Virus record (IMG/VR): IMGVR_UViG_3300014682_000025
Strand: one strand, 5' to 3'
DNA length: 41,278 nucleotides
From: a virus
Lineage: Duplodnaviria; Heunggongvirae; Uroviricota; Caudoviricetes
In this document: one piece after another, positions 1 through 41,278 of the stretch
How the letters are laid out: each line of letters opens with the position of its first letter
Position numbering within the stretch: the first letter of the stretch is position 1
Notes under the pieces: generated by a model
The model's input: only the letters and a program-made list of their open reading frames with translations
Database searches by the model: none
Told to the model about the DNA's origin: nothing
Program-made: the position numbers and the translations under genes

Positions 1-1284
1 TTACAGACTTCTGGAAGGTTGCACAGCTCTTACAACACGCGGTTGATCTTCCGCAGCGTCTTCCAGCGCACTTAAATCACGGTCTTTCACTTCTGGCATT
101 TTCAGCGCAGAGATTAAACCAATCACTGAATATGCCATGATCATAATGGCGATCGGATACCAGGATTCCGTCATGGTGCAGAAAATACCCGCCAGGATAG
201 GACCAAAACCGGAAGCGATAAGACCACCAATTTCTTTAGAAATGGCCATCCGGGTAAAGCGGTTTTTACAGCCGAACATTTCTGCCATGGTAATGTTTTC
301 CAGAGCAAATAATCCCAGCACCGCACAGTTATGAATCACAATCAGTGCAACCATAATGGTGCTCGGGGCATAGCTTTTATCTACAATGATAGAAAGCATT
401 GGCCATGCCAGCACAATCGCGGAGGTATTCATAATAATATACGGGATCCGGCGACCAATTTTATCGGATAACCAACCAAGGAACGGAATGGTCATAAAGC
501 CGAGAATCGAACTAATCATCAATGCATCTGTTGGAATTGCTTTGTTAAACAATAACGTCTGCACTAAATAGCCTGCAAGGAAAGTCTGAATTAACCCGGA
601 GTTACCCGCCTGACCAAAACGCAGCCCTGTTGCCAGCCAGAAGGATTTGCTCTGGAACATGCTACCAGCAGGTGCAGGTTTTGCTGTGGGTTGGTTGCTG
701 TCATTAACCTTCTCAAAGACCGGGCTTTCTTTCAGATTCATACGTAACCAGATAGCAAAGACCATCACGACAACGCTCGCCAGGAACGGTATACGCCATC
801 CCCACGCCAGCAGTTCCTCTTTACTGAGAATGAAGAACATAAAGGCCCAGATTGCCGTTGCGCTCAAGGTTCCGCAGTTAGTTCCCATAGCTACAAATGA
901 GGAGATAATTCCGCGCTTACCTTTTGGTGCATATTCCGCCAGCATCGTACCGGCACCGGAAATTTCCGCACCTGCACCCAACCCCTGAATAATACGCAGC
1001 GTCACCAGCAAGATGGGGGCAAAAACACCAATCTGTGCATAGGTCGGTAACACACCAATTAAGGTGGTACAGATCCCCATCATGGTGATGGTAATAAAGA
1101 GCACTTTTTTACGCCCTATTCTGTCGCCCATTTTGCCGAAAATAAATGCTCCGACAATACGCGCCACATAACCTGCACCGTAGGTTCCCATTGCCAAAAT
1201 TAACGCCATTGCCGTTGATGATTCAGGAAAAAATATTTCATGAAACACTAACGCTGCGCCGAGCGAATATAACTGGAAATCCAT
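1..1284 (-). CDS. ydfJ: MFS-family transporter, 427 aa, many hydrophobic segments; chromosomal flank of the prophage
   Basis: Full-length ORF in track; polytopic membrane protein with MFS-like GxLaDrxGrkk motif (GKMGDRIGRKK); recognised as YdfJ from memory, no search run. Confidence 0.8.
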   Translation of the reverse strand: MDFQLYSLGAALVFHEIFFPESSTAMALILAMGTYGAGYVARIVGAFIFGKMGDRIGRKKVLFITITMMGICTTLIGVLPTYAQIGVFAPILLVTLRIIQGLGAGAEISGAGTMLAEYAPKGKRGIISSFVAMGTNCGTLSATAIWAFMFFILSKEELLAWGWRIPFLASVVVMVFAIWLRMNLKESPVFEKVNDSNQPTAKPAPAGSMFQSKSFWLATGLRFGQAGNSGLIQTFLAGYLVQTLLFNKAIPTDALMISSILGFMTIPFLGWLSDKIGRRIPYIIMNTSAIVLAWPMLSIIVDKSYAPSTIMVALIVIHNCAVLGLFALENITMAEMFGCKNRFTRMAISKEIGGLIASGFGPILAGIFCTMTESWYPIAIMIMAYSVIGLISALKMPEVKDRDLSALEDAAEDQPRVVRAVQPSRSL

Positions 1285-1887
1285 AATTCACAGGTGTTTT
1301 TTCCCATCCTGTGGTTTCCTTGGCGTTTTCTAGGTTTTTTCAGATAGTTGCATTTTTTAAAAAGCATCCTAAGTTCGATCTCAGTGTCTATCTGGGGCCT
1401 ATTTCTGTCCCATATATGCCCCAAAAAAACTCCCCAACAGATAAGTAGTTTTTTCATGGATTTATGCGTAAAATCAAGAACGGCTGGAAATCATTCAATA
1501 CTCACACTATCGAAAAATTTACCAGCCAACCGCAGCACGTTCTTGCATAAGGCGTGTCTGCGGTTTTTCAACTATTCAGATACATCACTCCCATCACATT
1601 CATTCCTCCGCATCAAAGGCATATAGGCTATATCACCTTGATATTTTTCTTCTTCAGATAAAAACTGTTATCTATGTATACTTTTAAACCCAATCCGTGT
1701 AGAGTCTCTGCATAAGATAGTTTGCAGTTGCCGCTTCAGCTTGCGCCATAAACCGCCTGATTTTTGCTGCCACCTGTTAGCATTCCTGTATACCTGAAAC
1801 GACAATGTTTATCTACGAACTTTAAGAACACCCAAGATAAAAATTGTCAACTATATCATATATAACACATTACTAATTCGAGGCTAT

Positions 1888-2001
1888 ATGAACAGCATAC
1901 TGATAATCACTTCTCTCCTTATCATATTCAGCATTTTTAGTCATGCCCTAATAAAATTAGGGATTGGCATATCCAATAACCCAGACAAAACCGATGTATA
2001 A
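1888..2001 (+). CDS. Candidate small hydrophobic peptide, 37 aa ([37 protein letters not shown])
   Basis: ATG with GAGG 4 nt upstream; one predicted TM-like segment; below 60-aa track cutoff; no homology claim. Confidence 0.2.
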
Positions 2002-2069
2002 GCCAACATATCCTGAATCAGACATACAATATCGCAATGAAAATCAATAATATTTTAAGGAATATCTTC

Positions 2070-2303
2070 ATGAAATCAAAAGACACCCTAAAGTGGTTCC
2101 CTGCGCAGCTTCCTGAAGTAAGAATTATCCTAGGGGATGCTGTAGTGGAAGTAGCAAAACAGGGAAGACCTATCAATACCAGAACATTGCTTGATTACAT
2201 TGAAGGAAACATAAAGAAAAAATCATGGCTGGATAACAAAGAATTATTACAAACAGCGATATCAGTTCTTAAAGACAACCAAAATTTAAATGGTAAAATG
2301 TAA
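2070..2303 (+). CDS. ydfK: YdfK-like small prophage protein (77 aa from MKSKDTLKWF)
   Basis: ORF 2037-2303; internal ATG at 2070 preceded by AAGGAA; sequence recognised as YdfK-family. Confidence 0.75.
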   Translation: MKSKDTLKWFPAQLPEVRIILGDAVVEVAKQGRPINTRTLLDYIEGNIKKKSWLDNKELLQTAISVLKDNQNLNGKM

Positions 2304-2532
2304 TATAATAAACTTACTTTTTTATCATTTTTCCACTTTAACAACATTTTGCTCCACTTTTCCACGACCAAACAACTTGAAATCTGGTTAAAATAACACG
2401 CAACACTATTCTTCTTCCTTGAGTCCGCCCGGAACTCGAAAAACAAACCGAGTTAAAGCCATTTTTCACAAAATCGATTTTGGGTCTCACCAAAATTACG
2501 GGGTTGCATACGCATTCGTTTATTTTCGAACG

Positions 2533-2572
2533 TGTACATACAAATATGTACAAAAATAATCAAAATTATTTT
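2533..2572. promoter_or_regulatory. Two adjacent perfect 20-bp dyads (TGTACATA-CAAA-TATGTACA and AAAATAAT-CAAA-ATTATTTT) about 50 bp upstream of pin
   Basis: Read directly from sequence; function unknown. Confidence 0.3.
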
Positions 2573-2619
2573 CTGAGATGCATTATGATATGAACACCAA
2601 TTTCGTATAGAATCTCACT

Positions 2620-3210
2620 ATGTCTCGAATTTTTGCTTACTGTCGGATATCAACGCTGGATCAGACCACCGAAAATCAACGCCGGGAAATCGAAAGTGCA
2701 GGTTTTAAAATCAAACCTCAGCAAATAATCGAAGAACACATTAGCGGCTCAGCAGCAACCAGTGAGCGTCCTGGTTTTAACCGGTTGCTTGCTCGCCTGA
2801 AATGTGGTGATCAATTGATTGTGACAAAACTGGATCGCCTTGGTTGTAATGCAATGGATATCAGGAAAACAGTGGAACAACTGACCGAAACAGGTATCAG
2901 AGTGCATTGCTTAGCATTGGGGGGCATTGACCTGACCAGTCCAACAGGAAAAATGATGATGCAAGTAATTTCAGCAGTCGCTGAATTTGAACGAGACCTT
3001 TTACTTGAACGCACTCATTCCGGGATAGTAAGAGCCCGCGGCGCAGGGAAACGTTTTGGTCGACCACCTGTGTTAAATGAAGAACAGAAACAGGTGGTAT
3101 TCGAACGAATTAAGTCAGGTGTAAGTATAAGTGCCATTGCCCGGGAATTCAAAACCTCGCGGCAAACCATTTTAAGAGCCAAAGCAAAACTTCAGACACC
3201 TGACATATAA
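2620..3210 (+). CDS. pinQ: Serine recombinase / DNA invertase of the Gin/Hin/Pin family, 196 aa
   Basis: N-terminal resolvase catalytic domain (YCRISTLDQ, Ser11) and C-terminal HTH; sits next to tail fibre genes as in Mu, P1 and e14. Confidence 0.9.
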
Positions 3211-3307
3211 AAAATAATCTCGGTGTGAGATGCTTTACGTCTTCCAAGCCCCCTTCCTTGCCGTAAATGGAAAGATACATCTAATTATAGAATTTATATG
3301 TTTTACC

Positions 3308-3883
3308 CTACGGCAGTGCTGGCCATTCAATATCCTGTGCAGTTGACGTATCAACACGGTTCAGCAATACCCGATACTTTTTCCATGCTTCCAGCAACGA
3401 GATTTCTTCCTCCGTTGCAATTTCCAGATCTGCAGCATCCTGAAGCGGCGCAATATGCTCACTGGCTACCTGCATCAGGTTGTTTTTTGTTTCTTCCGCC
3501 TCCCGGATCCGGAACAGTTTTTCTGCTTCCGTATCCTTCACCCAGGCTGTGCCGTTCCACTTCTGAAACTCCCCTTCCGGGGATAACCAGGTGACATTTT
3601 CCGGTAATGGGCCAAGTTCAGAAATAAATAACGCGTCGCCGGAAGCCACGTCATAGACGGTTTTACCCCGATGATCTTCAACGAGATGCCACGATGCCTC
3701 ATCACTGTTGAAAACAGCCACGAAGCCAGCCGGAATATCTGGCGGTGCAATATAGGAACTGTTTGCTGGCAGACCTGTATGAGGCGGAATATATGCGTCA
3801 CCTTCACCAATAAATTCATTAGTTCCTGCCAGCAGATTATAAATTTTTATGGTCCGTGGTTGTTCACTCATTCTGAATGCCAT
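3308..3883 (-). CDS. tfa: Tail fibre assembly protein Tfa, 191 aa
   Basis: N-terminus [24 protein letters not shown] matches lambda Tfa; start overlaps stf stop (ATGA). Confidence 0.85.
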
Positions 3884-6798
3884 TATGCAAGCCTCACAAT
3901 GTAGTTAAATGCGATGTTTTTGACAGTGTTTTCCGCGTTACCAGCAGCGTTAACGGTGATGGTGTGTCCATGTGAGCCAATCGCAACAGAGTGCGTATGA
4001 GCACCAATACCGACAGTATGTGCGTGAGCACCTGCAGATGCAGCTGTGCCGCTGACACTATGAGTGTGCGCTCCTGCAGCACTTGTATTCACACTGGCCG
4101 CAGACACTACCTTATGTACTGACCCATTTTGTGACCACTGGCTGACTGCTGATGCGCCTGTGACACTATGAGTATGGTTTCCGGCACTTGCGGCTGTACC
4201 GCTCACACTGTGCGTATGCGCCCCGGTGTTATTCGTGGATTTAGTGCCGTAATCAAACGACGATGTGGTTTTCGTCCCCAAATCCGTACTGGATGCACTG
4301 GCGCTGTGGGTGTGCGATTTAATGCCGTCCTGTTCCTGAGATAATACGGCCCGACCACTGGCAGGTTTGCCCTTAATCGTCCAGCCACGCATATCAGGGA
4401 TCACGCCTGACGGATAAGCGGTTGCAAGTTTCGGGTAAGCGGATTTGTCAAAAGTCTGCCCCTGCATCAGGGCATAACCAGACGGAACGGTATCTGATGG
4501 CCACGGGATTGGTGCGCCAGGCGGATAAAACTGCTCTGATGGCGTATAGAGTGAATAAACTGTACCGTCCGTTAACCCTTCCGGCTTATTAGCAGAATAT
4601 GCTGGTGACGTATGAATAGTCACGCTGGCATTACTGGTATAATCCCATTGAATATTTACACCAGTCGCATAATTTCCGATTGCAACGTAAATATCGTAAG
4701 TATCACCAGATGTATTGACCCAGGCAAAATTTGTAAACCCTGTCGATGTGCGCTGCCATAAAGCACCAGTAATCCCCTTCGGATTACCATTACCTGCACG
4801 CAAAACAAGTTCAGATATACCTGCCTGTTGAGGTGACCCCACGTTAAATCCCGCGCCACCAATCAACGTAATTGAAACAACAGAACTCGCCTGTGGCATG
4901 GTTACCGTTGCTAATTTGAACCAACCAGCACCACCGCTGAAGGACATTGTTGTTGAGTTAAGCGTACCAATATCTTTCGGCGTCAGTGTTATATCCGCTG
5001 AAAGCGCCTTACCATTCACCTTACGGGCAGAAGGTACCCGACCATTCGCATTATCATTAGCTGCTTTCACTGCTTTCGGTGTCGCGGCAAGCGTTTCAGA
5101 TGCGCTGTTGGTTGCACTACTGAGCTGGACAATTCCTTTTTGTGCTGTCGTAGCGTCCTGAGCAGTATATTTCCCGTTAGCAAGGTCATAGGCTGCCTTT
5201 ACCGACTTTGGCGTTGCCGCCAGCATTTCAGATGTGCTGTTGGTCGCGCTGCTGAGCTGAACTATCCCTTTCTGTGCTGTCGTTGCATCCTGTGCGGTGT
5301 ATTTCCCGTTAGCCAGCTCATACGCGGCCTTAACGGCTTTTGGCGTTGCCGCCAGTGACTCGGAAGTGCTGTTAGTCGCACTGCTGAGCTGTACTATCCC
5401 CTTTTTCGTCGTGCTCGCATCCTCAAGCGCCACGGCGGATGCAATATCCTCTGCCCGTTTTGCCGCTGTCTCGGCGCGCGTTGCCGCGGATTCCGCCGTA
5501 CTTTTGCTCTGAGCTGCCGCCGTCGCACTGCCAGCTGCCTCTGTCGCCTTCGTGGATGCCGTCGTGGCGCTGCCCTTTGCTGCTGACGCCTGTCTGGTCG
5601 CCTCATCTTTTGAAGCAGACGCAGATGATGCCGATGACGCCGCCGAACTGGCGGACGATGCGGCAGCCGTTTTTGAGGATTCTGCGCTGGTTTCCGACGC
5701 TTTCGCGTTCGTCTCGGATGTCTTCGCTGCGGAAGCAGACCTCGCTGCTGCGCTGGCCTGTTCAGTGGCTTCGCCAGCCTTCGTTGTGGCTGTTGAAGCG
5801 GACGATGCGGCGCTTTCTGCCGATTTTCCGGCAGCGGTGGCACTGGCTGAGGCCTGCCCGGCACTTGTTGACGCGGCACTGGCAGACGACGCAGCCGCTG
5901 TTTTTGAGCCTGCCGCAGCTGAGGCGCTCTGTCCCGCTGCCGTCTCAGAAGACCTGGCGTTCGTCTCGGACGTTTTTGCCGCCTTCGCGGAATTTGCTGC
6001 CGCCGTTGCCGAGGAAGCTGCGCTACTGGCGCTCGAGGATGCGTTCGTTTCTGATGATTTTGCCGCCTCTTTTGAAGCCGACGCATCCCGGGCTGAGGTG
6101 GCAGCTTCTGACGCTTTCGTAGTCGCGGTGGATGCAGAAGTGGCGGCTGATTGTTGTGACGCTGCAGCATTCGTTTCTGACGTTTTCGCGGCAGCGGCAC
6201 TGGTAGCTGCCGCGCTTTTTGAGGACTCTGCAGCGGCAGCACTTTTTTCCGCTTCAGTGGCCTTTGTTGATGCCGTTCCTGCGCTGGAAGACGCTGACTG
6301 AGCCGACGAAGCGGCCTGTCCGGCTGACGTGCTGGCTGCACGTGCTGAATCTGCAGCATCAGTCGCATGGGTTGCCGCCTCACGGGCAGATGTGCCGGCA
6401 TCACTGGCTGACTTCTTCGCGGCTGCCGTGTTCTGTGCCACCACGGACGCGTTACGCGCCACCTCTTCCACCATCTGTTCAAAACGGCGCAGTGCCTCCG
6501 GACGGGCATCATCCTCCGTCATGGCACCGAGAAAATCATTCAGCGTACCGGGTTGAGAATCTTCATACACGGTGATGGTCCCGGCATGTGACGGCGGGAA
6601 TCCTTCCACCAACAGAATAACGCTGTACTGCCCGTACTCAACGTCCATGCTGTAACGCCCGGCTTCATCCGGATTTTCTGAGGCCAGCGTGTTCACCACC
6701 ACCGTGGTGCTGTTACGTTTTGCTTTCAGCTGGATTGTGCAGTTCTGTACCGGTTTTCCTGTGCCGTCTTTCAGTACACCTGAAATCTTTACTGCCAT
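3883..6798 (-). CDS. stf: Side tail fibre protein Stf (about 971 aa from MAVKISG), apparently intact
   Basis: Track ORF 3883-6804 starts at GTG; ATG two codons downstream gives lambda-like [12 protein letters not shown]; Ala/Ser/Thr-rich low-complexity region, [11 protein letters not shown] repeats, C-terminal H-x-H repeats. Confidence 0.85.
5045..5425. repeat. About three tandem copies of a 132-bp (44-aa) repeat within stf
   Basis: Repeated DNA and repeated peptide [41 protein letters not shown]; boundaries approximate. Confidence 0.7.
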
Positions 6799-6809
6799 AT
6801 TCACCCCAC

Positions 6810-6835
6810 AAAAAAGCCCGCCTGAACCGGCGGGC
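6810..6835 (-). terminator. Intrinsic-terminator-like hairpin (GCCCGCC...GGCGGGC plus T6) between lom and stf
   Basis: Read from sequence; the T-tract abuts the stf ribosome-binding region. Confidence 0.45.
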
Positions 6836-6862
6836 TGTCATAACACTGTGTTACCTGGCTAA

Positions 6863-7462
6863 TCAGAATTTATAACCAACCCCCACGAAGAACCCGTCAG
6901 TGCGCCAGTCGCCACTGCCGGAGCCTTCATAAGCGATATCAATGGCCACGGATTCGGTCGGGTTAAACTGCACGCCAGCCCCCCACGCCAGAGACGTGTT
7001 GCTGTGGCGACCGTCATCACTTCCGGTCAGCACATCGTGCGTTTTCCCCTTGTTGTCAGTTACGCGGAGATAATCCCCGGAGAAAGTCGACACACGGCTG
7101 TAAGCCACACCCGCCATCGTATACGCGCTGAACCATTCATTCACGCGTACAGACGGCCCCGCCATCACGCTGAACCAGCGGTTACGAACGGAATCTTCAT
7201 GCCAGCGGGTATCGCTGTAACGGGTCAGCTGGCGATTCTTGTCTCCTGCATAGCTGAATGACGTCACCAGCCCCAGTGTGTCCGTAAACTCATAACGGTA
7301 TTTCACGTTAATCCCGTTCAGATCATCGCTGCCGGGAACGTTCGTCGAGGCATGAAGATACCCCGCGCTCAGCGTGGACTGATGTTCAGACGCCCATGCA
7401 GGCGCACCGGATACGGCCAGACAAATGGCTGCGGACAAAATGGCGGCATAAAGTTTACGCAT
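6863..7462 (-). CDS. lom: Lom-like outer membrane beta-barrel protein (Ail/Lom/OmpX family), 199 aa with signal peptide
   Basis: Signal peptide MRKLYAAILSAAICLAVSGAPAWA, C-terminal GVGYKF; position between J and stf as in lambda. Confidence 0.85.
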   Translation of the reverse strand: MRKLYAAILSAAICLAVSGAPAWASEHQSTLSAGYLHASTNVPGSDDLNGINVKYRYEFTDTLGLVTSFSYAGDKNRQLTRYSDTRWHEDSVRNRWFSVMAGPSVRVNEWFSAYTMAGVAYSRVSTFSGDYLRVTDNKGKTHDVLTGSDDGRHSNTSLAWGAGVQFNPTESVAIDIAYEGSGSGDWRTDGFFVGVGYKF

Positions 7463-7528
7463 AATTACCTCTCGCTTTTCTGCAATAAAAAAGGCGTCAT
7501 TTCTGACGCCCGTTCTGGGTTATAAAAT

Positions 7529-10845
<3,317 letters not shown>

Positions 10846-10905
10846 TCCTCACGCTCCATAAACGATAAAACCGCCCGGAGGCGGTTTCACATAAAACATT
10901 TTGCA

Positions 10906-11553
10906 TCAGCGACCAATCACCACAACCTGACCACCATCCCCTTCGTCTGCCGTGCTGATCTCCTGAGAAACCACACGTGACCCCACGCGCATTTCACCGT
11001 ACAGAACAGGCAGAACATTGCCCTGGGCAACCATGTTATCCAGTGAGGAGAAATAGGTGTTCTGTTTGCCGTTATCTGTACTGGCTGCCGTGGGCGTCCT
11101 GGCTTTCGGTGCCAGCATCTGCGCCACTCCGCCCAGGATCATACTGGCCCCTGCCGCATACATGCCCGATACAGCCGCGGCCCCCAGCCAGCCCACAGGG
11201 TTCCACCATGCCACCGCAATCAGCGCCGCCCCAAGCACCACCTGAAACACACCGCCACTTTTAGCTCCCGCCAGACGCGGCACGATGTGGATCACGGCAC
11301 CATTTGCCAGCGGCTCATTAAGACGGGCAGATAATTCATTTTCGCCTGCATCACGCCCGGCAATGCGCACCTGATACCAGCCCTCATTCAGTTTCTGACG
11401 AAACACCGGGAGCTGTGTGGCCAGTGCCCGGATGGCTTCAGCCCCCGTTTTCACACGAAGGTCGATACGGCGACCAAATCGTTGCAAATCCCCGTAAAGG
11501 CAGATGCGTGCCATGCCCGGTGACGCCAGAGGGAGTGTGTGCGTCGCTGCCAT
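10906..11553 (-). CDS. I: Tail assembly protein I
   Basis: MAATHTLPLASPGMARICLYGDLQRFGRR resembles lambda gpI; true start may be the internal Met; overlaps K. Confidence 0.75.
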   Translation of the reverse strand: MAATHTLPLASPGMARICLYGDLQRFGRRIDLRVKTGAEAIRALATQLPVFRQKLNEGWYQVRIAGRDAGENELSARLNEPLANGAVIHIVPRLAGAKSGGVFQVVLGAALIAVAWWNPVGWLGAAAVSGMYAAGASMILGGVAQMLAPKARTPTAASTDNGKQNTYFSSLDNMVAQGNVLPVLYGEMRVGSRVVSQEISTADEGDGGQVVVIGR

Positions 11554-12203
11554 TTGTCGGTGTACCTCTCTCGTTTACTCAGTTGTTCAGGAATATGGTG
11601 CAGCAGCTCGCCGTCGCCACAGTAAATGGCGGCATGATTCGGCACCGATGAACCAAAACAGCACAGCAGCACATCGCCCGGCTGGGCCGCTGACAACGGC
11701 ACCTGATACAACCCCGTTGCCTCCATATTATCCAGATAGAGATTCTGGCCGTGACGCCACCAGTCATCCCCGCGATGAAAATCCGGCATCTCAATTCCCG
11801 CCAGATGGTAAGCGTCCCGGAACAGCGTGTAACAGTCCGTCACCCCGTGCTCAAAGCGCCGCCCGGTGAGATGCGGCACACAACGGAATTTATGAATCGC
11901 CCCCCGGCAGACCAGCCACCACGGCAAATCACTCTGCACCTGCAGCCGCCGGTCGGCCTCACTCAGCCAGGGCAGACCACCGGGGTGGCTGTGGACCAGC
12001 GCCACAATCTCTCCCTGCATTTCTGCACTCAGCCAGTCCTCCGGCGACATCCGGAAATACGCCTCCGGCTCACCAGAGATATTCACGCAGGGAAAATATC
12101 TTTCCCCCTCCGGTGTTCTCACCACGAAGCCGCACGACTCCGCTGGCGCACATCGCCGGGCGTGCGCCAGAATCGCTGATTCTGTCTCTGTCATGGGATT
12201 CAC
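11451..12203 (-). CDS. K: Tail assembly protein K (JAB/MPN plus NlpC/P60-like)
   Basis: HSHP motif and Cys/His peptidase-like region; gene order L-K-I. Confidence 0.8.
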   Translation of the reverse strand: MNPMTETESAILAHARRCAPAESCGFVVRTPEGERYFPCVNISGEPEAYFRMSPEDWLSAEMQGEIVALVHSHPGGLPWLSEADRRLQVQSDLPWWLVCRGAIHKFRCVPHLTGRRFEHGVTDCYTLFRDAYHLAGIEMPDFHRGDDWWRHGQNLYLDNMEATGLYQVPLSAAQPGDVLLCCFGSSVPNHAAIYCGDGELLHHIPEQLSKRERYTDKWQRRTHSLWRHRAWHASAFTGICNDLVAVSTFV

Positions 12204-12898
12204 TGCGAAAGTTTGTTAATGGAAAGGAAGCCGCCAAAGTTGCCGACGTTATTGCGAAACTTACAGCCGCTCAGGCATTTGCTGCATTTATCCTTCGTGA
12301 TATCGGACGTCGGCTGATCATATTCATCCGCGACCGCCGGACCGTGATAACCGCACTCGTCACCGCGATAGGTCCAGGTGCAGGTGTTGGCCAGCATGAT
12401 GCGCCCCGGAAAAACGGCACCGTCCGTTTCCGTCGGCGTGGACAGTACAAAAGAGGCACTCACCGCGCTCAGTTCGCTGCACTGCTCGATGCGCCAGCGG
12501 CTGATCACCTCCTGCTCCGGATCGGCGTCACTGTTTCCGTTGACGAAGTTCACCGCATCCAGAAAACGGGCGTAAACCTTACGCCTGACCACCGTTCCGC
12601 CGACCAGACTCTGCAGATCTTCCGCCATCCCGGTGACCATGCCGTGCAGGTTAGAAACCGTCAGTGTCGGACGGGCAGCACTGCCCTTGCCATTCAGTTC
12701 AAATCCCGTCCCCTGAATGGGGTATGCCTGATACTGCCGCCCCTGCCAGGTAACCGGCTCACCTTTTTCGTTCTGCTCATTACAGAAAAAATAACGTTCA
12801 CCACCGACCTCTGTCAGATCGATTTCCCAGAGCACCACCTGGGCTGACTGAGTGAGGCGTGTCGTCTCATGATGTGTTTCCTGTGGAATATCCTGCAT
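12200..12898 (-). CDS. L: Minor tail protein L
   Basis: 232 aa with C-terminal Cys cluster (CSKCLSGCKF); position after M. Confidence 0.85.
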   Translation of the reverse strand: MQDIPQETHHETTRLTQSAQVVLWEIDLTEVGGERYFFCNEQNEKGEPVTWQGRQYQAYPIQGTGFELNGKGSAARPTLTVSNLHGMVTGMAEDLQSLVGGTVVRRKVYARFLDAVNFVNGNSDADPEQEVISRWRIEQCSELSAVSASFVLSTPTETDGAVFPGRIMLANTCTWTYRGDECGYHGPAVADEYDQPTSDITKDKCSKCLSGCKFRNNVGNFGGFLSINKLSQ

Positions 12899-12907
12899 CA
12901 GAGCCTC

Positions 12908-13237
12908 CTATGCCACGACCTGTTCAAAATCTGCCGTTATGGTTACCCACAACGCCCCCACGCTTGCCGACCATTTACGACAAACCACCCTGATCGGCTT
13001 CCAGTCATAAGGTGGCGTCCACTGAAATGCGCGGACGCCACCGTGCCGTTCCAGAAAGGCTTTTAAAGATGGGTGTTCACATTTACGAACACGTATCGTC
13101 ACGCTGTAAATCGACAACTGGTTATTCAGTCCCGCCGCACGACGCTGTTCATAACCATCGCCCAGCTTCACTGTCACCACTTTCGGCTCTGATACCACAT
13201 TCATATCCGGGCGCACTTTCCAGTGAAACGTCTCCAT
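12908..13237 (-). CDS. M: Minor tail protein M
   Basis: 109 aa; position between H and L; lambda-gpM-like. Confidence 0.85.
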   Translation of the reverse strand: METFHWKVRPDMNVVSEPKVVTVKLGDGYEQRRAAGLNNQLSIYSVTIRVRKCEHPSLKAFLERHGGVRAFQWTPPYDWKPIRVVCRKWSASVGALWVTITADFEQVVA

Positions 13238-16200
13238 TACCGATATGCTCCACTTAACCGACCACCATCACGGGCCTGCTGTTGCATAAAGTCCGCTGCC
13301 GCTTTTTTCCCAAGGTCATAAACCACCTTCAGGGCAGCCGGACCTATCTGCCCGTTCGTGCCATCGTTATTGATCTCGATGTTGTACTGCGGGGCAAACA
13401 TCGCCATACCTGAACCACCAATATCCGCCACAACCCCCAGCTTACCGTCAGCACCACGACGCAGTGGCAGAATGGCTTCAGGTCCCGCTTCCCCCATCAC
13501 ACCCGCGCCTTTTGCAAAAGCAAAAAACGTCGGACGGTTAACCACCGTGCCACTGTAACGACTCAAATCAGCAGACTGATAAATCCCCCCATTGGCATTC
13601 AGGGAAAGGCTGCTGAGATCAAATCCCAGCACACTGCCAATCCCTTTTATCGATTTCATCATGGTTGCCTGCGCCAGGATTTTCGCCATATCTGACAGCA
13701 CAGAAGAGGTGAAGGATTTGAAATTGAGTTTGCCGGTAGTGACAAAAGTTGCCAGGCCATTTCCCATGTTGCTGAAGGCTGACGAGAACACCTGTTCTGC
13801 TGTTCCTGCCGTATTATCTGCATCCACGGTAAAATCCTGAAATGCACGCAGGACTCCGTTTTTCCAGTTACCCTGCACAACTTCAAGCTGTTGCCAGTAA
13901 CGGCGATTCTCATTCAGTTGTCGGTTCAGGCTCTCCGTCAGCGCCTGCTCGGCCTTTCTGTAGTCATCCGTGTTATATGTTCCTTTCTGCTCACTATCCC
14001 GCCTCAACTGCTCCAGCTGTTGCTGGTATTTCTGGCGAAGACTCAGTTGTACCTGATATCGCTGCCGCTGCTGATCACCCATACCCACCGTGGCGATATC
14101 CAGGTCATGTTGCTGACGCTGAGCGCGCTCTTCTTCAGCCAGTTGACTGGTCAGCTGAATTGTTTTTTTCTTCAGCTCGTTGAGTGCCGTCTGTTTCTGA
14201 AGCTCCTGCTGTTTTACATCCAGCAGCGTCAGTGCCTGAATCAGTTCATCTTTACGGGCCAGCACACTCTTTTCATCTGCCGTCAGTTTTTTCCCGTCCA
14301 GGTCGCTGATGCGCTGCTGCAGAGCCAGAAGCTGTTTATGCGCTTCTGTCATCCTTTCCGTGGCAATGCCTGCTGACTGTCTGGCAGCAGCAATCTGTCC
14401 TTCCACCTGTGCCTGTTGCTGACTGTACTGCAGCAATAACCGGGTGGCCTCATCATTACGGGGTTCGCGTGTTTTTTTCTTACCGGATGCCAGGGCTTTC
14501 TCGTAACGTTCATTTTCACGTTGTATCGCTGCATCCCTGACAGCCTGATCGGCGTACTGCATGGCATTAATACGCGCAATTTCACGCTGATGTCGTGCAG
14601 CTTCCGTTTCATTCATCCGGTTCAGTGCAGCATTTTCAGCATTACGGCGTTTCTGTTGCTCCTGATAATTCCGCTCTGCCTGCTCTTTTGCATCCTGCAA
14701 ATCCTTCTGGCGTTTTTTCTCCTGAAGATCGTTAAGACGCTGCTGATCGTATTCAACCTGAGAAGATGATGCCGTCCAGGGGAGTCTTTTCGCCCGCGAC
14801 ACTTTCTCCTGCAAAGTGGCAATCTGCGCATCCAGCGAATCTTCACGACCAATATTCATGGCCGCATCCCAGAACAGCTTCCACCAGTCAGACAAGGTTT
14901 GCAGCGTACTACCCAGCGCATTGAGGTTATTATCAATATCCGCAGTACGCCGTCCGGTTTCCTCTGCCAGTGCAGACATGGCTATCCGTGCAGCATCACT
15001 GGACCGCCCCTGCTCTCCAAGGACGCGTATCTGCTCAAGCTGAGTGGCAGTAAGAAAATGCAGCTCATTGTCCAGAGACTTCGCGGCATTTACAGGATCA
15101 TCCTTCAGCCGCTTAAACTGATTTATGGTATCGCTGACCGACTGGCCAACCGATCGCTCCATCTGTGCGGCAGCTCTCGCCACCATACCGATATCGTTTC
15201 CACGAAATGCACCACTCCCCACCACCTGAGCCAGCGCACCGGCTGCAGCATGTTGCGTGATACCATTCCCGGAAATAGTACGACTGAGCGTCCACAGCTG
15301 CCCGGCAGTGACTCCGGCATAATGCCCCGTCAGCGACAGCTGGCGGTTAAATTCTTCCCCCTCCTTCTGACCGTCATACCAGGCTTTACCCAGACCATAG
15401 ACGGCCGCGGTAATACCGCCAATAACCCCGCCCAGCATCATGCCTTTCGGTGACATCAGTGTGTCTATCCATCCGGCACGGTTAGCCAGCGTTATCCCGG
15501 ATCCCCTCAGCGCCCCTAAATTGCCGCGGGCCAGTTCACCTATCAGAACGCCTATCTCCTGGCGGGCCGCTGCACTTTTCAGACCCAGCGAATGCGTGGC
15601 TTTTCCTGCCCGCTCCATTTTGCGGATATACACTTCTGCAGCACTGCTTACCCCCAGCTGGGCAGCCCTGGCACGAAGCAACTCAGAAGAAGAAAGATTC
15701 TGGCGGGTTGCCTGCTCTTTAAGCTGACGGATAAACGCCACTTTCTGTCGGGTAGCCTCTGCCTCAGCCTGCGTAAGAACACGGGTTTTCGCCGTAACCT
15801 CAGAAATCAGCGCCAGATAATCCTGCTGACCAATCCCGCCACTGTTTCTGGCCTGTCGGATCTGCTGCTGAATACGCTGTAATTCCTGCAACCCCGCACT
15901 GGCCTGTTTCACACTGTCAATCTGACGATAAAACGCGGCAGCCGCTTTATCCTGAGCCTCCGCCAGAGCCATGGCCTGCGCCTGTTCCTCGCGCATTTTC
16001 TGGCTCAGTGCCTCCATACGCTGGCGGGTTTGCTCCACCTCGCGGGCCATGCGTTCATGAGCCTGTGCGCTCTTCTCCACCGTCTGCGCATGGACGGATG
16101 CGGCTGTTGCAGCCGAAGACGCCGCCTGCATTGTCTGCCGGGCGGCCTGAGTCTGACGCTCCATAAAACGCTGCATACGGGCAGAAGACCGTTCTGCATC

Positions 16201-16302
16201 GCTGGCTGCACCATTCAGAAGGTTTTTGATACGGGGAATTTCATTTTTAAACTCTGCCGCATCAATCCCCAAATCAATGACCAGGTTGGCTATCTGGTCC
16301 AT
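13237..16302 (-). CDS. H: Tail tape measure protein H (about 1021 aa from MDQIANLVIDLG)
   Basis: Long coiled-coil-rich ORF (track 13237-16332); C-terminus INNDGTNGQIGPAALK is lambda-gpH-like; start chosen by similarity to lambda H N-terminus. Confidence 0.85.
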   Translation of the reverse strand: MDQIANLVIDLGIDAAEFKNEIPRIKNLLNGAASDAERSSARMQRFMERQTQAARQTMQAASSAATAASVHAQTVEKSAQAHERMAREVEQTRQRMEALSQKMREEQAQAMALAEAQDKAAAAFYRQIDSVKQASAGLQELQRIQQQIRQARNSGGIGQQDYLALISEVTAKTRVLTQAEAEATRQKVAFIRQLKEQATRQNLSSSELLRARAAQLGVSSAAEVYIRKMERAGKATHSLGLKSAAARQEIGVLIGELARGNLGALRGSGITLANRAGWIDTLMSPKGMMLGGVIGGITAAVYGLGKAWYDGQKEGEEFNRQLSLTGHYAGVTAGQLWTLSRTISGNGITQHAAAGALAQVVGSGAFRGNDIGMVARAAAQMERSVGQSVSDTINQFKRLKDDPVNAAKSLDNELHFLTATQLEQIRVLGEQGRSSDAARIAMSALAEETGRRTADIDNNLNALGSTLQTLSDWWKLFWDAAMNIGREDSLDAQIATLQEKVSRAKRLPWTASSSQVEYDQQRLNDLQEKKRQKDLQDAKEQAERNYQEQQKRRNAENAALNRMNETEAARHQREIARINAMQYADQAVRDAAIQRENERYEKALASGKKKTREPRNDEATRLLLQYSQQQAQVEGQIAAARQSAGIATERMTEAHKQLLALQQRISDLDGKKLTADEKSVLARKDELIQALTLLDVKQQELQKQTALNELKKKTIQLTSQLAEEERAQRQQHDLDIATVGMGDQQRQRYQVQLSLRQKYQQQLEQLRRDSEQKGTYNTDDYRKAEQALTESLNRQLNENRRYWQQLEVVQGNWKNGVLRAFQDFTVDADNTAGTAEQVFSSAFSNMGNGLATFVTTGKLNFKSFTSSVLSDMAKILAQATMMKSIKGIGSVLGFDLSSLSLNANGGIYQSADLSRYSGTVVNRPTFFAFAKGAGVMGEAGPEAILPLRRGADGKLGVVADIGGSGMAMFAPQYNIEINNDGTNGQIGPAALKVVYDLGKKAAADFMQQQARDGGRLSGAYR

Positions 16303-16626
16303 AACGCACACCTCCGGAAATACCTTCCCCAAGATGCATCAGTTCTTCGTCCGTTCGCTCCGGTATCCCGTTCTCTTCCGGTAAAAGGCTGAAATCAGCC
16401 ACCGCAGCATCACTGCTGCCGGACACCATTCTCACGATCAATGCCTTCAGCGAGGCAAACTGCGCATCCATCCACACATCACTGAAGCTCTGCATCCGGA
16501 AATAATCGCCCCACTCACCAAGCTCAGTGGCCGACATTTCCGACAGCATCCGCCGCCAGTCTGCCCGCCGGAACTCCCGGGCAAGCCGCATGACAAACTG
16601 CATTTCCCGCGTCAGGACTTTTCCGG
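16274..16626 (-). CDS. T: T portion of the tail assembly chaperone G-T (-1 frame relative to G, expected to be made by frameshift)
   Basis: T frame is open from about 16636 and overlaps the 3-prime end of G in the -1 frame; a GGAAAAG heptamer lies in the overlap. Confidence 0.6.
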
Positions 16627-17001
16627 CGTCAGCACCTCATGCTCCAAATCCCCGGCATTCTCAATGGCTCCCATACCGCTCAGCGACAGAACCATCTCCG
16701 CCCCCGCTCCCAGGGCATCATACGACCATGTTGTAATAACGGATGCGCAAAGCGTCTCAACATCCTGAGACTGTTCCGCATTCCACAGTGAGCGGGAAAC
16801 CAGCCAGGCATTGATATCCATCCCCATCCGCAGAAAAGCAATCTGTCGTTCAGCCTCCGGCAGTTCTCCCTCTTCGGCATCAAACTTTGCCGTTCGCTGC
16901 TGAACAAACGCCAGATATTCAATTCTCTGCAGCCCGGACAGCTCACTGAGCACCACGGACTGCTTTTCATAATTAAACGTGCCCTGTTTCAGAAACATCA
17001 T
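16612..17001 (-). CDS. G: Tail assembly chaperone G
   Basis: ATGATG start at 17001 preceded by GGTGGAG; track ORF begins further upstream at a non-ATG codon; position after V. Confidence 0.8.
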   Translation of the reverse strand: MMFLKQGTFNYEKQSVVLSELSGLQRIEYLAFVQQRTAKFDAEEGELPEAERQIAFLRMGMDINAWLVSRSLWNAEQSQDVETLCASVITTWSYDALGAGAEMVLSLSGMGAIENAGDLEHEVLTPEKS

Positions 17002-17014
17002 GTTCTCCACCTGC

Positions 17015-17038
17015 AAAAAAGCCCCTGATAACCGGGGC
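17015..17038 (-). terminator. Hairpin (GCCCC...GGGGC) followed by T6, between V and G
   Basis: Read from sequence; possible partial terminator that sets the V to G/T/H ratio. Confidence 0.4.
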
Positions 17039-17058
17039 AAATGATGAGTATCGTCCTG

Positions 17059-17802
17059 TTAACCTGCGGCGCTGACAGCCACCGTAGCCACTGCCACAAA
17101 ATCGCCGTCAGAAGTCATGCCCACAATGCTGACACTGCCCTGCTTCACGCCTTTCACCGTGGCCACAAGCCCGTTCAGGGTCACCGTGGCAGTCTGTGGA
17201 TCTGTCGAATGCACGCTGATCGCTTTGTCACTGGCTCCGTCAGGTTTTACTGTAAAGGTCAGCGTGGTGGTTGCTCCCACTTTTACACTGGCAGATGCCG
17301 GTGCCACCGTCAGCCCGGTAACGCTCACTGTTTCAGTGCCTTCCTCTGCCAGATACGGACGCCCAACACCGCTGATTTTCACTGTGCGGGTCATCACGTC
17401 TTTTGAGGCAATGGTTTTACCCAGTGAGCTCAGCCAGCCACGGAAAACATCAACAGTGCCGTTGGGATATTTGATACGAAACGCGCAGACTTCACCGGAG
17501 TCGAACAACTGAACCAGTTTTTTCTGCCCGCTGTCACCCGGACGCCAGGCCAGCGTCGCCGAAGTATCACCAACGGATTTCTGCCCCTGGGTTGTCGTTT
17601 TCCAGTCTGCATCTTCATCATCGAGATAAGTGTCATCTTCTGCATCAGCGGTCATTTCGCCAGGTTGCAGATCCTTCACCATCGCAAGACGCAGCCAGTC
17701 AGTGTCCGACAAAGGGTTCGCAAACGCATCGCCGTTGCCGGTATACATCCAGAACGTCGTCCCCGCACCTTTCGTCTTTGCCAGTGGATTTGGTGTGGTC
17801 AT
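17059..17802 (-). CDS. V: Major tail protein V (247 aa from MTTPNPLAKTKG) with C-terminal Ig-like domain
   Basis: Internal ATG at 17802 preceded by AAGGAGGT; C-terminal segment is Big_2-like. Confidence 0.85.
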   Translation of the reverse strand: MTTPNPLAKTKGAGTTFWMYTGNGDAFANPLSDTDWLRLAMVKDLQPGEMTADAEDDTYLDDEDADWKTTTQGQKSVGDTSATLAWRPGDSGQKKLVQLFDSGEVCAFRIKYPNGTVDVFRGWLSSLGKTIASKDVMTRTVKISGVGRPYLAEEGTETVSVTGLTVAPASASVKVGATTTLTFTVKPDGASDKAISVHSTDPQTATVTLNGLVATVKGVKQGSVSIVGMTSDGDFVAVATVAVSAAG

Positions 17803-17812
17803 TACCACCTCC

Positions 17813-18226
17813 TTAATTCGTGTACGTGATCTGGTACGTGATTTCCGCCATCGCCCAGGTGGCCATCTCATTATCACGTTGATAGTTAAAACCGAGTGGG
17901 ATCAGGGTGTCGATGAGTCCGGAAAGTGCCGGTATATCATTCAGGGCAGGGAAAATGGTGCTCTCCATCCACATATCCAGCTCTGAATCCGGTGCCTGTG
18001 CCCGGATGAAGACGGCAATATGCAGAACAGCCTGCCAGTCATCTTCATCCGTCATTTTTCCGGTGTACTGAGCATCACTCAGCCACACCGCCACGGCAGG
18101 CAGTTCCTGCGCATCAATAAATGCCGGAAGCCCGTCAAAAAATGTGGCGCTGTCTCCACACTGTTCCCGAAGGCGTGCCAGTACGGCCTGGCGGATTTGT
18201 GTATGTCGGTTCATCGGGTCAGCCAT
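17813..18226 (-). CDS. U: Tail terminator protein U
   Basis: 137 aa; TFFDGLPAF...PAVAVWL...PDSELDMWMES resembles lambda gpU. Confidence 0.85.
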   Translation of the reverse strand: MADPMNRHTQIRQAVLARLREQCGDSATFFDGLPAFIDAQELPAVAVWLSDAQYTGKMTDEDDWQAVLHIAVFIRAQAPDSELDMWMESTIFPALNDIPALSGLIDTLIPLGFNYQRDNEMATWAMAEITYQITYTN

Positions 18227-18789
18227 AACCTCAGTTGTTGTTTCAGTGCATACCCCAGCTGTTTCGGCATTTCCGCAGCAATGATGTGGTCGCGGGCATC
18301 TTCAAATGCCTGTGTCAGCGGCCCGGACAGCGGGATTTTCACCACATCAATGGGGTAACGATTTTTGCCATCAATACGTCGCATCACATGCCAGCGACCA
18401 TTCGCCAGTTGCTGAATAAACGCATCCCGGAAAAGATATTTACCCACCTTCAGCACGCTGCCACGGTACTGCAGTTTTCCACCACGCCGGGCCAGTCTGA
18501 CCCGGGCTGTCCCCAGCTTAATGGCGGGCAGATTGCCCCGGTTAACGCGGATCCTGGCCGTCATTTTTCCTGACGGACTGGCTTTAAACACCCGGACACG
18601 CTGACGTACCAGTTTCAGGGGGATCCCTTTCACCTGGTTATCTCCCGCAACGGTATTCCCGGCAACCTGCCGGGTGGCAACCGAGACCGCTTTCTGTGCC
18701 ACACGGTTTATCGCCCATGCGCTGGCCTGTGGCACCATACGGGTATCAAGGCTGTTCAGATTGCGGATGGCATTCTCAAGCCCCTTCAT
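18211..18789 (-). CDS. Z: Tail completion protein Z
   Basis: 192 aa starting MKGLENA; position between FII-like gene and U. Confidence 0.8.
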   Translation of the reverse strand: MKGLENAIRNLNSLDTRMVPQASAWAINRVAQKAVSVATRQVAGNTVAGDNQVKGIPLKLVRQRVRVFKASPSGKMTARIRVNRGNLPAIKLGTARVRLARRGGKLQYRGSVLKVGKYLFRDAFIQQLANGRWHVMRRIDGKNRYPIDVVKIPLSGPLTQAFEDARDHIIAAEMPKQLGYALKQQLRLWLTR

Positions 18790-18800
18790 CCCACACCTCT

Positions 18801-19076
18801 TTACTCAATAAAGATCATTGGCTTACCGTTAAAGCGTTCATGCCGTGTGACCGTCCATTGTTGTCCGTCATAAACAACGCGATCCCCGCGCCGTGGGCGG
18901 TATCCCGAAGAAAACACCACCAGAGAGACCGCAGGTCCGGACAGAGCATTCAGCTCTGCCAGTGTTTCTCCCGGGATCACAGTCATATCGACATCATTAA
19001 TCGAGGCTGTCTTTCCCATCTTTCTGACCGTGATCGCATCCATACGCGCTGCCAGCCGGGAAAAGGGATCAGACAT
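18801..19076 (-). CDS. Small head-tail joining protein at the lambda FII position
   Basis: 91 aa; assigned by position only. Confidence 0.45.
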   Translation of the reverse strand: MSDPFSRLAARMDAITVRKMGKTASINDVDMTVIPGETLAELNALSGPAVSLVVFSSGYRPRRGDRVVYDGQQWTVTRHERFNGKPMIFIE

Positions 19077-19392
19077 TGAGTTTTACCGGCACTTCTTCTG
19101 CACTGGTTCCGGCATCTGCCCAGACAACCCCGACCAGCGGATCAGAGCCGCTGTTAGTCAGCTGAACTTTTCCGGACTTCAGATAAACCTTCTTACCCGT
19201 TTTCATATCATCCGTTTTCAGCTTAGGCAGCATAAACACACCTTCGGTCATGCCGTCGCCTGTTTCACCCTGTGGAATATCGGTCAGCGCCACCGCAAAA
19301 ACATCACCCACCTGCACCAGATCTCCGCTGCTGATGGCTGCACTGGCAACAATCGCCACCGTTTTTCCTTCTTCTACAAAATTCTTTGCCAT
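19069..19392 (-). CDS. Small protein at the lambda FI position (107 aa from MAKNFVEEGK), possibly DUF2190-like
   Basis: Internal ATG at 19392 with GGAGA upstream; position immediately after the capsid gene. Confidence 0.45.
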   Translation of the reverse strand: MAKNFVEEGKTVAIVASAAISSGDLVQVGDVFAVALTDIPQGETGDGMTEGVFMLPKLKTDDMKTGKKVYLKSGKVQLTNSGSDPLVGVVWADAGTSAEEVPVKLNV

Positions 19393-19407
19393 AACTGTCT
19401 CCGCACA

Positions 19408-19454
19408 GCCCCGTTCAGGGGCTGATTTCAGGTACAAAAAAAGCCCTTACGGGC
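19408..19454 (-). terminator. Two hairpins just after the capsid gene (AGCCCC-GTTCA-GGGGCT; GCCC-GTAA-GGGC plus T7)
   Basis: Read from sequence; the second has a T-tract on the minus strand. Confidence 0.4.
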
Positions 19455-19478
19455 CATCAGAGTTGTTGTCTGCGACGT

Positions 19479-21437
19479 TTACGCCGTACATTTCACCAGA
19501 CCGCGGTGATCAACTGGCGCGACACCGGCGTCAATACGCACTTTCGTTGTCACGCCATCCACACTGAAGCCCTCCATCTGATCAATATATGGCGTATCCA
19601 CACCGTTGAGATAAGCCACTTCAATCGTATCGGAGCCTTTTGACGCAGCCAGGTAGAAGGTGGTCTGGCTGTTATCATCAAGACGAGGCTCTGCAATAAC
19701 GGTCGCAAAATCTTTCACCGGGTTAATAATACCGGCGTTAATGTCAGCCCCCTTGACACTTGAGGAGCGAATGACCTGGTTAGCAACAGACTCCATCGCC
19801 GTCGGTACCAGTACGAACGCAGGACGAATATTCAGATGACGCTCCCCCTCTTTCTGAACGCGCATCAACTGGCGGGCTTTATCCAGCGATGCCACGTCCA
19901 TTGCAGCGCTCTCCAGTACGTTTGCATGTTTCGCTTTATCGAACAGACTTACATTATCTGTGGAGATTTTCGGGTTAGACGTCAGAATGGCATAAACCAG
20001 ATCGGCAATAGTGGATTTCGCCGCACGGCCCAGTTTCATCGGGACATCGGTCAGCATATTCAGATCATCATTGATAATGGCCTGACGGGTGATACTGAAC
20101 AGCTCGCCATAGGTCGCCAGTGCAATAGTGGCCTGTTTATCTCCGGTGGTGACGTATTTATATTCCGCCCCTTCACGCACCTGACGTAGAGCACTGAAGC
20201 CCCCCATACCCACACGATGGGCAATTTTAAAATCAGACAACTGACCTTTCCGCGTCCACTGTTCATAGGTTTCAGGGGCATCTTCCCAGCCCTGCAGAAT
20301 GGCTTTGTTCGCAACATCCAGCAGAATATTACCGAAGTCAGACGTACTGTGTGTGAACGCCGCACCGACCATCTGCATCGGGTTATAACCGGAAACCCCA
20401 ATACCCCGTTCAGTTAGTGACATACGGGCATATTCACGCAGGGTCATCCCGTTGTAGACATTATCACGTTCGTTTTTTTCAAATCCGGCACGCGCCATCA
20501 GCGCCTGGCGAATCCCGTCCCCCACAAAATTACCGTTACCGGCATAAATATGAGCCGGGGTATTTTTATTGGATGGCGTGGACTCGCGCCCCATCTCGTT
20601 CAACAGCTTTTCACGGGCCTGCTCCAGCGAACATTCAGGATCGGCAAGACACTGGGCCTGCAGCGTCTGATAACGCCCGCCAAACATGGCAAACAGATCA
20701 TTAATACCGTTTACACGCGCTTTTTGCTCTGCCAGTACCTGCGCACGGATACTGTTTTCATCCACCACGGGTGCTGCTGCCTGCACTGGCGTCCGGGAGG
20801 CTGCAGGTTCATCATCCTGTACGCGTGGAGCACTGTTGCGTGGCGGAGTAATCATGTTTCGAATGGATTCCGGCATCTTTTTAAATTCCTCTGTACGTTT
20901 TGACTGAATACATGCCATTGCCTTAACGGCTGGTGTCACCTGATCAGCAAATCCCTGTGCCAGACATTCGGCACCGGACATCCAGGTCTCATCCGCCAGC
21001 ATGGCAGCAATTTCATCGGTGGTTTTCCCGGTTTTCTGTGCATAAGCGGGTAACAGAACCGCCTCAACTTTATCGAGCAGGTCGGCATAGGTGCGCATGT
21101 CCTCCGCATCACCGCCCGTAAAGCCAAATGGTTTATGAATCATCATGAAGGAGTTTTCCGGCATAATGACCGGGTTTCCCACCATCGCAATGACCGACGC
21201 CATTGACGCCGCCACACCGTCGACATAAACGGTAATGGACGCACCATGTGTTTTCAGTGCATTAAAAATGGCGATGCCTTCAAAGACATCGCCACCCGGT
21301 GAATTAATATGGAGATTAATGTGGGTGATATCGCCCAGTGCATTCAGATCACTGATAAACTGCTTCGCTGTAACACCCCAGAAACCAATCTCGTCATAAA
21401 TATAAATATCCGCGTCACTCTGGTGACCTGCCTGCAT
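19479..21437 (-). CDS. Fused ClpP-like prohead protease / scaffold / major capsid protein (about 652 aa from MQAGHQSDADIYIYDEIG)
   Basis: N-terminal ClpP-like region (INSPGGDVFEG, HKPFGF), then an Ala/Gln-rich linker, then an HK97-fold-like capsid domain; track ORF 19479-21698 overlaps the portal, so an internal start is used. Confidence 0.75.
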   Translation of the reverse strand: MQAGHQSDADIYIYDEIGFWGVTAKQFISDLNALGDITHINLHINSPGGDVFEGIAIFNALKTHGASITVYVDGVAASMASVIAMVGNPVIMPENSFMMIHKPFGFTGGDAEDMRTYADLLDKVEAVLLPAYAQKTGKTTDEIAAMLADETWMSGAECLAQGFADQVTPAVKAMACIQSKRTEEFKKMPESIRNMITPPRNSAPRVQDDEPAASRTPVQAAAPVVDENSIRAQVLAEQKARVNGINDLFAMFGGRYQTLQAQCLADPECSLEQAREKLLNEMGRESTPSNKNTPAHIYAGNGNFVGDGIRQALMARAGFEKNERDNVYNGMTLREYARMSLTERGIGVSGYNPMQMVGAAFTHSTSDFGNILLDVANKAILQGWEDAPETYEQWTRKGQLSDFKIAHRVGMGGFSALRQVREGAEYKYVTTGDKQATIALATYGELFSITRQAIINDDLNMLTDVPMKLGRAAKSTIADLVYAILTSNPKISTDNVSLFDKAKHANVLESAAMDVASLDKARQLMRVQKEGERHLNIRPAFVLVPTAMESVANQVIRSSSVKGADINAGIINPVKDFATVIAEPRLDDNSQTTFYLAASKGSDTIEVAYLNGVDTPYIDQMEGFSVDGVTTKVRIDAGVAPVDHRGLVKCTA

Positions 21438-21450
21438 CCTGAACCAGGAA

Positions 21451-33060: not shown

Positions 33061-34057
33061 TTGCCAGCGCGCGATCGATAAAACGAAATATCAGCTCCAG
33101 TTGGGAGCCATACTTCTCTTCAAATGCCACTGTATCCGTATGCAGCTCGTTGTGATGCTTTCTGCACAAAGGCAACACAAAGAGATCATGTGCTTTTGTT
33201 CCCATTCCGCCCTGCCCGTGACCAATCAGATGATGCGGATCGTCGGCTGGCATACCGCAGCAAGCACACGGCTGTGTCTTAACCCAACGAGTGTATTTCT
33301 CCTTAACCCAGCGGCGACGTTTAGGCAGCTTCATGAAAGATTCCGGAGACTCTGGATCAACGTTGATGCTTACCACCGTCTTTTCCTGTGATGGGTTTTG
33401 TTGCTGGTGGGCGTAAGGCAACGGTGCAAGATTTTTTGTGCGTTGTTTCAATATGCTGGTGGCGGTCTGCTCTCCCGGTACGATGTCGCTTTCGCGGTAC
33501 ACCGAGCAGATTTTTTCCGCTGGTAATCCCAGCGAACGACGCGATACAGCCTCAGGTAGTGCATCCACCACCTGATTGCAGACCGCCCACCAGGATAATT
33601 CAGCCAAAGATAATTCCCGCTCCTGCGTACCGCTTATTGCGTGACGGATGACGTCAATCACCCATGCTGTCAGATTTTGTTGAGCAAGCAGCTCCAGTGA
33701 TTCCGATGTCTGGTCACGCAGTTGGTTGTCGCAGTGCCAGCACAACACCATTGCGCCGGTACCATAACGGTGAATGACTGTTTCAGTGTGATGGTAATCG
33801 CCATTAGGCCACTGGCAGGATGTAACATGACGTAATAGCCAGTCAGACAATGCGCCAACGCCGCCAGCAGCACGAATCACCCGTTCGTTACTAAAAAACG
33901 GTAGCAATGTTTTGTCTTCCGCCAGCGGCTGTGCGAACGGCAGGAACGACTCCGGATGGCAGATTACGCATGCTTTTTGGTTCCGGTTCCACCAGCACTC
34001 GAGGATTATGAAATATCTGTATGGATTCACGGCCCGGCTTAAGGACCACCAGCCCAA
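33044..34057 (-). CDS. ydfU: YdfU-like protein (DUF968) with C-terminal HNH-like Cys/His motif
   Basis: 337 aa; CACCG...HHLIGHGQ...CRKHHNELH near C-terminus. Confidence 0.65.
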   Translation of the reverse strand: MGWWSLSRAVNPYRYFIILECWWNRNQKACVICHPESFLPFAQPLAEDKTLLPFFSNERVIRAAGGVGALSDWLLRHVTSCQWPNGDYHHTETVIHRYGTGAMVLCWHCDNQLRDQTSESLELLAQQNLTAWVIDVIRHAISGTQERELSLAELSWWAVCNQVVDALPEAVSRRSLGLPAEKICSVYRESDIVPGEQTATSILKQRTKNLAPLPYAHQQQNPSQEKTVVSINVDPESPESFMKLPKRRRWVKEKYTRWVKTQPCACCGMPADDPHHLIGHGQGGMGTKAHDLFVLPLCRKHHNELHTDTVAFEEKYGSQLELIFRFIDRALAIGVLA

Positions 34058-34095
34058 GCTCAGGCACCAGAACAGGTCTAAGTAATACCCGCACG

Positions 34096-34374
34096 TTACC
34101 TCCAGATCCGTTGCTGGAAAGTGCGGGACGCACGTGGTGGGCGTTCGGAATAAGGCAGCCTGACAGAGATTATCCAGTGCCGATAGTCGAGACTGAGAGC
34201 TTTCTTAACCTCGAACCCGCGCCTGCGGTAAGAATGAATCAGCCATTCGGCCTGTTCTGCAGTGCATGGAGGGTGCTGGAACCATTCAGACTTGAATGCG
34301 TGAGAATACCGCCCGTGCGTGCAGGCAAGAACGGGCGAATTATCAGAATTGTAATATTTTACGTTGCGTGCCAT
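34096..34374 (-). CDS. Hypothetical protein, 92 aa
   Basis: Track ORF between rem and ydfU; could be a separate small gene or an upstream fragment of ydfU. Confidence 0.35.
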   Translation of the reverse strand: MARNVKYYNSDNSPVLACTHGRYSHAFKSEWFQHPPCTAEQAEWLIHSYRRRGFEVKKALSLDYRHWIISVRLPYSERPPRASRTFQQRIWR

Positions 34375-34440
34375 CGGTTTTCTCCGGTGGCACGGTGTTA
34401 CTCAGCGGGAGTTCAGCCCCGCGCAAGATTGTAGATGAGT

Positions 34441-34692
34441 TTATTCTTCTGCAAAAGCTGAAAAGCCTGCTTTTATTCCGATCTCTTTCAGTGCCTGTAA
34501 TGAAGTGACAAACTCACCTTCGCGCAAGATAAATCCGTCTGTCACTCGACCATCCACAAAATTAATTAACGCAGCCCCATTCTTTCGCAAACACATAATG
34601 CGGTAATGACTAACAAGATTTCCATTTTCAACGCACACAGCATAGAGGCCATCTTCACAAAAAATTTTACGCAGTTCTTCGATGTTCATCAT
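34441..34692 (-). CDS. rem: Rem-like small prophage protein, 83 aa
   Basis: MMNIEELRKIFCEDGLYAV...; position before hokD as in Qin. Confidence 0.6.
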   Translation of the reverse strand: MMNIEELRKIFCEDGLYAVCVENGNLVSHYRIMCLRKNGAALINFVDGRVTDGFILREGEFVTSLQALKEIGIKAGFSAFAEE

Positions 34693-34908
34693 CAGAATCC
34701 TTCCGGATAATTAGCTCTCCCCTTTAAGGGACCATCCCTCTTATCCCTGCGCGCTACTTAAGTATTTTTGATTCTATTCCGGCACCGTCCAGAACTTCAA
34801 ACGCGTTGAAAATAAAAACAAAAACCCGCCGAAGCGGGTTAAGTGCGGGTGCGTTGAGGATGCCTGCCACATCAGAGGTGGCGAGGGATTTCTCCCTCGC
34901 CGGGTCTC

Positions 34909-35064
34909 TTACTCCTCAGGTTCGTAAGCTGTGAAGACAGCGACCTCCGTCTGGCCGGTTCGGATTCGTACCTCGCAGAGGTCTTTCCTCGTTACCAGTG
35001 CCGTCACTATGACGGTTAAACAGATGACGATCAGGGCGATTAACATCGCCTTTTGCTGCTTCAT
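34909..35064 (-). CDS. hokD: Hok-family type I toxin (51 aa; MKQQKAMLIALIVICLTVIVTALVTRKDLCEVRIRTGQTEVAVFTAYEPEE)
   Basis: Canonical Hok peptide; track ORF 34909-35121 extends upstream in frame. Confidence 0.85.
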   Translation of the reverse strand: MKQQKAMLIALIVICLTVIVTALVTRKDLCEVRIRTGQTEVAVFTAYEPEE

Positions 35065-35728
35065 AGCCTGCTTCTCCTTGCCTTTCGGCACGTAAGAGGC
35101 TAACCTACATATGTCTAGCATGAAATTGGCCTCAGATTAATGTTAAGCGTCTTGCAGGACGCGTAATGTTAACTGGGGCTTTTCTCTATCTGCCGTTGGT
35201 GTTCATGCCTGAGGCAGATAGCCTCAAGCACCCGCAGCAATTCTACTTAACTCCCGTCACCTCGCCAATATAAAATCAATCAGAAAGGCGATCCGTAAGA
35301 ACAACAGCAAGACAATAAATTGCCATTACAGCCGCAATAGCTAGCGCACATTTGAGAACCAGCACGACAACCTCCTGTATTGGATATACACCTGCCCTGA
35401 TAAATATGAGGCTGTCTCGTCAGTGCTTCAATACAACTATTGGGTATAGTTTCTGTGATTTTGTTCTGTAGAAATGGAACACAACAACCAGTCACCACCA
35501 ACTCTTCTTTAAATACGCCAAGTCCGACGTAAGCTAACCTTCTAGTCCGCTTTGAGCGAAAGGCGAACACTGGCAATTAGCCCGTAACTATTGAATATAT
35601 TACTAATGACCCTGTTATCGGCACAAATATTTCAGAAGACATAAAAATTACTTATTAATAGAACCAATAAGTATTAACTGAATAAAAAACCTTAAGGCAT
35701 CATCTAAATCTTATATTGCACTTTAACA

Positions 35729-37480
35729 TTAGTGCAGGACTTCATTTAAAGTCGAATTAAAACTCCTCAAGCTCTCAATAATTTGATCAAATATAAAATC
35801 TAAAGCATGGCTATAACCGGATGCCAAAGTTGCGCTATCAAAACCAAGACTAGCTAGATGTTCAATGGATTTATTGACTGCTTCATGAGCTTCAGCGTTC
35901 CTCAAGTCATTATTTATAAATAGAGCTGCTAATGTATGATTGGGTGAATTATACTTTGCAAGTTCATTGGCATGTTTTAGCGCGGATTGCTCTTCATTTT
36001 GCTCATTAATAACACTTGTAAGGTTTAATATTCCTTGCAATAATTTTAGCGTTTGCAATCTTTCAATATCCTCAGCCTTCACCCCCATAGCAATACTTAA
36101 TTTCTTCAATGAACCAGTTTTAATTTTAGTAATGATCTCGTTTATAGTCTTGCATCTAGCTAGGAAATCTTGCTCTTGCATATCGATTGAGGCTACATGA
36201 GCAAGCTTTTGCAGTACAGGATAATTTCTAATGCCTTCTTCATCTAGTTCGTCTCTGTTGTATTCAAAAATATCAGAACTCGATAGGGGAACATCTAAAA
36301 CTCTACCTAGAGACACTAGATTTCCATTAAGCTCAGTTAGTTCTCTAGCAAATCTAAAAGTCTTAGAAACAATATGCTCATTATCTAATGAATTAGTATC
36401 AATAAGGCTTTGGTCTTTCGCATAATCAAACACATGATATATTTCCTTTTCTGGAACTCCTTGGTAAAGATCATAAAAATATATTTTCACTAAGTTCCTA
36501 CCGACTCTAGTACAGCCTCTAAATGCCCATTGCCCGCCATAGCTAGGATCTGCATGATAGTGATTGCCATAAAAAAATGGAATGGCTTCGTATGTCTTAT
36601 CTTTTTCATATTTAGTAAGAAAAGCATCATCAACATATACGTATTCGCCACTACGATAATCGGTAGCTCCCGACATTGTTATCGGTGACTTGTGACCGGG
36701 CCATACTAATGTGTTGACATCTAATTCAGAGCAAAGCTCTGGCTGAACAGATTGAACAGTTCCCCATGCTTGCAGCAATATCCTATCTGTATGGTCAACT
36801 ATTTCAAATTCAATCCAAGGAAGTTCGATTCTAAAGTGATTAGAACCTGATAAGAGTCCGAGTACCTCTTTAGTTCGTTCGATATAGGCTTCGAAGAAAA
36901 AAACTTTTACTCCAACACAACCTTTCATCCATAAATATTTTCTGAGGTAATCATTCCTCATTGTCCATTTAATATCTTTGTTGCTTTTGAAATGATATTC
37001 TCTTGAGACATCGCCTTGCACGACTCCATATGATGGCGAAGAAACCTCATCAAAAATTACTTTTTGTTCATCATCCCCTATGAGCCTTGGTTTTAATCCC
37101 AGTTTCATCCAGACATCTTCGGCCAACAAAAAGGAGTAGTGAAGACTTGAACCCCAAGAAGCTACAATATACCCATAACCGGAGATAGATATATCTGTAC
37201 CCCAAGCTCCACCTTTCTCTGTACAGTCCTGAGTGGAAAATGTGACGACACCGTCACGGGATTCACGTAACACACTTAGATTTGCAACATCATTCTCAGG
37301 AACTACGGCCATGATCATATGAGTGTAATCATAGTCATCTTGATACTTATTTCTTTCGTAATGATGGGTTACAGTAACTTCTCGCTGGGGGTTAGAATTG
37401 TCTTCAACAAATAATAGGTCCTTTAAACCCTGTGGTATTTGCTCAGCCGGTAAAGGAAGCTTTGATAAATAATCAAGCAC
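35729..37480 (-). CDS. Large protein of unknown function, 583 aa, markedly AT-rich; candidate accessory or defence gene
   Basis: Long uninterrupted ORF with GTG start 8 nt after GGAGGG; AT-rich flanks; no domain recognised; C-terminal R-x4-H (LRNAEAHEAV). Confidence 0.7.
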   Translation of the reverse strand: MLDYLSKLPLPAEQIPQGLKDLLFVEDNSNPQREVTVTHHYERNKYQDDYDYTHMIMAVVPENDVANLSVLRESRDGVVTFSTQDCTEKGGAWGTDISISGYGYIVASWGSSLHYSFLLAEDVWMKLGLKPRLIGDDEQKVIFDEVSSPSYGVVQGDVSREYHFKSNKDIKWTMRNDYLRKYLWMKGCVGVKVFFFEAYIERTKEVLGLLSGSNHFRIELPWIEFEIVDHTDRILLQAWGTVQSVQPELCSELDVNTLVWPGHKSPITMSGATDYRSGEYVYVDDAFLTKYEKDKTYEAIPFFYGNHYHADPSYGGQWAFRGCTRVGRNLVKIYFYDLYQGVPEKEIYHVFDYAKDQSLIDTNSLDNEHIVSKTFRFARELTELNGNLVSLGRVLDVPLSSSDIFEYNRDELDEEGIRNYPVLQKLAHVASIDMQEQDFLARCKTINEIITKIKTGSLKKLSIAMGVKAEDIERLQTLKLLQGILNLTSVINEQNEEQSALKHANELAKYNSPNHTLAALFINNDLRNAEAHEAVNKSIEHLASLGFDSATLASGYSHALDFIFDQIIESLRSFNSTLNEVLH

Positions 37481-37747
37481 TTAATAGCCCTCCGTAATAA
37501 TCATGAGTGTTTACTAACACAGTAATCATATCCATTTGGGATGGTTTATGTCTAACCTTCTTTTGTCCATAAAATCATTGCAAGGCTGAAAATTTTATAA
37601 AGACAGATACTACTATGTACCTGTCGCTGGATAATACCGTTATTTTTCAAACTGTCCGCTCTTGGCACAAGGCTGCAAACCATAGTAGTTCTAGCCCTGT
37701 GCCACCGAAGTGTCAATTAATATCTGAACTAATGCTCTTTAATCTCG

Positions 37748-38170
37748 TTACTTTAATAAATACCAAACATTTCCCTGATAAAATGCCAAGATGCGCTGCA
37801 TAACTTCGCTATTACGGCACTCACAGCAAATTATATTTTGGTGCCTGTCATAACGACGTATTTCTCCGTCTGGTAACGACCAGATAAGGTCCGGATCAAC
37901 CACAGCAGGTTTCTTCACCTTTGCCCTCGAGAGTTTTTTGCGGGCGTTTTGCCAGTCCTTACGCGCCTGTTCAGACGGGAATAACCCGTAGCCGGAGTTG
38001 TATACATCGCCACTGGCTACCAGCTCTCTGGCAAGAACGCTCATCAGATATCTAGTCGCACCTGTTTTAGCTTCCAGTTGCCGTAACGTCTCACGACCGC
38101 TCTGGCGCACGAGTTCCACCACCTGCCCTTTAATTTTTTCCCGCTCTTCTTGTGTAAAAACTTTTGCCAC
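37748..38170 (-). CDS. Hypothetical protein, 140 aa, downstream of the replication gene
   Basis: Track ORF with ATG start MAKVFTQEE; basic region; no domain recognised. Confidence 0.55.
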   Translation of the reverse strand: MAKVFTQEEREKIKGQVVELVRQSGRETLRQLEAKTGATRYLMSVLARELVASGDVYNSGYGLFPSEQARKDWQNARKKLSRAKVKKPAVVDPDLIWSLPDGEIRRYDRHQNIICCECRNSEVMQRILAFYQGNVWYLLK

Positions 38171-38210
38171 AAGTCCCCCTTAAAATTACCTCATGACCTG
38201 AAATCAAAAC

Positions 38211-39230
38211 TTATCCTCTGAAACCAGGCGGAATTTCTGTATCCGGTTCAGAAATATGATTCACACAACGCTGTACAGGTGAACGTCCCAGGCGGATGAC
38301 CAGTTCGTCCCATTTTTCGCGGAGTTTTGACGGGCTCATGATGTTTTTTACCCAGAATGGATCCCGCTGTACCCGACCAAACATTTCGCAAATTTGTCTG
38401 TGGCTTCTGCCATCCAGCATCCGCATTGTGCGCACATCATTGGCCCAGACAGTCCAGTTAGGCTCTTTTGGTCGCATGATCTCGCCATCATCACTGGCGG
38501 CCTGTTCGTAGAGACCCACGATCCGCCCCCATATCCACTGCGCACACGCCAGATCCTCCTGGCTACCCCACTGGCGTTTTTTCGCACTAAACACAACTGC
38601 GCCAGGGTGCCGGATTAAAAAATCCTGTTCAGCCGTCTGCGGGTCCGGTTGCGAAGCTTCCGGACGAAAAGTGTTTTTATTCTCTGTAGTAATCTCTGTT
38701 GTATTCTCTGTAGGATCATCGGGCCATTTTGACCCGATGACATTGGGTCGTTTTGAATCAATGGAGCGTTTCATTTTGACCTCTTCCATCGTGTCATTTT
38801 GACCTGATGGAGCGGCGCATTTTGAACCGATGGATTCGCTCAATTTGCCATCATCTAAAAGCTCGCTCCCATAGTTAATCGTGTAGAAATTGGTCATATC
38901 GCGCTTTGATTTATTGAGCTTTTCACAACGCAAAAGCCCCAGCGTTTTCAGACTTGCAAACGCGCGCTTTAACGTTGACTCTGACCAGAATGGGAACTGT
39001 TCCAGCCATTGTTCCGTTGTGTTGTAAATCCAGCGAACACCATCACATTCCATGCCGGAATTGGTATCTCTCAACCAGTAATGCAACTGCTGCAACACAA
39101 TGGCTTCATTTAAGCCAATCTTCATCGCAAGCTGTGTGTTTATAACCAGTGGGCGTTCAGCAAAAAGAAGGCTCATAATTCCATCCAGCTTTTTGTTGGT
39201 ATTGCTGTCGATACGCAAGTTTGAAAGCAA
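38211..39230 (-). CDS. Phage replication protein with DnaT-like C-terminal domain
   Basis: C-terminus ...VNHISEPDTEIPPGFRG resembles the E. coli DnaT C-terminus as I recall it; N-terminal HTH-like region; position after cro-like gene. Confidence 0.65.
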   Translation of the reverse strand: MLSNLRIDSNTNKKLDGIMSLLFAERPLVINTQLAMKIGLNEAIVLQQLHYWLRDTNSGMECDGVRWIYNTTEQWLEQFPFWSESTLKRAFASLKTLGLLRCEKLNKSKRDMTNFYTINYGSELLDDGKLSESIGSKCAAPSGQNDTMEEVKMKRSIDSKRPNVIGSKWPDDPTENTTEITTENKNTFRPEASQPDPQTAEQDFLIRHPGAVVFSAKKRQWGSQEDLACAQWIWGRIVGLYEQAASDDGEIMRPKEPNWTVWANDVRTMRMLDGRSHRQICEMFGRVQRDPFWVKNIMSPSKLREKWDELVIRLGRSPVQRCVNHISEPDTEIPPGFRG

Positions 39231-39678
39231 TTGCTTTTTCTATAAGTTCGTCAGTTTCACGATCCACTACGGCAGGATCAGCAAAAAGCAGTCCGGACTC
39301 CACCACATCGCCATATTCTTTGTTTAACCCGGCGATCATGTACGTGATGCTTTTTCCGTCACTAATTTCACGATACAACCTGAAATCATTAATCCGGATA
39401 GCCTCCATAATTGCAGGCACTAGCGCCGTGAACTTTTCACGCTTATCCCTGGTGTCGATAGCCTTCCAGCGTTCGAATATCTTCACTCGATTAACGCCAA
39501 GCGCTCGCTGATCAACCGCGCCACCTTCATCTGTGACACGCTGAACATCGATGTTCGGGCGCTCTTTCAAAGCCCAGAATGCTTCAGTGATTAATATCGT
39601 CGCCTGCTCCTGTGTCATTCCTGGTCGACATATCCAGGCATCCAGAGCCTCACGAGCCTGTTCAGGAGTGATTTTCAT
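39157..39678 (-). CDS. Hypothetical early-region protein at the cII/YdaT position, 173 aa
   Basis: Track ORF; overlaps dicC 3-prime end so true start is probably internal. Confidence 0.45.
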   Translation of the reverse strand: MKITPEQAREALDAWICRPGMTQEQATILITEAFWALKERPNIDVQRVTDEGGAVDQRALGVNRVKIFERWKAIDTRDKREKFTALVPAIMEAIRINDFRLYREISDGKSITYMIAGLNKEYGDVVESGLLFADPAVVDRETDELIEKAIAFKLAYRQQYQQKAGWNYEPSFC

Positions 39679-39892
39679 TGTTCAACCGCCCCGCCCGCTT
39701 CGTCTTACGATATTCGTCATAAACTTTGGGATCATACTGAAGCTCCCCGCCAGATGCCTCCTGTAGACGCATCGCGCGACCTTCAGGAACCAGTATCCCC
39801 CAAGCAGCAACACTTGCCAGTCTCACTCCTGCGGCATTGGCAAGCTTTGTTTTGCTGCCAAAAAAAGTAATTGCGTCAACTTTAAGCATCAA
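39662..39892 (-). CDS. dicC: Cro-like regulator DicC, 76 aa
   Basis: Divergent from dicA; sequence recognised as DicC. Confidence 0.8.
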   Translation of the reverse strand: MMLKVDAITFFGSKTKLANAAGVRLASVAAWGILVPEGRAMRLQEASGGELQYDPKVYDEYRKTKRAGRLNNENHS

Positions 39893-39901
39893 AGCCCCCT
39901 C

Positions 39902-39921
39902 TTGTTAGACTTTTCTAACGT
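39902..39921. promoter_or_regulatory. Operator-like dyad TTGTTAGA-CTTT-TCTAACg in the dicC-dicA intergenic region
   Basis: Read from sequence; the same 8-bp arm recurs at 40413-40432. Confidence 0.5.
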
Positions 39922-39969
39922 TATTGTGCGCGGGATACCTAAGTCAAGAAAAATTAGAATTACCTAACT

Positions 39970-40377
39970 ATGGATACAAGAACCCTAGGCCAGCGAGTTC
40001 TGGCGCGACGAAAAGAATTACGCTTAACACAACGAGAAGCTGCGCGCCTCGCTGGAGTTGCTCACGTCACAATTTCACAATGGGAAAGAGACGAAACCCA
40101 GCCAGTCGGAAAACGATTGTTTGCTTTAGCGGATGCTCTGAAGTGCTCACCTACATGGCTAATGTTTGGTGACGAAGACAAGGCACCAGTGCCTGCACAA
40201 GAACTTCATGTGGAAACAGAGCTAACTCCCAACCACAAAGAATTGATCGAATTATTCGATGCTCTTCCATCTTCCGAGCAGGAAGCCTTGCTGTCTGAAA
40301 TGCGCGCAAGAGTAGAAAACTTCAACAAACTCTTCGAAGAAATGCTTAAAGCGCGTAAAAATAAATCAATAAAATAA
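39970..40377 (+). CDS. dicA: XRE-family HTH repressor DicA, 135 aa
   Basis: HTH (LTQREAARLAGVAHVTISQWE); divergent from dicC. Confidence 0.9.
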   Translation: MDTRTLGQRVLARRKELRLTQREAARLAGVAHVTISQWERDETQPVGKRLFALADALKCSPTWLMFGDEDKAPVPAQELHVETELTPNHKELIELFDALPSSEQEALLSEMRARVENFNKLFEEMLKARKNKSIK

Positions 40378-40412
40378 CATTCTTTTCAAGTGATTAGTTG
40401 CGCCCATTCTTT

Positions 40413-40432
40413 TTGTTAGATCAGTCTAACAA
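40413..40432. promoter_or_regulatory. Perfect dyad TTGTTAGA-TCAG-TCTAACAA between dicA and ydfA (candidate DicA operator at the dicB-operon promoter)
   Basis: Read from sequence. Confidence 0.55.
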
Positions 40433-40545
40433 AAAACACTTGCCTCTCATGTTAGGTTATTCTAAATTACTTTCCATCAAGACACCGCACGGTGTTCTCA
40501 GCAAACAGTTCCGCTACCCCGGCGTTAAGGGGAAATGAGGTCAGC

Positions 40546-40701
40546 ATGGATACTATCGATCTTGGCAACAGCGAATCTCTGGTATGTGGCGTGTTCCCCA
40601 ACCAGGACGGCACGTTCACCGCGATGACGTATACCAAAAGCAAAACGTTTAAAACCGAAAATGGTGCCCGTCGCTGGCTGGAAAGAAACTCAGGTGAGTG
40701 A
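40546..40701 (+). CDS. ydfA: YdfA-like small protein, 51 aa (MDTIDLGNSESLVCGVF...)
   Basis: Internal ATG at 40546 with GAGG upstream. Confidence 0.75.
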   Translation: MDTIDLGNSESLVCGVFPNQDGTFTAMTYTKSKTFKTENGARRWLERNSGE

Positions 40702-40702
40702 T

Positions 40703-41278
40703 ATGGATTTCGACACAATCATGAAAAAGGCTTACGAAGAATACTTCGAAGGCCTTGCCGAAGGCGAAGAAGCTCTCAGCTTCAGTGAGTTTAAACAGGC
40801 ACTCAGAATAAGAATGTGCTCTCACAATGACGCGGAGCACAAATATGAGAAGCAAAATCAGACCGCAGAAAATTTTGTTCTGGAACCCGGAGAAACGCTT
40901 TTCAAAATTCCCGTTACGTGCCCCATTTGCGGTTTTACATCAGAAGAACTTGACGACTCCTGTAACAATCAGGAAACAACCAAGTATGTCGAAGATGATA
41001 CCGAGTGCGCACGAAGAACGATTATATCCACGAGTCCAAACTCCAGGACCAATAAATCTCACTTTGAGAGGGTGATTAATCCACTCCCCCAAACCAATAA
41101 AAAAGATGCCGGAGGACAAAAAACCCAATGGAACAACGGGATATCTGTCAAAAAAAGACGTTCCATTAAAGACAAACAACGCAGCGCCAACAACTGTAAG
41201 CGCTTTATACCAGTAATCAATTTTCATGTTCTTAAGCGGATTTATTGGTGGTTGCGACATTGCTTAATGAATCCTTAA
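40703..41278 (+). CDS. YdfB/YdfC-like protein, 191 aa, reaching the window end
   Basis: ATG at 40703 (MDFDTIMKKAYEEYFEG) with GGTGA upstream; CPICG zinc-ribbon-like motif; stop at 41276-41278. Confidence 0.55.
   Translation: MDFDTIMKKAYEEYFEGLAEGEEALSFSEFKQALRIRMCSHNDAEHKYEKQNQTAENFVLEPGETLFKIPVTCPICGFTSEELDDSCNNQETTKYVEDDTECARRTIISTSPNSRTNKSHFERVINPLPQTNKKDAGGQKTQWNNGISVKKRRSIKDKQRSANNCKRFIPVINFHVLKRIYWWLRHCLMNP

Follow-up and report, generated by a model that had tools for sequence, protein, structure and literature searches.

Two kinds of described system come close to the locus treated here. The first is formed by the DNA invertases of the Din family, such as Gin of phage Mu, Cin of P1, PinE of e14 and Hin. 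These enzymes share the small serine recombinase fold (Resolvase and HTH_7 domains), their genes lie near phage tail-fibre genes, and their systems comprise an invertible segment, alternative fibre cassettes and an orientation polymorphism. The segment is bounded by two 26-bp crossover sites in inverted orientation and adjoins the invertase gene, whose 5' part contains a Fis-dependent recombinational enhancer with Fis sites of very degenerate sequence. Members of this family are about 60-80% identical and are interchangeable. The second kind is found in the Tn3 family of transposons, with its resolvase TnpR. The resolvases of Tn3 and gamma-delta act only on res sites that stand in direct repeat within the same supercoiled molecule. 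A resolvase gene of this type can also be mobile without a transposase gene at its side: TIME-RES is a unit of the form IR-res-tnpR-IR that has been captured experimentally (Szuplewska et al. 2014, PMC4133298). It has 38-bp terminal inverted repeats (IRs), a res region and tnpR, and it inserts into AT-rich DNA with a target duplication of 5-6 bp. It stems from Tn5563 of Pseudomonas, is active, and encodes a resolvase of 309 aa (PMC4133298).

The stretch of DNA analysed here in full, a window of 41,278 nucleotides, represents a prophage in the Qin position. It is inserted in ydfJ, like Qin of E. coli K-12, and is fuller than the K-12 prophage. Beyond stf, the window differs from strain EC32. 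Its recombinase is 99% identical to PinQ and 100% identical to PinR, encoded in K-12 by Qin and Rac, respectively. The K-12 genes have the same neighbours as in the window (ynfT/ynaM, ydfK/ynaE, pin, tfa and stf) and do not differ from the window gene in any essential respect; the window protein is therefore also referred to as PinQ below. The original prediction regarded the gene as a Pin invertase of the Gin/Cin/Pin type, placed next to tfa/stf with no obvious invertible segment. What it said about the neighbourhood is borne out: pin and tfa lie about as close together as proposed, with 97 bp between them (3211-3307), and there is a single tfa/stf set in the window, since tblastn of Tfa and of the Stf C-terminus against the 41 kb finds only the genes themselves. 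The nature of the gene appears to be a different one. Positions 2420-3253 very probably constitute a fossil non-autonomous cassette of the Tn3 family (Table 1), in which PinQ/PinR is a stranded TnpR and not a tail-fibre invertase, and nothing is flipped.

Table 1. Features of the proposed cassette and its surroundings, with positions in the window (TSD, target-site duplication; IRL and IRR, left and right terminal inverted repeat)
Feature	Position	Strand	Remarks
ydfK/ynaE-like gene	2037-2303	+	PGAP annotation of identical DNA; b-region context, insertion surroundings of the element
Left TSD copy, TTCCT	2415-2419	.	5 bp; abuts outer end of left terminal repeat
Relic IRL	2420-2457	+	38 bp; 26/38 match to IRL of locus L005; holds left ACCGAG (2447-2452)
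Relic res site I (crossover site)	2507-2532	+	14/26 positions, 11/18 highly conserved columns; worst kept subsite
Relic res site II	2547-2578	+	22/32 positions, 14/17 conserved columns
Relic res site III	2590-2610	+	14/21 positions, 12/13 conserved columns
pinQ/pinR-type gene	2620-3210	+	196 aa; tnpR-derived small serine recombinase; Pfam Resolvase 2.5e-36, HTH_7 3.8e-11
Relic IRR	3219-3253	-	3-nt deletion; inner 31 nt match family IR at 23/31; holds right hexamer (3219-3224)
Right TSD copy, TTCCT	3254-3258	.	5 bp; abuts right end of element
tfa	3308-3883	-	Pfam Caudo_TAP; context, outside element
stf	3883-6804	-	Pfam phage_tail_N, Phage_fiber_2, Collar; context, outside element

The assignment of the recombinase rests in the first place on sequence identity. 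PinQ shares 38% identity with PinE and 36-37% with the Gin, Cin and Hin proteins found in phages, whereas PinE and Gin share 78%. In contrast, it is 78-81% identical to TnpR proteins of the Tn3 family, with 79% for the one encoded in a Tn3-family transposon of the layout tnpA<-res->tnpR (locus L022), and there is no variation between PinQ and its TnpR relatives in the recognition helix of the helix-turn-helix (HTH). At 17 or more loci, the tnpR gene of the relatives is accompanied by a divergent gene for a full-length transposase of 994 aa (DDE_Tnp_Tn3 and DUF4158), which begins 159-160 bp upstream on the opposite strand, and relatives at E <= 1e-60 are encoded in 1,643 plasmid records. Among solved structures, the recombinase scores 105 bits against Gin and 82 bits against gamma-delta resolvase. 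No NCBIfam equivalog is matched at its cut-off, the top model being that of Mpi invertase with 85 bits against the 272 needed. Judged by the identities, the PinQ/PinR-type recombinase is not an invertase of the Gin/Cin/Pin (Din) type, as had been supposed, and groups with the TnpR resolvases of Tn3-family transposons. The parent transposon is possibly Tn5403-like; the lead is the label 'Tn5403-pinR' on a published gene map.

The likeness extends to the DNA on either side of the gene. The family IR, taken from the repeat beside tnpA, is 38 bp long and reads GGGGTCCGCTTGGAAAACGGAAATTATCCCACGCTAAG; it was used to scan the window by Hamming distance. An intact mini-element of the form IRL-res-tnpR-IRR is present on the E. 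coli plasmid pE15-3 (locus L005), with its IRL at 5847-5884, the end of the gene at 6652 and its IRR at 6661-6698. When the window is aligned with this mini-element globally from end to end, 670 of 862 columns are identical and the IRLs are collinear. Nowhere else does the window match the IRL as well as at the relic IRL, and the best of 200 shuffles reaches only 24/38. The relic IRR is likewise the best match, with a score that 200 shuffled versions of the window all fail to attain, and it starts 8 nt past the stop codon, exactly as in L005. Its outer GGGG end abuts the target duplication. Compared with each other, the relic ends agree at no more than about 49%, and only the intact relatives make them recognisable. 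Taken from end to end, the element measures 834 bp and has the order IR-res-tnpR-IR with no transposase within; remnants of tnpA were sought throughout the window and none were found. Compared with a complete Tn3-family transposon, it shares the 38-bp type of IR, a region that is homologous to res I-II-III and collinear with it, and the offset between IRR and stop codon, and it differs by the missing tnpA, the degenerate res site I and IRs, and the replacement of Arg76 by Cys.

Both ends are bordered by a 5-bp duplication, and the same TTCCT junctions are found in all 16 PinQ/PinR-type copies checked, including those of K-12 Qin and Rac and of the phages Tritos, PhiR68_2 and PhiR63_1. Every copy of the element has a ydfK-type gene linked to it, including those in which ydfK identity is down to 78%. 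Searches of E. coli genomes, phage records, IMG/VR viral contigs and metagenomes revealed no empty site, in which ydfK, TTCCT and tfa would follow one another without the element (...CTTCTTCCTTGCCGTAAATGG...), and the insertion is therefore deduced solely from the duplication and the terminal repeats. Mobility of this copy is unlikely, because its ends have decayed. A literature search returned neither a published sequence of the IR nor any statement that connects PinQ/PinR with TnpR.

Between the left end and the gene lies a region that corresponds to res. A gap-free alignment of 65 distinct upstream regions of the family yields a common Tn3-like res with three subsites. The family consensus of site I, TGTCCGAAACCGATCGGTTTCGTACA, has the 12-2-12 crossover layout that is also seen in hix, gix and pix. 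Site II reads TGTACAAAAATAATCAAAATTATTTTCTGAGA in the window as compared to TGTCCGAAAGTAAGTGAAATTAATTTCGTACA in the family consensus, and a conserved -10-like TATGAT (2584-2589) lies directly upstream of site III. The whole region, 2507-2610, aligns collinearly and without gaps, and it retains 41 of 52 conserved columns versus 50.3 +/- 1.8 in the family (minimum 45, n=65). The res of the window is, by this measure, a relic and probably not a working site. A perfect palindrome at 2533-2552, TGTACATAcaaaTATGTACA, which is unique in the window, was also considered as a crossover site or operator. It was rejected, as its sequence varies from one PinQ copy to another, with TGCACA and TATACA variants; it is accounted for by two palindromic TGTACA hexamers, one of them being the left half-site of site II.

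The protein itself has undergone a change in its active site. The reference catalytic set, in the numbering of Tn3 resolvase, consists of Y6, R8, S10, D36, R68 and R71. In PinQ, this set is kept as Y7, R9, S11, E39 (a glutamate that is found family-wide) and R73, but the arginine equivalent to R71 is replaced by Cys76 (TGT, 2845-2847), so that the motif reads DRLGC instead of the DRLGR that is present in all 70 of 70 relatives. For Tn3 resolvase, the R71A and R71K substitutions abolish recombination and make cleavage about 1000-fold slower (PMC2794168). Cys76 is common to the window, to K-12 PinQ and PinR and to an 85%-identical allele (P0009). Private changes at near-invariant columns number 7-10 in the PinQ lineage versus a mean of 0.38 in other members, and dN/dS is 0.37 within the Cys76 clade and 0.15-0.19 against TnpR-type relatives. 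PinQ is thus predicted to be catalytically crippled and at most still able to bind DNA. Its half-site is predicted to be close to TGTMCGAAA, and candidate targets would be, for example, res sites II and III, which are better preserved and overlie the promoter of the gene. The dN/dS of 0.37, together with an open reading frame that is intact in about half of the complete E. coli genomes, suggests that some function may be retained.

The history that these features call for is probably as follows. In a single transposition event, a cassette of the form IR-res-tnpR-IR would have entered the b region of a lambdoid ancestor phage, landing between ydfK and the tail-fibre genes with duplication of the 5-bp TTCCT. 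It would then have been inherited by phages and prophages of the Rac, Qin and Tritos types. PinQ/PinR would have been left as a cointegrate resolvase with neither a transposase nor a second res as partner, while its crossover site (res site I) decayed together with the two ends of the transposon, and the catalytic arginine gave way to cysteine. It is because the region has the make-up of a fossil IR-res-tnpR-IR cassette that PinQ/PinR is regarded as a stranded cointegrate resolvase, and because the cassette is bordered by a target duplication that the adjacency to tfa/stf appears coincidental, a result of the chance landing place of a mini-transposon. TIME-RES provides a precedent, with IRs of the same length, the same gene content and the same kind of insertion, into AT-rich DNA with a short target duplication (PMC4133298). 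The element in the window belongs to another lineage of the Tn3 family, and it is decayed and fixed in enterobacterial lambdoid phages.

If the gene is of this origin, no inversion switch is to be expected at the locus, and none is seen. The original prediction pointed to ACCGAG hexamers in inverted orientation on both sides of pin as gix-like cores. The hexamers are indeed at these positions, but ACCGAG occurs 11 times in the window where 13.6 +/- 3.9 occurrences are expected, a chance frequency. With a weight matrix for Din half-sites, made from pix sites (locus L002) and from gix and hix half-sites, the 26-bp sites proposed around the two hexamers obtain -13.4 and -5.2 bits, as compared to the 27-30 bits that genuine pix, gix and hixL sites reach. 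The top-scoring site of the whole window has 13.0 bits, the maximum in shuffled sequence being 11.3 +/- 2.1. The pix 16-mer, when up to 3 mismatches are allowed, has one match in the whole window, at 41082, which is attributed to chance. Between 1285 and 7600 there are no convincing inverted repeats; weak pairs (71-80% complementary) occur, none of them bounding a plausible segment. The absence of an invertible segment, which had been suspected, is thereby confirmed: there are no Din sites, no long inverted repeats and no second tfa/stf. As to the degenerate inverted sequences around pin, these do exist beyond chance, but as relic Tn3 ends in place of gix-like sites, and the two hexamers occupy unlike positions within them, 28-33 and 33-38. 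The remaining suggestion, that of a vestigial switch or of degenerate crossover sites, was right in that the locus is vestigial; what is vestigial is the remnant of a Tn3-family cassette, and since 'pin' is part of that remnant, there is no tail-fibre switch here.

The comparison of genomes agrees with this. The idea that pin might be flipped at the hexamers was considered and rejected: the inverted junction, searched for as the specific flip between 2450 and 3221 at >=80% query coverage, was present in 0 of 2,810 E. coli genomes, and 2,675 genomes show the native order collinearly. The geometry is different as well, for pinE is divergent from its invertible segment, whereas the window pin is convergent with tfa/stf. 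In phage Tritos, the same element stands beside different, unrelated fibre genes.

It remains to consider what the gene product might do at present. PinQ could have been exapted as a non-catalytic, DNA-binding TnpR that represses or regulates host genes or its own promoter, or that modulates PinE. As an addition to a transposon origin this is possible but rather unlikely. About 49% of genomes have an intact open reading frame with 99% or more conservation, the HTH is conserved throughout, Cys76 is kept in an allele that has diverged by 15%, and sites II and III over the promoter have outlasted site I. Furthermore, a preprint claims repression of antioxidant genes by PinR, and the phenotypes described in NAR in 2025 depend on PinE for inversion (PMC12529663). 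Exaptation would account for such phenotypes without strand exchange by PinQ. On the other hand, the conservation may reflect a recent spread of the phage module, and the dN/dS within the clade is relaxed with respect to the value against TnpR-type relatives. A bolder form of this idea is that the resolvase devoid of its arginine is kept by half of E. coli as a non-catalytic binder that biases PinE-driven inversion of the tail-fibre segment in e14 or represses host genes; we consider it a little less probable again.

Less likely still is that PinQ acts in trans as an active invertase of the 1,797-bp P segment of e14, recombining it at pix, with the chimeric StfE2 blocking adsorption of T2. Inversion of this segment in trans was proposed by Kirigo et al. 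(NAR 2025, PMC12529663), who found by qPCR that overproduction of PinQ lifts P inversion from about 30% to 88%, that T2 survivors have an inverted P segment, and that deletion of pinQ reduces survival and can be complemented. Their BLAST searches saw no inversions in Qin or Rac, which matches the absence of the inverted junction reported here. However, inversion according to their Table S4 is 30% in the wild type and 22 +/- 3% in the pinQ deletion, and it falls to 1.5 +/- 0.2% when pinE is deleted from a strain that remains pinQ+ pinR+; the table has no entry for PinQ overproduction in the pinE deletion (PMC12529663). In view of the value of 1.5% in the presence of pinQ, PinE looks like the enzyme, and direct catalysis by PinQ is doubtful. 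Selection by T2 could also enrich cells that were already inverted. Moreover, PinQ is without the catalytic arginine, and the half-site of its TnpR relatives, with which it shares an invariant helix, is unlike the pix half-site TTCTCCCAAACC. Finally, the PinQ module is present in 2,675 of 5,426 genomes and pinE-like genes in 1,404 (about 525 records in the pinE-like set being >=95% identical to e14), and for this reason e14 cannot explain the distribution of PinQ.

A resolvase that still functions, be it for phage or prophage multimers or for recombination between Rac and Qin, is highly improbable. Gene and res-like region are both present, and K-12 has two copies of the gene, in Rac and in Qin, in mutually inverted orientation; but the arginine is gone, site I is degenerate, there is one res per prophage, and no rearranged junctions were seen in the 2,810 genomes searched for the 2450/3221 flip. 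Hardly credible at all is a vestigial tail-fibre switch of the Gin/Cin/Pin type with degenerated gix-like sites, since the adjoining tfa/stf, the name 'pin', the inverted hexamers and the higher structure score against Gin are set against the far greater identity to TnpR than to PinE, the wrong geometry, the lack of any Din-like site above chance, hexamers that are parts of transposon ends, and the unrelated fibre genes of Tritos.

The reading of PinQ/PinR as stranded TnpR has consequences for how these proteins are described. Databases label them as 'putative DNA invertases', and a paradigm of phage defence has been built on their being active invertases (NAR 2025, PMC12529663); a search of the literature found no mention of their transposon origin or of the Cys76 change. 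The annotation would thus be corrected for a module that occurs in about half of the complete E. coli genomes, and an old puzzle, that of a 'Pin' without any segment to invert, would be explained by a stranded and decayed Tn3-family resolvase. It is predicted that PinQ does not bring about inversion in e14 without PinE, and that a C76R revertant regains resolvase activity on the ancestral res. A cassette of the TIME-RES type would be documented as fixed in temperate phages. Should the non-catalytic binder be retained in the way tentatively considered above, the published 'recombinase-activated phage defence' would work by means of a fossil and catalytically dead TnpR in the role of a regulator, not of an invertase.

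On the best reading of the evidence, no DNA is switched where the recombinase gene pin meets the tail-fibre genes tfa and stf. As originally predicted, pin adjoins tfa/stf and a single tfa/stf set is present; the gap measures 97 bp, and tblastn with Tfa and the Stf C-terminus across all 41 kb gave no further copy. This DNA matches thousands of E. coli chromosomes at 99-100% identity, and PGAP calls the genes there ynfT, ydfK, pinQ and tfaQ. Since the left end of the window is ydfJ, the prophage occupies the Qin position. The recombinase is 100% identical to PinR and 99% to PinQ of K-12; that the gene exists there and has no invertible segment beside it is not new. Within the host-specificity (J) gene, 10 N (9913-9922) split the ORF.

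Features of the pin region and of the intact mini-element on plasmid pE15-3 (L005)
Feature	Coordinates	Strand	Remarks
Left target copy	2415-2419		TTCCT
Left-end relic (IRL)	2420-2457		26/38 positions; best match in window
Relic res, whole	2507-2610		41/52 highly conserved columns kept
Relic site I	2507-2532		11/18 highly conserved columns kept
Relic site II	2547-2578		14/17 highly conserved columns kept
Relic site III	2590-2610		12/13 highly conserved columns kept
pin	2620-3210	+	196 aa; Pfam Resolvase 2.5e-36, HTH_7 3.8e-11
Cys76 codon	2845-2847	+	TGT; CGT in relatives
Right-end relic (IRR)	3219-3253		starts 8 nt past stop codon, same offset in L005
Right target copy	3254-3258		TTCCT
tfa	3308-3883	-	tail-fibre assembly; convergent with pin
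stf	3883-6804	-	side tail fibre, 973 aa; convergent with pin
L005 IRL	5847-5884		followed by res
L005 tnpR	6062-6652		
L005 IRR	6661-6698		

A protein search (5.8 billion) revealed a large PinQ family (64-86% identity) that is in good part plasmid-borne; 1,643 plasmid records have a match at E <= 1e-60. Among 72 loci fetched from outside E. coli, at least 17 carry a full-length 994-aa ORF with a Tn3 transposase DDE domain and DUF4158, on the opposite strand and starting 159-160 bp upstream of the recombinase. This adjoining divergent transposase identifies the relatives as TnpR resolvases of a Tn3-family transposon, for which Tn5403 is a candidate name only, from one paper's gene map. PinQ is 79% identical to one such TnpR, and the HTH recognition helix is unchanged throughout the family, PinQ included. 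Four proteins from short metagenome contigs (P0004-P0007; 91-93% identical) join a TnpR/plasmid-like N-terminal half with Arg76 to a PinQ-like C-terminal half, which may reflect true recombination or chimeric assembly.

Upstream of the gene, 65 distinct family sequences have a common res layout: a 26-bp palindromic site I (TGTMCGAAACCG-NN-CGGTTTCGTACA), a 14-bp spacer, a 32-bp site II, a TATAAT box, and site III about 10 bp before the ATG. The same I-II-III order is established for Tn3 res (PMC9943657). The window aligns to this layout gap-free, with many substitutions; family members keep 50.3 +/- 1.8 of the 52 conserved columns, with a minimum of 45. Conservation and analogy suggest the subsite assignment.

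The ends of the element were recognized solely via intact relatives. The family has a 38-bp terminal repeat, GGGGTCCGCTTGGAAAACGGAAATTATCCCACGCTAAG, and E. coli ColV-type plasmids (L005, L092) carry an intact mini-element whose recombinase is 84% identical; the window aligns with that of L005 end to end (670/862 columns identical, three small indels). The right-end relic matches at 23/31 inner positions, a value reached by 0/200 whole-window shuffles, while the best shuffle attained 24/38 for the left end. A 5-bp target duplication is typical of Tn3-family insertion, and the TTCCT pair directly outside both ends is such a duplication. The same junctions occur in 16/16 PinQ-type copies (K-12 Qin and Rac, four phages, other Escherichia/Shigella genomes), which points to one ancestral insertion. 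No empty site was found in E. coli genomes, phages, viral contigs or metagenomes, and the window holds no tnpA remnant. The 8 nt outside the intact plasmid IRR (L005 6699-6706; also L092), in reverse complement TCTTCCTT, equal those outside the window IRL relic (2412-2420), after which homology ends; target preference or chance may explain this, as may a shared history in which the element lies inverted with respect to its flank. About 290 bp upstream of the L005 IRL lies a ParE toxin/RHH antitoxin pair (5002-5561), similar to pairs reportedly found beside res in Tn3-family transposons.

Collinearity over 2304-3307 is seen in 2,675/5,426 complete genomes, and the free lambdoid phages Tritos, HannyBb, PhiR68_2 and PhiR63_1 carry the gene between tail-fibre genes and attP/int; in Tritos, quite different fibre genes adjoin it. 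Homology among E. coli prophages breaks recurrently at 3319-3321 and 3419-3430. Prophages that share the tfa and lack the pin module lose similarity 11-13 bp beyond the stop codon of tfa. This breakpoint lies 60 bp right of the target duplication, so that ynfT-ydfK-element-60 bp moves as one block. Those with the same module and another tfa diverge within the last ~40 tfa codons. Strain EC32 (L001) matches window 1285-3900 at 100%, but the head genes of its prophage are HK97-type and the tape-measure and J genes differ in size, so the window is a different mosaic with the same right-end module. In PhiR68_2 (L004 2994-3179), a 61-aa tfa fragment with ybcY, appY and ompT lies left of ynaE-pin, a DLP12-like right end fused to the module.

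The enzyme also shows decay. In the KLDRLGR motif, the window protein, PinQ, PinR and allele P0009 (85% identical) carry Cys76; each of the 70 other family members read carries Arg. By alignment, this is R71 of gamma-delta resolvase, among six Tn3 resolvase residues whose mutation abolishes recombination, with cleavage ~1000-fold slower (PMC2794168); by analogy, Cys76 would have a like catalytic effect. Columns that are otherwise near-invariant show 7-10 changes private to the PinQ lineage (mean for other members, 0.38), and dN/dS is 0.37 inside the Cys76 clade against 0.15-0.19 toward TnpR-type relatives. P0009 (L088 165-755), a second prophage allele, also adjoins this tfa. Between its CDS and that of the window, 60/591 nt are different (34 nonsynonymous), while ~165 nt upstream and ~100 nt downstream are nearly identical; the divergence appears limited to the gene.

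A non-catalytic PinQ might possibly act as a regulator or modulator; a preprint claims that PinR represses antioxidant genes. Kirigo et al. (NAR 2025) report inversion of the e14 P segment by PinQ acting in trans, with T2 adsorption blocked as a result. Four observations speak against direct catalysis. The catalytic Arg is missing from the protein. Its relatives predict a half-site, TGTMCGAAA, that does not resemble the pix half-site TTCTCCCAAACC. Genomes with the module are about twice as many as those with any pinE-like gene (2,675 vs 1,404). Inversion in Kirigo Table S4 is 30% in the wild type and 22% upon pinQ deletion, but only 1.5% upon pinE deletion, with pinQ and pinR kept; the strain list holds no PinQ overproduction in a pinE deletion.

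A Din-type invertase (the Gin/Cin/Pin/Hin family) is rejected: PinQ is only 38% identical to PinE and lacks sites, cassette, inverted junction and the pinE geometry. Identity to Gin, Cin and Hin is 36-37%, against 78% between PinE and Gin. The hexamer ACCGAG, originally predicted to be a gix-like core, is indeed present at 2447-2452 and, as complement, at 3219-3224, yet it occurs 11 times in the window against 13.6 expected. With a half-site weight matrix that combines the e14 pix sites of K-12 with gix and hix sites, real Din sites score 27-30 bits and these two -13.4 and -5.2. The best window site, 13.0 bits, falls inside the shuffled range (11.3 +/- 2.1). Sequence search and matrix scan found no pix-like site in the window; no notable inverted repeats were found near pin, nor any alternative fibre cassette in the 41 kb. 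The junction expected from inversion between the hexamers was covered by >=80% in 0/2,810 genomes holding both halves. The pinE gene is divergent from its own invertible segment, whereas pin converges with tfa. The inverted sequences flanking pin are real as relic transposon ends, not as crossover sites: the hexamers are inner parts of these ends (repeat positions 28-33 and 33-38), their identity being accidental.

The best reading of the relic transposon is that a non-autonomous res-tnpR cassette inserted into a lambdoid phage genome, within the b region, and, left without transposase or partner res, then decayed. Such cassettes have been trapped experimentally as 'TIME-RES' (PMC4133298), and the window element is a decayed member of that kind rather than a new type of system. 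In the literature, no published account was found of a fossil Tn3-family IR-res-tnpR-IR cassette with target duplication, of the Arg-to-Cys change in PinQ/PinR, or of the doubt about the trans-invertase mechanism that follows from both. PinQ is probably a very poor recombinase and, with its HTH intact and res sites II and III, which overlie the promoter, fairly well kept, probably still binds DNA.

Follow-up and report, generated by a model that had tools for sequence, protein, structure and literature searches.

The region upstream of pinQ carries two abutting palindromes at positions 2533-2572 of the window, which is the whole stretch of 41,278 nucleotides analysed here. These 40 bp are probably the middle of a res-type array of about 103 bp (2507-2609) which, judging from the sequence, came with pinQ from a resolvase module of the Tn3 family or of plasmids. 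In order, the array would consist of a 26-bp site I, 14 bp of spacer, a 32-bp site II, the -10 element of pinQ and two promoter-proximal half-sites, and a few substitutions in the window allele would have produced both the perfect dyads and the CAAA spacer that they share. The dyads alone matter little when a familiar element explains them. However, annotation presents the pinQ and pinR genes of the Qin and Rac prophages of E. coli as DNA invertases, and they have recently been reported as such in phage defence, whereas the proteins most closely related to theirs are resolvases, of Tn3 type or from plasmids, and an eroded res that is still recognisable accompanies pinQ and pinR. From the resolvase kinship, the eroded res and the cysteine that PinQ and PinR have at a catalytic arginine position (residue 76 in PinQ), one can derive testable predictions on the DNA that PinQ binds, on the control of its gene and on its ability to cut DNA.

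The dyads and their variation among related loci

The window is a lambdoid prophage; its insertion point, ydfJ, corresponds to the Qin position in E. coli. According to the list of open reading frames, pinQ (2620-3210, plus strand) encodes a small serine recombinase of 196 amino acids. The ydfK gene (2070-2303) lies upstream of pinQ, and tfa and stf follow on the opposite strand as a single tfa-stf set. A direct repeat, CATTTTTCCAC and CACTTTTCCAC, 29 bp apart, is found at 2326-2365 in the non-coding stretch after ydfK. Ten N at 9913-9922, inside a long tail-gene open reading frame region, are either masked sequence or an assembly gap.

Dyad 1 (2533-2552) reads TGTACATA-CAAA-TATGTACA and is directly abutted by dyad 2 (2553-2572), which reads AAAATAAT-CAAA-ATTATTTT. 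Both are strand-neutral, have perfect 8-bp arms and span 20 bp, exactly as a sequence-only reading had described them; the distance from the 3' edge of dyad 2 to the start of pinQ at 2620, given there as about 50 bp, is 47 bp. The centres of the dyads are 20 bp apart, and the half-sequences of dyad 1 and dyad 2 are unrelated to each other.

The same reading proposed a comparison with shuffled sequence, and the pair proved to be rarer there than in the window. Of 2000 dinucleotide-preserving shuffles of the AT-rich stretch 1285-2619, 0.05% contained at least two dyads with 8-bp arms and a 4-bp spacer, and none contained an adjacent pair (0/2000). The pair exceeds what base composition alone yields. 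Perfect dyads with 8-bp arms occur at only nine places in the 41 kb, and most of the others are GC-rich and terminator-like. The N8-CAAA-N8 pattern, which might have been expected to recur in the prophage, has no further copy across the 41-kb window even when one arm mismatch is allowed (expected count 0.2). The sequence TGTACATA is absent from the window outside the two arms of dyad 1, and a second copy of the arms of either dyad was not found in the prophage. Two other AT-rich perfect dyads are present at 25870-25893, ACTGTAAT-N8-ATTACAGT, and at 40411-40434, TTTTGTTAGA-TCAG-TCTAACAAAA; the latter falls between genes towards the right end of the window and is a possible repressor operator.

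An RNA element was considered and rejected, as the Rfam search of the ydfK-pinQ intergenic region gave no match and the hairpins formed by the two dyads are no more stable than those of shuffled sequences (z = -1.3). Two sub-threshold Rfam matches were recorded elsewhere: IS009 at 3342-3400 on the minus strand in the tfa region (53 bits, E 9.5e-11, cut at the search boundary), and CssrB at 1531-1668 on the minus strand in the AT-rich stretch between ydfJ and ydfK (28.7 bits, E 0.002).

About half of the complete E. coli genomes carry the ydfK-pin intergenic region, at both the Rac and the Qin position, and it also occurs in 11 records of lambdoid phages, among them mEp460, Tritos and 2H10. Conservation of the dyads was assessed in 84 related loci that were fetched for the purpose. 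Dyad 1 is perfect in one of them, dyad 2 alone is perfect in 64 and neither is perfect in 19. Dyad 2 has perfect arms in 65 of the 84 loci, with CAAA or CATA as spacer. There is a T/C polymorphism at 2549, and in the majority allele the right arm of dyad 1 is TATGCACA. In alleles of the 2H10 type, dyad 2 is badly broken and reads ATAATAAG-CGAA-ATAATTTT. Compensatory base pairs that would keep the symmetry were not seen among the 84 loci. The exact 75-mer 2516-2590 was found in 223 of 2678 matching E. coli records (about 8% of the carriers). The perfection of the dyads is a property of one allele and not of the element, and the conservation in homologous prophages that the sequence-only reading had asked about is lacking.

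The polarity of the changes can be read with the E. coli plasmid homologue L113 as an outgroup. G-to-T at 2560 and G-to-A at 2562 are derived in the window lineage; the T at 2560 completes dyad 2 and the A at 2562 turns CGAA into CAAA. The spacers of dyad 1 and dyad 2 are CAGA and CGAA, respectively, in the outgroup, and many alleles have CATA in place of CAAA. Because the two CAAA spacers derive from unrelated ancestral bases, the identical architecture that was offered as evidence for a binding site is coincidental, on top of a site that was already symmetric. On the other hand, adjacent perfect dyads are improbable by composition in the shuffle test, and therefore there may be selection for symmetry in the window allele.

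The dyads could also be independent operators of some other dimeric regulator, such as YdfK, a host factor or Fur, and their perfection, their abutment with centres 20 bp apart and their rarity in shuffles are what one would expect of such operators. A single protein would, however, not read two dyads with unrelated half-sequences, and no second copy of either arm is present in the prophage. Nor is the symmetry kept up in homologous loci: a perfect dyad 1 is lacking from 83 of the 84, 19 of the 84 have a broken dyad 2, and in the 2H10 allele, which has an almost identical pin, dyad 2 is destroyed. For Fur, 2555-2573 (AATAATCAAAATTATTTTC) agrees with the 19-bp Fur-box consensus used here (GATAATGATAATCATTATC) in 14 of 19 bases, a level reached nowhere else in the window and with a P of about 0.03 in the shuffled intergenic region, but the match falls to 11 of 19 in the 2H10 allele. 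For YdfK there was no detectable match to a DNA-binding family, nor any match at all in NCBIfam. Taken together, independent operators are very unlikely.

Mosaicism is sharp at the start codon of pin when the window is compared with phage 2H10 (L001) over 2304-3210: pin differs at 2 of 591 nucleotides and the upstream region at about 10%. The chromosomal variant L114 is the reverse mosaic, with an upstream region near-identical to that of the window, including both perfect dyads, and a pin that is 10% diverged at the nucleotide level.

The res family of the PinQ relatives and a map of the array

Relatives of PinQ with 57-85% amino acid identity are found in other genera and on plasmids, and they are situated in resolvase contexts rather than invertase contexts. 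The gene on a Citrobacter plasmid (L110, 78% identity) is divergent from an annotated Tn3-family transposase gene. The relatives in Shewanella (L013), in Photorhabdus (L015) and on the E. coli plasmid pRM10386-2 (L113) are divergent from open reading frames starting with MPRRQILSSEE, as in L110, and the one in Photorhabdus is interrupted by stop codons. In Klebsiella (L111) and Erwinia amylovora (L112) the genes are on plasmids and adjoin parA. PinQ is 85% identical to the Tn3-type TnpR of L113 but only about 36-38% identical to Cin, Gin and PinE, and the phage invertases P1 Cin, D6 and HK225 are only about 36% identical to it. PinQ received no family-level name above the cut-off in NCBIfam. 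Its helix-turn-helix is nearly identical to that of the res-bearing relatives (recognition helix compared with TTRQTILRVKA), so the same half-site motif should apply.

The 125 bp upstream of the relatives' genes align essentially without gaps. They contain six half-sites of the form TGT(A/C)CGAAA (54 instances) together with TATAAT at a fixed spacing. The layout consists of a 26-bp inverted pair (site I), 14 bp of variable sequence, a 32-bp inverted pair (site II), the TATAAT and two direct copies of the motif, the last of which ends about 15 bp before the ATG. A profile built with nhmmer from nine non-coding upstream regions of the relatives only was compared with the 41-kb window, and its sole significant match is 2524-2614 (E 1.4e-7), ungapped and collinear. 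The alignment begins at 2524 and does not reach the left half of site I. The same profile matched the independent res of L113 with E 2.4e-29 and the 2H10 allele with E 1.8e-10. In L113, the plasmid homologue, res is intact and in register with the window, and the promoter-proximal 45 bp of the two are almost identical. The position and orientation of the array in the window are the same as in ten relatives. By these alignments, the 2533-2572 stretch is homologous to the res of closely related resolvases.

Half-sites in the window were scored with the family matrix, and the scores were ranked over 82540 positions. Five matches of at least 6 bits fall within 2500-2612, compared with 0.24 expected. 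The homologue of site I, the crossover site, is found at 2507-2532 on the plus strand. It has 26 bp in a 12-2-12 arrangement, CATACGCATTCG TT TATTTTCGAACG, and its register matches TGACCGAAAACG AC CGGTTTCGGACA of L113 and that of nine other relatives. The right half-site I-R (2524-2532, reverse complement CGTTCGAAA) is kept, with 7.0 bits and rank 51 of 82540. The left half-site I-L (2507-2515, CATACGCAT) is eroded to 0.5 bits, as is the centre of site I; in the 2H10 allele, I-L is CATCCGAAT with 6.8 bits. Two further repeats in this region were tried as crossover sites and rejected, as they do not match the family motif: AACTCG-N10-CGAGTT at 2432-2453 and the perfect 14-bp palindrome CAAAATCGATTTTG at 2469-2482. 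The latter overlaps ATTTTGG-N6-CCAAAAT (2477-2496) just 5' of the res homologue, outside the family res.

The spacer between sites I and II (2533-2546, plus strand) is 14 bp long, TGTACATACAAATA, and holds the left arm of dyad 1 and the CAAA. It is 14 bp in all relatives and variable in sequence, for example TTGTTAAACAGATA in L113 and CTACTCTGCAAATC in L013, and TGTACATAC within the spacer of the window scores just 2.0 bits as a half-site. The homologue of the accessory site II follows at 2547-2578 on the plus strand with 32 bp, TGTACAAAA-N14-TTTCTGAGA, where the relatives have TGTCCGAAA-N14-TTTCGGACA. Its left half-site II-L (2547-2555, TGTACAAAA) is good, with 11.6 bits and rank 6 of 82540, and its right half-site II-R (2570-2578, TTTCTGAGA) is degraded to 1.8 bits. 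The spacing within sites I and II (26 and 32 bp) is exactly kept, with one good and one poor half-site each in the window allele.

The two promoter-proximal half-sites are on the minus strand. IIIa (2588-2596, ATATGAACA, reverse complement TGTTCATAT) is degraded to 0.2 bits; the relatives have ATTCGTACA in these columns, and the 2H10 and L114 alleles have ATATGTACA with 6.1 bits. IIIb (2601-2609, TTTCGTATA, reverse complement TATACGAAA) scores 12.3 bits, rank 2 of 82540, and corresponds to TTTCGTACA in the relatives; IIIb is nearly invariant among the E. coli haplotypes. IIIa and IIIb have a direct orientation, 13 bp from start to start, in the relatives and in the window alike, and an inverted-pair third subsite of the gamma-delta site III type is not present in either. 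In the window allele, the scores of I-L, II-R and IIIa do not rise above those of the top 1% of random positions, and in the 2H10 allele all six half-site positions score positive.

When the dyads are laid over this map, their borders cut across the conserved half-sites. Dyad 1 (2533-2552) takes up the spacer that separates site I from site II, together with the outer TGTACA (6 nt) of II-L. Dyad 2 (2553-2572) coincides with the centre of site II and, in its outer AAA/TTT, takes in the inner ends of II-L and II-R. The comparison does not support the dyads themselves as binding units. That the region would be a protein-binding site stands in so far as it is tied to the pin promoter and is homologous to res (nhmmer E 1.4e-7), but not for the dyads as the units that are bound. 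The -10-like element TATAGAAT noted at 2606-2613 is present, but it is not the conserved -10; it overlaps IIIb and is the positional homologue of the half-site TTTCGTACA.

The putative pinQ promoter, residue 76 and the likely present role of the array

The probable -10 of the pinQ promoter, predicted from the alignment, is TATGAT at 2584-2589 on the plus strand. In these columns TATAAT is found in eight of ten non-phage relatives (L014-L017 and L110-L113), TATGAT in L013 and TATCAT in L019, and no segment is less polymorphic than this hexamer across 37 E. coli haplotypes. A weak -35-like hexamer, TCAAAA (2560-2565, plus strand), lies 18 bp 5' of the -10, within the spacer of dyad 2. It has three of six consensus matches, where the relatives have GTGAAA with four of six, and its use as a -35 is put forward tentatively. 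All relatives have TATAAT or TATGAT between site II and the proximal half-sites, so that at the sequence level the promoter is embedded in res. Two other sigma-70-like pairs in the promoter scan, TGTACA-16-AATAAT (2533-2560) and ATGATA-17-TAGAAT (2585-2613), were discarded because they are not conserved in the relatives. The poor -35 (3/6), the two other -10-like hexamers and a third subsite made of two direct half-sites count against the res model.

Residue 76 of PinQ (codon 2845-2847) is a cysteine at the position of Arg71 of Tn3 resolvase, with DRLGC in place of DRLGR. Arginine is found at this position in Tn3 and gamma-delta resolvase and Gin, as compared in PDB structures, and in all ten relatives. 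The 2H10 copy and the chromosomal variant L114 have the same cysteine, and the plasmid homologue L113 keeps the arginine. Y7, R9, S11 and R73 are present in PinQ, but the complete pocket (Y6, R8, S10, D36, R68 and R71 in Tn3 numbering) is not. In Tn3 resolvase, R71A and R71K abolish resolution, and substitution of R71 gives no resolution in vivo and a cleavage that is about 1000-fold lower (PMC2794168).

Site I would be the crossover point for resolving two directly repeated copies, which is doubtful for the present allele because its left half is eroded and PinQ carries Cys76. By analogy with Tn3 and gamma-delta, PinQ dimers on site II (at the -35 position) and on the proximal half-sites (at the -10 and the start region) would repress pinQ. 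Recombination at the pinQ res homologue is probably weak or lost, because three of the six half-sites are degraded and a cysteine occupies the Arg71 position, and at most partial binding and self-repression would be left. We infer binding by PinQ, use of the promoter and repression from the related systems, and residual PinQ binding with self-repression is the most likely present role. Pin is a plausible binding protein; for Fis and H-NS, which the sequence-only reading had named along with Pin, there were no pointers in this analysis.

Half-site erosion, Cys76 and relaxed dN/dS point to a resolution module that is in decay or being repurposed. At the extreme, the res would be dead and without useful protein binding, and the palindromes would be neutral by-products of a symmetric site II, a self-complementary TGTACA and AT-rich drift. 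Such a pure relic is unlikely, though it is the main alternative and several observations are consistent with it. Three of six half-sites are degraded, PinQ is without the catalytic arginine, dN/dS of pin is relaxed within the phage lineage (0.37 compared with 0.15-0.20 in comparisons with the plasmid homologue), the perfection of the dyads hinges on single polymorphisms, and divergence between the window and 2H10 alleles is highest in site II (7 of 32 nucleotides, 22%). II-L, I-L and the centre of site II are also among the most variable segments in the 37 E. coli haplotypes, as is the dyad region. In the same haplotypes, however, polymorphism within the intergenic region is lowest in the -10, IIIb and I-R, and II-L and IIIb are still near consensus in the window. 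Moreover, the open reading frame of pinQ is intact, with dN/dS below 1, in the active phages mEp460, 2H10 and Tritos.

Another possibility is that PinQ and PinR are domesticated Tn3-type resolvases that lost efficient catalysis through the change from Arg71 to cysteine and were kept mainly as DNA-binding proteins, with res turning into a simpler operator. We hold this to be quite unlikely. If it were true, the substitutions that perfected the dyads in the window allele would be adaptive, and the 'invertase' effect of PinQ on the P segment of e14 would be indirect, for example via PinE.

That effect has been described for overproduced PinQ, which was reported to drive inversion of the e14 P segment (PMC12529663). 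The result would argue that PinQ is catalytically active, at a different kind of site. In the same report, deletion of pinE leaves the P segment locked although pinQ and pinR are still present (PMC12529663), and a test of plasmid-borne pinQ in a pinE-deleted strain was not found in it. The effect of PinQ on e14 could be indirect because of Cys76. The ydfK-pin upstream region is not mentioned in this single functional study of PinQ, and a literature search for a site 5' of pinQ or pinR found none described.

Comparison with known recombination systems

The pinQ locus resembles the hix, gix and pix systems (Hin, Gin and PinE) in that a small serine recombinase gene is placed beside phage tail-fibre genes, and site I of the PinQ relatives is like these sites in having 26 bp, a 12-2-12 arrangement and an inner motif of the AAACC type. 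The dyads might be read as an active crossover site of the invertase type, at which Pin inverts or deletes DNA. In favour of this, annotation makes the gene a DNA invertase, the AA in the middle of each dyad is reminiscent of the asymmetric hix core, and PinQ-dependent inversion at the e14 pix sites has been reported (PMC12529663). But the dyads are 20 bp long and invertase sites are 26 bp, and the homologue of the crossover site is site I at 2507-2532, not the dyads. Furthermore, a second copy of the dyad arms, of N8-CAAA-N8 or of the res profile was not found in either orientation in the whole window. The locus differs from hix, gix and pix in having neither an inverted partner nor an invertible segment, and its one tfa-stf set leaves no alternative tail-fibre cassette. 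PinQ is also much closer to the Tn3-type TnpR (85%) than to Cin, Gin and PinE (about 36-38%). With no partner site and no invertible cassette, this candidate was ruled out, and we regard it as extremely improbable.

The res-type array that we prefer is best compared with the res of Tn3 and gamma-delta (Tn1000). In Tn3, res contains the promoter of tnpR, site III is proximal to tnpR, and binding of TnpR autoregulates and represses the gene (PMC7157771). The layout of gamma-delta res was read directly from a plasmid record (L115). Like these, the pinQ array is located directly 5' of a small serine recombinase gene with an embedded promoter, and copies of a 9-bp motif form inverted pairs of different spacing, the crossover site being farther from the gene and the accessory sites nearer to it. 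The motifs are related, since the gamma-delta sequences CGTCCGAAA and TGTCCGATA reach 12.6 and 8.4 bits when scored with the PinQ-family matrix. The geometry is different, with 26/14/32/9/9-4-9 bp in the pinQ res compared with 28/22/34/5/25 in gamma-delta, whose site III is an inverted 25-bp pair whereas the promoter-proximal pair of pinQ is direct. There is no significant sequence homology between gamma-delta res and the res of the PinQ family (E 0.16), and the two cannot be aligned. Unlike Tn3 and gamma-delta, the pinQ element is found in a lambdoid prophage without tnpA, three of its half-sites are degraded, and its recombinase has cysteine at the R71 position.

The closest counterparts are the res regions of the clade formed by L113, L110, L111 and L112, which are direct homologues of the pinQ res. 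The recombinases are 74-85% identical at the protein level, and the spacing of the six half-sites and the -10 is the same. The members of the clade have six near-consensus half-sites, the catalytic arginine and either a divergent Tn3-type tnpA or a plasmid par locus, whereas the pinQ copy is without three of the half-sites and the arginine and has ydfK and phage tail-fibre genes as its neighbours. A named transposon may correspond to this res subfamily; Tn5403 is a candidate. The element upstream of pinQ is in this comparison of a known kind: an eroded member of a resolvase res family, carried in a lambdoid prophage.

Follow-up and report, generated by a model that had tools for sequence, protein, structure and literature searches.

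A predicted T4 gp37-type, histidine-rich receptor-binding tip in the side tail fibre of a lambdoid prophage

The C-terminal region of the side tail fibre protein (Stf) encoded in the virus record IMGVR_UViG_3300014682_000025 very probably constitutes the receptor-binding end of a lambdoid prophage fibre, a tip belonging to the T4 gp37 tip family, in which three chains would form a needle holding metal ions by six His residues each. Throughout, the window refers to the whole stretch of 41,278 nucleotides that was analysed. This tip is already known biology and not a new feature, its particularities being small details, namely a seven-site register and a clean tip cassette. Indeed, the gain in new biology is little, as a gp37-type HxH iron tip in a lambda-type Stf is published and the locus is present in many E. 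coli genomes.

The stf gene appears in the ORF list as a minus-strand ORF at 3883..6804, and its translation of 973 aa from the GTG at 6804 contains exactly seven H-x-H (HxH) motifs between residues 831 and 947. From the first to the seventh, all on the minus strand, they are SHTHS (His 831/833, 4306-4314), AHTHS (His 863/865, 4210-4218), NHTHS (His 877/879, 4168-4176), AHTHS (His 913/915, 4060-4068), AHAHT (His 927/929, 4018-4026), AHTHS (His 936/938, 3991-3999), and SHGHT (His 945/947, 3964-3972). The segment 3927-4338 corresponds to residues 823-960 and encloses all seven motifs. These are precisely the pentapeptides that a preliminary description of this DNA had reported in the Stf tip, and its placement of them in the last 150 residues is borne out as well, motif 1 sitting 143 residues from the C-terminus. 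Fourteen of the 18 His residues of Stf are located in these motifs. The pattern is far beyond chance, since composition-preserving shuffles of whole Stf gave a mean of 0.32 HxH motifs and never seven (0/20,000), while shuffles of the last 150 residues gave a mean of 1.39 and reached seven once in 20,000 trials. ORFs on the plus strand or in alternative frames under the motifs, such as that at 4168..4344 on the plus strand (58 aa), were rejected as side effects of the coding strand that nothing else supports.

The true start of stf is probably the ATG at 6798, two codons downstream of the GTG at 6804, which would give a protein of 971 aa. This assignment is drawn from the alignment with lambda orf-401 and from the RefSeq annotation of the corresponding locus of E. 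coli B7A, where the counterpart of stf is entered, intact, as a tail fibre CDS 2916 nt long. Residue numbers given here are counted from the GTG, and all Stf numbers are lower by 2 with the ATG start. Pfam searches identify a prophage tail-fibre N-terminal domain at residues 3-136 (phage_tail_N, PF08400, E=7.5e-72), three Phage_fiber_2 repeats, a Phage Tail Collar domain at residues 763-810 (Collar, PF07484, E=1.6e-11), and a 14-residue Phage_fiber repeat at residues 858-871 that covers one of the HxH motifs.

Comparison of the last 300 residues of Stf with all PDB sequences by phmmer returned one strong match, the receptor-binding tip of T4 gp37 (2XGF, E=1.2e-89). The alignment spans 228 residues, Stf 746-973 against gp37 799-1026 (query 73-300, chain 15-242), and contains just two indels of one residue each, one in the collar and the other in the distal tip. 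Overall, about 67% of the residues are identical, a proportion that rises to about 75% once the distal tip is set aside. Furthermore, the seven HxH motifs of Stf all align with those of T4, at H883/885, 915/917, 929/931, 966/968, 980/982, 989/991, and 998/1000, and their spacing is 32, 14, 36, 14, 9, and 9 residues in Stf versus 32, 14, 37, 14, 9, and 9 in T4. The gp37-like tip put forward in the preliminary description thus has a direct and close homologue of solved structure. The likeness extends to the same conserved structural Gly residues, to a homologous chaperone gene located downstream, and to the same C-terminus, the 17 residues closing the Stf collar being nearly identical to the C-terminus of gp37.

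The limits of the domains defined in T4 gp37 (PMC6957217) were transferred to Stf through this alignment, all of them on the minus strand. The N-terminal section of the collar (D10), delimited by the 2XGF alignment and Pfam, covers residues 758-829 (4318..4533; T4 gp37 811-881), and the collar is 74% identical to that of T4. It is followed by the descending strand of the needle stem, residues 830-879 (4168..4317; T4 882-931), which carries motifs 1-3 and is 76% identical. The distal tip or head subdomain, residues 880-906 (4087..4167; T4 932-959), is hypervariable, and identity in the tip subdomain falls to 14%. The ascending strand, residues 907-956 (3937..4086; T4 960-1009), carries motifs 4-7, and the C-terminal section of the collar, residues 957-973 (3886..3936; T4 1010-1026), aligns without gaps; ascending stem and C-terminal collar together (residues 908-973) are 76% identical to T4. 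On the other hand, the rest of the protein differs from gp37, being a lambdoid Stf with phage_tail_N and an Ala/Ser-rich shaft instead of the gp37 rod, and the fibre is one of a siphovirus tail.

One point of the preliminary description has to be amended. It had pictured the tip as beta-helical, but homology points to a gp37-type six-stranded antiparallel beta needle inserted in an alpha/beta collar domain, and no beta-helix family is found among the Pfam matches of Stf. In gp37, each chain turns back on itself at the head, which gives the needle its six strands (PMC12609058; PMC7291167), and the needle is inserted in the alpha/beta collar domain (PMC6957217; PMC7291167; PMC12609058). By homology, three Stf chains would come together with the aid of the Tfa chaperone encoded downstream. 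Each would exit the collar, descend along the fibre axis, make a small distal head and return upward, so that jointly they would build a single six-stranded antiparallel beta needle. At each of seven axial levels, one HxH motif per chain would face inward, and the six imidazoles of a level would hold one metal ion octahedrally, Fe(II) in the case of T4. Three of these sites would be provided by the descending strand and four by the ascending strand. The buried sites would lock the three chains in register and make the needle stiffer, whereas host recognition would be ensured by the 27-residue hypervariable head. Both an alignment of the chains as they fold and a stiffening of the fibre have been proposed as roles of the buried ions (PMC6116203). 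The trimeric state, the inward orientation of the His residues, the nature of the metal, and the receptor role of the head are all inferred by homology.

As to the metal, homology argues for iron, with the His side chains predicted to point inward in the trimer. Seven Fe ions bound by di-histidine motifs are aligned along the axis of the T4 gp37 needle, the closest solved homologue, whose needle is about 75% identical to that of Stf (PMC6957217; PMC12609058), and octahedral six-His Fe sites made from HxH motifs of three chains occur in gp37, P2 gpV, phi92, and R-pyocin fibres (PMC6116203). The same fold and the same buried six-His sites could be occupied at some or all levels by another physiological metal, for example Zn(II) or Ni(II), which we consider very unlikely. 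The sequence itself does not discriminate between metals, and the middle residues of the Stf motifs (T, T, T, T, A, T, G) are slightly unlike those of T4 (S, T, S, S, S, T, G). Furthermore, the HxH site of T4 gp12 was crystallised with zinc, and for this reason the metal is not readable from sequence; yet gp12 had been refolded in the presence of zinc, which may therefore be a refolding artefact, and the HxH sites of phage fibres and spikes usually hold iron (PMC6116203).

Given the shared seven-site register, compared with eight sites in lambda, 2XGF is a nearly gap-free template for the Stf tip. An AlphaFold2 monomer model of the last 228 residues, built from an alignment of 41 sequences, was poor (mean pLDDT of 51, pTM of 0.20) and its sole feature was a long hairpin with the tip at its centre (model residues 120-176). 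When this poor monomer model was compared with the PDB by Foldseek, no match reached E<=0.001, the only hits being beta-hairpins of pore-forming toxins. As this fold exists only as an intertwined trimer and multimers are beyond the tool, this model was counted neither for nor against the gp37-type needle.

The presumed chaperone is encoded immediately downstream by tfaQ (3308..3883, minus strand), a tail fibre assembly gene whose start codon overlaps the stf stop. Its product of 191 aa belongs to the Caudo_TAP family (PF02413, E=3.7e-43), is 94.2% identical to lambda Tfa, and shares 26-32% identity with T4-type gp38 assembly proteins across 93-95% of its length, while its C-terminal 65 residues match the structure of Mu Tfa (5YVQ_B, E=2.6e-8). 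In the assembly of gp37, lambda Tfa can stand in for gp38 (PMC9659904).

Conservation among relatives separates the needle from its head. For the C-terminal 228 residues of Stf, the protein collection yields 1952 homologues at E<=1e-5, and the same residues match 633 phage records, which include lambdoid, T4-like (Tequatrovirus), P2-like, and Felixounavirus phages. When the 120 best cluster representatives are aligned together with T4, the 14 motif His residues all prove to be conserved at 98-100%. The seven motifs are present in 114 of the 120 relatives, and the spacings of 32, 14, 14, 9, and 9 residues are invariant among them; only the interval across the tip, between motifs 3 and 4, varies, from 35 to 56. 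Conservation reaches 93% or more in most columns of the N-terminal section of the collar and 98-99% in its C-terminal part (residues 957-973). It is 99% for G869 and 100% for G911, the equivalents of T4 G921, which packs against the core, and of T4 G964, which packs against the Fe ligand H929 (PMC6957217). By contrast, residues 880-910 are hypervariable with indels, most columns being conserved at 7-35% and a few at 45-84%, among which residues 888, 894, and 895 stand at 63-66%. The 120 relatives display 46 distinct tip segments, which fall into at least about 10 unrelated families of 32-53 residues carried on an otherwise invariant scaffold; the tip type of this Stf is found in about 10 of the 120 representatives.

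The variable segment is bounded exactly by HxH motifs 3 and 4, and this invites another reading of the motifs, in which their codons would serve primarily as DNA anchors, or "His boxes", for recombination that swaps receptor-specificity cassettes, metal binding being secondary. A role of this kind was reportedly put forward for the adhesins of T-even phages in the 1990s; our literature search returned no paper containing the term "His box" or "GXHXH". The abrupt limits of the variable segment, the at least about 10 unrelated tip families, and the presence of the same tip module in siphophage prophages, T4-like myophages, and P2-like phages are in line with such swapping, which does not exclude a structural role. 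Yet all 14 His residues are conserved as protein, even in motifs 1, 2, and 5-7, which lie far from the variable segment, and replacement of the T4 ligands H929 and H931 by Ala is lethal, with no plaque formation (PMC6957217). We thus regard recombination as an unlikely primary function of the motifs, and a structural, metal-binding function of the needle is preferred.

The 27-residue head lying between motifs 3 and 4 is presumed, from its position and variability, to be the receptor-contact surface. In T4, the tip subdomain bears the contact patches for LPS and OmpC (PMC6957217), but the T4 head (residues 932-959) is unrelated to that of Stf, in which none of the LPS/OmpC contact residues is recognisably kept. 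As the Stf head (residues 880-906) is also only 20% identical to that of lambda, and is therefore unrelated to both characterised heads, the receptor of Stf is not predictable. As one of the swappable tip cassettes, this head may bind something other than OmpC or LPS glucose as its receptor; it also contains a non-conserved His residue outside the motifs, H897, three copies of which around the axis could make up a further, partial site for a metal or ligand, the eighth, at the distal pole. We offer these two suggestions as speculation and consider them unlikely. For annotation and engineering, a clear line runs between the features to keep (the 14 His residues, the structural Gly residues, and the fixed spacing) and the 27-residue swappable cassette, and an exchange of this head cassette would offer a way to retarget host range.

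Apart from its head, this Stf closely resembles that of Ur-lambda, which is composed of orf-401 and orf-314 and is accompanied by Tfa in the same J-lom-stf-tfa order as here. Its N-terminal half is 67% identical to orf-401 and its C-terminal tip 68.6% identical to orf-314; these identities and that of TfaQ to lambda Tfa identify the gene as an intact Stf of the Ur-lambda type. However, lambda Stf has eight HxH motifs, with an extra rung of 9 residues on the ascending strand paired with a 10-residue SFDYGTK duplication on the descending strand, whereas this Stf keeps the seven-site register of T4. The lambda head is also longer and unrelated to the head found here, and the shaft of this Stf is about 100 residues longer. 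The lambda Stf tip has been published as gp37-like and OmpC-binding (PMC7291167), the HxH motifs of lambda Stf have been noted before (PMC11705849), and the family of T4/lambda receptor-binding proteins has already been described (PMC9659904). Further comparisons can be drawn with the R-type pyocin fibre shaft, P2 gpV, phi92 gp138, and the LTF and STF of Bas63, in which one HxH motif per chain leads to an octahedral six-His axial site. The pyocin fibre and the central spikes differ from Stf by their single site and other fold, and within this group the gp37-type combination of collar, needle, and head is found only in the Bas63 fibres, which carry 6-7 motifs.

The genomic context identifies the locus, by its similarity to annotated genomes, as a lambdoid prophage at the Qin site of E. 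coli with the order J-lom-stf-tfaQ-pinQ. Beyond tfaQ, Pfam recognises a Pin-type serine recombinase, pinQ (2620..3210). An invertible segment that pinQ might serve was considered, and the one candidate, a weak inverted repeat of 20 nt with 80% complementarity and one arm within pinQ, was judged to be due to chance. By megablast, the segment is 99.6% identical to E. coli B7A, in which the gene order is ydfJ (truncated), ynfT, ydfK, pinQ, tfaQ, tail fibre, Lom, gpJ, tail assembly, and tape measure. Since the Qin prophage at the corresponding site of E. coli K-12 is defective, stf could also be the decaying remnant of a defective prophage, its motifs being inherited without current function, and a gap of 10 N inside gpJ (9913-9922) hides the integrity of J in the window. 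This seems to us highly improbable: stf and tfa are full-length and uninterrupted here, the B7A copies are intact CDSs beside complete J, tail assembly, and tape-measure genes, and the structural residues of the tip are strongly conserved. The prophage runs on collinearly past the gap, and 1551 of 5426 complete E. coli genomes contain at least 80% of positions 2500-7500 of the window, a distribution that likewise argues against a decaying remnant.

Comparison of the side tail fibre protein Stf of the window with its counterpart in phage lambda (NC_001416), using positions 2130-3074 of lambda against 3886-4569 of the window, shows eight HxH motifs in the lambda protein and seven in that of the window. 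The ascending strand of the lambda needle carries an additional 9-aa rung with the motif AHQHP, and this rung has its counterpart in the descending strand, where a 10-aa SFDYGTK duplication is found. From this pairing of an extra ascending rung with a descending duplication, the needle seems to lengthen by whole rungs, simultaneously on both strands. Eight HxH motifs are found in only 2 of the 120 relatives. A fifteenth His residue of the C-terminal region, H897 (4114-4116, minus strand), is located outside every HxH motif and is the single His of the hypervariable head; it occurs in only about 9% of relatives in the alignment of the 120 sequences and T4.

The Stf reading frame is listed with a GTG start at 6804. 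The start indicated by orf-401 of lambda, and by the nearly identical locus of E. coli B7A as annotated in RefSeq, is the ATG at 6798 (MAVKISG…), with which Stf has 971 aa. The long Ala/Ser/Thr-rich low-complexity shaft region (about 5400-6500, Stf residues ~130-460) exceeds that of lambda by ~100 aa. Several long ORFs that it produces in alternative frames or on the opposite strand are spurious, namely 5394..6512 (minus strand, 372 aa), 5552..6301 (plus strand, 249 aa) and 5439..6122 (plus strand, 227 aa). Furthermore, a tandem repeat at 5090-5400 (132-bp unit, 2.4 copies, 82% match) is the DNA counterpart of the three 44-aa Phage_fiber_2 repeats of the shaft (…[15 protein letters not shown]…[12 protein letters not shown]…).

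A PinQ-type serine recombinase is encoded next to tfa (2620-3210, plus strand), and no invertible tail-fibre segment was evident near it when inverted repeats were sought within 1200-7000. The sole inverted repeat of this interval is 20 nt long with 80% complementarity (2090-2109 / 3038-3057), and one of its arms falls within pinQ.

At the prophage end, ydfJ, an MFS transporter gene (1-1284, minus strand), lacks its N-terminus at the junction and is likewise annotated as incomplete in B7A; this truncated gene marks the Qin attachment site. Elsewhere, a run of 10 N (9913-9922) interrupts the gene of the central tail fibre gpJ, so that in the window the J frame cannot be followed across this point. 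Both flanks of the run are collinear with B7A, whose coordinates place the missing sequence at ~80-90 bases.

Follow-up and report, generated by a model that had tools for sequence, protein, structure and literature searches.

G_GAA_AAG as the probable -1 frameshift site joining tail genes G and T in an mEp460/cdtI-type lambdoid prophage

The question raised by this locus is how the T reading frame, which lies in the -1 frame behind the tail assembly chaperone gene G, comes to be translated, and whether an A-rich heptamer that differs from the lambda site could bring ribosomes into it. The window, that is, the whole stretch of 41,278 nucleotides of viral DNA that was analysed (IMG/VR record IMGVR_UViG_3300014682_000025), carries the tail genes concerned on its minus strand. 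Directly upstream of G the ORF list places the major tail protein gene, the homologue of lambda V (17059..17802, minus strand), which is recorded as major tail protein or gpV homologue for mEp460 and Gifsy-1, and whose start is placed at 17802 on the basis of the 744-nt CDS in the mEp460 annotation. Between V and G, a terminator scan detected an intrinsic-terminator-like hairpin, GCCCCGGTTATCAGGGGC followed by TTTTTT (17015..17038, minus strand), at the position of a rho-independent terminator or stem-loop in the annotations of mEp460, N15, HK225 and Ayreon; this hairpin would lower the transcription of G, T and H relative to V. On the far side of T lies the tape measure protein gene, the homologue of lambda H (13237..16302, minus strand; ORF list, with the mEp460 and PGAP annotations), which shares its first 29 nt with the end of T and has GGAGG before its ATG at 16302. 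A rho-independent terminator annotated inside T in mEp460 maps to 16383-16400 (minus strand; GGCTGATTTCAGCC then TTTT), just upstream of the tape-measure start, and was missed by the simple terminator scan.

Both reading frames belong to known tail assembly families. The G protein matches the Pfam family PF06894 (Phage_TAC_2) with E = 1.8e-39 and 134.9 bits (cut-off 27), and the T frame matches PF06223 (Phage_tail_T) with E = 5.1e-15 and 56.1 bits (cut-off 25.9). In BLASTP comparisons with lambda, G aligned with lambda G at 33% identity (4e-16) and T with lambda T at 38% identity (5e-27). In the ORF map as well as in the annotations of mEp460, Gifsy-1 and a RefSeq E. coli genome, the pair is flanked by the major tail gene and the tape-measure gene, and the gene order V-G-T-H is that of the mEp460 and RefSeq E. 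coli annotations. These matches and its position mark the G/T pair as genuinely homologous to lambda G/T. Over an 811-nt region, identity with phages phi458, Ayreon, cdtI and mEp460 is 97.7-99.6%. Of 5426 complete E. coli genomes, 1848, about a third, carry the module, and the window is a lambdoid prophage of the common mEp460/cdtI type. At greater distance, the GT proteins of N15, phi80 and HK225 share 36-38% identity with that of the window, and Gifsy-1 is closer at 58.9%.

Translation gives a G protein of 129 aa, encoded at 16612..17001 (minus strand) from ATG 17001 to the stop TGA at 16614..16612 and ending in ...LEHEVLTPEKS; in the PGAP annotation it begins at the following codon, 16998. 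The T reading frame, -1 relative to G, extends over 16274..16636 (minus strand) with its stop at 16276..16274, and as the nearest stop on its 5' side is the TGA at 16639..16637, it is open from 16636. Both frames are thus open over 25 nt, or about 8 codons (16612..16636, minus strand), according to the two translations and to a frame-agnostic overlap listing, which bears out the extent that the sequence-only reading had given to the overlap. Read 5' to 3' on the minus strand in the frame of G, the region is GGG GAT TTG GAG CAT GAG GTG CTG ACG CCG GAA AAG TCC TGA CGC GGG AAA TGC AG, the last codons of G being those from CAT to TGA. From 16636 the T frame reads GGT GCT GAC GCC GGA AAA GTC CTG ACG CGG GAA ATG, and its translation begins G-A-D-A-G-K-V-L-T-R-E-M-Q-F-V-M-R-L-A-R-E-F. 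The heptamer G_GAA_AAG (16618..16624, minus strand) places GAA (Glu) in the P site and AAG (Lys) in the A site, and after a -1 slip these positions hold GGA and AAA. Inspection of the sequence showed it to be the sole re-pairable site in the 25-nt overlap after such a slip; the sequence-only reading had named it as the only A-rich candidate there. The other codons of the overlap (GTG CTG ACG CCG ... TCC) were considered as shift sites and discarded, since none of them allows its tRNA to re-pair one base back; TCC_TGA looks like a +1 site, but slipping in that direction misses the T frame.

We suggest, with a probability of a little under 0.9, that slippage on G_GAA_AAG yields a G-T fusion and sets the G:GT ratio for tail assembly. 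The reading of the G/T site as a programmed -1 frameshift is supported by homology and by strong comparative evidence, all of it at the level of sequence. According to this proposal, a small share of the ribosomes translating G would slip by -1 at 16624..16618 (minus strand) and continue in the T frame, giving a 242-aa GT fusion (...L-T-P-E-K-V-L-T-R-E-M-Q-F...) with the T part as its C-terminal 115 residues; most ribosomes would terminate two codons past the site and release G alone, at 129 aa. Homology with lambda suggests that the tape-measure protein would then be covered by many copies of G and a few of GT, that the major tail protein would be recruited through the T domain, and that the frequency of the shift would fix the ratio of G to GT. 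The slip would most likely be a tandem one, in which the A-site tRNA-Lys (mnm5s2UUU) moves from AAG to its cognate AAA and the P-site tRNA-Glu moves from GAA to GGA, keeping the C36:G and U34:A pairs and tolerating U35.G in the middle position. We infer that the fusion is made, the frequency at which it is made, and that the slip is of the tandem and not of the single-tRNA kind.

A close reference point for this proposal is lambda itself, where the proven G/GT site G_GGA_AAG (Levin, Hendrix & Casjens 1993) joins homologous G and T domains in the V-G-T-H order shared with the window. The lambda G gene ends TCT GCG GGA AAG TGT TCG ACG GTG AGC TGA, so that the lambda heptamer is as the sequence-only reading had given it, and the two sites, CGGGAAAGT against CGGAAAAGT, are one G-to-A transition apart. 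When the G-T fusion proteins of the window and of lambda were constructed and aligned, the Gly-Lys of lambda and the Glu-Lys of the window fell in the same alignment columns, with the junction Lys-Val conserved; the comparison with the lambda junction that the sequence-only reading had proposed thus puts both heptamers on the same codon pair. The start of the T domain, E-L/M-x-F-x-h-K/R-L-A-R-E, follows the junction at equal spacing in the two proteins. Lambda therefore resembles the window in having T in the -1 frame, a short overlap, the same codon pair, AAG in the A site, G as the first base and a Lys-Val junction. It differs in four respects. The P-site codon is GGA (Gly) in lambda and GAA (Glu) in the window; re-pairing in the P site involves a wobble-position pair in lambda, whereas the window needs U.G in the middle position; the stop codon of G comes five codons after AAG in lambda and one codon after it in the window; and a covarying stem from about 5 nt downstream is found in lambda but not in the window.

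Whether the heptamer deserves to be called non-canonical, as it had been in the sequence-only reading, depends on the standard applied. Measured against lambda and against the X_XXY_YYZ rule the description holds: the first three bases are G, G and A instead of being identical, and tRNA-Glu must accept U.G in the second position, in keeping with the G-U pairing that had been predicted for the P-site slip and with the reasoning given for the same re-pairing in PMC6924986. The A-site half of the rule, cognate re-pairing from YYZ to YYY, does apply, AAG and AAA being read by a single E. coli tRNA-Lys. Within its own family the description does not hold, since G_GAA_AAG is the majority form (23 of 27 lineages). 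The first six bases, GGAAAA, also fit the 'twofour' class of PRFect (XXYYYY, two identical bases followed by four identical ones), which its authors took from annotated tail assembly chaperone frameshifts that have no XXXYYY motif; the class is purely pattern-based, with neither experimental validation nor base-specific rules behind it.

The heptamer itself is already known in kind. In phage N15 (genes 14/15; AF064539) the same G_GAA_AAG occurs in the same frame, at the same position and in the same gene family, and the record carries a misc_feature at 10027..10033, GGAAAAG, described as 'slippery sequence for -1 translational frameshift', with gene 15 given as 'downstream half of translational frameshift product'. 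Phages phi80, HK225 and Gifsy-1 agree with the window in heptamer, frame, position and gene family; in Gifsy-1 the entire local string, cacgccGGAAAAGtcctga, is identical to that of the window, and its record states that the T homologue is made 'by translational frameshifting'. The variant is therefore not new but of the N15 type. A full-text literature search for GGAAAAG together with 'frameshift' returned unrelated papers only. A table of G/T-like slippery sequences is said to be contained in a 2004 Mol Cell paper by Xu, Hendrix & Duda, and NNA_AAG hexamers were reportedly treated by Licznar and colleagues in 2003.

How strongly the site has been maintained was addressed with two samples of very different depth. 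The scan of viral contigs recovered 80 relatives, all at least 95% identical, and the presence of GGAAAAG in every one of them is uninformative on conservation. Diversity came from a scan of bacterial genomes, one per species, which gave 69 loci down to about 30% identity. Loci with GGAAAAG were found in Escherichia, Shigella, Kosakonia, Symbiopectobacterium, Xenorhabdus, Leclercia, Serratia, Erwinia, Proteus, Kluyvera, Atlantibacter, Enterobacter, Citrobacter, Buttiauxella, Phytobacter, Yokenella and others, and the named phages with this heptamer include Providencia PSTCR8lys besides N15, phi80, HK225 and Gifsy-1. The overlap listing showed GGGAAAG to be limited to the lambda clade, E. albertii, a Serratia/Symbiopectobacterium clade and Edwardsiella. 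In a neighbour-joining tree built from 79 distinct fusion proteins, most carry GGAAAAG, and GGGAAAG occupies three branches; GGAAAAG is probably the ancestral state in the G/T family. More distant G/T relatives in the Vibrio phages K245 (L159 701-707) and HY01 (L160 710-716) have a canonical heptamer, C_CCA_AAA, in the corresponding place two codons ahead of the stop of G. Another variation is seen in four Proteus loci (L096, L100, L102, L103) and in the Providencia phage PSTCR8lys (L161 666-678), where the stop codon of G directly follows the heptamer (G_GAA_AAG_TAG); such a 'shifty stop' could favour a slip of tRNA-Lys in the P site while termination is pending.

For a test of selection we used 27 lineages with less than 85% nucleotide identity to one another. 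The A-site codon is AAG in all 27, a codon that accounts for 24% of Lys codons in E. coli (PMC3296357, Table 2). In the P site only two codons occur, GAA in 23 lineages and GGA in four. A replacement of Glu by Gly is a radical amino-acid change. This alternation in the protein, together with the invariance of G_GRA_AAG in the RNA, is what a recoding signal predicts. The codon before the P site is GCG in 15 lineages, CCG in 8 and CTG in 4, and the first base of the heptamer is accordingly G in 27 of 27, though it is the wobble base of an Ala, Pro or Leu codon. GCG, CCG and CTG are common codons in E. coli, and a preference for codons ending in G could account for part of this conservation. The linker just upstream of the heptamer is hypervariable and acidic. 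By mere frequency the motif does not stand out in the window, where GGRAAAG occurs 15 times against an expectation of 12.7 +/- 3.7 and is not over-represented. Its significance lies in its context: it is in frame, inside the overlap, on the codon pair homologous to that of lambda, and invariant in diverged relatives amid a hypervariable linker.

Three other accounts of T expression have to be set against tandem slippage. Under one of them, which seems very improbable, T would be a gene in its own right, with translation starting at ATG 16603, and no functional frameshift would exist. An ATG is present in frame at this position, and the database records of the clade are unanimous in their treatment of T: it is called as a separate CDS in the mEp460, cdtI, Ayreon and RefSeq/PGAP records and the GT fusion is omitted, with the start at ATG 16603 in mEp460 and PGAP and further downstream in Ayreon. 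The sequence around the ATG offers little to this account, however, since the only element upstream is GGGAA, 2 nt away, which makes no usable Shine-Dalgarno sequence, and since the corresponding column reads CTG, CGT, CAT or GTG in relatives, the ATG being absent in most of them, lambda and N15 included. The T frame, moreover, is open back through the heptamer in 143 of 143 loci examined in the frame-agnostic overlap listing, and lambda T sequence is produced only within GT, at least in the summary of Levin et al. (1993) given in PMC5009743. ATG 16603 is probably not a real start of T. Even less credit can be given to slippage of RNA polymerase on the run of four consecutive A residues at the site, by which mRNAs lacking one A (or, equivalently, gaining two) would yield GT by standard translation; the bacterial cases occur at runs of about 9 A or T (PMC5009743), for which four residues are far too short, and the conserved flanking G_G and final G would be left without a role.

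The account that comes closest to the tandem slip concerns only its mechanism, as it predicts the same GT product. Here tRNA-Lys alone would re-pair from AAG to AAA. It could do so in the A site, where tRNA-Glu in the P site need only let go of the last base of GAA (the 'hexanucleotide' type, NNA_AAG), or in the P site, with the following codon still pending. We regard this as rather unlikely, though with more in its favour than the two accounts above. No tetramer in E. coli is more prone to shift than A_AAG, and even C_AAG reached 0.93% with a pseudoknot (PMC4066793); a single-tRNA mechanism on A_AAG aided by the preceding tRNA is also described in the literature as far as it is summarised in PMC10861913. 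The U.G re-pairing in the middle position that the tandem slip requires is considered unfavourable (PMC6924986), and in the Proteus and Providencia relatives with TAG directly after the heptamer a slow stop would favour the slip of tRNA-Lys in the P site. What speaks against a slip of tRNA-Lys alone is the pattern of constraint further upstream, for it would restrict neither the choice between GAA and GGA nor the first G, yet the P-site codon is limited to these two and the base before it is G across codons for three amino acids. The tandem slip does predict an invariant first G, which pairs with C36 of tRNA-Glu. Tetramers also require a strong stimulator (PMC4066793), and none is evident in the clade of the window.

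G_GGA_AAG is among the three best heptamers in E. coli, and the tetramer A_AAG, barely above background in vivo without a stimulator (about 0.15%), rises to 5.6% with the IS3 pseudoknot (PMC4066793). The sequence AUG GAA AAG gave mainly the 0-frame product in a reconstituted E. coli system (Peng et al. 2019, PMC6924986), where it was termed 'unfavorable for slippage' and 'less slippery' than G GGA AAG, a weakness explained by the second-position mismatch of tRNA-Glu on GGA; mutants of EF-G altered shifting on both sequences in the same direction. The thermodynamic study of dnaX frameshifting took in no second-position mismatches, and its model has not been extended to position 1+2 mismatches (PMC6787027). 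The lambda G/GT shift proceeds at about 4%, and the efficiency at the window's site may be well below this figure or may be raised by its context. As no conserved downstream RNA structure was found in the clade, an efficiency well below that of lambda is possible. The dnaX site of E. coli, A_AAA_AAG, shares with the window re-pairing from AAG to AAA by tRNA-Lys in the A site and a Shine-Dalgarno-like element about 10 nt upstream. What sets dnaX apart is that its heptamer re-pairs fully, that a strong stem-loop lies downstream and that it shifts at about 50%, in contrast to the near-cognate P-site re-pairing, the absence of an evident stem and the expected frequency of a few percent or less at the site of the window.

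An upstream stimulator might be provided by a Shine-Dalgarno-like GAGGTG (16633..16638, minus strand), formed by the G codons GAG GTG and lying 8 nt upstream of the heptamer. Within it, GAGG (16638..16635) ends 10 nt and AGGTG (16637..16633) 8 nt before the heptamer, equivalent to 11 and 9 nt before its second base, which falls within the operational definition of such stimulators (Sharma et al.). A core of GAGG or GGAG exactly 10 nt upstream of the heptamer was found in 7 of 26 diverged lineages, and at no other in-frame spacing between 4 and 22 nt in any of the 26; the loci sharing the offset of the window are L091, L093, L095, L111, L122 and L141. At the protein level, the same position coincides with a conserved Glu five codons upstream, in the motif E-x-x-x-x-[EG]-K. 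Because of this coincidence with a conserved Glu codon, we propose GAGGTG as no more than a hypothetical 5' stimulator.

On the 3' side, folding of the window revealed neither a hairpin nor a pseudoknot, stable and conserved, with its start 4-10 nt past the motif, and z scores of -0.27 (80 nt) and -1.07 (98 nt) indicate nothing significant downstream. When seven sequences from the clade of the window and its nearest relatives were folded as an alignment, the consensus energy came to -3.6 kcal/mol and no helix fell close to the site. The single hairpin close by, TCCTG-ACG-CGGGA, was rejected as a stimulator, as its spacing of 0 from the site would put it inside the ribosome. No Rfam family matched in or near the G/T region at gathering thresholds. 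Elsewhere in the window, at the same thresholds, matches were obtained at 3342-3540, 28216-28601, 31112-31504 and 35059-35233 (all minus strand), comprising IS009 RNA, two thermoregulator leaders of the cspA type (cold-shock-like genes) and a sok antitoxin RNA (hok/sok-type module); none of them has to do with the frameshift site.

A different situation is evident in lambda, N15, phi80 and related lineages, for which a structure of about 75 nt is predicted with z = -2.9 to -4.8, its outer 10-bp stem beginning 5 nt after the heptamer. The stem-loop lies at 1222-1296 of the lambda locus (L002) and at 714-788 of the N15 locus (L152), and is also present in HK225 and many enterobacterial prophages. 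In alignment A2, columns 13-22 pair with 78-87 and inner helices join 41-56 with 61-76. Covariation was tested on a gap-free alignment of 34 sequences, in which columns 16/84 covary (AU 12, GC 10, CG 3, GU 2), as do columns 18/82 (CG 11, UG 10, GU 4, AU 3, UA 2), both being pairs of the outer stem with compensatory changes, and pairing reached 74% overall compared with 25-43% in slid controls. The 3' arm of the stem falls in the conserved M-L-A-G codons of T. A stem of the lambda/N15 type cannot form in the clade of the window. The phages with the same heptamer thus differ in what surrounds it: N15, phi80 and HK225 have the long-range downstream stem (z -3.7 to -4.2) without the upstream Shine-Dalgarno-like element, whereas the clade of the window and Gifsy-1 are without the downstream stem.

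The main value of these findings is practical, in that the T gene should be annotated as a ribosomal-slippage join at 16619/16621; its annotation as a separate CDS is probably a systematic error affecting the roughly one third of complete E. coli genomes that carry the module. What is known of tail assembly is left unchanged, the site being a textbook G/GT recoding site with an N15-type heptamer. The mechanistic point is a modest one, namely a natural and strongly conserved heptamer whose re-pairing in the P site requires U.G in the middle position. As the one direct test of it found the heptamer weak (PMC6924986), this raises the question of how a sequence that is weak in vitro became the standard of its family. 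Our tentative answer, which we hold to be possible but on balance doubtful, is that G_GAA_AAG, a poor control in vitro, is nevertheless the dominant and probably ancestral site of the lambda-type G/T family in enterobacteria, which would mean that U.G in the second position of tRNA-Glu is tolerated in vivo and that different clades tune a weak heptamer by different stimulators. If this is true, P-site tRNA-Glu (mnm5s2U34) would tolerate the mismatch in vivo sufficiently for selection to act, as the invariant first G supports; the group of lambda, N15 and phi80 would tune the heptamer through the covarying stem-loop of about 75 nt that begins 5 nt downstream, and the stemless mEp460/cdtI clade through the Shine-Dalgarno-like GAGG 10 nt upstream. 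Since both of the slipping tRNAs carry an MnmA-dependent 2-thio modification, the site might also rely more on the tRNA thiolation of the host than that of lambda does.

What the first reader, a model, noticed from the sequence alone, without database searches (positions are those of the whole stretch)
19479..21437. Prohead protease, scaffold-like linker and capsid protein in one reading frame
A ClpP-like protease domain, an Ala/Gln-rich linker and an HK97-fold-like capsid domain are read in one 652-aa ORF, unlike lambda's separate C, Nu3 and E genes. The track ORF extends 260 bp further upstream into the portal gene; the likely start is the ATG at 21437.
Basis: partly seen in the sequence, partly recalled or inferred. 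Interest (0 to 1): 0.4.

Follow-up and report, generated by a model that had tools for sequence, protein, structure and literature searches.

The report
Fused protease–scaffold–capsid phage head gene
This is the already-described "tripartite" head gene of Gifsy-2-like lambdoid prophages, in which the head-maturation protease, a scaffold segment and the major capsid protein are one reading frame; the proposed start codon is wrong, and sequence comparisons suggest a second, internal start that would make a protease-less scaffold–capsid protein.

Summary
One uninterrupted minus-strand ORF encodes a ClpP-like protease, a linker and an HK97-fold capsid domain (Pfam E 4.6e-36 and 3.8e-55).

It is not new. 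It scores 987 bits (cut-off 475) on NCBIfam NF045540, [quoted passage not shown]. It is 99% identical to the gene in phages cdtI and mEp460, and 70% identical over its full length to the Gifsy-2 "tripartite capsid gene" (Effantin et al. 2010). The block occurs in 2184 of 5426 complete E. coli genomes.

- Residues upstream of it (Ser-Trp-Phe/Tyr) are conserved as protein.
- That codon is Ile in Gifsy-2, Fels-1 and Pseudomonas phages.
- The likely start is GTG 21506, behind AAGGAGG and overlapping the portal gene by 56 nt, as lambda C does. The product is 675 aa.

One new lead emerged. Every homologue examined has a Met in the linker behind a Shine-Dalgarno-like motif that is kept by synonymous codon choice. 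Here this is ATG 20876 (Met211). The region just upstream has the lowest synonymous diversity in the gene, and the least mRNA structure lies around it. This suggests a nested 50.7-kDa scaffold–capsid product, like lambda C/nu3. It is inferred, not shown.

The parts
19479..21506 (-). Complete head gene (675 codons plus stop): ClpP-like prohead protease, scaffold segment and HK97-fold major capsid protein in one frame.
   Evidence: The ORF is continuous. NF045540 scores 986.6 bits against a cut-off of 475. PHROG 133 matches over the full length. RefSeq annotates the same 2028-nt CDS, WP_001136587.1.
21512..21518 (-). Shine-Dalgarno AAGGAGG, 5 nt upstream of the GTG start at 21506-21504. It lies inside the portal coding sequence.
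   Evidence: Anti-SD duplex energy is -11.6 kcal/mol. The same SD-plus-start arrangement recurs in about 25 of the 62 related loci scanned. Lambda C is analogous.
21435..21437 (-). Probably an internal codon.
   Evidence: Anti-SD energy is -2.2. The aligned codon is Ile in Gifsy-2, Fels-1 and MD8. Across 130 homologues it is I 78, M 38.
21450..21506 (-). N-terminal extension (residues 1-19). It is variable, predicted disordered, and encoded almost entirely in overlap with the portal gene's 3' end (56 nt, 21451-21506).
   Evidence: pLDDT below 50 for residues 1-16. The length of the N-terminus ahead of Trp21 varies from 2 to 47 residues among homologues.
20931..21449 (-). Conserved Ser-Trp-Phe motif (residues 20-22) and ClpP-fold protease domain (residues ~21-192). 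Ser101 (21204-21206) and His124 (21135-21137) are invariant. Glu173 (20988-20990) sits at the place of ClpP's catalytic Asp.
   Evidence: Pfam PF00574. Alignment to solved ClpP structures. S101 and H124 are 130/130 and E173 is 126/130. Foldseek to ClpP structures gives TM 0.75-0.82.
20887..20891 (-). Internal Shine-Dalgarno-like GAGGA (codons 206-207), 10 nt upstream of ATG 20876.
   Evidence: Codon 206 is xAG in 49 of 49 non-redundant homologues although the residue varies (E/Q/K). It is the only one of 29 E/Q/K columns at 100%. Codons 198-206 have the lowest synonymous diversity in the gene (0.48 against a mean of 0.885).
20874..20876 (-). Met211: candidate nested start for a 465-aa (50.7 kDa) scaffold–capsid product. 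Inferred, not shown.
   Evidence: ATG is invariant in 49/49. Anti-SD energy is -6.0, comparable with the portal (-7.1) and decoration (-6.6) gene starts. The least-structured mRNA segment lies here. Equivalent SD-plus-Met pairs occur in 10 of 10 distant homologues.
20766..20843 (-). Hypervariable Pro/Ala-rich disordered linker (residues 222-247).
   Evidence: pLDDT below 50. The region is indel-rich in alignments. Composition.
20586..20759 (-). Three-helix Ala/Gln-rich block (residues 250-307): the presumed scaffolding domain.
   Evidence: AF2 helices 250-273, 280-288 and 294-307 with pLDDT 86-96. The block is conserved in alignments. The scaffold role is inferred by analogy with the HK97 delta domain (PMC10275583).
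20535..20579 (-). Disordered, indel-prone junction (residues 310-324). Most likely zone of the maturation cleavage that frees the capsid domain.
   Evidence: pLDDT below 50. Alignment gaps fall here. The cleavage itself is not shown.
19482..20528 (-). HK97-fold major capsid domain (residues 327-675, 38.0 kDa).
   Evidence: Pfam PF25209 E 3.8e-55 and PF10124. A profile hits solved Mu GpT-type capsid proteins 8rkc/8rkx at E 1.8e-9. Foldseek to a viral major capsid protein gives TM 0.78. Mass.
19432..19455 (-). Terminator-like hairpin (GGCCCGTAAGGGC) and T-run, 24 nt after the stop codon.
   Evidence: A rho-independent terminator is annotated at the same place in phage mEp213.
21451..22959 (-). 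Portal gene (lambda family). Its last 56 nt overlap the head gene in another frame.
   Evidence: Pfam PF05136 E 6.4e-82. RefSeq coordinates.
19069..19392 (-). Head decoration/cement protein gene (DUF2190, Phage_cement_2). It is the syntenic partner of the fused gene.
   Evidence: Pfam PF09956 E 9e-21. PHROG 122 'head decoration'. A Phage_cement_2 gene follows the fusion gene in 8 of the 10 distant loci; in the other two the downstream gene is cut by the contig end.

Best explanation
This is the head-assembly gene of a Gifsy-2/cdtI/mEp460-type lambdoid prophage.

Translation most likely starts at GTG 21506, behind AAGGAGG and inside the end of the portal gene. It yields a 675-aa (73.5 kDa) polyprotein with four parts:
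- a short variable N-terminus;
- a ClpP-fold serine protease (Ser101, His124, Glu173);
- a disordered linker followed by a three-helix scaffold segment;
- an HK97-fold major capsid domain.

By analogy with Gifsy-2, HK97 and lambda (inferred, not shown here), the capsid domains co-assemble with the portal into a T=7 procapsid. The protease and scaffold parts point inwards. Covalent attachment replaces the separate targeting of a protease. The protease then cuts away everything N-terminal of about residue 310-326, leaving a ~38-kDa capsid protein. The shell expands on DNA packaging and is cemented by trimers of the downstream DUF2190 protein.

An additional inferred step is a second ribosome-binding site inside the gene (GAGGA, 10 nt, ATG at Met211, 20876). 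It probably also produces a 465-aa scaffold–capsid protein without the protease. The ratio of protease to coat protein would then be set by two start sites, as in lambda C/nu3.
For: Domain and family membership:
- Pfam ClpP plus capsid domains.
- NF045540 at 987 bits against a cut-off of 475.
- PHROG 133 over the full length.

Identity to known phages:
- 99.4% aa identity to phages cdtI, mEp460, phi458 and Tritos.
- 69.6% over 100% of the length to the Gifsy-2 gene.
- That Gifsy-2 gene is described as a fused prohead protease/coat gene (PMC12315714; reference in PMC8538268). Gifsy-2 is T=7 (PMC8814770).

Structure:
- The AF2 model has pLDDT 86, with ClpP, three-helix and HK97-fold modules separated by disordered segments.
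- Foldseek gives TM ~0.8 to ClpP and 0.78 to a viral capsid protein.
- A profile hits solved Mu GpT capsids.
- Catalytic Ser and His are invariant in 130 homologues.

Start codon: with the lambda C parallel.

Nested start:
- ATG is invariant and xAG-GAx is kept in 49/49. This is unique among 29 comparable columns.
- Codons 198-206 are the synonymous-diversity minimum of the gene.
- The least mRNA structure lies here.
- An SD plus Met occurs in the linker of 10 of 10 distant genes at the DNA level. Mann-Whitney p = 9e-7 against 242 other internal ATGs.
- All 130 homologous proteins in alignment A5 have a linker Met, and in 77 it is followed by Pro.

Synteny: portal, then fusion gene, then cement protein; portal upstream in 7 and Phage_cement_2 downstream in 8 of the 10 distant loci, the rest cut by contig ends.
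Against: - No protein-level data were available here. The cleavage sites, the mature N-terminus and the existence of the 50.7-kDa product are all inferred.
- I could not read Effantin et al. 2010. I do not know which protein species they saw or whether they considered internal initiation.
- Met211 itself is not conserved outside the enterobacterial/Pseudomonas/Shewanella clade (M in 36 of 130). The internal Met sits at a shifted position in distant members.
- The GAGGA-to-ATG spacing of 10 nt is longer than optimal.
- Part of the motif is forced by conserved Glu/Asp residues.
- The acidic triad residue is Glu rather than ClpP's Asp.
Confidence: 0.85

Rival explanations
1. A single 652-aa polyprotein starts at ATG 21437, just after the portal stop and translationally coupled to it. 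It is the only product.
For: ATG 21437 lies 13 nt after the portal stop codon. GenBank records of phages cdtI and mEp460 annotate this start. The NF045540 model begins near this residue.
Against: - Anti-SD energy is -2.2, at background level.
- The aligned codon is ATC/ATT in Gifsy-2, Fels-1, MD8, Sodalis, Ferrimonas and others.
- The upstream Ser-Trp-Phe/Tyr motif is conserved as protein, and Trp21 is conserved in 122 of 130.
- Distant homologues begin 2-7 residues before that Trp.
- RefSeq uses GTG 21506.
Confidence: 0.07
2. The 675-aa polyprotein is the only product, so every coat subunit carries its own protease. The Shine-Dalgarno-like motif and Met in the linker are incidental, or act as a translational pause between domains rather than as a start.
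For: - The gene is described in the literature as a single composite gene.
- Half of the AGGA motif is dictated by conserved acidic residues.
- Met211 is not conserved family-wide.
- With Met at 3.9% frequency, a Met somewhere in a 54-95-residue linker is not rare.
Against: - The third position of codon 206 is G in 49 of 49 although the amino acid varies. No other E/Q/K column behaves this way.
- Codons 198-206, just upstream of Met211, have the lowest synonymous diversity in the gene.
- In distant clades the linker protein sequence is not conserved, yet an SD-like motif sits 6-11 nt before a Met in 10 of 10. Pairing energies are far below those of other internal ATGs (p = 9e-7).
- A pause signal would not need the ATG.
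- There is precedent: nu3 is nested in frame in lambda C.
Confidence: 0.4
3. The fusion is an artefact. A frameshift, sequencing error or decay in a defective prophage has joined separate protease and capsid genes.
For: The window is a prophage. Databases do contain erroneous 1159-aa portal-protease-capsid 'fusions' caused by indels.
Against: - The same uninterrupted gene is present in isolated phages.
- It occurs in 2184 of 5426 complete E. coli genomes.
- It occurs in 287 contig stretches of species-representative genomes.
- It occurs in well over 100 clusters at 50% identity.
- A curated HMM exists for the fused architecture.
Confidence: 0.01

Closest known systems
Salmonella phage Gifsy-2 'tripartite capsid gene' (STM1034.3n; Effantin et al. 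2010, Virology 402:355)
   Same: Same architecture (ClpP-like protease, central ~200-residue segment, capsid protein) and 69.6% aa identity over the full length. Same neighbours: lambda-family portal upstream and a DUF2190 protein downstream. Same NCBIfam family.
   Different: Gifsy-2 has Ile where this gene has Met24, and a longer annotated N-terminus (696 aa). Its experimental data (T=7 capsid, decoration trimers) exist only for Gifsy-2 and are transferred here by homology.
Phages cdtI, mEp460, phi458, Tritos, Ayreon and HannyBb (E. coli lambdoid phages)
   Same: 98.9-99.5% aa identity and identical length from the shared ATG. This is essentially the same gene.
   Different: Their records name it variously 'head maturation protease', 'protease/scaffold', 'Nu3' or 'major head protein', and mostly start it at the downstream ATG.
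Phage lambda C / nu3 / D / E
   Same: The gene order is the same: portal, protease, scaffold, capsid. Lambda's protease gene also starts with GTG behind a strong SD inside the portal gene's end. Lambda's scaffold nu3 is translated from an in-frame internal start of C, which is the model for the nested start proposed here.
   Different: Lambda's protease is an S49 family peptidase, not ClpP/S14. Lambda's capsid gene E is separate and lies after D. Lambda's decoration protein gpD is a different family from PF09956.
Phage HK97 gp4 / gp5 (and T5)
   Same: A scaffolding (delta) domain is fused to the N-terminus of an HK97-fold capsid protein and removed by the prohead protease (PMC10275583). The proposed Met211 product (116-aa scaffold part plus 349-aa capsid) would have exactly this layout.
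   Different: The HK97 protease is a separate gene of a different family. No hit to that family was found here. HK97 has no decoration protein.
Herpesvirus UL26 / UL26.5 and phage Mu I / Z (own knowledge)
   Same: A protease–scaffold long form and a nested, in-frame, more abundant scaffold-only short form share a C-terminus.
   Different: In those systems the capsid protein is a separate gene. The herpes protease has a different fold.

Membership tests
NCBIfam NF045540 (scaf_prot_MCP1): ClpP-like prohead protease/major capsid protein fusion protein (Gifsy-2 type) | Whole-protein HMM score above the curated cut-off (475 bits). | tested here: met
   986.6 bits, E 6.4e-297, covering model positions 2-651 of 652.
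NCBIfam NF045540 (Gifsy-2 type) | N-terminal ClpP-fold (S14-like) protease domain with catalytic Ser and His. | tested here: met
   PF00574 E 4.6e-36. NF045542 'head maturation protease, ClpP-related' scores 217 bits against a cut-off of 120. Ser101 and His124 align to the ClpP catalytic residues and are invariant in 130 homologues. Fold TM is ~0.8. The third triad position is Glu173 (126/130), not Asp.
NCBIfam NF045540 (Gifsy-2 type) | C-terminal HK97-fold major capsid domain in the same uninterrupted frame. | tested here: met
   PF25209 E 3.8e-55. Profile hit to solved Mu GpT capsids at E 1.8e-9. AF2 model plus Foldseek TM 0.78 to a viral major capsid protein. No stop codon in the frame.
NCBIfam NF045540 (Gifsy-2 type) | Head-module synteny: lambda-family portal upstream, cement/decoration protein downstream. 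| tested here: met
   for the window. for relatives.
NCBIfam NF045540 (Gifsy-2 type) | Proteolytic removal of the protease and central domains to give the mature capsid protein; T=7 decorated capsid. | not testable with these tools
   This needs virion proteomics or cryo-EM. It is known only for Gifsy-2 (PMC8814770 Table 1; Effantin et al. 2010, not readable here).
Lambda-type head genes (C / nu3 / E) | Protease of the S49 (SppA-like) family. | tested here: not met
   The SppA model TIGR00706 scores 21.8 bits against a cut-off of 155. The best matches are ClpP/S14. Lambda C is annotated as an S49 family peptidase.
Lambda-type head genes (C / nu3 / E) | Capsid protein encoded by a separate gene. 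| tested here: not met
   The capsid domain is in frame with the protease and there is no intervening stop.
Lambda-type head genes (C / nu3 / E) | Scaffold translated from an in-frame internal start of the protease gene. | tested here: inconclusive
   Comparative evidence supports an internal start at Met211. No protein or initiation data are available.
HK97-type head genes (gp4 protease, gp5 delta-capsid) | Separate prohead protease of the HK97 gp4 family. | tested here: not met
   No Pfam hit to that family. The protease is ClpP-like and fused.
HK97-type head genes (gp4 protease, gp5 delta-capsid) | Helical scaffolding domain fused directly to the N-terminus of the capsid domain. | tested here: met
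   Three confident helices (residues 250-307) sit immediately before the capsid N-arm. The scaffold function itself is inferred.

The most novel reading that the evidence does not exclude
The 'tripartite' gene is really two nested genes. In every clade of this family, a ribosome-binding site is embedded in the linker. Here it is GAGGA, 10 nt, then ATG at 20876 (Met211). It drives synthesis of a protease-less scaffold–capsid protein (465 aa, HK97 gp5-like), which would form the bulk of the shell. The full-length 675-aa form delivers a limited number of protease molecules. Protease-to-coat stoichiometry would then be set by two start sites, as with lambda C/nu3 and herpesvirus UL26/UL26.5, but with the capsid protein itself as the shared C-terminus. 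I found no mention of this in the papers I could search. I could not read the primary Gifsy-2 paper.
Probability: 0.55. Interest if true: 0.45.

Novelty: already known. Interest (0 to 1): 0.28.

Why it matters
The finding as submitted has little weight. The fused protease–scaffold–capsid gene has been described since 2010, has its own curated annotation model, and sits in about 40% of complete E. coli genomes.

Two practical points follow:
1. Public phage records name this gene inconsistently ('Nu3', 'terminase protein', 'head maturation protease', 'major head protein'). Many start it at an ATG that comparative data show to be internal. Automated capsid-protein detection has also missed Gifsy-2 (PMC8814770).
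2. If the nested start is real, it would explain how a phage whose protease is covalently tied to its coat protein avoids packing 415 proteases into each procapsid. It would extend the nested protease/scaffold strategy of lambda, Mu and herpesviruses to a case where the coat protein is part of the nest. This can be tested cheaply in inducible E. coli prophages.

Tried and rejected
- **First AlphaFold run.** The alignment had 27 sequences and gave pLDDT 41, which is unusable. I repeated it with 130 sequences.
- **PDB profile search with alignment A2.** It was contaminated by full-length rows and returned only ClpP hits. I redid it with a capsid-only alignment.
- **Foldseek against the PDB.** The list was filled with ClpP chains, so the capsid part was judged from the viral library and the profile search.
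- **The primary paper.** Effantin et al. 2010 is not held under its DOI or PubMed id. Searches for virion proteomics or N-terminal data on this gene family found nothing usable.
- **-1 frameshift site at TTT AAA AAG before Met211.** Considered because, as in dnaX, an SD-like motif lies upstream. Rejected because the heptamer is imperfect and not conserved in homologues.
- **Programmed portal-to-protease frameshift.** Suggested by 1159-aa database proteins. Rejected because the junctions differ between entries and nearly all are singletons.
- **Met197 and Met137 as internal starts.** Met197 is Ala in Pseudomonas and most of the family. Met137 has an SD-like GGAGG only 2-3 nt from the ATG.
Full report

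Yes. On the minus strand a single open frame runs from 21698 down to the stop at 19479-19481. From the ATG at 21437 it reads 652 residues without interruption. In that protein, Pfam finds CLP_protease at residues 23-168 (E 4.6e-36) and Phage_capsid_4 at 354-649 (E 3.8e-55), with a weaker Mu-like gpT match. The flanking genes are a lambda-family portal (21451-22959) upstream and a DUF2190/Phage_cement_2 decoration protein (19069-19392) downstream.

**2. What is it?**

It is a member of a curated family. NCBIfam NF045540, [quoted passage not shown], scores 986.6 bits against a cut-off of 475. PHROG 133 matches end to end.

- The DNA is 98.6-99.3% identical to isolated E. coli phages, including cdtI, mEp460, phi458, Tritos, Ayreon and HannyBb.
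- At the protein level it is 69.6% identical over 100% of its length to the Gifsy-2 gene, and 72% to Fels-1.
- The Gifsy-2 gene is the "tripartite capsid gene" of Effantin et al. 2010. [quoted passage not shown] Gifsy-2 is listed as a T=7 capsid (PMC8814770).
- The 4.1-kb block around the gene is present in 2184 of 5426 complete E. coli genomes. RefSeq names the gene by the NCBIfam name.
- The best-matching genome places the block in a lambdoid prophage next to ydfJ, with Qin-type genes.
- A scan of one genome per species found 287 contig stretches that encode a relative. Most of the 80 retrieved were Gammaproteobacteria, and most matched over nearly the full length of the fusion.
- A search of 1.84 billion cluster representatives returned well over 100 full-length fusion clusters at 36-60% identity among the top 150.

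**3. Anatomy**

Numbering is from GTG 21506 (675 aa). With a 130-sequence alignment, AlphaFold gave a confident model with mean pLDDT 86:

| Residues | Feature |
|---|---|
| 1-16 | disordered |
| 21-192 | ClpP fold |
| 203-219 | two short helices |
| 222-247 | disordered (Pro/Ala-rich, hypervariable, indel-prone) |
| 250-307 | three confident helices (Ala/Gln-rich, the presumed scaffold) |
| 310-324 | disordered |
| 327-675 | HK97 fold, with N-arm helix and long spine helix |

Supporting fold and sequence evidence:
- Foldseek matches solved ClpP structures at TM 0.75-0.82.
- It matches viral major capsid proteins at TM up to 0.78, and phage ClpP-like proteases that carry scaffold tails.
- A capsid-only profile finds the solved Mu GpT-type capsid proteins 8rkc/8rkx (E 1.8e-9).
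- Ser101 (in AASMAS) and His124 (in MIHKP) align with ClpP's catalytic Ser and His, and are invariant in 130 homologues.
- The position of ClpP's Asp holds Glu173 (126 of 130), followed by invariant Thr-Trp.

**4. The start codon**

RefSeq starts the gene 69 nt upstream. The evidence favours the upstream start:

1. GTG 21506 is preceded by AAGGAGG at a spacing of 5 nt. It is the only strong Shine-Dalgarno-plus-start in the frame. Anti-SD pairing is -11.6 kcal/mol, against -2.2 for ATG 21437.
2. The codon aligned with that ATG is ATC or ATT in Gifsy-2, Fels-1 and Pseudomonas phage MD8, and in many genome loci. Across 130 homologues it is Ile 78, Met 38.
3. The residues just upstream, Ser-Trp-Phe/Tyr, are conserved as protein. 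Ser is encoded by TCC, AGC, TCG or AGT, and Trp21 is present in 122 of 130.
4. Distant homologues begin only 2-7 residues before that Trp.
5. Lambda C is built the same way: a GTG start, a GAGGAGGAG motif (-12.0 kcal/mol) and a 20-nt overlap with portal gene B.

The gene therefore spans 19479-21506, overlaps the portal gene by 56 nt, and encodes 675 aa (73.5 kDa).

**5. A second, internal start (inferred)**

I looked for internal starts because 415 covalently attached proteases per T=7 shell seemed like a lot.

Within a set of 49 homologues below 93% mutual identity:
- Met211 (ATG 20876) is invariant.
- Codon 206 is always xAG (GAG, CAG or AAG, with the residue varying E/Q/K) and is followed by GAx in 47 of 49. 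That places AGGA 10 nt before the ATG.
- Of 29 alignment columns dominated by E/Q/K, this is the only one with 100% G-ending codons. Lys203 is AAA in 45 of 45, including in GC-rich Pseudomonas.
- Codons 198-206 have the lowest synonymous diversity in the whole gene: 0.48, against a mean of 0.885 and a next-lowest window of 0.73.
- The mRNA around codons 203-217 is the least structured segment across the 49 sequences.

In more distant relatives (36-50% identity):
- Met211 is not kept.
- Each protein nevertheless has a Met in the otherwise unconserved linker, preceded by K-E-E, K-G-E or similar.
- At the DNA level all 10 genes I could fetch have an SD-like motif 6-11 nt before that ATG. It is AAAGAGG in six.
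- Anti-SD energies are -3.9 to -9.4, against a median of -1.9 for 242 other internal ATGs (Mann-Whitney p = 9e-7). In the close clade, Met211 averages -6.46 against -1.57 for 1127 other ATGs.
- In the window, Met211 scores -6.0, similar to the real starts of the portal (-7.1) and decoration (-6.6) genes. It is stronger than lambda's nested nu3 start (-2.7).

The product would be 465 aa (50.7 kDa): a 116-residue scaffold part plus the 38-kDa capsid domain. This is the layout of HK97 gp5 (PMC10275583).

This evidence is comparative only. I rate it at about 0.55.

**6. How it most likely works**

Shown here:
- the domain content;
- the catalytic residues;
- the continuity of the frame;
- the synteny;
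- the conservation patterns.

Inferred from Gifsy-2, HK97 and lambda:
- Capsid domains assemble on the portal into a T=7 procapsid, with the protease and scaffold inside.
- The tethered protease cuts in the disordered junctions, most likely within residues 310-326 for the final cut.
- The fragments leave, the shell expands on packaging, and the DUF2190 protein cements it.
- The two start sites would set the protease dose.

**7. Rivals**

- A 652-aa product from ATG 21437 is unlikely (section 4).
- A single 675-aa product with an incidental SD-plus-Met remains possible (about 0.4).
- An artefactual fusion is excluded by conservation. Database proteins that also fuse the portal (1159 aa) have different junctions, and nearly all are singletons, so they are errors.

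**8. Verdict**

The nested start is the only part that might be new.

Noticed in passing
window 21451-21700 (portal/head gene overlap); proteins P0003, P0006, P0007, P0008, P0043, P0070: Public collections hold ~1080-1159-aa 'portal + protease + capsid' proteins that are 99-100% identical to this locus. The frame switch falls at different places in different entries, and nearly all are singletons. They look like indel errors or mutations, not programmed frameshifting.
   Followed up: yes
window 19432-19455 (minus strand): A terminator-like hairpin (GGCCCGTAAGGGC plus a T-run) lies 24 nt after the capsid stop codon. A second hairpin (CAGCCCCTGAACGGGGCTG, ~19405-19423) lies just before the decoration gene start. 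Phage mEp213 has an annotated rho-independent terminator at the equivalent place.
   Followed up: partly
The capsid function is often not named at all.
   Followed up: partly
AP000400.1 (phage VT1-Sakai), hit H82: The VT1-Sakai copy of this gene (77.6% aa identity) is split by an IS629 insertion.
   Followed up: no
window 20898-20900 (Lys203 codon): Lys203 is AAA in 45 of 45 homologues that have Lys there, even in GC-rich Pseudomonas. A second synonymous site is therefore frozen 24 nt upstream of ATG 20876. It may be an A-rich enhancer of the internal ribosome-binding site, or part of another RNA signal.
   Followed up: partly
window 20988-20990 (Glu173): The position of ClpP's catalytic Asp is Glu in 126 of 130 family members, followed by invariant Thr-Trp. 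The neighbouring Asp172 is not conserved. A Ser-His-Glu arrangement would be a small departure from canonical ClpP.
   Followed up: partly
window 1-3000 and 26000-32000: G+C content drops to 0.35-0.40, against 0.52-0.60 in the head and tail genes. This is typical of mosaic lambdoid early, lysis or accessory regions. In the best-matching genome (L002) these flanks carry Qin-type genes (cspI/B/F, hokD, dicB, pinQ, tfaQ).
   Followed up: no
window 18801-19076 (minus strand): The 91-aa ORF after the decoration gene matches Pfam 'Gifsy-2' (PF13856). Pfam describes that family as 'ATP-binding sugar transporter from pro-phage', and RefSeq names the protein 'DNA breaking-rejoining protein'. By position it is more likely a head-tail joining protein, so the family names look misleading.
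   Followed up: no

Follow-up and report, generated by a model that had tools for sequence, protein, structure and literature searches.

A relBE-free hokD gene in a Qin-like prophage very probably belongs to a complete hok/mok/sok cassette that appears truncated in E. coli K-12

In Escherichia coli K-12 the toxin gene hokD (relF) is the third gene of the relBEF operon. Its transcription is shared with relBE, and deletion of the relBEF promoter abolishes the inducible build-up of relF transcript (PMC3598666). A hokD gene that stands without relBE raises the question of what expresses it and what keeps it in check. The question is posed by the window, the whole 41,278-nt stretch of DNA analysed here (IMG/VR virus record IMGVR_UViG_3300014682_000025; Caudoviricetes). 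The first-pass annotation measured this gene against K-12 and proposed that its expression must depend on a different promoter or antisense arrangement, or on readthrough from a gene for a 583-aa protein upstream.

The starting observations held up. The toxin gene is intact and encodes the 51-aa peptide MKQQKAMLIALIVICLTVIVTALVTRKDLCEVRIRTGQTEVAVFTAYEPEE, which scores 81.6 bits (cut-off 22; E 2.9e-23) with Pfam PF01848 (HOK_GEF). At the DNA level the gene does not differ from K-12 hokD (WP_000813254.1), which is annotated as 'type I toxin-antitoxin system toxin HokD', and 47 of the 51 residues are common to this peptide and HokW of phage VT2-Sakai. The absence of a RelB- or RelE-like ORF upstream, also claimed earlier, was confirmed: tblastn and blastn over the whole window returned no remnant. 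Specifically, tblastn with K-12 RelB, RelE, YdfV, and FlxA against all 41 kb gave noise (best E 0.75), the best values for RelB and RelE being 1.7 and 5.2, and no relBEF operon was found. The HokD coding sequence has been reported to be toxic, and TadA A-to-I editing of hokD mRNA, as in hokB, recodes a Tyr to the Cys needed for a disulfide (bioRxiv 10.1101/2025.08.07.668861). Codon 47 of the window gene (34924-34926, minus strand) is a Tyr UAC within UACGA, a context that is conserved in all aligned loci.

The region directly upstream of hok matches the Rfam family of hok leaders and sok regions, RF01794 (Table 1). The match spans the full model (positions 1-157 of 157) and is the only one in the 41-kb window, in which a second sok/hok copy is absent. 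It falls on the hok-sense strand and so identifies the locus, not the Sok transcript itself. Near-hits to four other Rfam families (isrK, rsmX, ceN48, and Fungi_SRP) scored below their gathering thresholds, overlapped the hok 3' hairpins or the leader, and were dismissed. A sigma-70-like site precedes the leader. The consensus scan that found it returned four sites versus 2.1 expected by chance, which alone is not significant. The call is nevertheless credible because the start predicted from it (about 35233) coincides with the first base of the RF01794 match and because its -10 hexamer, TAGAAT, is invariant in seven loci.

Table 1. Features of the hok locus and of the region upstream of it (window coordinates; a dot marks a feature without strand).
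Feature	Coordinates	Strand	Basis
Intrinsic terminator hairpin of hok mRNA, then T-run	34823..34840	-	Terminator scan: 7 pairs, 5 G-C, tail TTTGTTTTTA
Predicted full-length hok mRNA, about 411 nt	34823..35233	-	Folding
fbi-like 3' element CCUCAACGCACCC	34847..34859	-	12 bp with mRNA 5' end in predicted MFE and centroid structures
hok (hokD/hokW-type) toxin CDS, 51 aa	34909..35064	-	ORF list, Pfam, K-12 DNA identity
mok-like ORF, 70 codons, in the hok frame and ending at the hok stop codon	34909..35121	-	ORF list, PHROG 251
hok leader / sok region, Rfam RF01794	35059..35233	- (hok-sense)	114.3 bits versus gathering score 59, E 7.9e-27
sok promoter-like site, TTGCCT-17-nt spacer-TAACCT	35078..35106	+	Direct reading of sequence; below consensus-scan threshold
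Sok antisense RNA candidate, about 71 nt	35113..35183	+	Folding; ends inferred
tac-like 5' element GGGUGCUUGAGG (mRNA nt 1-12)	35222..35233	-	Pairs with 34847-34859 in predicted fold
hok/mok promoter-like site, TTGGCG-17-nt spacer-TAGAAT	35240..35268	-	Consensus scan, sigma-70-like
29-codon hydrophobic ORF MLVLKCALAIAAVMAIYCLAVVLTDRLSD	35276..35365	-	GTG start, AGGAGG ribosome-binding site 5 nt upstream
Variable low-GC cargo slot upstream of hok block	35563..37652	.	Homology breaks, GC
583-aa orphan gene, sole gene in the window's slot	35729..37480	-	

Within the leader we identified a mok-like frame. Its ATG (first base at 35121) lies 57 nt upstream of the hok start in the same frame, and the ORF matches PHROG 251 ('MokW-like host killing') with an E value of 7.6e-33. 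A CDS of identical length, 213 nt, carries a MokW-like annotation in phages VT2-Sakai and HannyBb. The mok start is not kept in every copy of the locus: GF161 has ATA at the equivalent of 35119-35121, with hok intact.

On the opposite strand, a candidate Sok RNA is predicted from folding. It would comprise a 15-nt single-stranded 5' tail, a long hairpin, and a U-tail (U-run at 35180-35183), and it is the 5' tail that spans the sequence complementary to the mok AUG (35119-35121). The candidate has a minimum free energy (MFE) of -28.7 kcal/mol (z -5.12), and none of 200 shuffled sequences folds as well. Its length equals the 71 nt of complementarity reported for sokW (PMC8621323). The hexamers of the putative promoter, TTGCCT and TAACCT, are weak by consensus; their placement fits the organisation given for sokW in the same study. 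The region upstream of hok, named earlier as the place to look for mok and sok-like elements, thus holds a 70-codon mok, an RF01794 leader, and a Sok candidate.

A tac-fbi fold-back defines hok mRNAs, and refolding after 3' processing activates the hok mRNA of plasmid R1. The full-length mRNA predicted here has an MFE of -169.3 kcal/mol (z -7.56 versus 100 shuffles), and a helix between its 5' and 3' ends closes it in the MFE and centroid structures alike. When the last 40 nt or so are removed from the 3' end, the 5' end is predicted to refold into a local hairpin in which nt 3-13 pair with nt 19-29. The fold-back is a prediction, and the loci compared are 88-100% identical, so that they offer almost no independent covariation.

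Overall, these features make it very probable that positions 34823-35268 hold a type I toxin-antitoxin cassette of the hokW-sokW (prophage hokD) type, a hok/mok/sok unit that is complete and autonomous and operates like those of R1 and Sp5. For this cassette, promoters, RNA ends, the Sok RNA, and toxicity are read from its sequence and from its homologues. The closest studied relative is hokW-sokW of the Stx2 prophage Sp5 (phage VT2-Sakai) in E. coli O157:H7, whose HokW is toxic (Takada et al. 2021, PMC8621323). There, sokW is expressed from its own promoter and neutralises HokW, partly via RNase III and Hfq. After mitomycin C treatment sokW is lost and HokW can be found in the inner membrane; deletion of hokW-sokW delays growth arrest and halves phage release (PMC8621323). 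The two loci share 93.8% nucleotide identity over 93% of their length, a 70-codon mok, a near-identical leader and sok region, and a location in a lambdoid prophage. They differ in the terminator region and in the C-terminal tail of Hok, which reads VFTAYEPEE in the window and VFVDYESEK in HokW (four substitutions). Their neighbourhoods also differ: the VT2-Sakai locus lies among accessory genes of ead, DUF551, and YgiW type, whereas the window locus lies between replication genes and rem/ydfU/Q. With the founding member, hok/sok (parB) of R1, the window cassette shares a Hok/Gef peptide and an overlapping mok, and it has a candidate cis-antisense Sok over the mok start and a predicted tac-fbi refolding that would match those of R1. 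The R1 locus is distant in sequence, R1 Hok and HokW being 44% identical (PMC8621323), and it is plasmid-borne, whereas the window copy lies in a prophage.

By analogy with R1 hok/sok and Sp5 hokW-sokW, and from the features in Table 1, the cassette would work as follows. A constitutive promoter (35268-35240) would give rise to the hok mRNA of about 411 nt, in which tac-fbi pairing would close the molecule to both translation and Sok. Slow 3' trimming would then remove fbi, and the 5' end would refold, making the start of mok translation and the site bound by Sok accessible. Sok, made from its own promoter, would pair over the mok start, blocking translation of mok and of the coupled hok, and the pairing would trigger cleavage by RNase III. 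Once Sok synthesis ends, through prophage loss or induction, Hok would be translated and the inner membrane depolarised. By the same analogy, the cassette may help lysis on induction, and possibly contributes to prophage addiction or phage exclusion.

The surroundings of the cassette are those of a full lambdoid prophage. We identified genes for the large and small terminase subunits, portal, a protease-capsid fusion, tape measure, tail fibres, and endolysin, along with an O-like replication protein, a CII-like activator, and an immunity region of the dicA/dicC type. The prophage looks complete (1-31000 and 37748-41278), whereas K-12 Qin is a cryptic remnant. The cassette occupies the early-right region, between the replication genes and rem/ydfU/Q, as it does in phage HannyBb. 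Several other features of the window were recorded. Two 5' UTRs of the cspA thermoregulator type (RF01766) lie on the minus strand at 28216-28601 and 31112-31504 (112.8 and 158.8 bits, respectively), and the pair corresponds to the cold-shock paralogues (cspB/cspF-type) of Qin-like prophages. A match to the Rfam IS009 RNA (3342-3540, minus strand; 220.9 bits versus a gathering score of 117) falls in or beside the tail-fibre region. Positions 39399-39982 are only 86.6% identical to K-12 dicC/ydfX. No tRNA genes were found in the 41-kb window.

A cassette that is intact in sequence could still be functionally silent, as chromosomal hok loci in laboratory strains are, and be a passenger relic of no use to the prophage. 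Precedents for such silence exist. The hok loci of K-12 are described as probably non-functional (Pedersen and Gerdes 1999, as cited in PMC7232551), and chromosomal hokA, hokB, and hokC failed to bring about post-segregational killing (bioRxiv 10.1101/2025.08.07.668861); the ATA mok start of GF161 points the same way. We consider silence unlikely for the window locus, in which the sequences of all regulatory elements, the putative sok included, are present and conserved. The 93.8%-identical hokW-sokW is active, and its deletion lowered phage yield by half (PMC8621323). Sequenced phages carry the locus, HannyBb for instance at 98.7% identity, and Hok shows only single, conservative substitutions among loci whose DNA diverges by as much as 7%.

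Readthrough, the other source of hok expression named in the first-pass annotation, would make the local promoter-like site incidental, with hok expressed mainly from the 583-aa gene or from the early-right operon. The gene order would allow this. The hok gene, the 29-aa ORF, the 583-aa gene, and the DUF977, O-like, and CII-like genes are all on the minus strand, and a scan from 35729 to 35268 found no strong intrinsic minus-strand terminator, only a weak hairpin inside the 29-aa ORF. HokW also increases after mitomycin C in Sp5 (PMC8621323). Against readthrough as the main source, the start predicted from the conserved promoter-like site is the 5' end of the family-wide leader model, and tac-fbi closure needs a defined 5' end. 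The same leader also stands beside very different upstream cargo, as well as on plasmids and in P1-like phages, which argues for autonomy. We therefore regard main expression by readthrough as quite improbable. Readthrough into hok may be an extra input during lytic growth; the autonomous cassette does not require it.

Comparison with K-12 bears on the direction of change. By blastn, the K-12 Qin locus aligns to window positions 31699-35078 at 99.3% identity, and the next alignment begins only at 39399. In a three-way alignment, K-12 identity begins at AGGAGAAGCAGGCTATG, 14 nt before the hok ATG, and further upstream the K-12 sequence is the 3' end of relE. K-12 has kept hok, its Shine-Dalgarno sequence, fbi, and the terminator, and it shares the downstream rem, a 92-aa ORF, ydfU, and ydfT. 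Missing are the hok promoter, tac, the mok start, the sok promoter, and all of Sok, in place of which K-12 has relE-proximal sequence. Qin also lacks the O-like gene, the DUF977 gene, and the 29-aa ORF, whereas the window prophage has all three.

From these alignments the K-12 relB-relE-hokD operon appears to be the derived state, the rearrangement that brought relBE having replaced everything upstream of the hok Shine-Dalgarno sequence. K-12 hokD would thereby have lost its promoter, mok, tac, and sok, and have come under the relBE promoter. This derivation is already described in published work, which presents the arrival of relBE as the truncation of an ancestral hokD locus: integration of relBE shortened a hokD ORF of about 70 codons (PMC6379469), and between relBE and the downstream gene there is neither a promoter nor a terminator (PMC5120126). 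An independent promoter for hokD in K-12, which the first-pass annotation had considered as a case against its reading, is contradicted by both this literature and the alignment. The opposite history, descent of the window lineage from a K-12-like relBE-hokD arrangement with later deletion of relBE, has in its favour the 99.3% identity that marks the two prophages as close relatives, but it is extremely improbable, since the window holds no trace of relB, relE, ydfV, or flxA, the 29-aa ORF, DUF977 gene, and O-like replication gene are common to the window prophage and HannyBb and absent in K-12, and the place of relE is taken by a canonical hok leader with homologues in phages and on plasmids, something that a deletion cannot create.

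We counted the two forms in 5426 complete E. coli genomes. At least 2760 of them have the leader segment (35079-35300) at 80% coverage or more and 4320 have it partially, and the K-12 relE-hokD junction occurs in 1201; the leader-bearing form is thus about twice as common. Phage HannyBb matches the 448-bp locus at 98.7% identity over its full length, and VT2-Sakai and other Stx phages match it at 93.8% over 93%. Copies in P1-like phages are 88% identical, and those on some E. coli plasmids 87-98%. Plasmid matches outside the hokD type are limited to about 80 aligned nt at 77-79% identity. The earlier picture of K-12 relBEF as the norm and of the window as the deviation is accordingly reversed, the leader form being the commoner and K-12 lacking the leader. 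What stands of that proposal is the different promoter or antisense arrangement, for which the locus offers its own promoter-like site, mok, a sok candidate, and predicted tac and fbi elements. PGAP names all copies 'hokD' and annotates nothing over the leader, mok, or sok, and it is because the leader is left unannotated that hokD looks orphaned. The window cassette is an ordinary, intact member of a family that is already known and whose textbook example happens to be the truncated form of K-12.

Between the cassette and the 583-aa gene, two small frames were considered. A 98-aa Cys-rich ORF (35280..35576, minus strand) had been judged probably spurious, and we reject it as such: the frame is interrupted by stop codons in two of the three other loci that align (GF161 and TH9F11; it is open in SC423), and it has no family match in Pfam, PADLOC, PHROGs, or NCBIfam. 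The 29-codon ORF ends 8 nt before the -35 hexamer of hok and is intact in all five diverged loci, HannyBb included, with changes that are mostly synonymous or conservative. A conserved promoter-like site, TTGAAG-17-CATATT, lies upstream of it at about 35412-35440, and homology to HannyBb starts only there, about 70 nt upstream of the ORF. The segment occurs in 1323 of the 5426 E. coli genomes and is sporadically annotated (WP_000960667.1), as hypothetical or as a 'membrane protein'. A possibility is that this hydrophobic peptide is a second small membrane toxin that works with hok.

Further upstream, homology to other E. coli breaks off near 35562 and is picked up again near 37653. The intervening 2.1 kb, between the DUF977/Ren-like gene and the hok block, has a GC content of 0.32-0.42 versus about 0.5 in its flanks. 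Other loci carry different genes in this slot: relBE with ydfV and flxA in K-12, an FRG-domain protein in SC423, a DUF4145 protein and an IS3 element in GF161, methyltransferase and SMEK-domain genes in TH9F11, QueH in O104:H4, and a methyltransferase fragment with a hypothetical protein in HannyBb. With this varied cargo, the slot behaves as a prophage moron or defence hotspot.

The 583-aa protein has no match in Pfam, PADLOC, PHROGs, or NCBIfam, and a Pfam search over 42 members of its family also found none. A profile search of PDB sequences gave no match, and Foldseek against PDB and BFVD returned nothing at E <= 0.001. The protein was found in none of the 5426 complete E. coli genomes; the exact sequence occurs in E. 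coli draft genomes. Relatives with more than 90% identity are present in Klebsiella, Raoultella, Providencia, Kosakonia, Erwinia, and Citrobacter, and more distant members of the family, whose proteins are about 585 aa long, occur at identities down to 37% in Vibrio, Shewanella, Pandoraea, Paracoccus, and Bradyrhizobium. A confident AlphaFold model (pLDDT 89) shows an N-terminal part rich in beta structure, followed by a helical C-terminal part. Residues 525-532 form an invariant DLR-x4-H motif; the Rx4H within it may be called HEPN-like, as it has the spacing of the HEPN RNase motif. An Enterobacter relative lies in a P4-like island with a D5 primase and an integrase, and a Shewanella relative adjoins HNH and reverse-transcriptase/SLATT genes in a defence island. 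A role in defence or abortive infection is plausible.

A broader reading of the region can be offered tentatively. It is possible, although we would not yet favour it, that a cargo hotspot of Qin-like lambdoid prophages ends downstream at a fixed border marked by hok/sok and the 29-aa ORF, that relBE in K-12 is one cargo that clipped the hok leader, and that the 583-aa protein might represent a new effector of abortive infection or defence encoded by a single gene. The cargo slot and its orphan gene are a more promising lead than the hok cassette, which opens no new question. What the cassette corrects is a habit of annotation: set against K-12, an intact type I toxin-antitoxin cassette resembles an orphan toxin. 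That K-12 relBEF appears to be the rearranged exception matters for how the presence or absence of 'hokD' is scored in toxin-antitoxin surveys and in studies of persistence.

Follow-up and report, generated by a model that had tools for sequence, protein, structure and literature searches.

The locus and its prophage setting

The stretch of DNA analysed here (41,278 nucleotides, hereafter the window) is as a whole a fairly complete Qin-like lambdoid prophage, in which genes for tail, head and lysis functions, a Q-like antiterminator, rem, hokD/sok and replication genes precede the immunity region. The immunity region is organized around the divergent genes dicC and dicA, with a YdaT/CII-like gene and an O-like replication gene downstream of dicC, and ydfA downstream of dicA (Table 1). 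A reading of the DNA made from the sequence alone had named dicC, dicA and ydfA correctly, as the three products are a P22_Cro protein, an HTH_3 protein and a YdfA/DUF1391 protein, respectively. The Rfam matches at gathering threshold (an IS009 small RNA, two cspA thermoregulators and sok) are typical Qin cargo, and the same whole-window scan returned no match in the dicC-ydfA region. Beyond ydfA, the ydfB frame (40704-41278, plus strand) passes the K-12 ydfB stop and continues as a 205-aa ORF to the end of the window; near-identical genomes have a ydfB that RefSeq labels truncated. The minus strand carries a hydrophobic 106-aa ORF (40940-41260) without a match in Pfam or PHROG, and the interval of about 960 bp between ydfB' and dicB carries no annotation in related genomes.

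The 135-aa DicA matches HTH families only in Pfam, with no S24 peptidase or autocleavage domain, and K-12 DicA is without the Ala-Gly cleavage site (PMC10448788). Rem has been reported to relieve DicA repression in K-12 (PMC10448788). The DicA type of E. coli SC492, whose Rem is that of the window, shares 56% identity with the window DicA, and because one Rem thus accompanies two repressor alleles, Rem may target a conserved part of DicA. The C-terminal motif MRARVxNFNKLFEE is kept in the window DicA. In addition, C-terminal residues 82-115 (ELIELFDALP...MRARVENFNKLFEE) match a set of Campylobacter concisus loci (L014-L025) at 53-62% identity, which suggests, at the level of sequence, that the C-terminal module of DicA occurs apart from the P22-like HTH domain.

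Table 1. Positions of the genes, operator-like sites, putative promoter elements and RNA matches in the window
Feature	Position	Strand	Remarks
Rfam matches: IS009; cspA-type leaders (cspI, cspB region); sok (hokD antitoxin RNA)	3342-3540, 28216-28601, 31112-31504, 35059-35233	all -	
rem antirepressor	34444..34692	-	100% identity to the E. coli SC492 Rem; that genome has a K-12-type DicA
dicC allele	39662..39889	-	Cro-like; P22_Cro family (Pfam)
Operator A	39902..39921	none	K-12 Oc homologue; 68 bp 5' of dicA ATG; overlaps putative dicC -10/start
Putative dicC -10	39918..39924	-	TAACGT (18-nt spacer) or ATAACG (17); overlaps right arm of operator A; from sequence and K-12 alignment
Putative dicC -35, TTGACT	39942..39947	-	AGTCAA nearly invariant in 13 representative loci
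Operator-like site B	39951..39970	none	K-12 Oa homologue; last base is the A of dicA ATG
dicA allele	39970..40377	+	135 aa; CI-like repressor; HTH_3; 56% identity to K-12 DicA
Operator C	40413..40432	none	36 bp past dicA stop; ends 7 bp before -35 of rightward ydfA/dicB promoter
Putative -35 of dicBp-like promoter, TTGCCT	40440..40445	+	Aligned with K-12 TTGACC; TTG invariant in 13 representative loci
Operator D	40449..40468	none	Starts 3 nt past -35 hexamer; right arm CTAAATT includes -10 TAAATT
Putative -10 of dicBp-like promoter, TAAATT	40463..40468	+	Within operator D
ydfA (DUF1391)	40546..40701	+	First gene of early-left operon under dicBp-like promoter

Dyads on both sides of dicA

It had been proposed from the sequence alone that dyads of the form TTGTTAGA-N4-TCTAACAA lie on both sides of dicA, one imperfect and one perfect, and the letters and a pattern scan agree on this. 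Site A (TTGTTAGACTTTTCTAACGT) carries two mismatches, both in its last two bases, and site C (TTGTTAGATCAGTCTAACAA) is a perfect 8+4+8 dyad with no mismatch, which widens to 11-bp arms (TTTTTGTTAGA/TCTAACAAAAA) at 40410-40435. With up to three mismatches allowed, A and C are the sole matches in the 41,278-bp window; shuffled controls gave a mean of 0.17 matches, and two matches were reached in one of 100 shuffles. The view that there is one dyad per side stands at this stringency but has to be widened, as a repeat finder picked up two weaker copies, site B (AAATTAGAATTACCTAACTA) and site D (ATGTTAGGTTATTCTAAATT), which make two per side. The exact core TTAG-N6-CTAA occurs four times in the window (0.32 expected), always in the dicA flanks and corresponding to sites A to D, a count matched by none of 100 shuffles.

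Matches beyond this level become frequent, with 14 four-mismatch sites (over 14 specified bases) found in the window and about 14 estimated from equal base frequencies, so that a four-mismatch site alone is uninformative. This abundance is the argument for regarding the palindromes as products of chance, an explanation with a vanishingly small probability when set against a perfect dyad of 16 specified bases, the exclusive clustering at dicA and the conservation of position across genera; the conservation data given below refute it. A third, Om-like operator on either side was looked for in the window, and no copy was found at up to four mismatches or with an 8-base core.

The G at position 39920 within site A (CTAACGT) appears to be a window-specific A-to-G change, by which the second mismatch to the operator arises. 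At this position the 99.6%-identical locus of E. coli PK8566 and the other retrieved window-type loci read CTAACAT, and loci L004 and L033 read CTAACAG. The same G also changes the putative dicC -10.

The extended dyad at 40410-40435 could alternatively act at the level of RNA, as a hairpin that terminates dicA transcription, and an 11-bp stem is indeed present in the predicted RNA structure, 33 bp past the dicA stop. It is very improbable that this is its role, as the stem is almost all A-U, neither strand supplies a U tract after it (the plus strand continues AAAAAACAC), the K-12 orthologue ATGTTAGCTATAGCATACAA is unable to form the stem, changes in the arms among relatives are uncompensated (for example TTGTTCG...CTAACAT), and the same motif is also present in non-transcribed promoter DNA. 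A terminator scan made no call at this dyad, and an A/U stem without a U tract falls outside the definition of an intrinsic (rho-independent) terminator, that is, a G+C-rich stem followed by a U tract. A separate hairpin is found in relatives directly past the dicA stop (window 40375-40405; L085, L007, L121, L002), and in K-12-type and L121-type loci, where a T run follows it, it is probably the dicA terminator, judging from its sequence. Between K-12-type alleles, changes in the stem compensate one another (GATAACAT...GAGTTATC versus GATAACGCA...TGCGTTATC), and some of these stems look like everted operator half-sites (CTAACA...TGTTAG). The window's own hairpin at this place is weak or degenerate.

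Promoters around the sites

A generic sigma-70 scan called no promoter in 39600-40800, the dicBp-like promoter scoring 8 of 12 matches, and the hexamers in Table 1 have therefore been placed by homology and conservation. The putative dicC -35 is homologous to the -35 derived here for K-12 dicCp, for which the -10 and the start site were mapped by 5'RACE (PMC3441716). Site B overlaps a candidate dicA -10 (TAGAAT, 39955-39960), and part of its conservation could be due to the dicA promoter and start codon. The dicA gene is without a Shine-Dalgarno sequence; a good -10-like hexamer, which reads TAGAAT in the window and TAGCAT in K-12, ends 9 nt 5' of the ATG, and the 13 representative loci all have CTAAC(T/G)ATG at the dicA start. 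It may be that dicA is transcribed with little or no leader, as is lambda cI from PRM. The ydfA leader (40470-40545) is 90-98% identical to that of K-12 up to the cassette boundary discussed below and contains a small hairpin (CACCGCACGGTG), its overall fold being no better than shuffled (z = 0.23).

Correspondence with the operators of K-12 Qin

The dyad has a published counterpart in the Qin prophage of K-12, where Yun et al. (PMC3441716) described the operator Oc (TTGTTAGTCATAACTAACAA) with the motif TTGTTAG-N6-CTAACAA. Oc overlaps the -10 of the dicC promoter, and DicA bound there represses dicC and activates dicA; the DicA-dependent repression via Oc is lost upon deletion of dicA, and one A-to-C change in isolated Oc abolishes it in vivo (PMC3441716). 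Site A of the window aligns to Oc column for column. Site B aligns to the dicA-adjacent K-12 site GATTTAGCATTAGCTAACTA, presumably Oa, site C to ATGTTAGCTATAGCATACAA, which is the first of two operator-like sites 5' of K-12 ydfA (the dicBp region), and site D to ATGTTAGTCATGGCTAATCT. At the latter two, K-12 TTGACC-N17-TAATCT aligns with TTGCCT-N17-TAAATT of the window, such that sites C and D bracket and overlap the hexamer pair as in K-12.

In K-12 both intergenic regions have been described as holding operators analogous to lambda OR and OL (Ragunathan and Vanderpool, PMC10448788), three operators per region being stated (PMC10448788). K-12 Om and Oa were assigned by sequence alone, and Oa alone showed no DicA binding in vivo (Yun et al., PMC3441716). 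On the dicBp side, deletion of dicA derepresses the promoter 22-fold and deletion of dicC does not (PMC10448788), and the Reg-Seq authors rated the curated DicA site at dicB as low-evidence, with its location unknown. On these comparisons the identity of the dyad with the published DicA operator is supported, and the earlier proposal of one repressor, DicA, acting over both sides fits the established model of the locus.

The corresponding proposal that DicA is the user of the sites needs to be shared out between two proteins: the dyad is the published DicA operator, and DicC, as a Cro-like protein, very probably acts at these sites too. A 2024 preprint on K-12 DicC ChIP-seq inferred one site to either side of dicA, with the motif TT(A/C/T)G...C(G/A/T)AA and with the dic locus as the strongest signal, and found that DicC represses dicA 48- to 84-fold (PMC11430063).

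Conservation of the sites across genera

Relatives of DicA were gathered by protein retrieval from E. ruysiae, E. albertii, Citrobacter, Buttiauxella, Enterobacter, Pantoea and Erwinia, and 13 representative loci, from Escherichia, Citrobacter, Buttiauxella and viral contigs, encode a DicA that is 50-100% identical to that of the window. Throughout these 13, site A starts 68-69 bp and site B 19 bp before the dicA ATG, site C starts 35-47 bp past the dicA stop, and site D starts 33-36 bp past C; in the representatives checked by hand, D starts 3 nt past the -35 and the spacer of the dicBp-like promoter is constant at 17 nt. All 13 loci share TTGTTAG and CTAAC in site A, and the six intervening bases differ. 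Further conserved islands are the cores of C and D, the -35 TTG, and AGTCAA at the minus-strand dicC -35. The right side of D reads CTAAnnT in every lineage, and its departure from the consensus can be understood because CTAACAA cannot give the final T of a -10 (TAnnnT).

A scan of IMG/VR for the exact motif returned 120 loci, 43 of which adjoin a DicA-like gene, at a distance of 39-62 bp in all 43. The remaining 77, which have neither an HTH nor a DicC-like gene next to them, come from AT-rich contigs (median G+C content 36%); chance would be expected to produce such matches in a very large collection. The viral loci were chosen for one perfect site each, and their other three sites, as well as the loci ascertained by protein, are unbiased. 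In 164 kb of related enterobacterial DNA around the related genes, matches to the core and matches with up to two mismatches occur only within the dicA flanks.

The protein likely to read the sites

The N-terminal 70 residues of DicA match the DNA-binding domain of the P22 C2 repressor (E = 1e-18; PDB 1ADR, 2R1J, 3JXB). The C2 dimer binds an 18-bp dyad with contacts at positions 2-7 and 12-17, the central four bp being uncontacted (PMC4267663). When these contacts are mapped on the 20-bp DicA dyad, the contacted block corresponds to positions 3-8 (GTTAGA), and the central four bases vary freely in window-type sites; the parsing as 8+4+8, first made from the letters of the window, therefore fits the C2 structural family.

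The bases at positions 8 and 13 of the dyad follow the recognition helix of the repressor. In loci with the helix AHVTISQWE, which comprise the window and Citrobacter types and a third viral lineage, these positions are R..Y in 35 of 44 distinct sites. The helix SHVSVSQWE, that of the K-12 type and its relatives, goes with Y..R in 31 of 31 sites, set in a YYATRR spacer. Related DicA proteins from Enterobacter, Pantoea and Erwinia keep the recognition helix of the window combined with a P22-like helix 2 (SQAALGK), and their homologous positions carry dyads of the type CCCTTAGG-N4-CCTAAG. The loci in question (L008-L010, from Enterobacter hormaechei, Pantoea stewartii and Erwinia sp.) encode DicA relatives of 65-68% identity, have dyads such as CCCTTAGGTTTTCCTAAGAG, and place their PL-like operators about 90-140 bp past the stop, behind a G+C-rich terminator. 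The matching of operator bases to the recognition helix argues for a reader of the sites that the cassette itself encodes; the co-variation involves few lineages and perhaps a single ancestral split.

A host factor could also be the main binder, as YjdC has shown ChIP-qPCR enrichment at the dic locus, with a reported role at the dicC operator region, and CnuK9E/H-NS antagonizes DicA at Oc (PMC3441716). We regard this as hardly credible, as the operator sequence co-varies with the repressor of the same swapped cassette, the motif is confined to the dicA flanks, and host factors do not explain the lineage-specific operators in Enterobacter, Pantoea and Erwinia. YjdC and H-NS/Cnu may instead modulate the switch.

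A further question is which of the two cassette proteins is concerned. That the sites are essentially DicC sites, with DicA acting elsewhere or indirectly, would accord with the membership of DicC in the Cro-like P22_Cro family and with the K-12 ChIP-seq, in which the strongest signal falls here, with a site on each side and a palindromic TTNG...CNAA (PMC11430063). It is nevertheless unlikely, since repression through isolated Oc needs dicA and is abolished by one base change (PMC3441716), dicBp responds to the loss of dicA and not of dicC (PMC10448788), and positions 8/13 track the DicA helix cleanly; the helix-turn-helix of DicC varies and gives no equally clean split by operator class. Operators shared between CI and Cro proteins are the norm in lambdoid phages, so that the assignment to DicC is a complement to the assignment to DicA and not a true rival.

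A model for the switch

It is very likely, on the sequence comparisons above, that the dyads are operators of a Qin-type lambdoid immunity switch working along the following lines. From the geometry of the sites and from K-12 genetics, read across to a DicA that is 56% identical to its K-12 counterpart, we infer how the sites would be occupied, would cooperate and would be preferred by one protein or the other. A DicA dimer would bind the 20-bp sites (TTGTTAGA-N4-TCTAACAA) by its P22-C2-like helix-turn-helix, probably without contacting the four central bp. The centre of site A falls close to +1 of the putative leftward promoter, and DicA bound there would occlude RNA polymerase, silencing dicC, the cII-like ydaT and the O-like replication gene, and, by analogy with K-12 Oc, would stimulate dicA. 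Across the gene, site D lies in the spacer and the putative -10, where bound DicA would directly occlude transcription of ydfA-...-dicF-dicB; site C, whose centre is about 52 bp 5' of the predicted start and which lies 36 bp 5' of D, is a probable high-affinity anchor that would help to fill D.

Site B occupies an OR3-like position, from which DicC, or DicA in excess, could shut off dicA, and the use of the same sites by DicC and DicA would result in a bistable switch. Such a role for B would fit the repression of dicA by DicC but is in tension with the finding that K-12 Oa does not bind DicA, and the occupancy of site B by DicA alone is uncertain.

Relationship to known immunity systems

The closest relative is the K-12 Qin prophage, which has the same motif, the same gene order (ydaT/ydfX-dicC <-> dicA -> ydfA), the same positions of the operators relative to dicA and to the -35/-10 hexamers, the same chromosomal neighbourhood on the rspB side, and an identical Rem. 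The Oc-matching dyad, its overlap with the putative dicC -10, the dicA-ydfA operator cluster and the flanking DicA and DicC genes are all features of the Qin type. Differences lie in the perfect dyad, which is at Oc in K-12 but on the dicBp side in the window, and in positions 8/13, which are Y..R within YYATRR in K-12 but A..T in the window; of the K-12 Om, no counterpart is detectable in the window. Identity to K-12 Qin is 90-100% on either side of an interval from about 39790 to about 40470; at the start of this interval, in the middle of dicC, it falls from 98-100% to 32-80% per 40-bp block, and it recovers at the -10 of the ydfA promoter. Within the interval lie the 5' half of dicC, dicA, and the operators on both sides of dicA, those at dicBp included. 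The pattern is that of a classical swapped immunity cassette.

Similarities to P22 include the N-terminal domain homologous to that of C2, dyads with four non-conserved central bp, and a divergent repressor/cro pair with a second operator cluster at a PL-like promoter; however, the half-site of the window is GTTAGA, whereas that of P22 is TTTAAG. In both P22 and lambda there are three closely spaced operators per side, and the window has two recognizable sites per side, 36 and 49 bp apart. The window thus has the C2-like domain and dyad of the lambda/P22 type, and neither tripartite operators nor a cleavable repressor. The logic of the lambda CI/Cro system at OR and OL is the same, with shared operators in a divergent and an early-left cluster, a repressed cro and a self-activated repressor, but the lambda operators are unrelated in sequence, the window has fewer of them, and its induction would proceed via the Rem antirepressor and not by autocleavage. 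In this respect the Gifsy-type GfoR/GfhR repressors, which are short, non-cleavable and displaced by a small antirepressor, offer a functional analogy from the literature (PMC10448788).

The allele is common in E. coli, as at least 80% of the region 39650-40720 is found in 565 of 5,426 complete genomes. No cultured phage in the phage collection carries at least 80% of it, the best match being a fragment of 'Escherichia phage Rac' with 89% identity over 65%.

The window carries an allelic copy of an already known lambdoid immunity switch, with operators that keep the published arms, and it differs from K-12 only in the side that holds the perfect copy, in positions 8/13 and the spacer, and in the G at 39920. 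One intriguing possibility, which we put forward tentatively and with some doubt, is that the window carries a second Qin immunity specificity, in which the same outer 7-bp arms are used, discrimination is achieved by positions 8/13, the innermost contacted base pair, together with AHVTISQ versus SHVSVSQ, and one Rem serves both types. If the two types cross-bind instead, Qin-like prophages that share a host would come under cross-regulation. These findings leave the accepted view of a CI/Cro-like bistable switch as it was. Their value is one of annotation, in that a common Qin-type immunity allele now has its operators and promoters assigned, the footprint gives base-level positions for the two dicBp operators that Reg-Seq had left without a location in K-12, and an operator base and helix residues are suggested that may tell the two alleles apart.
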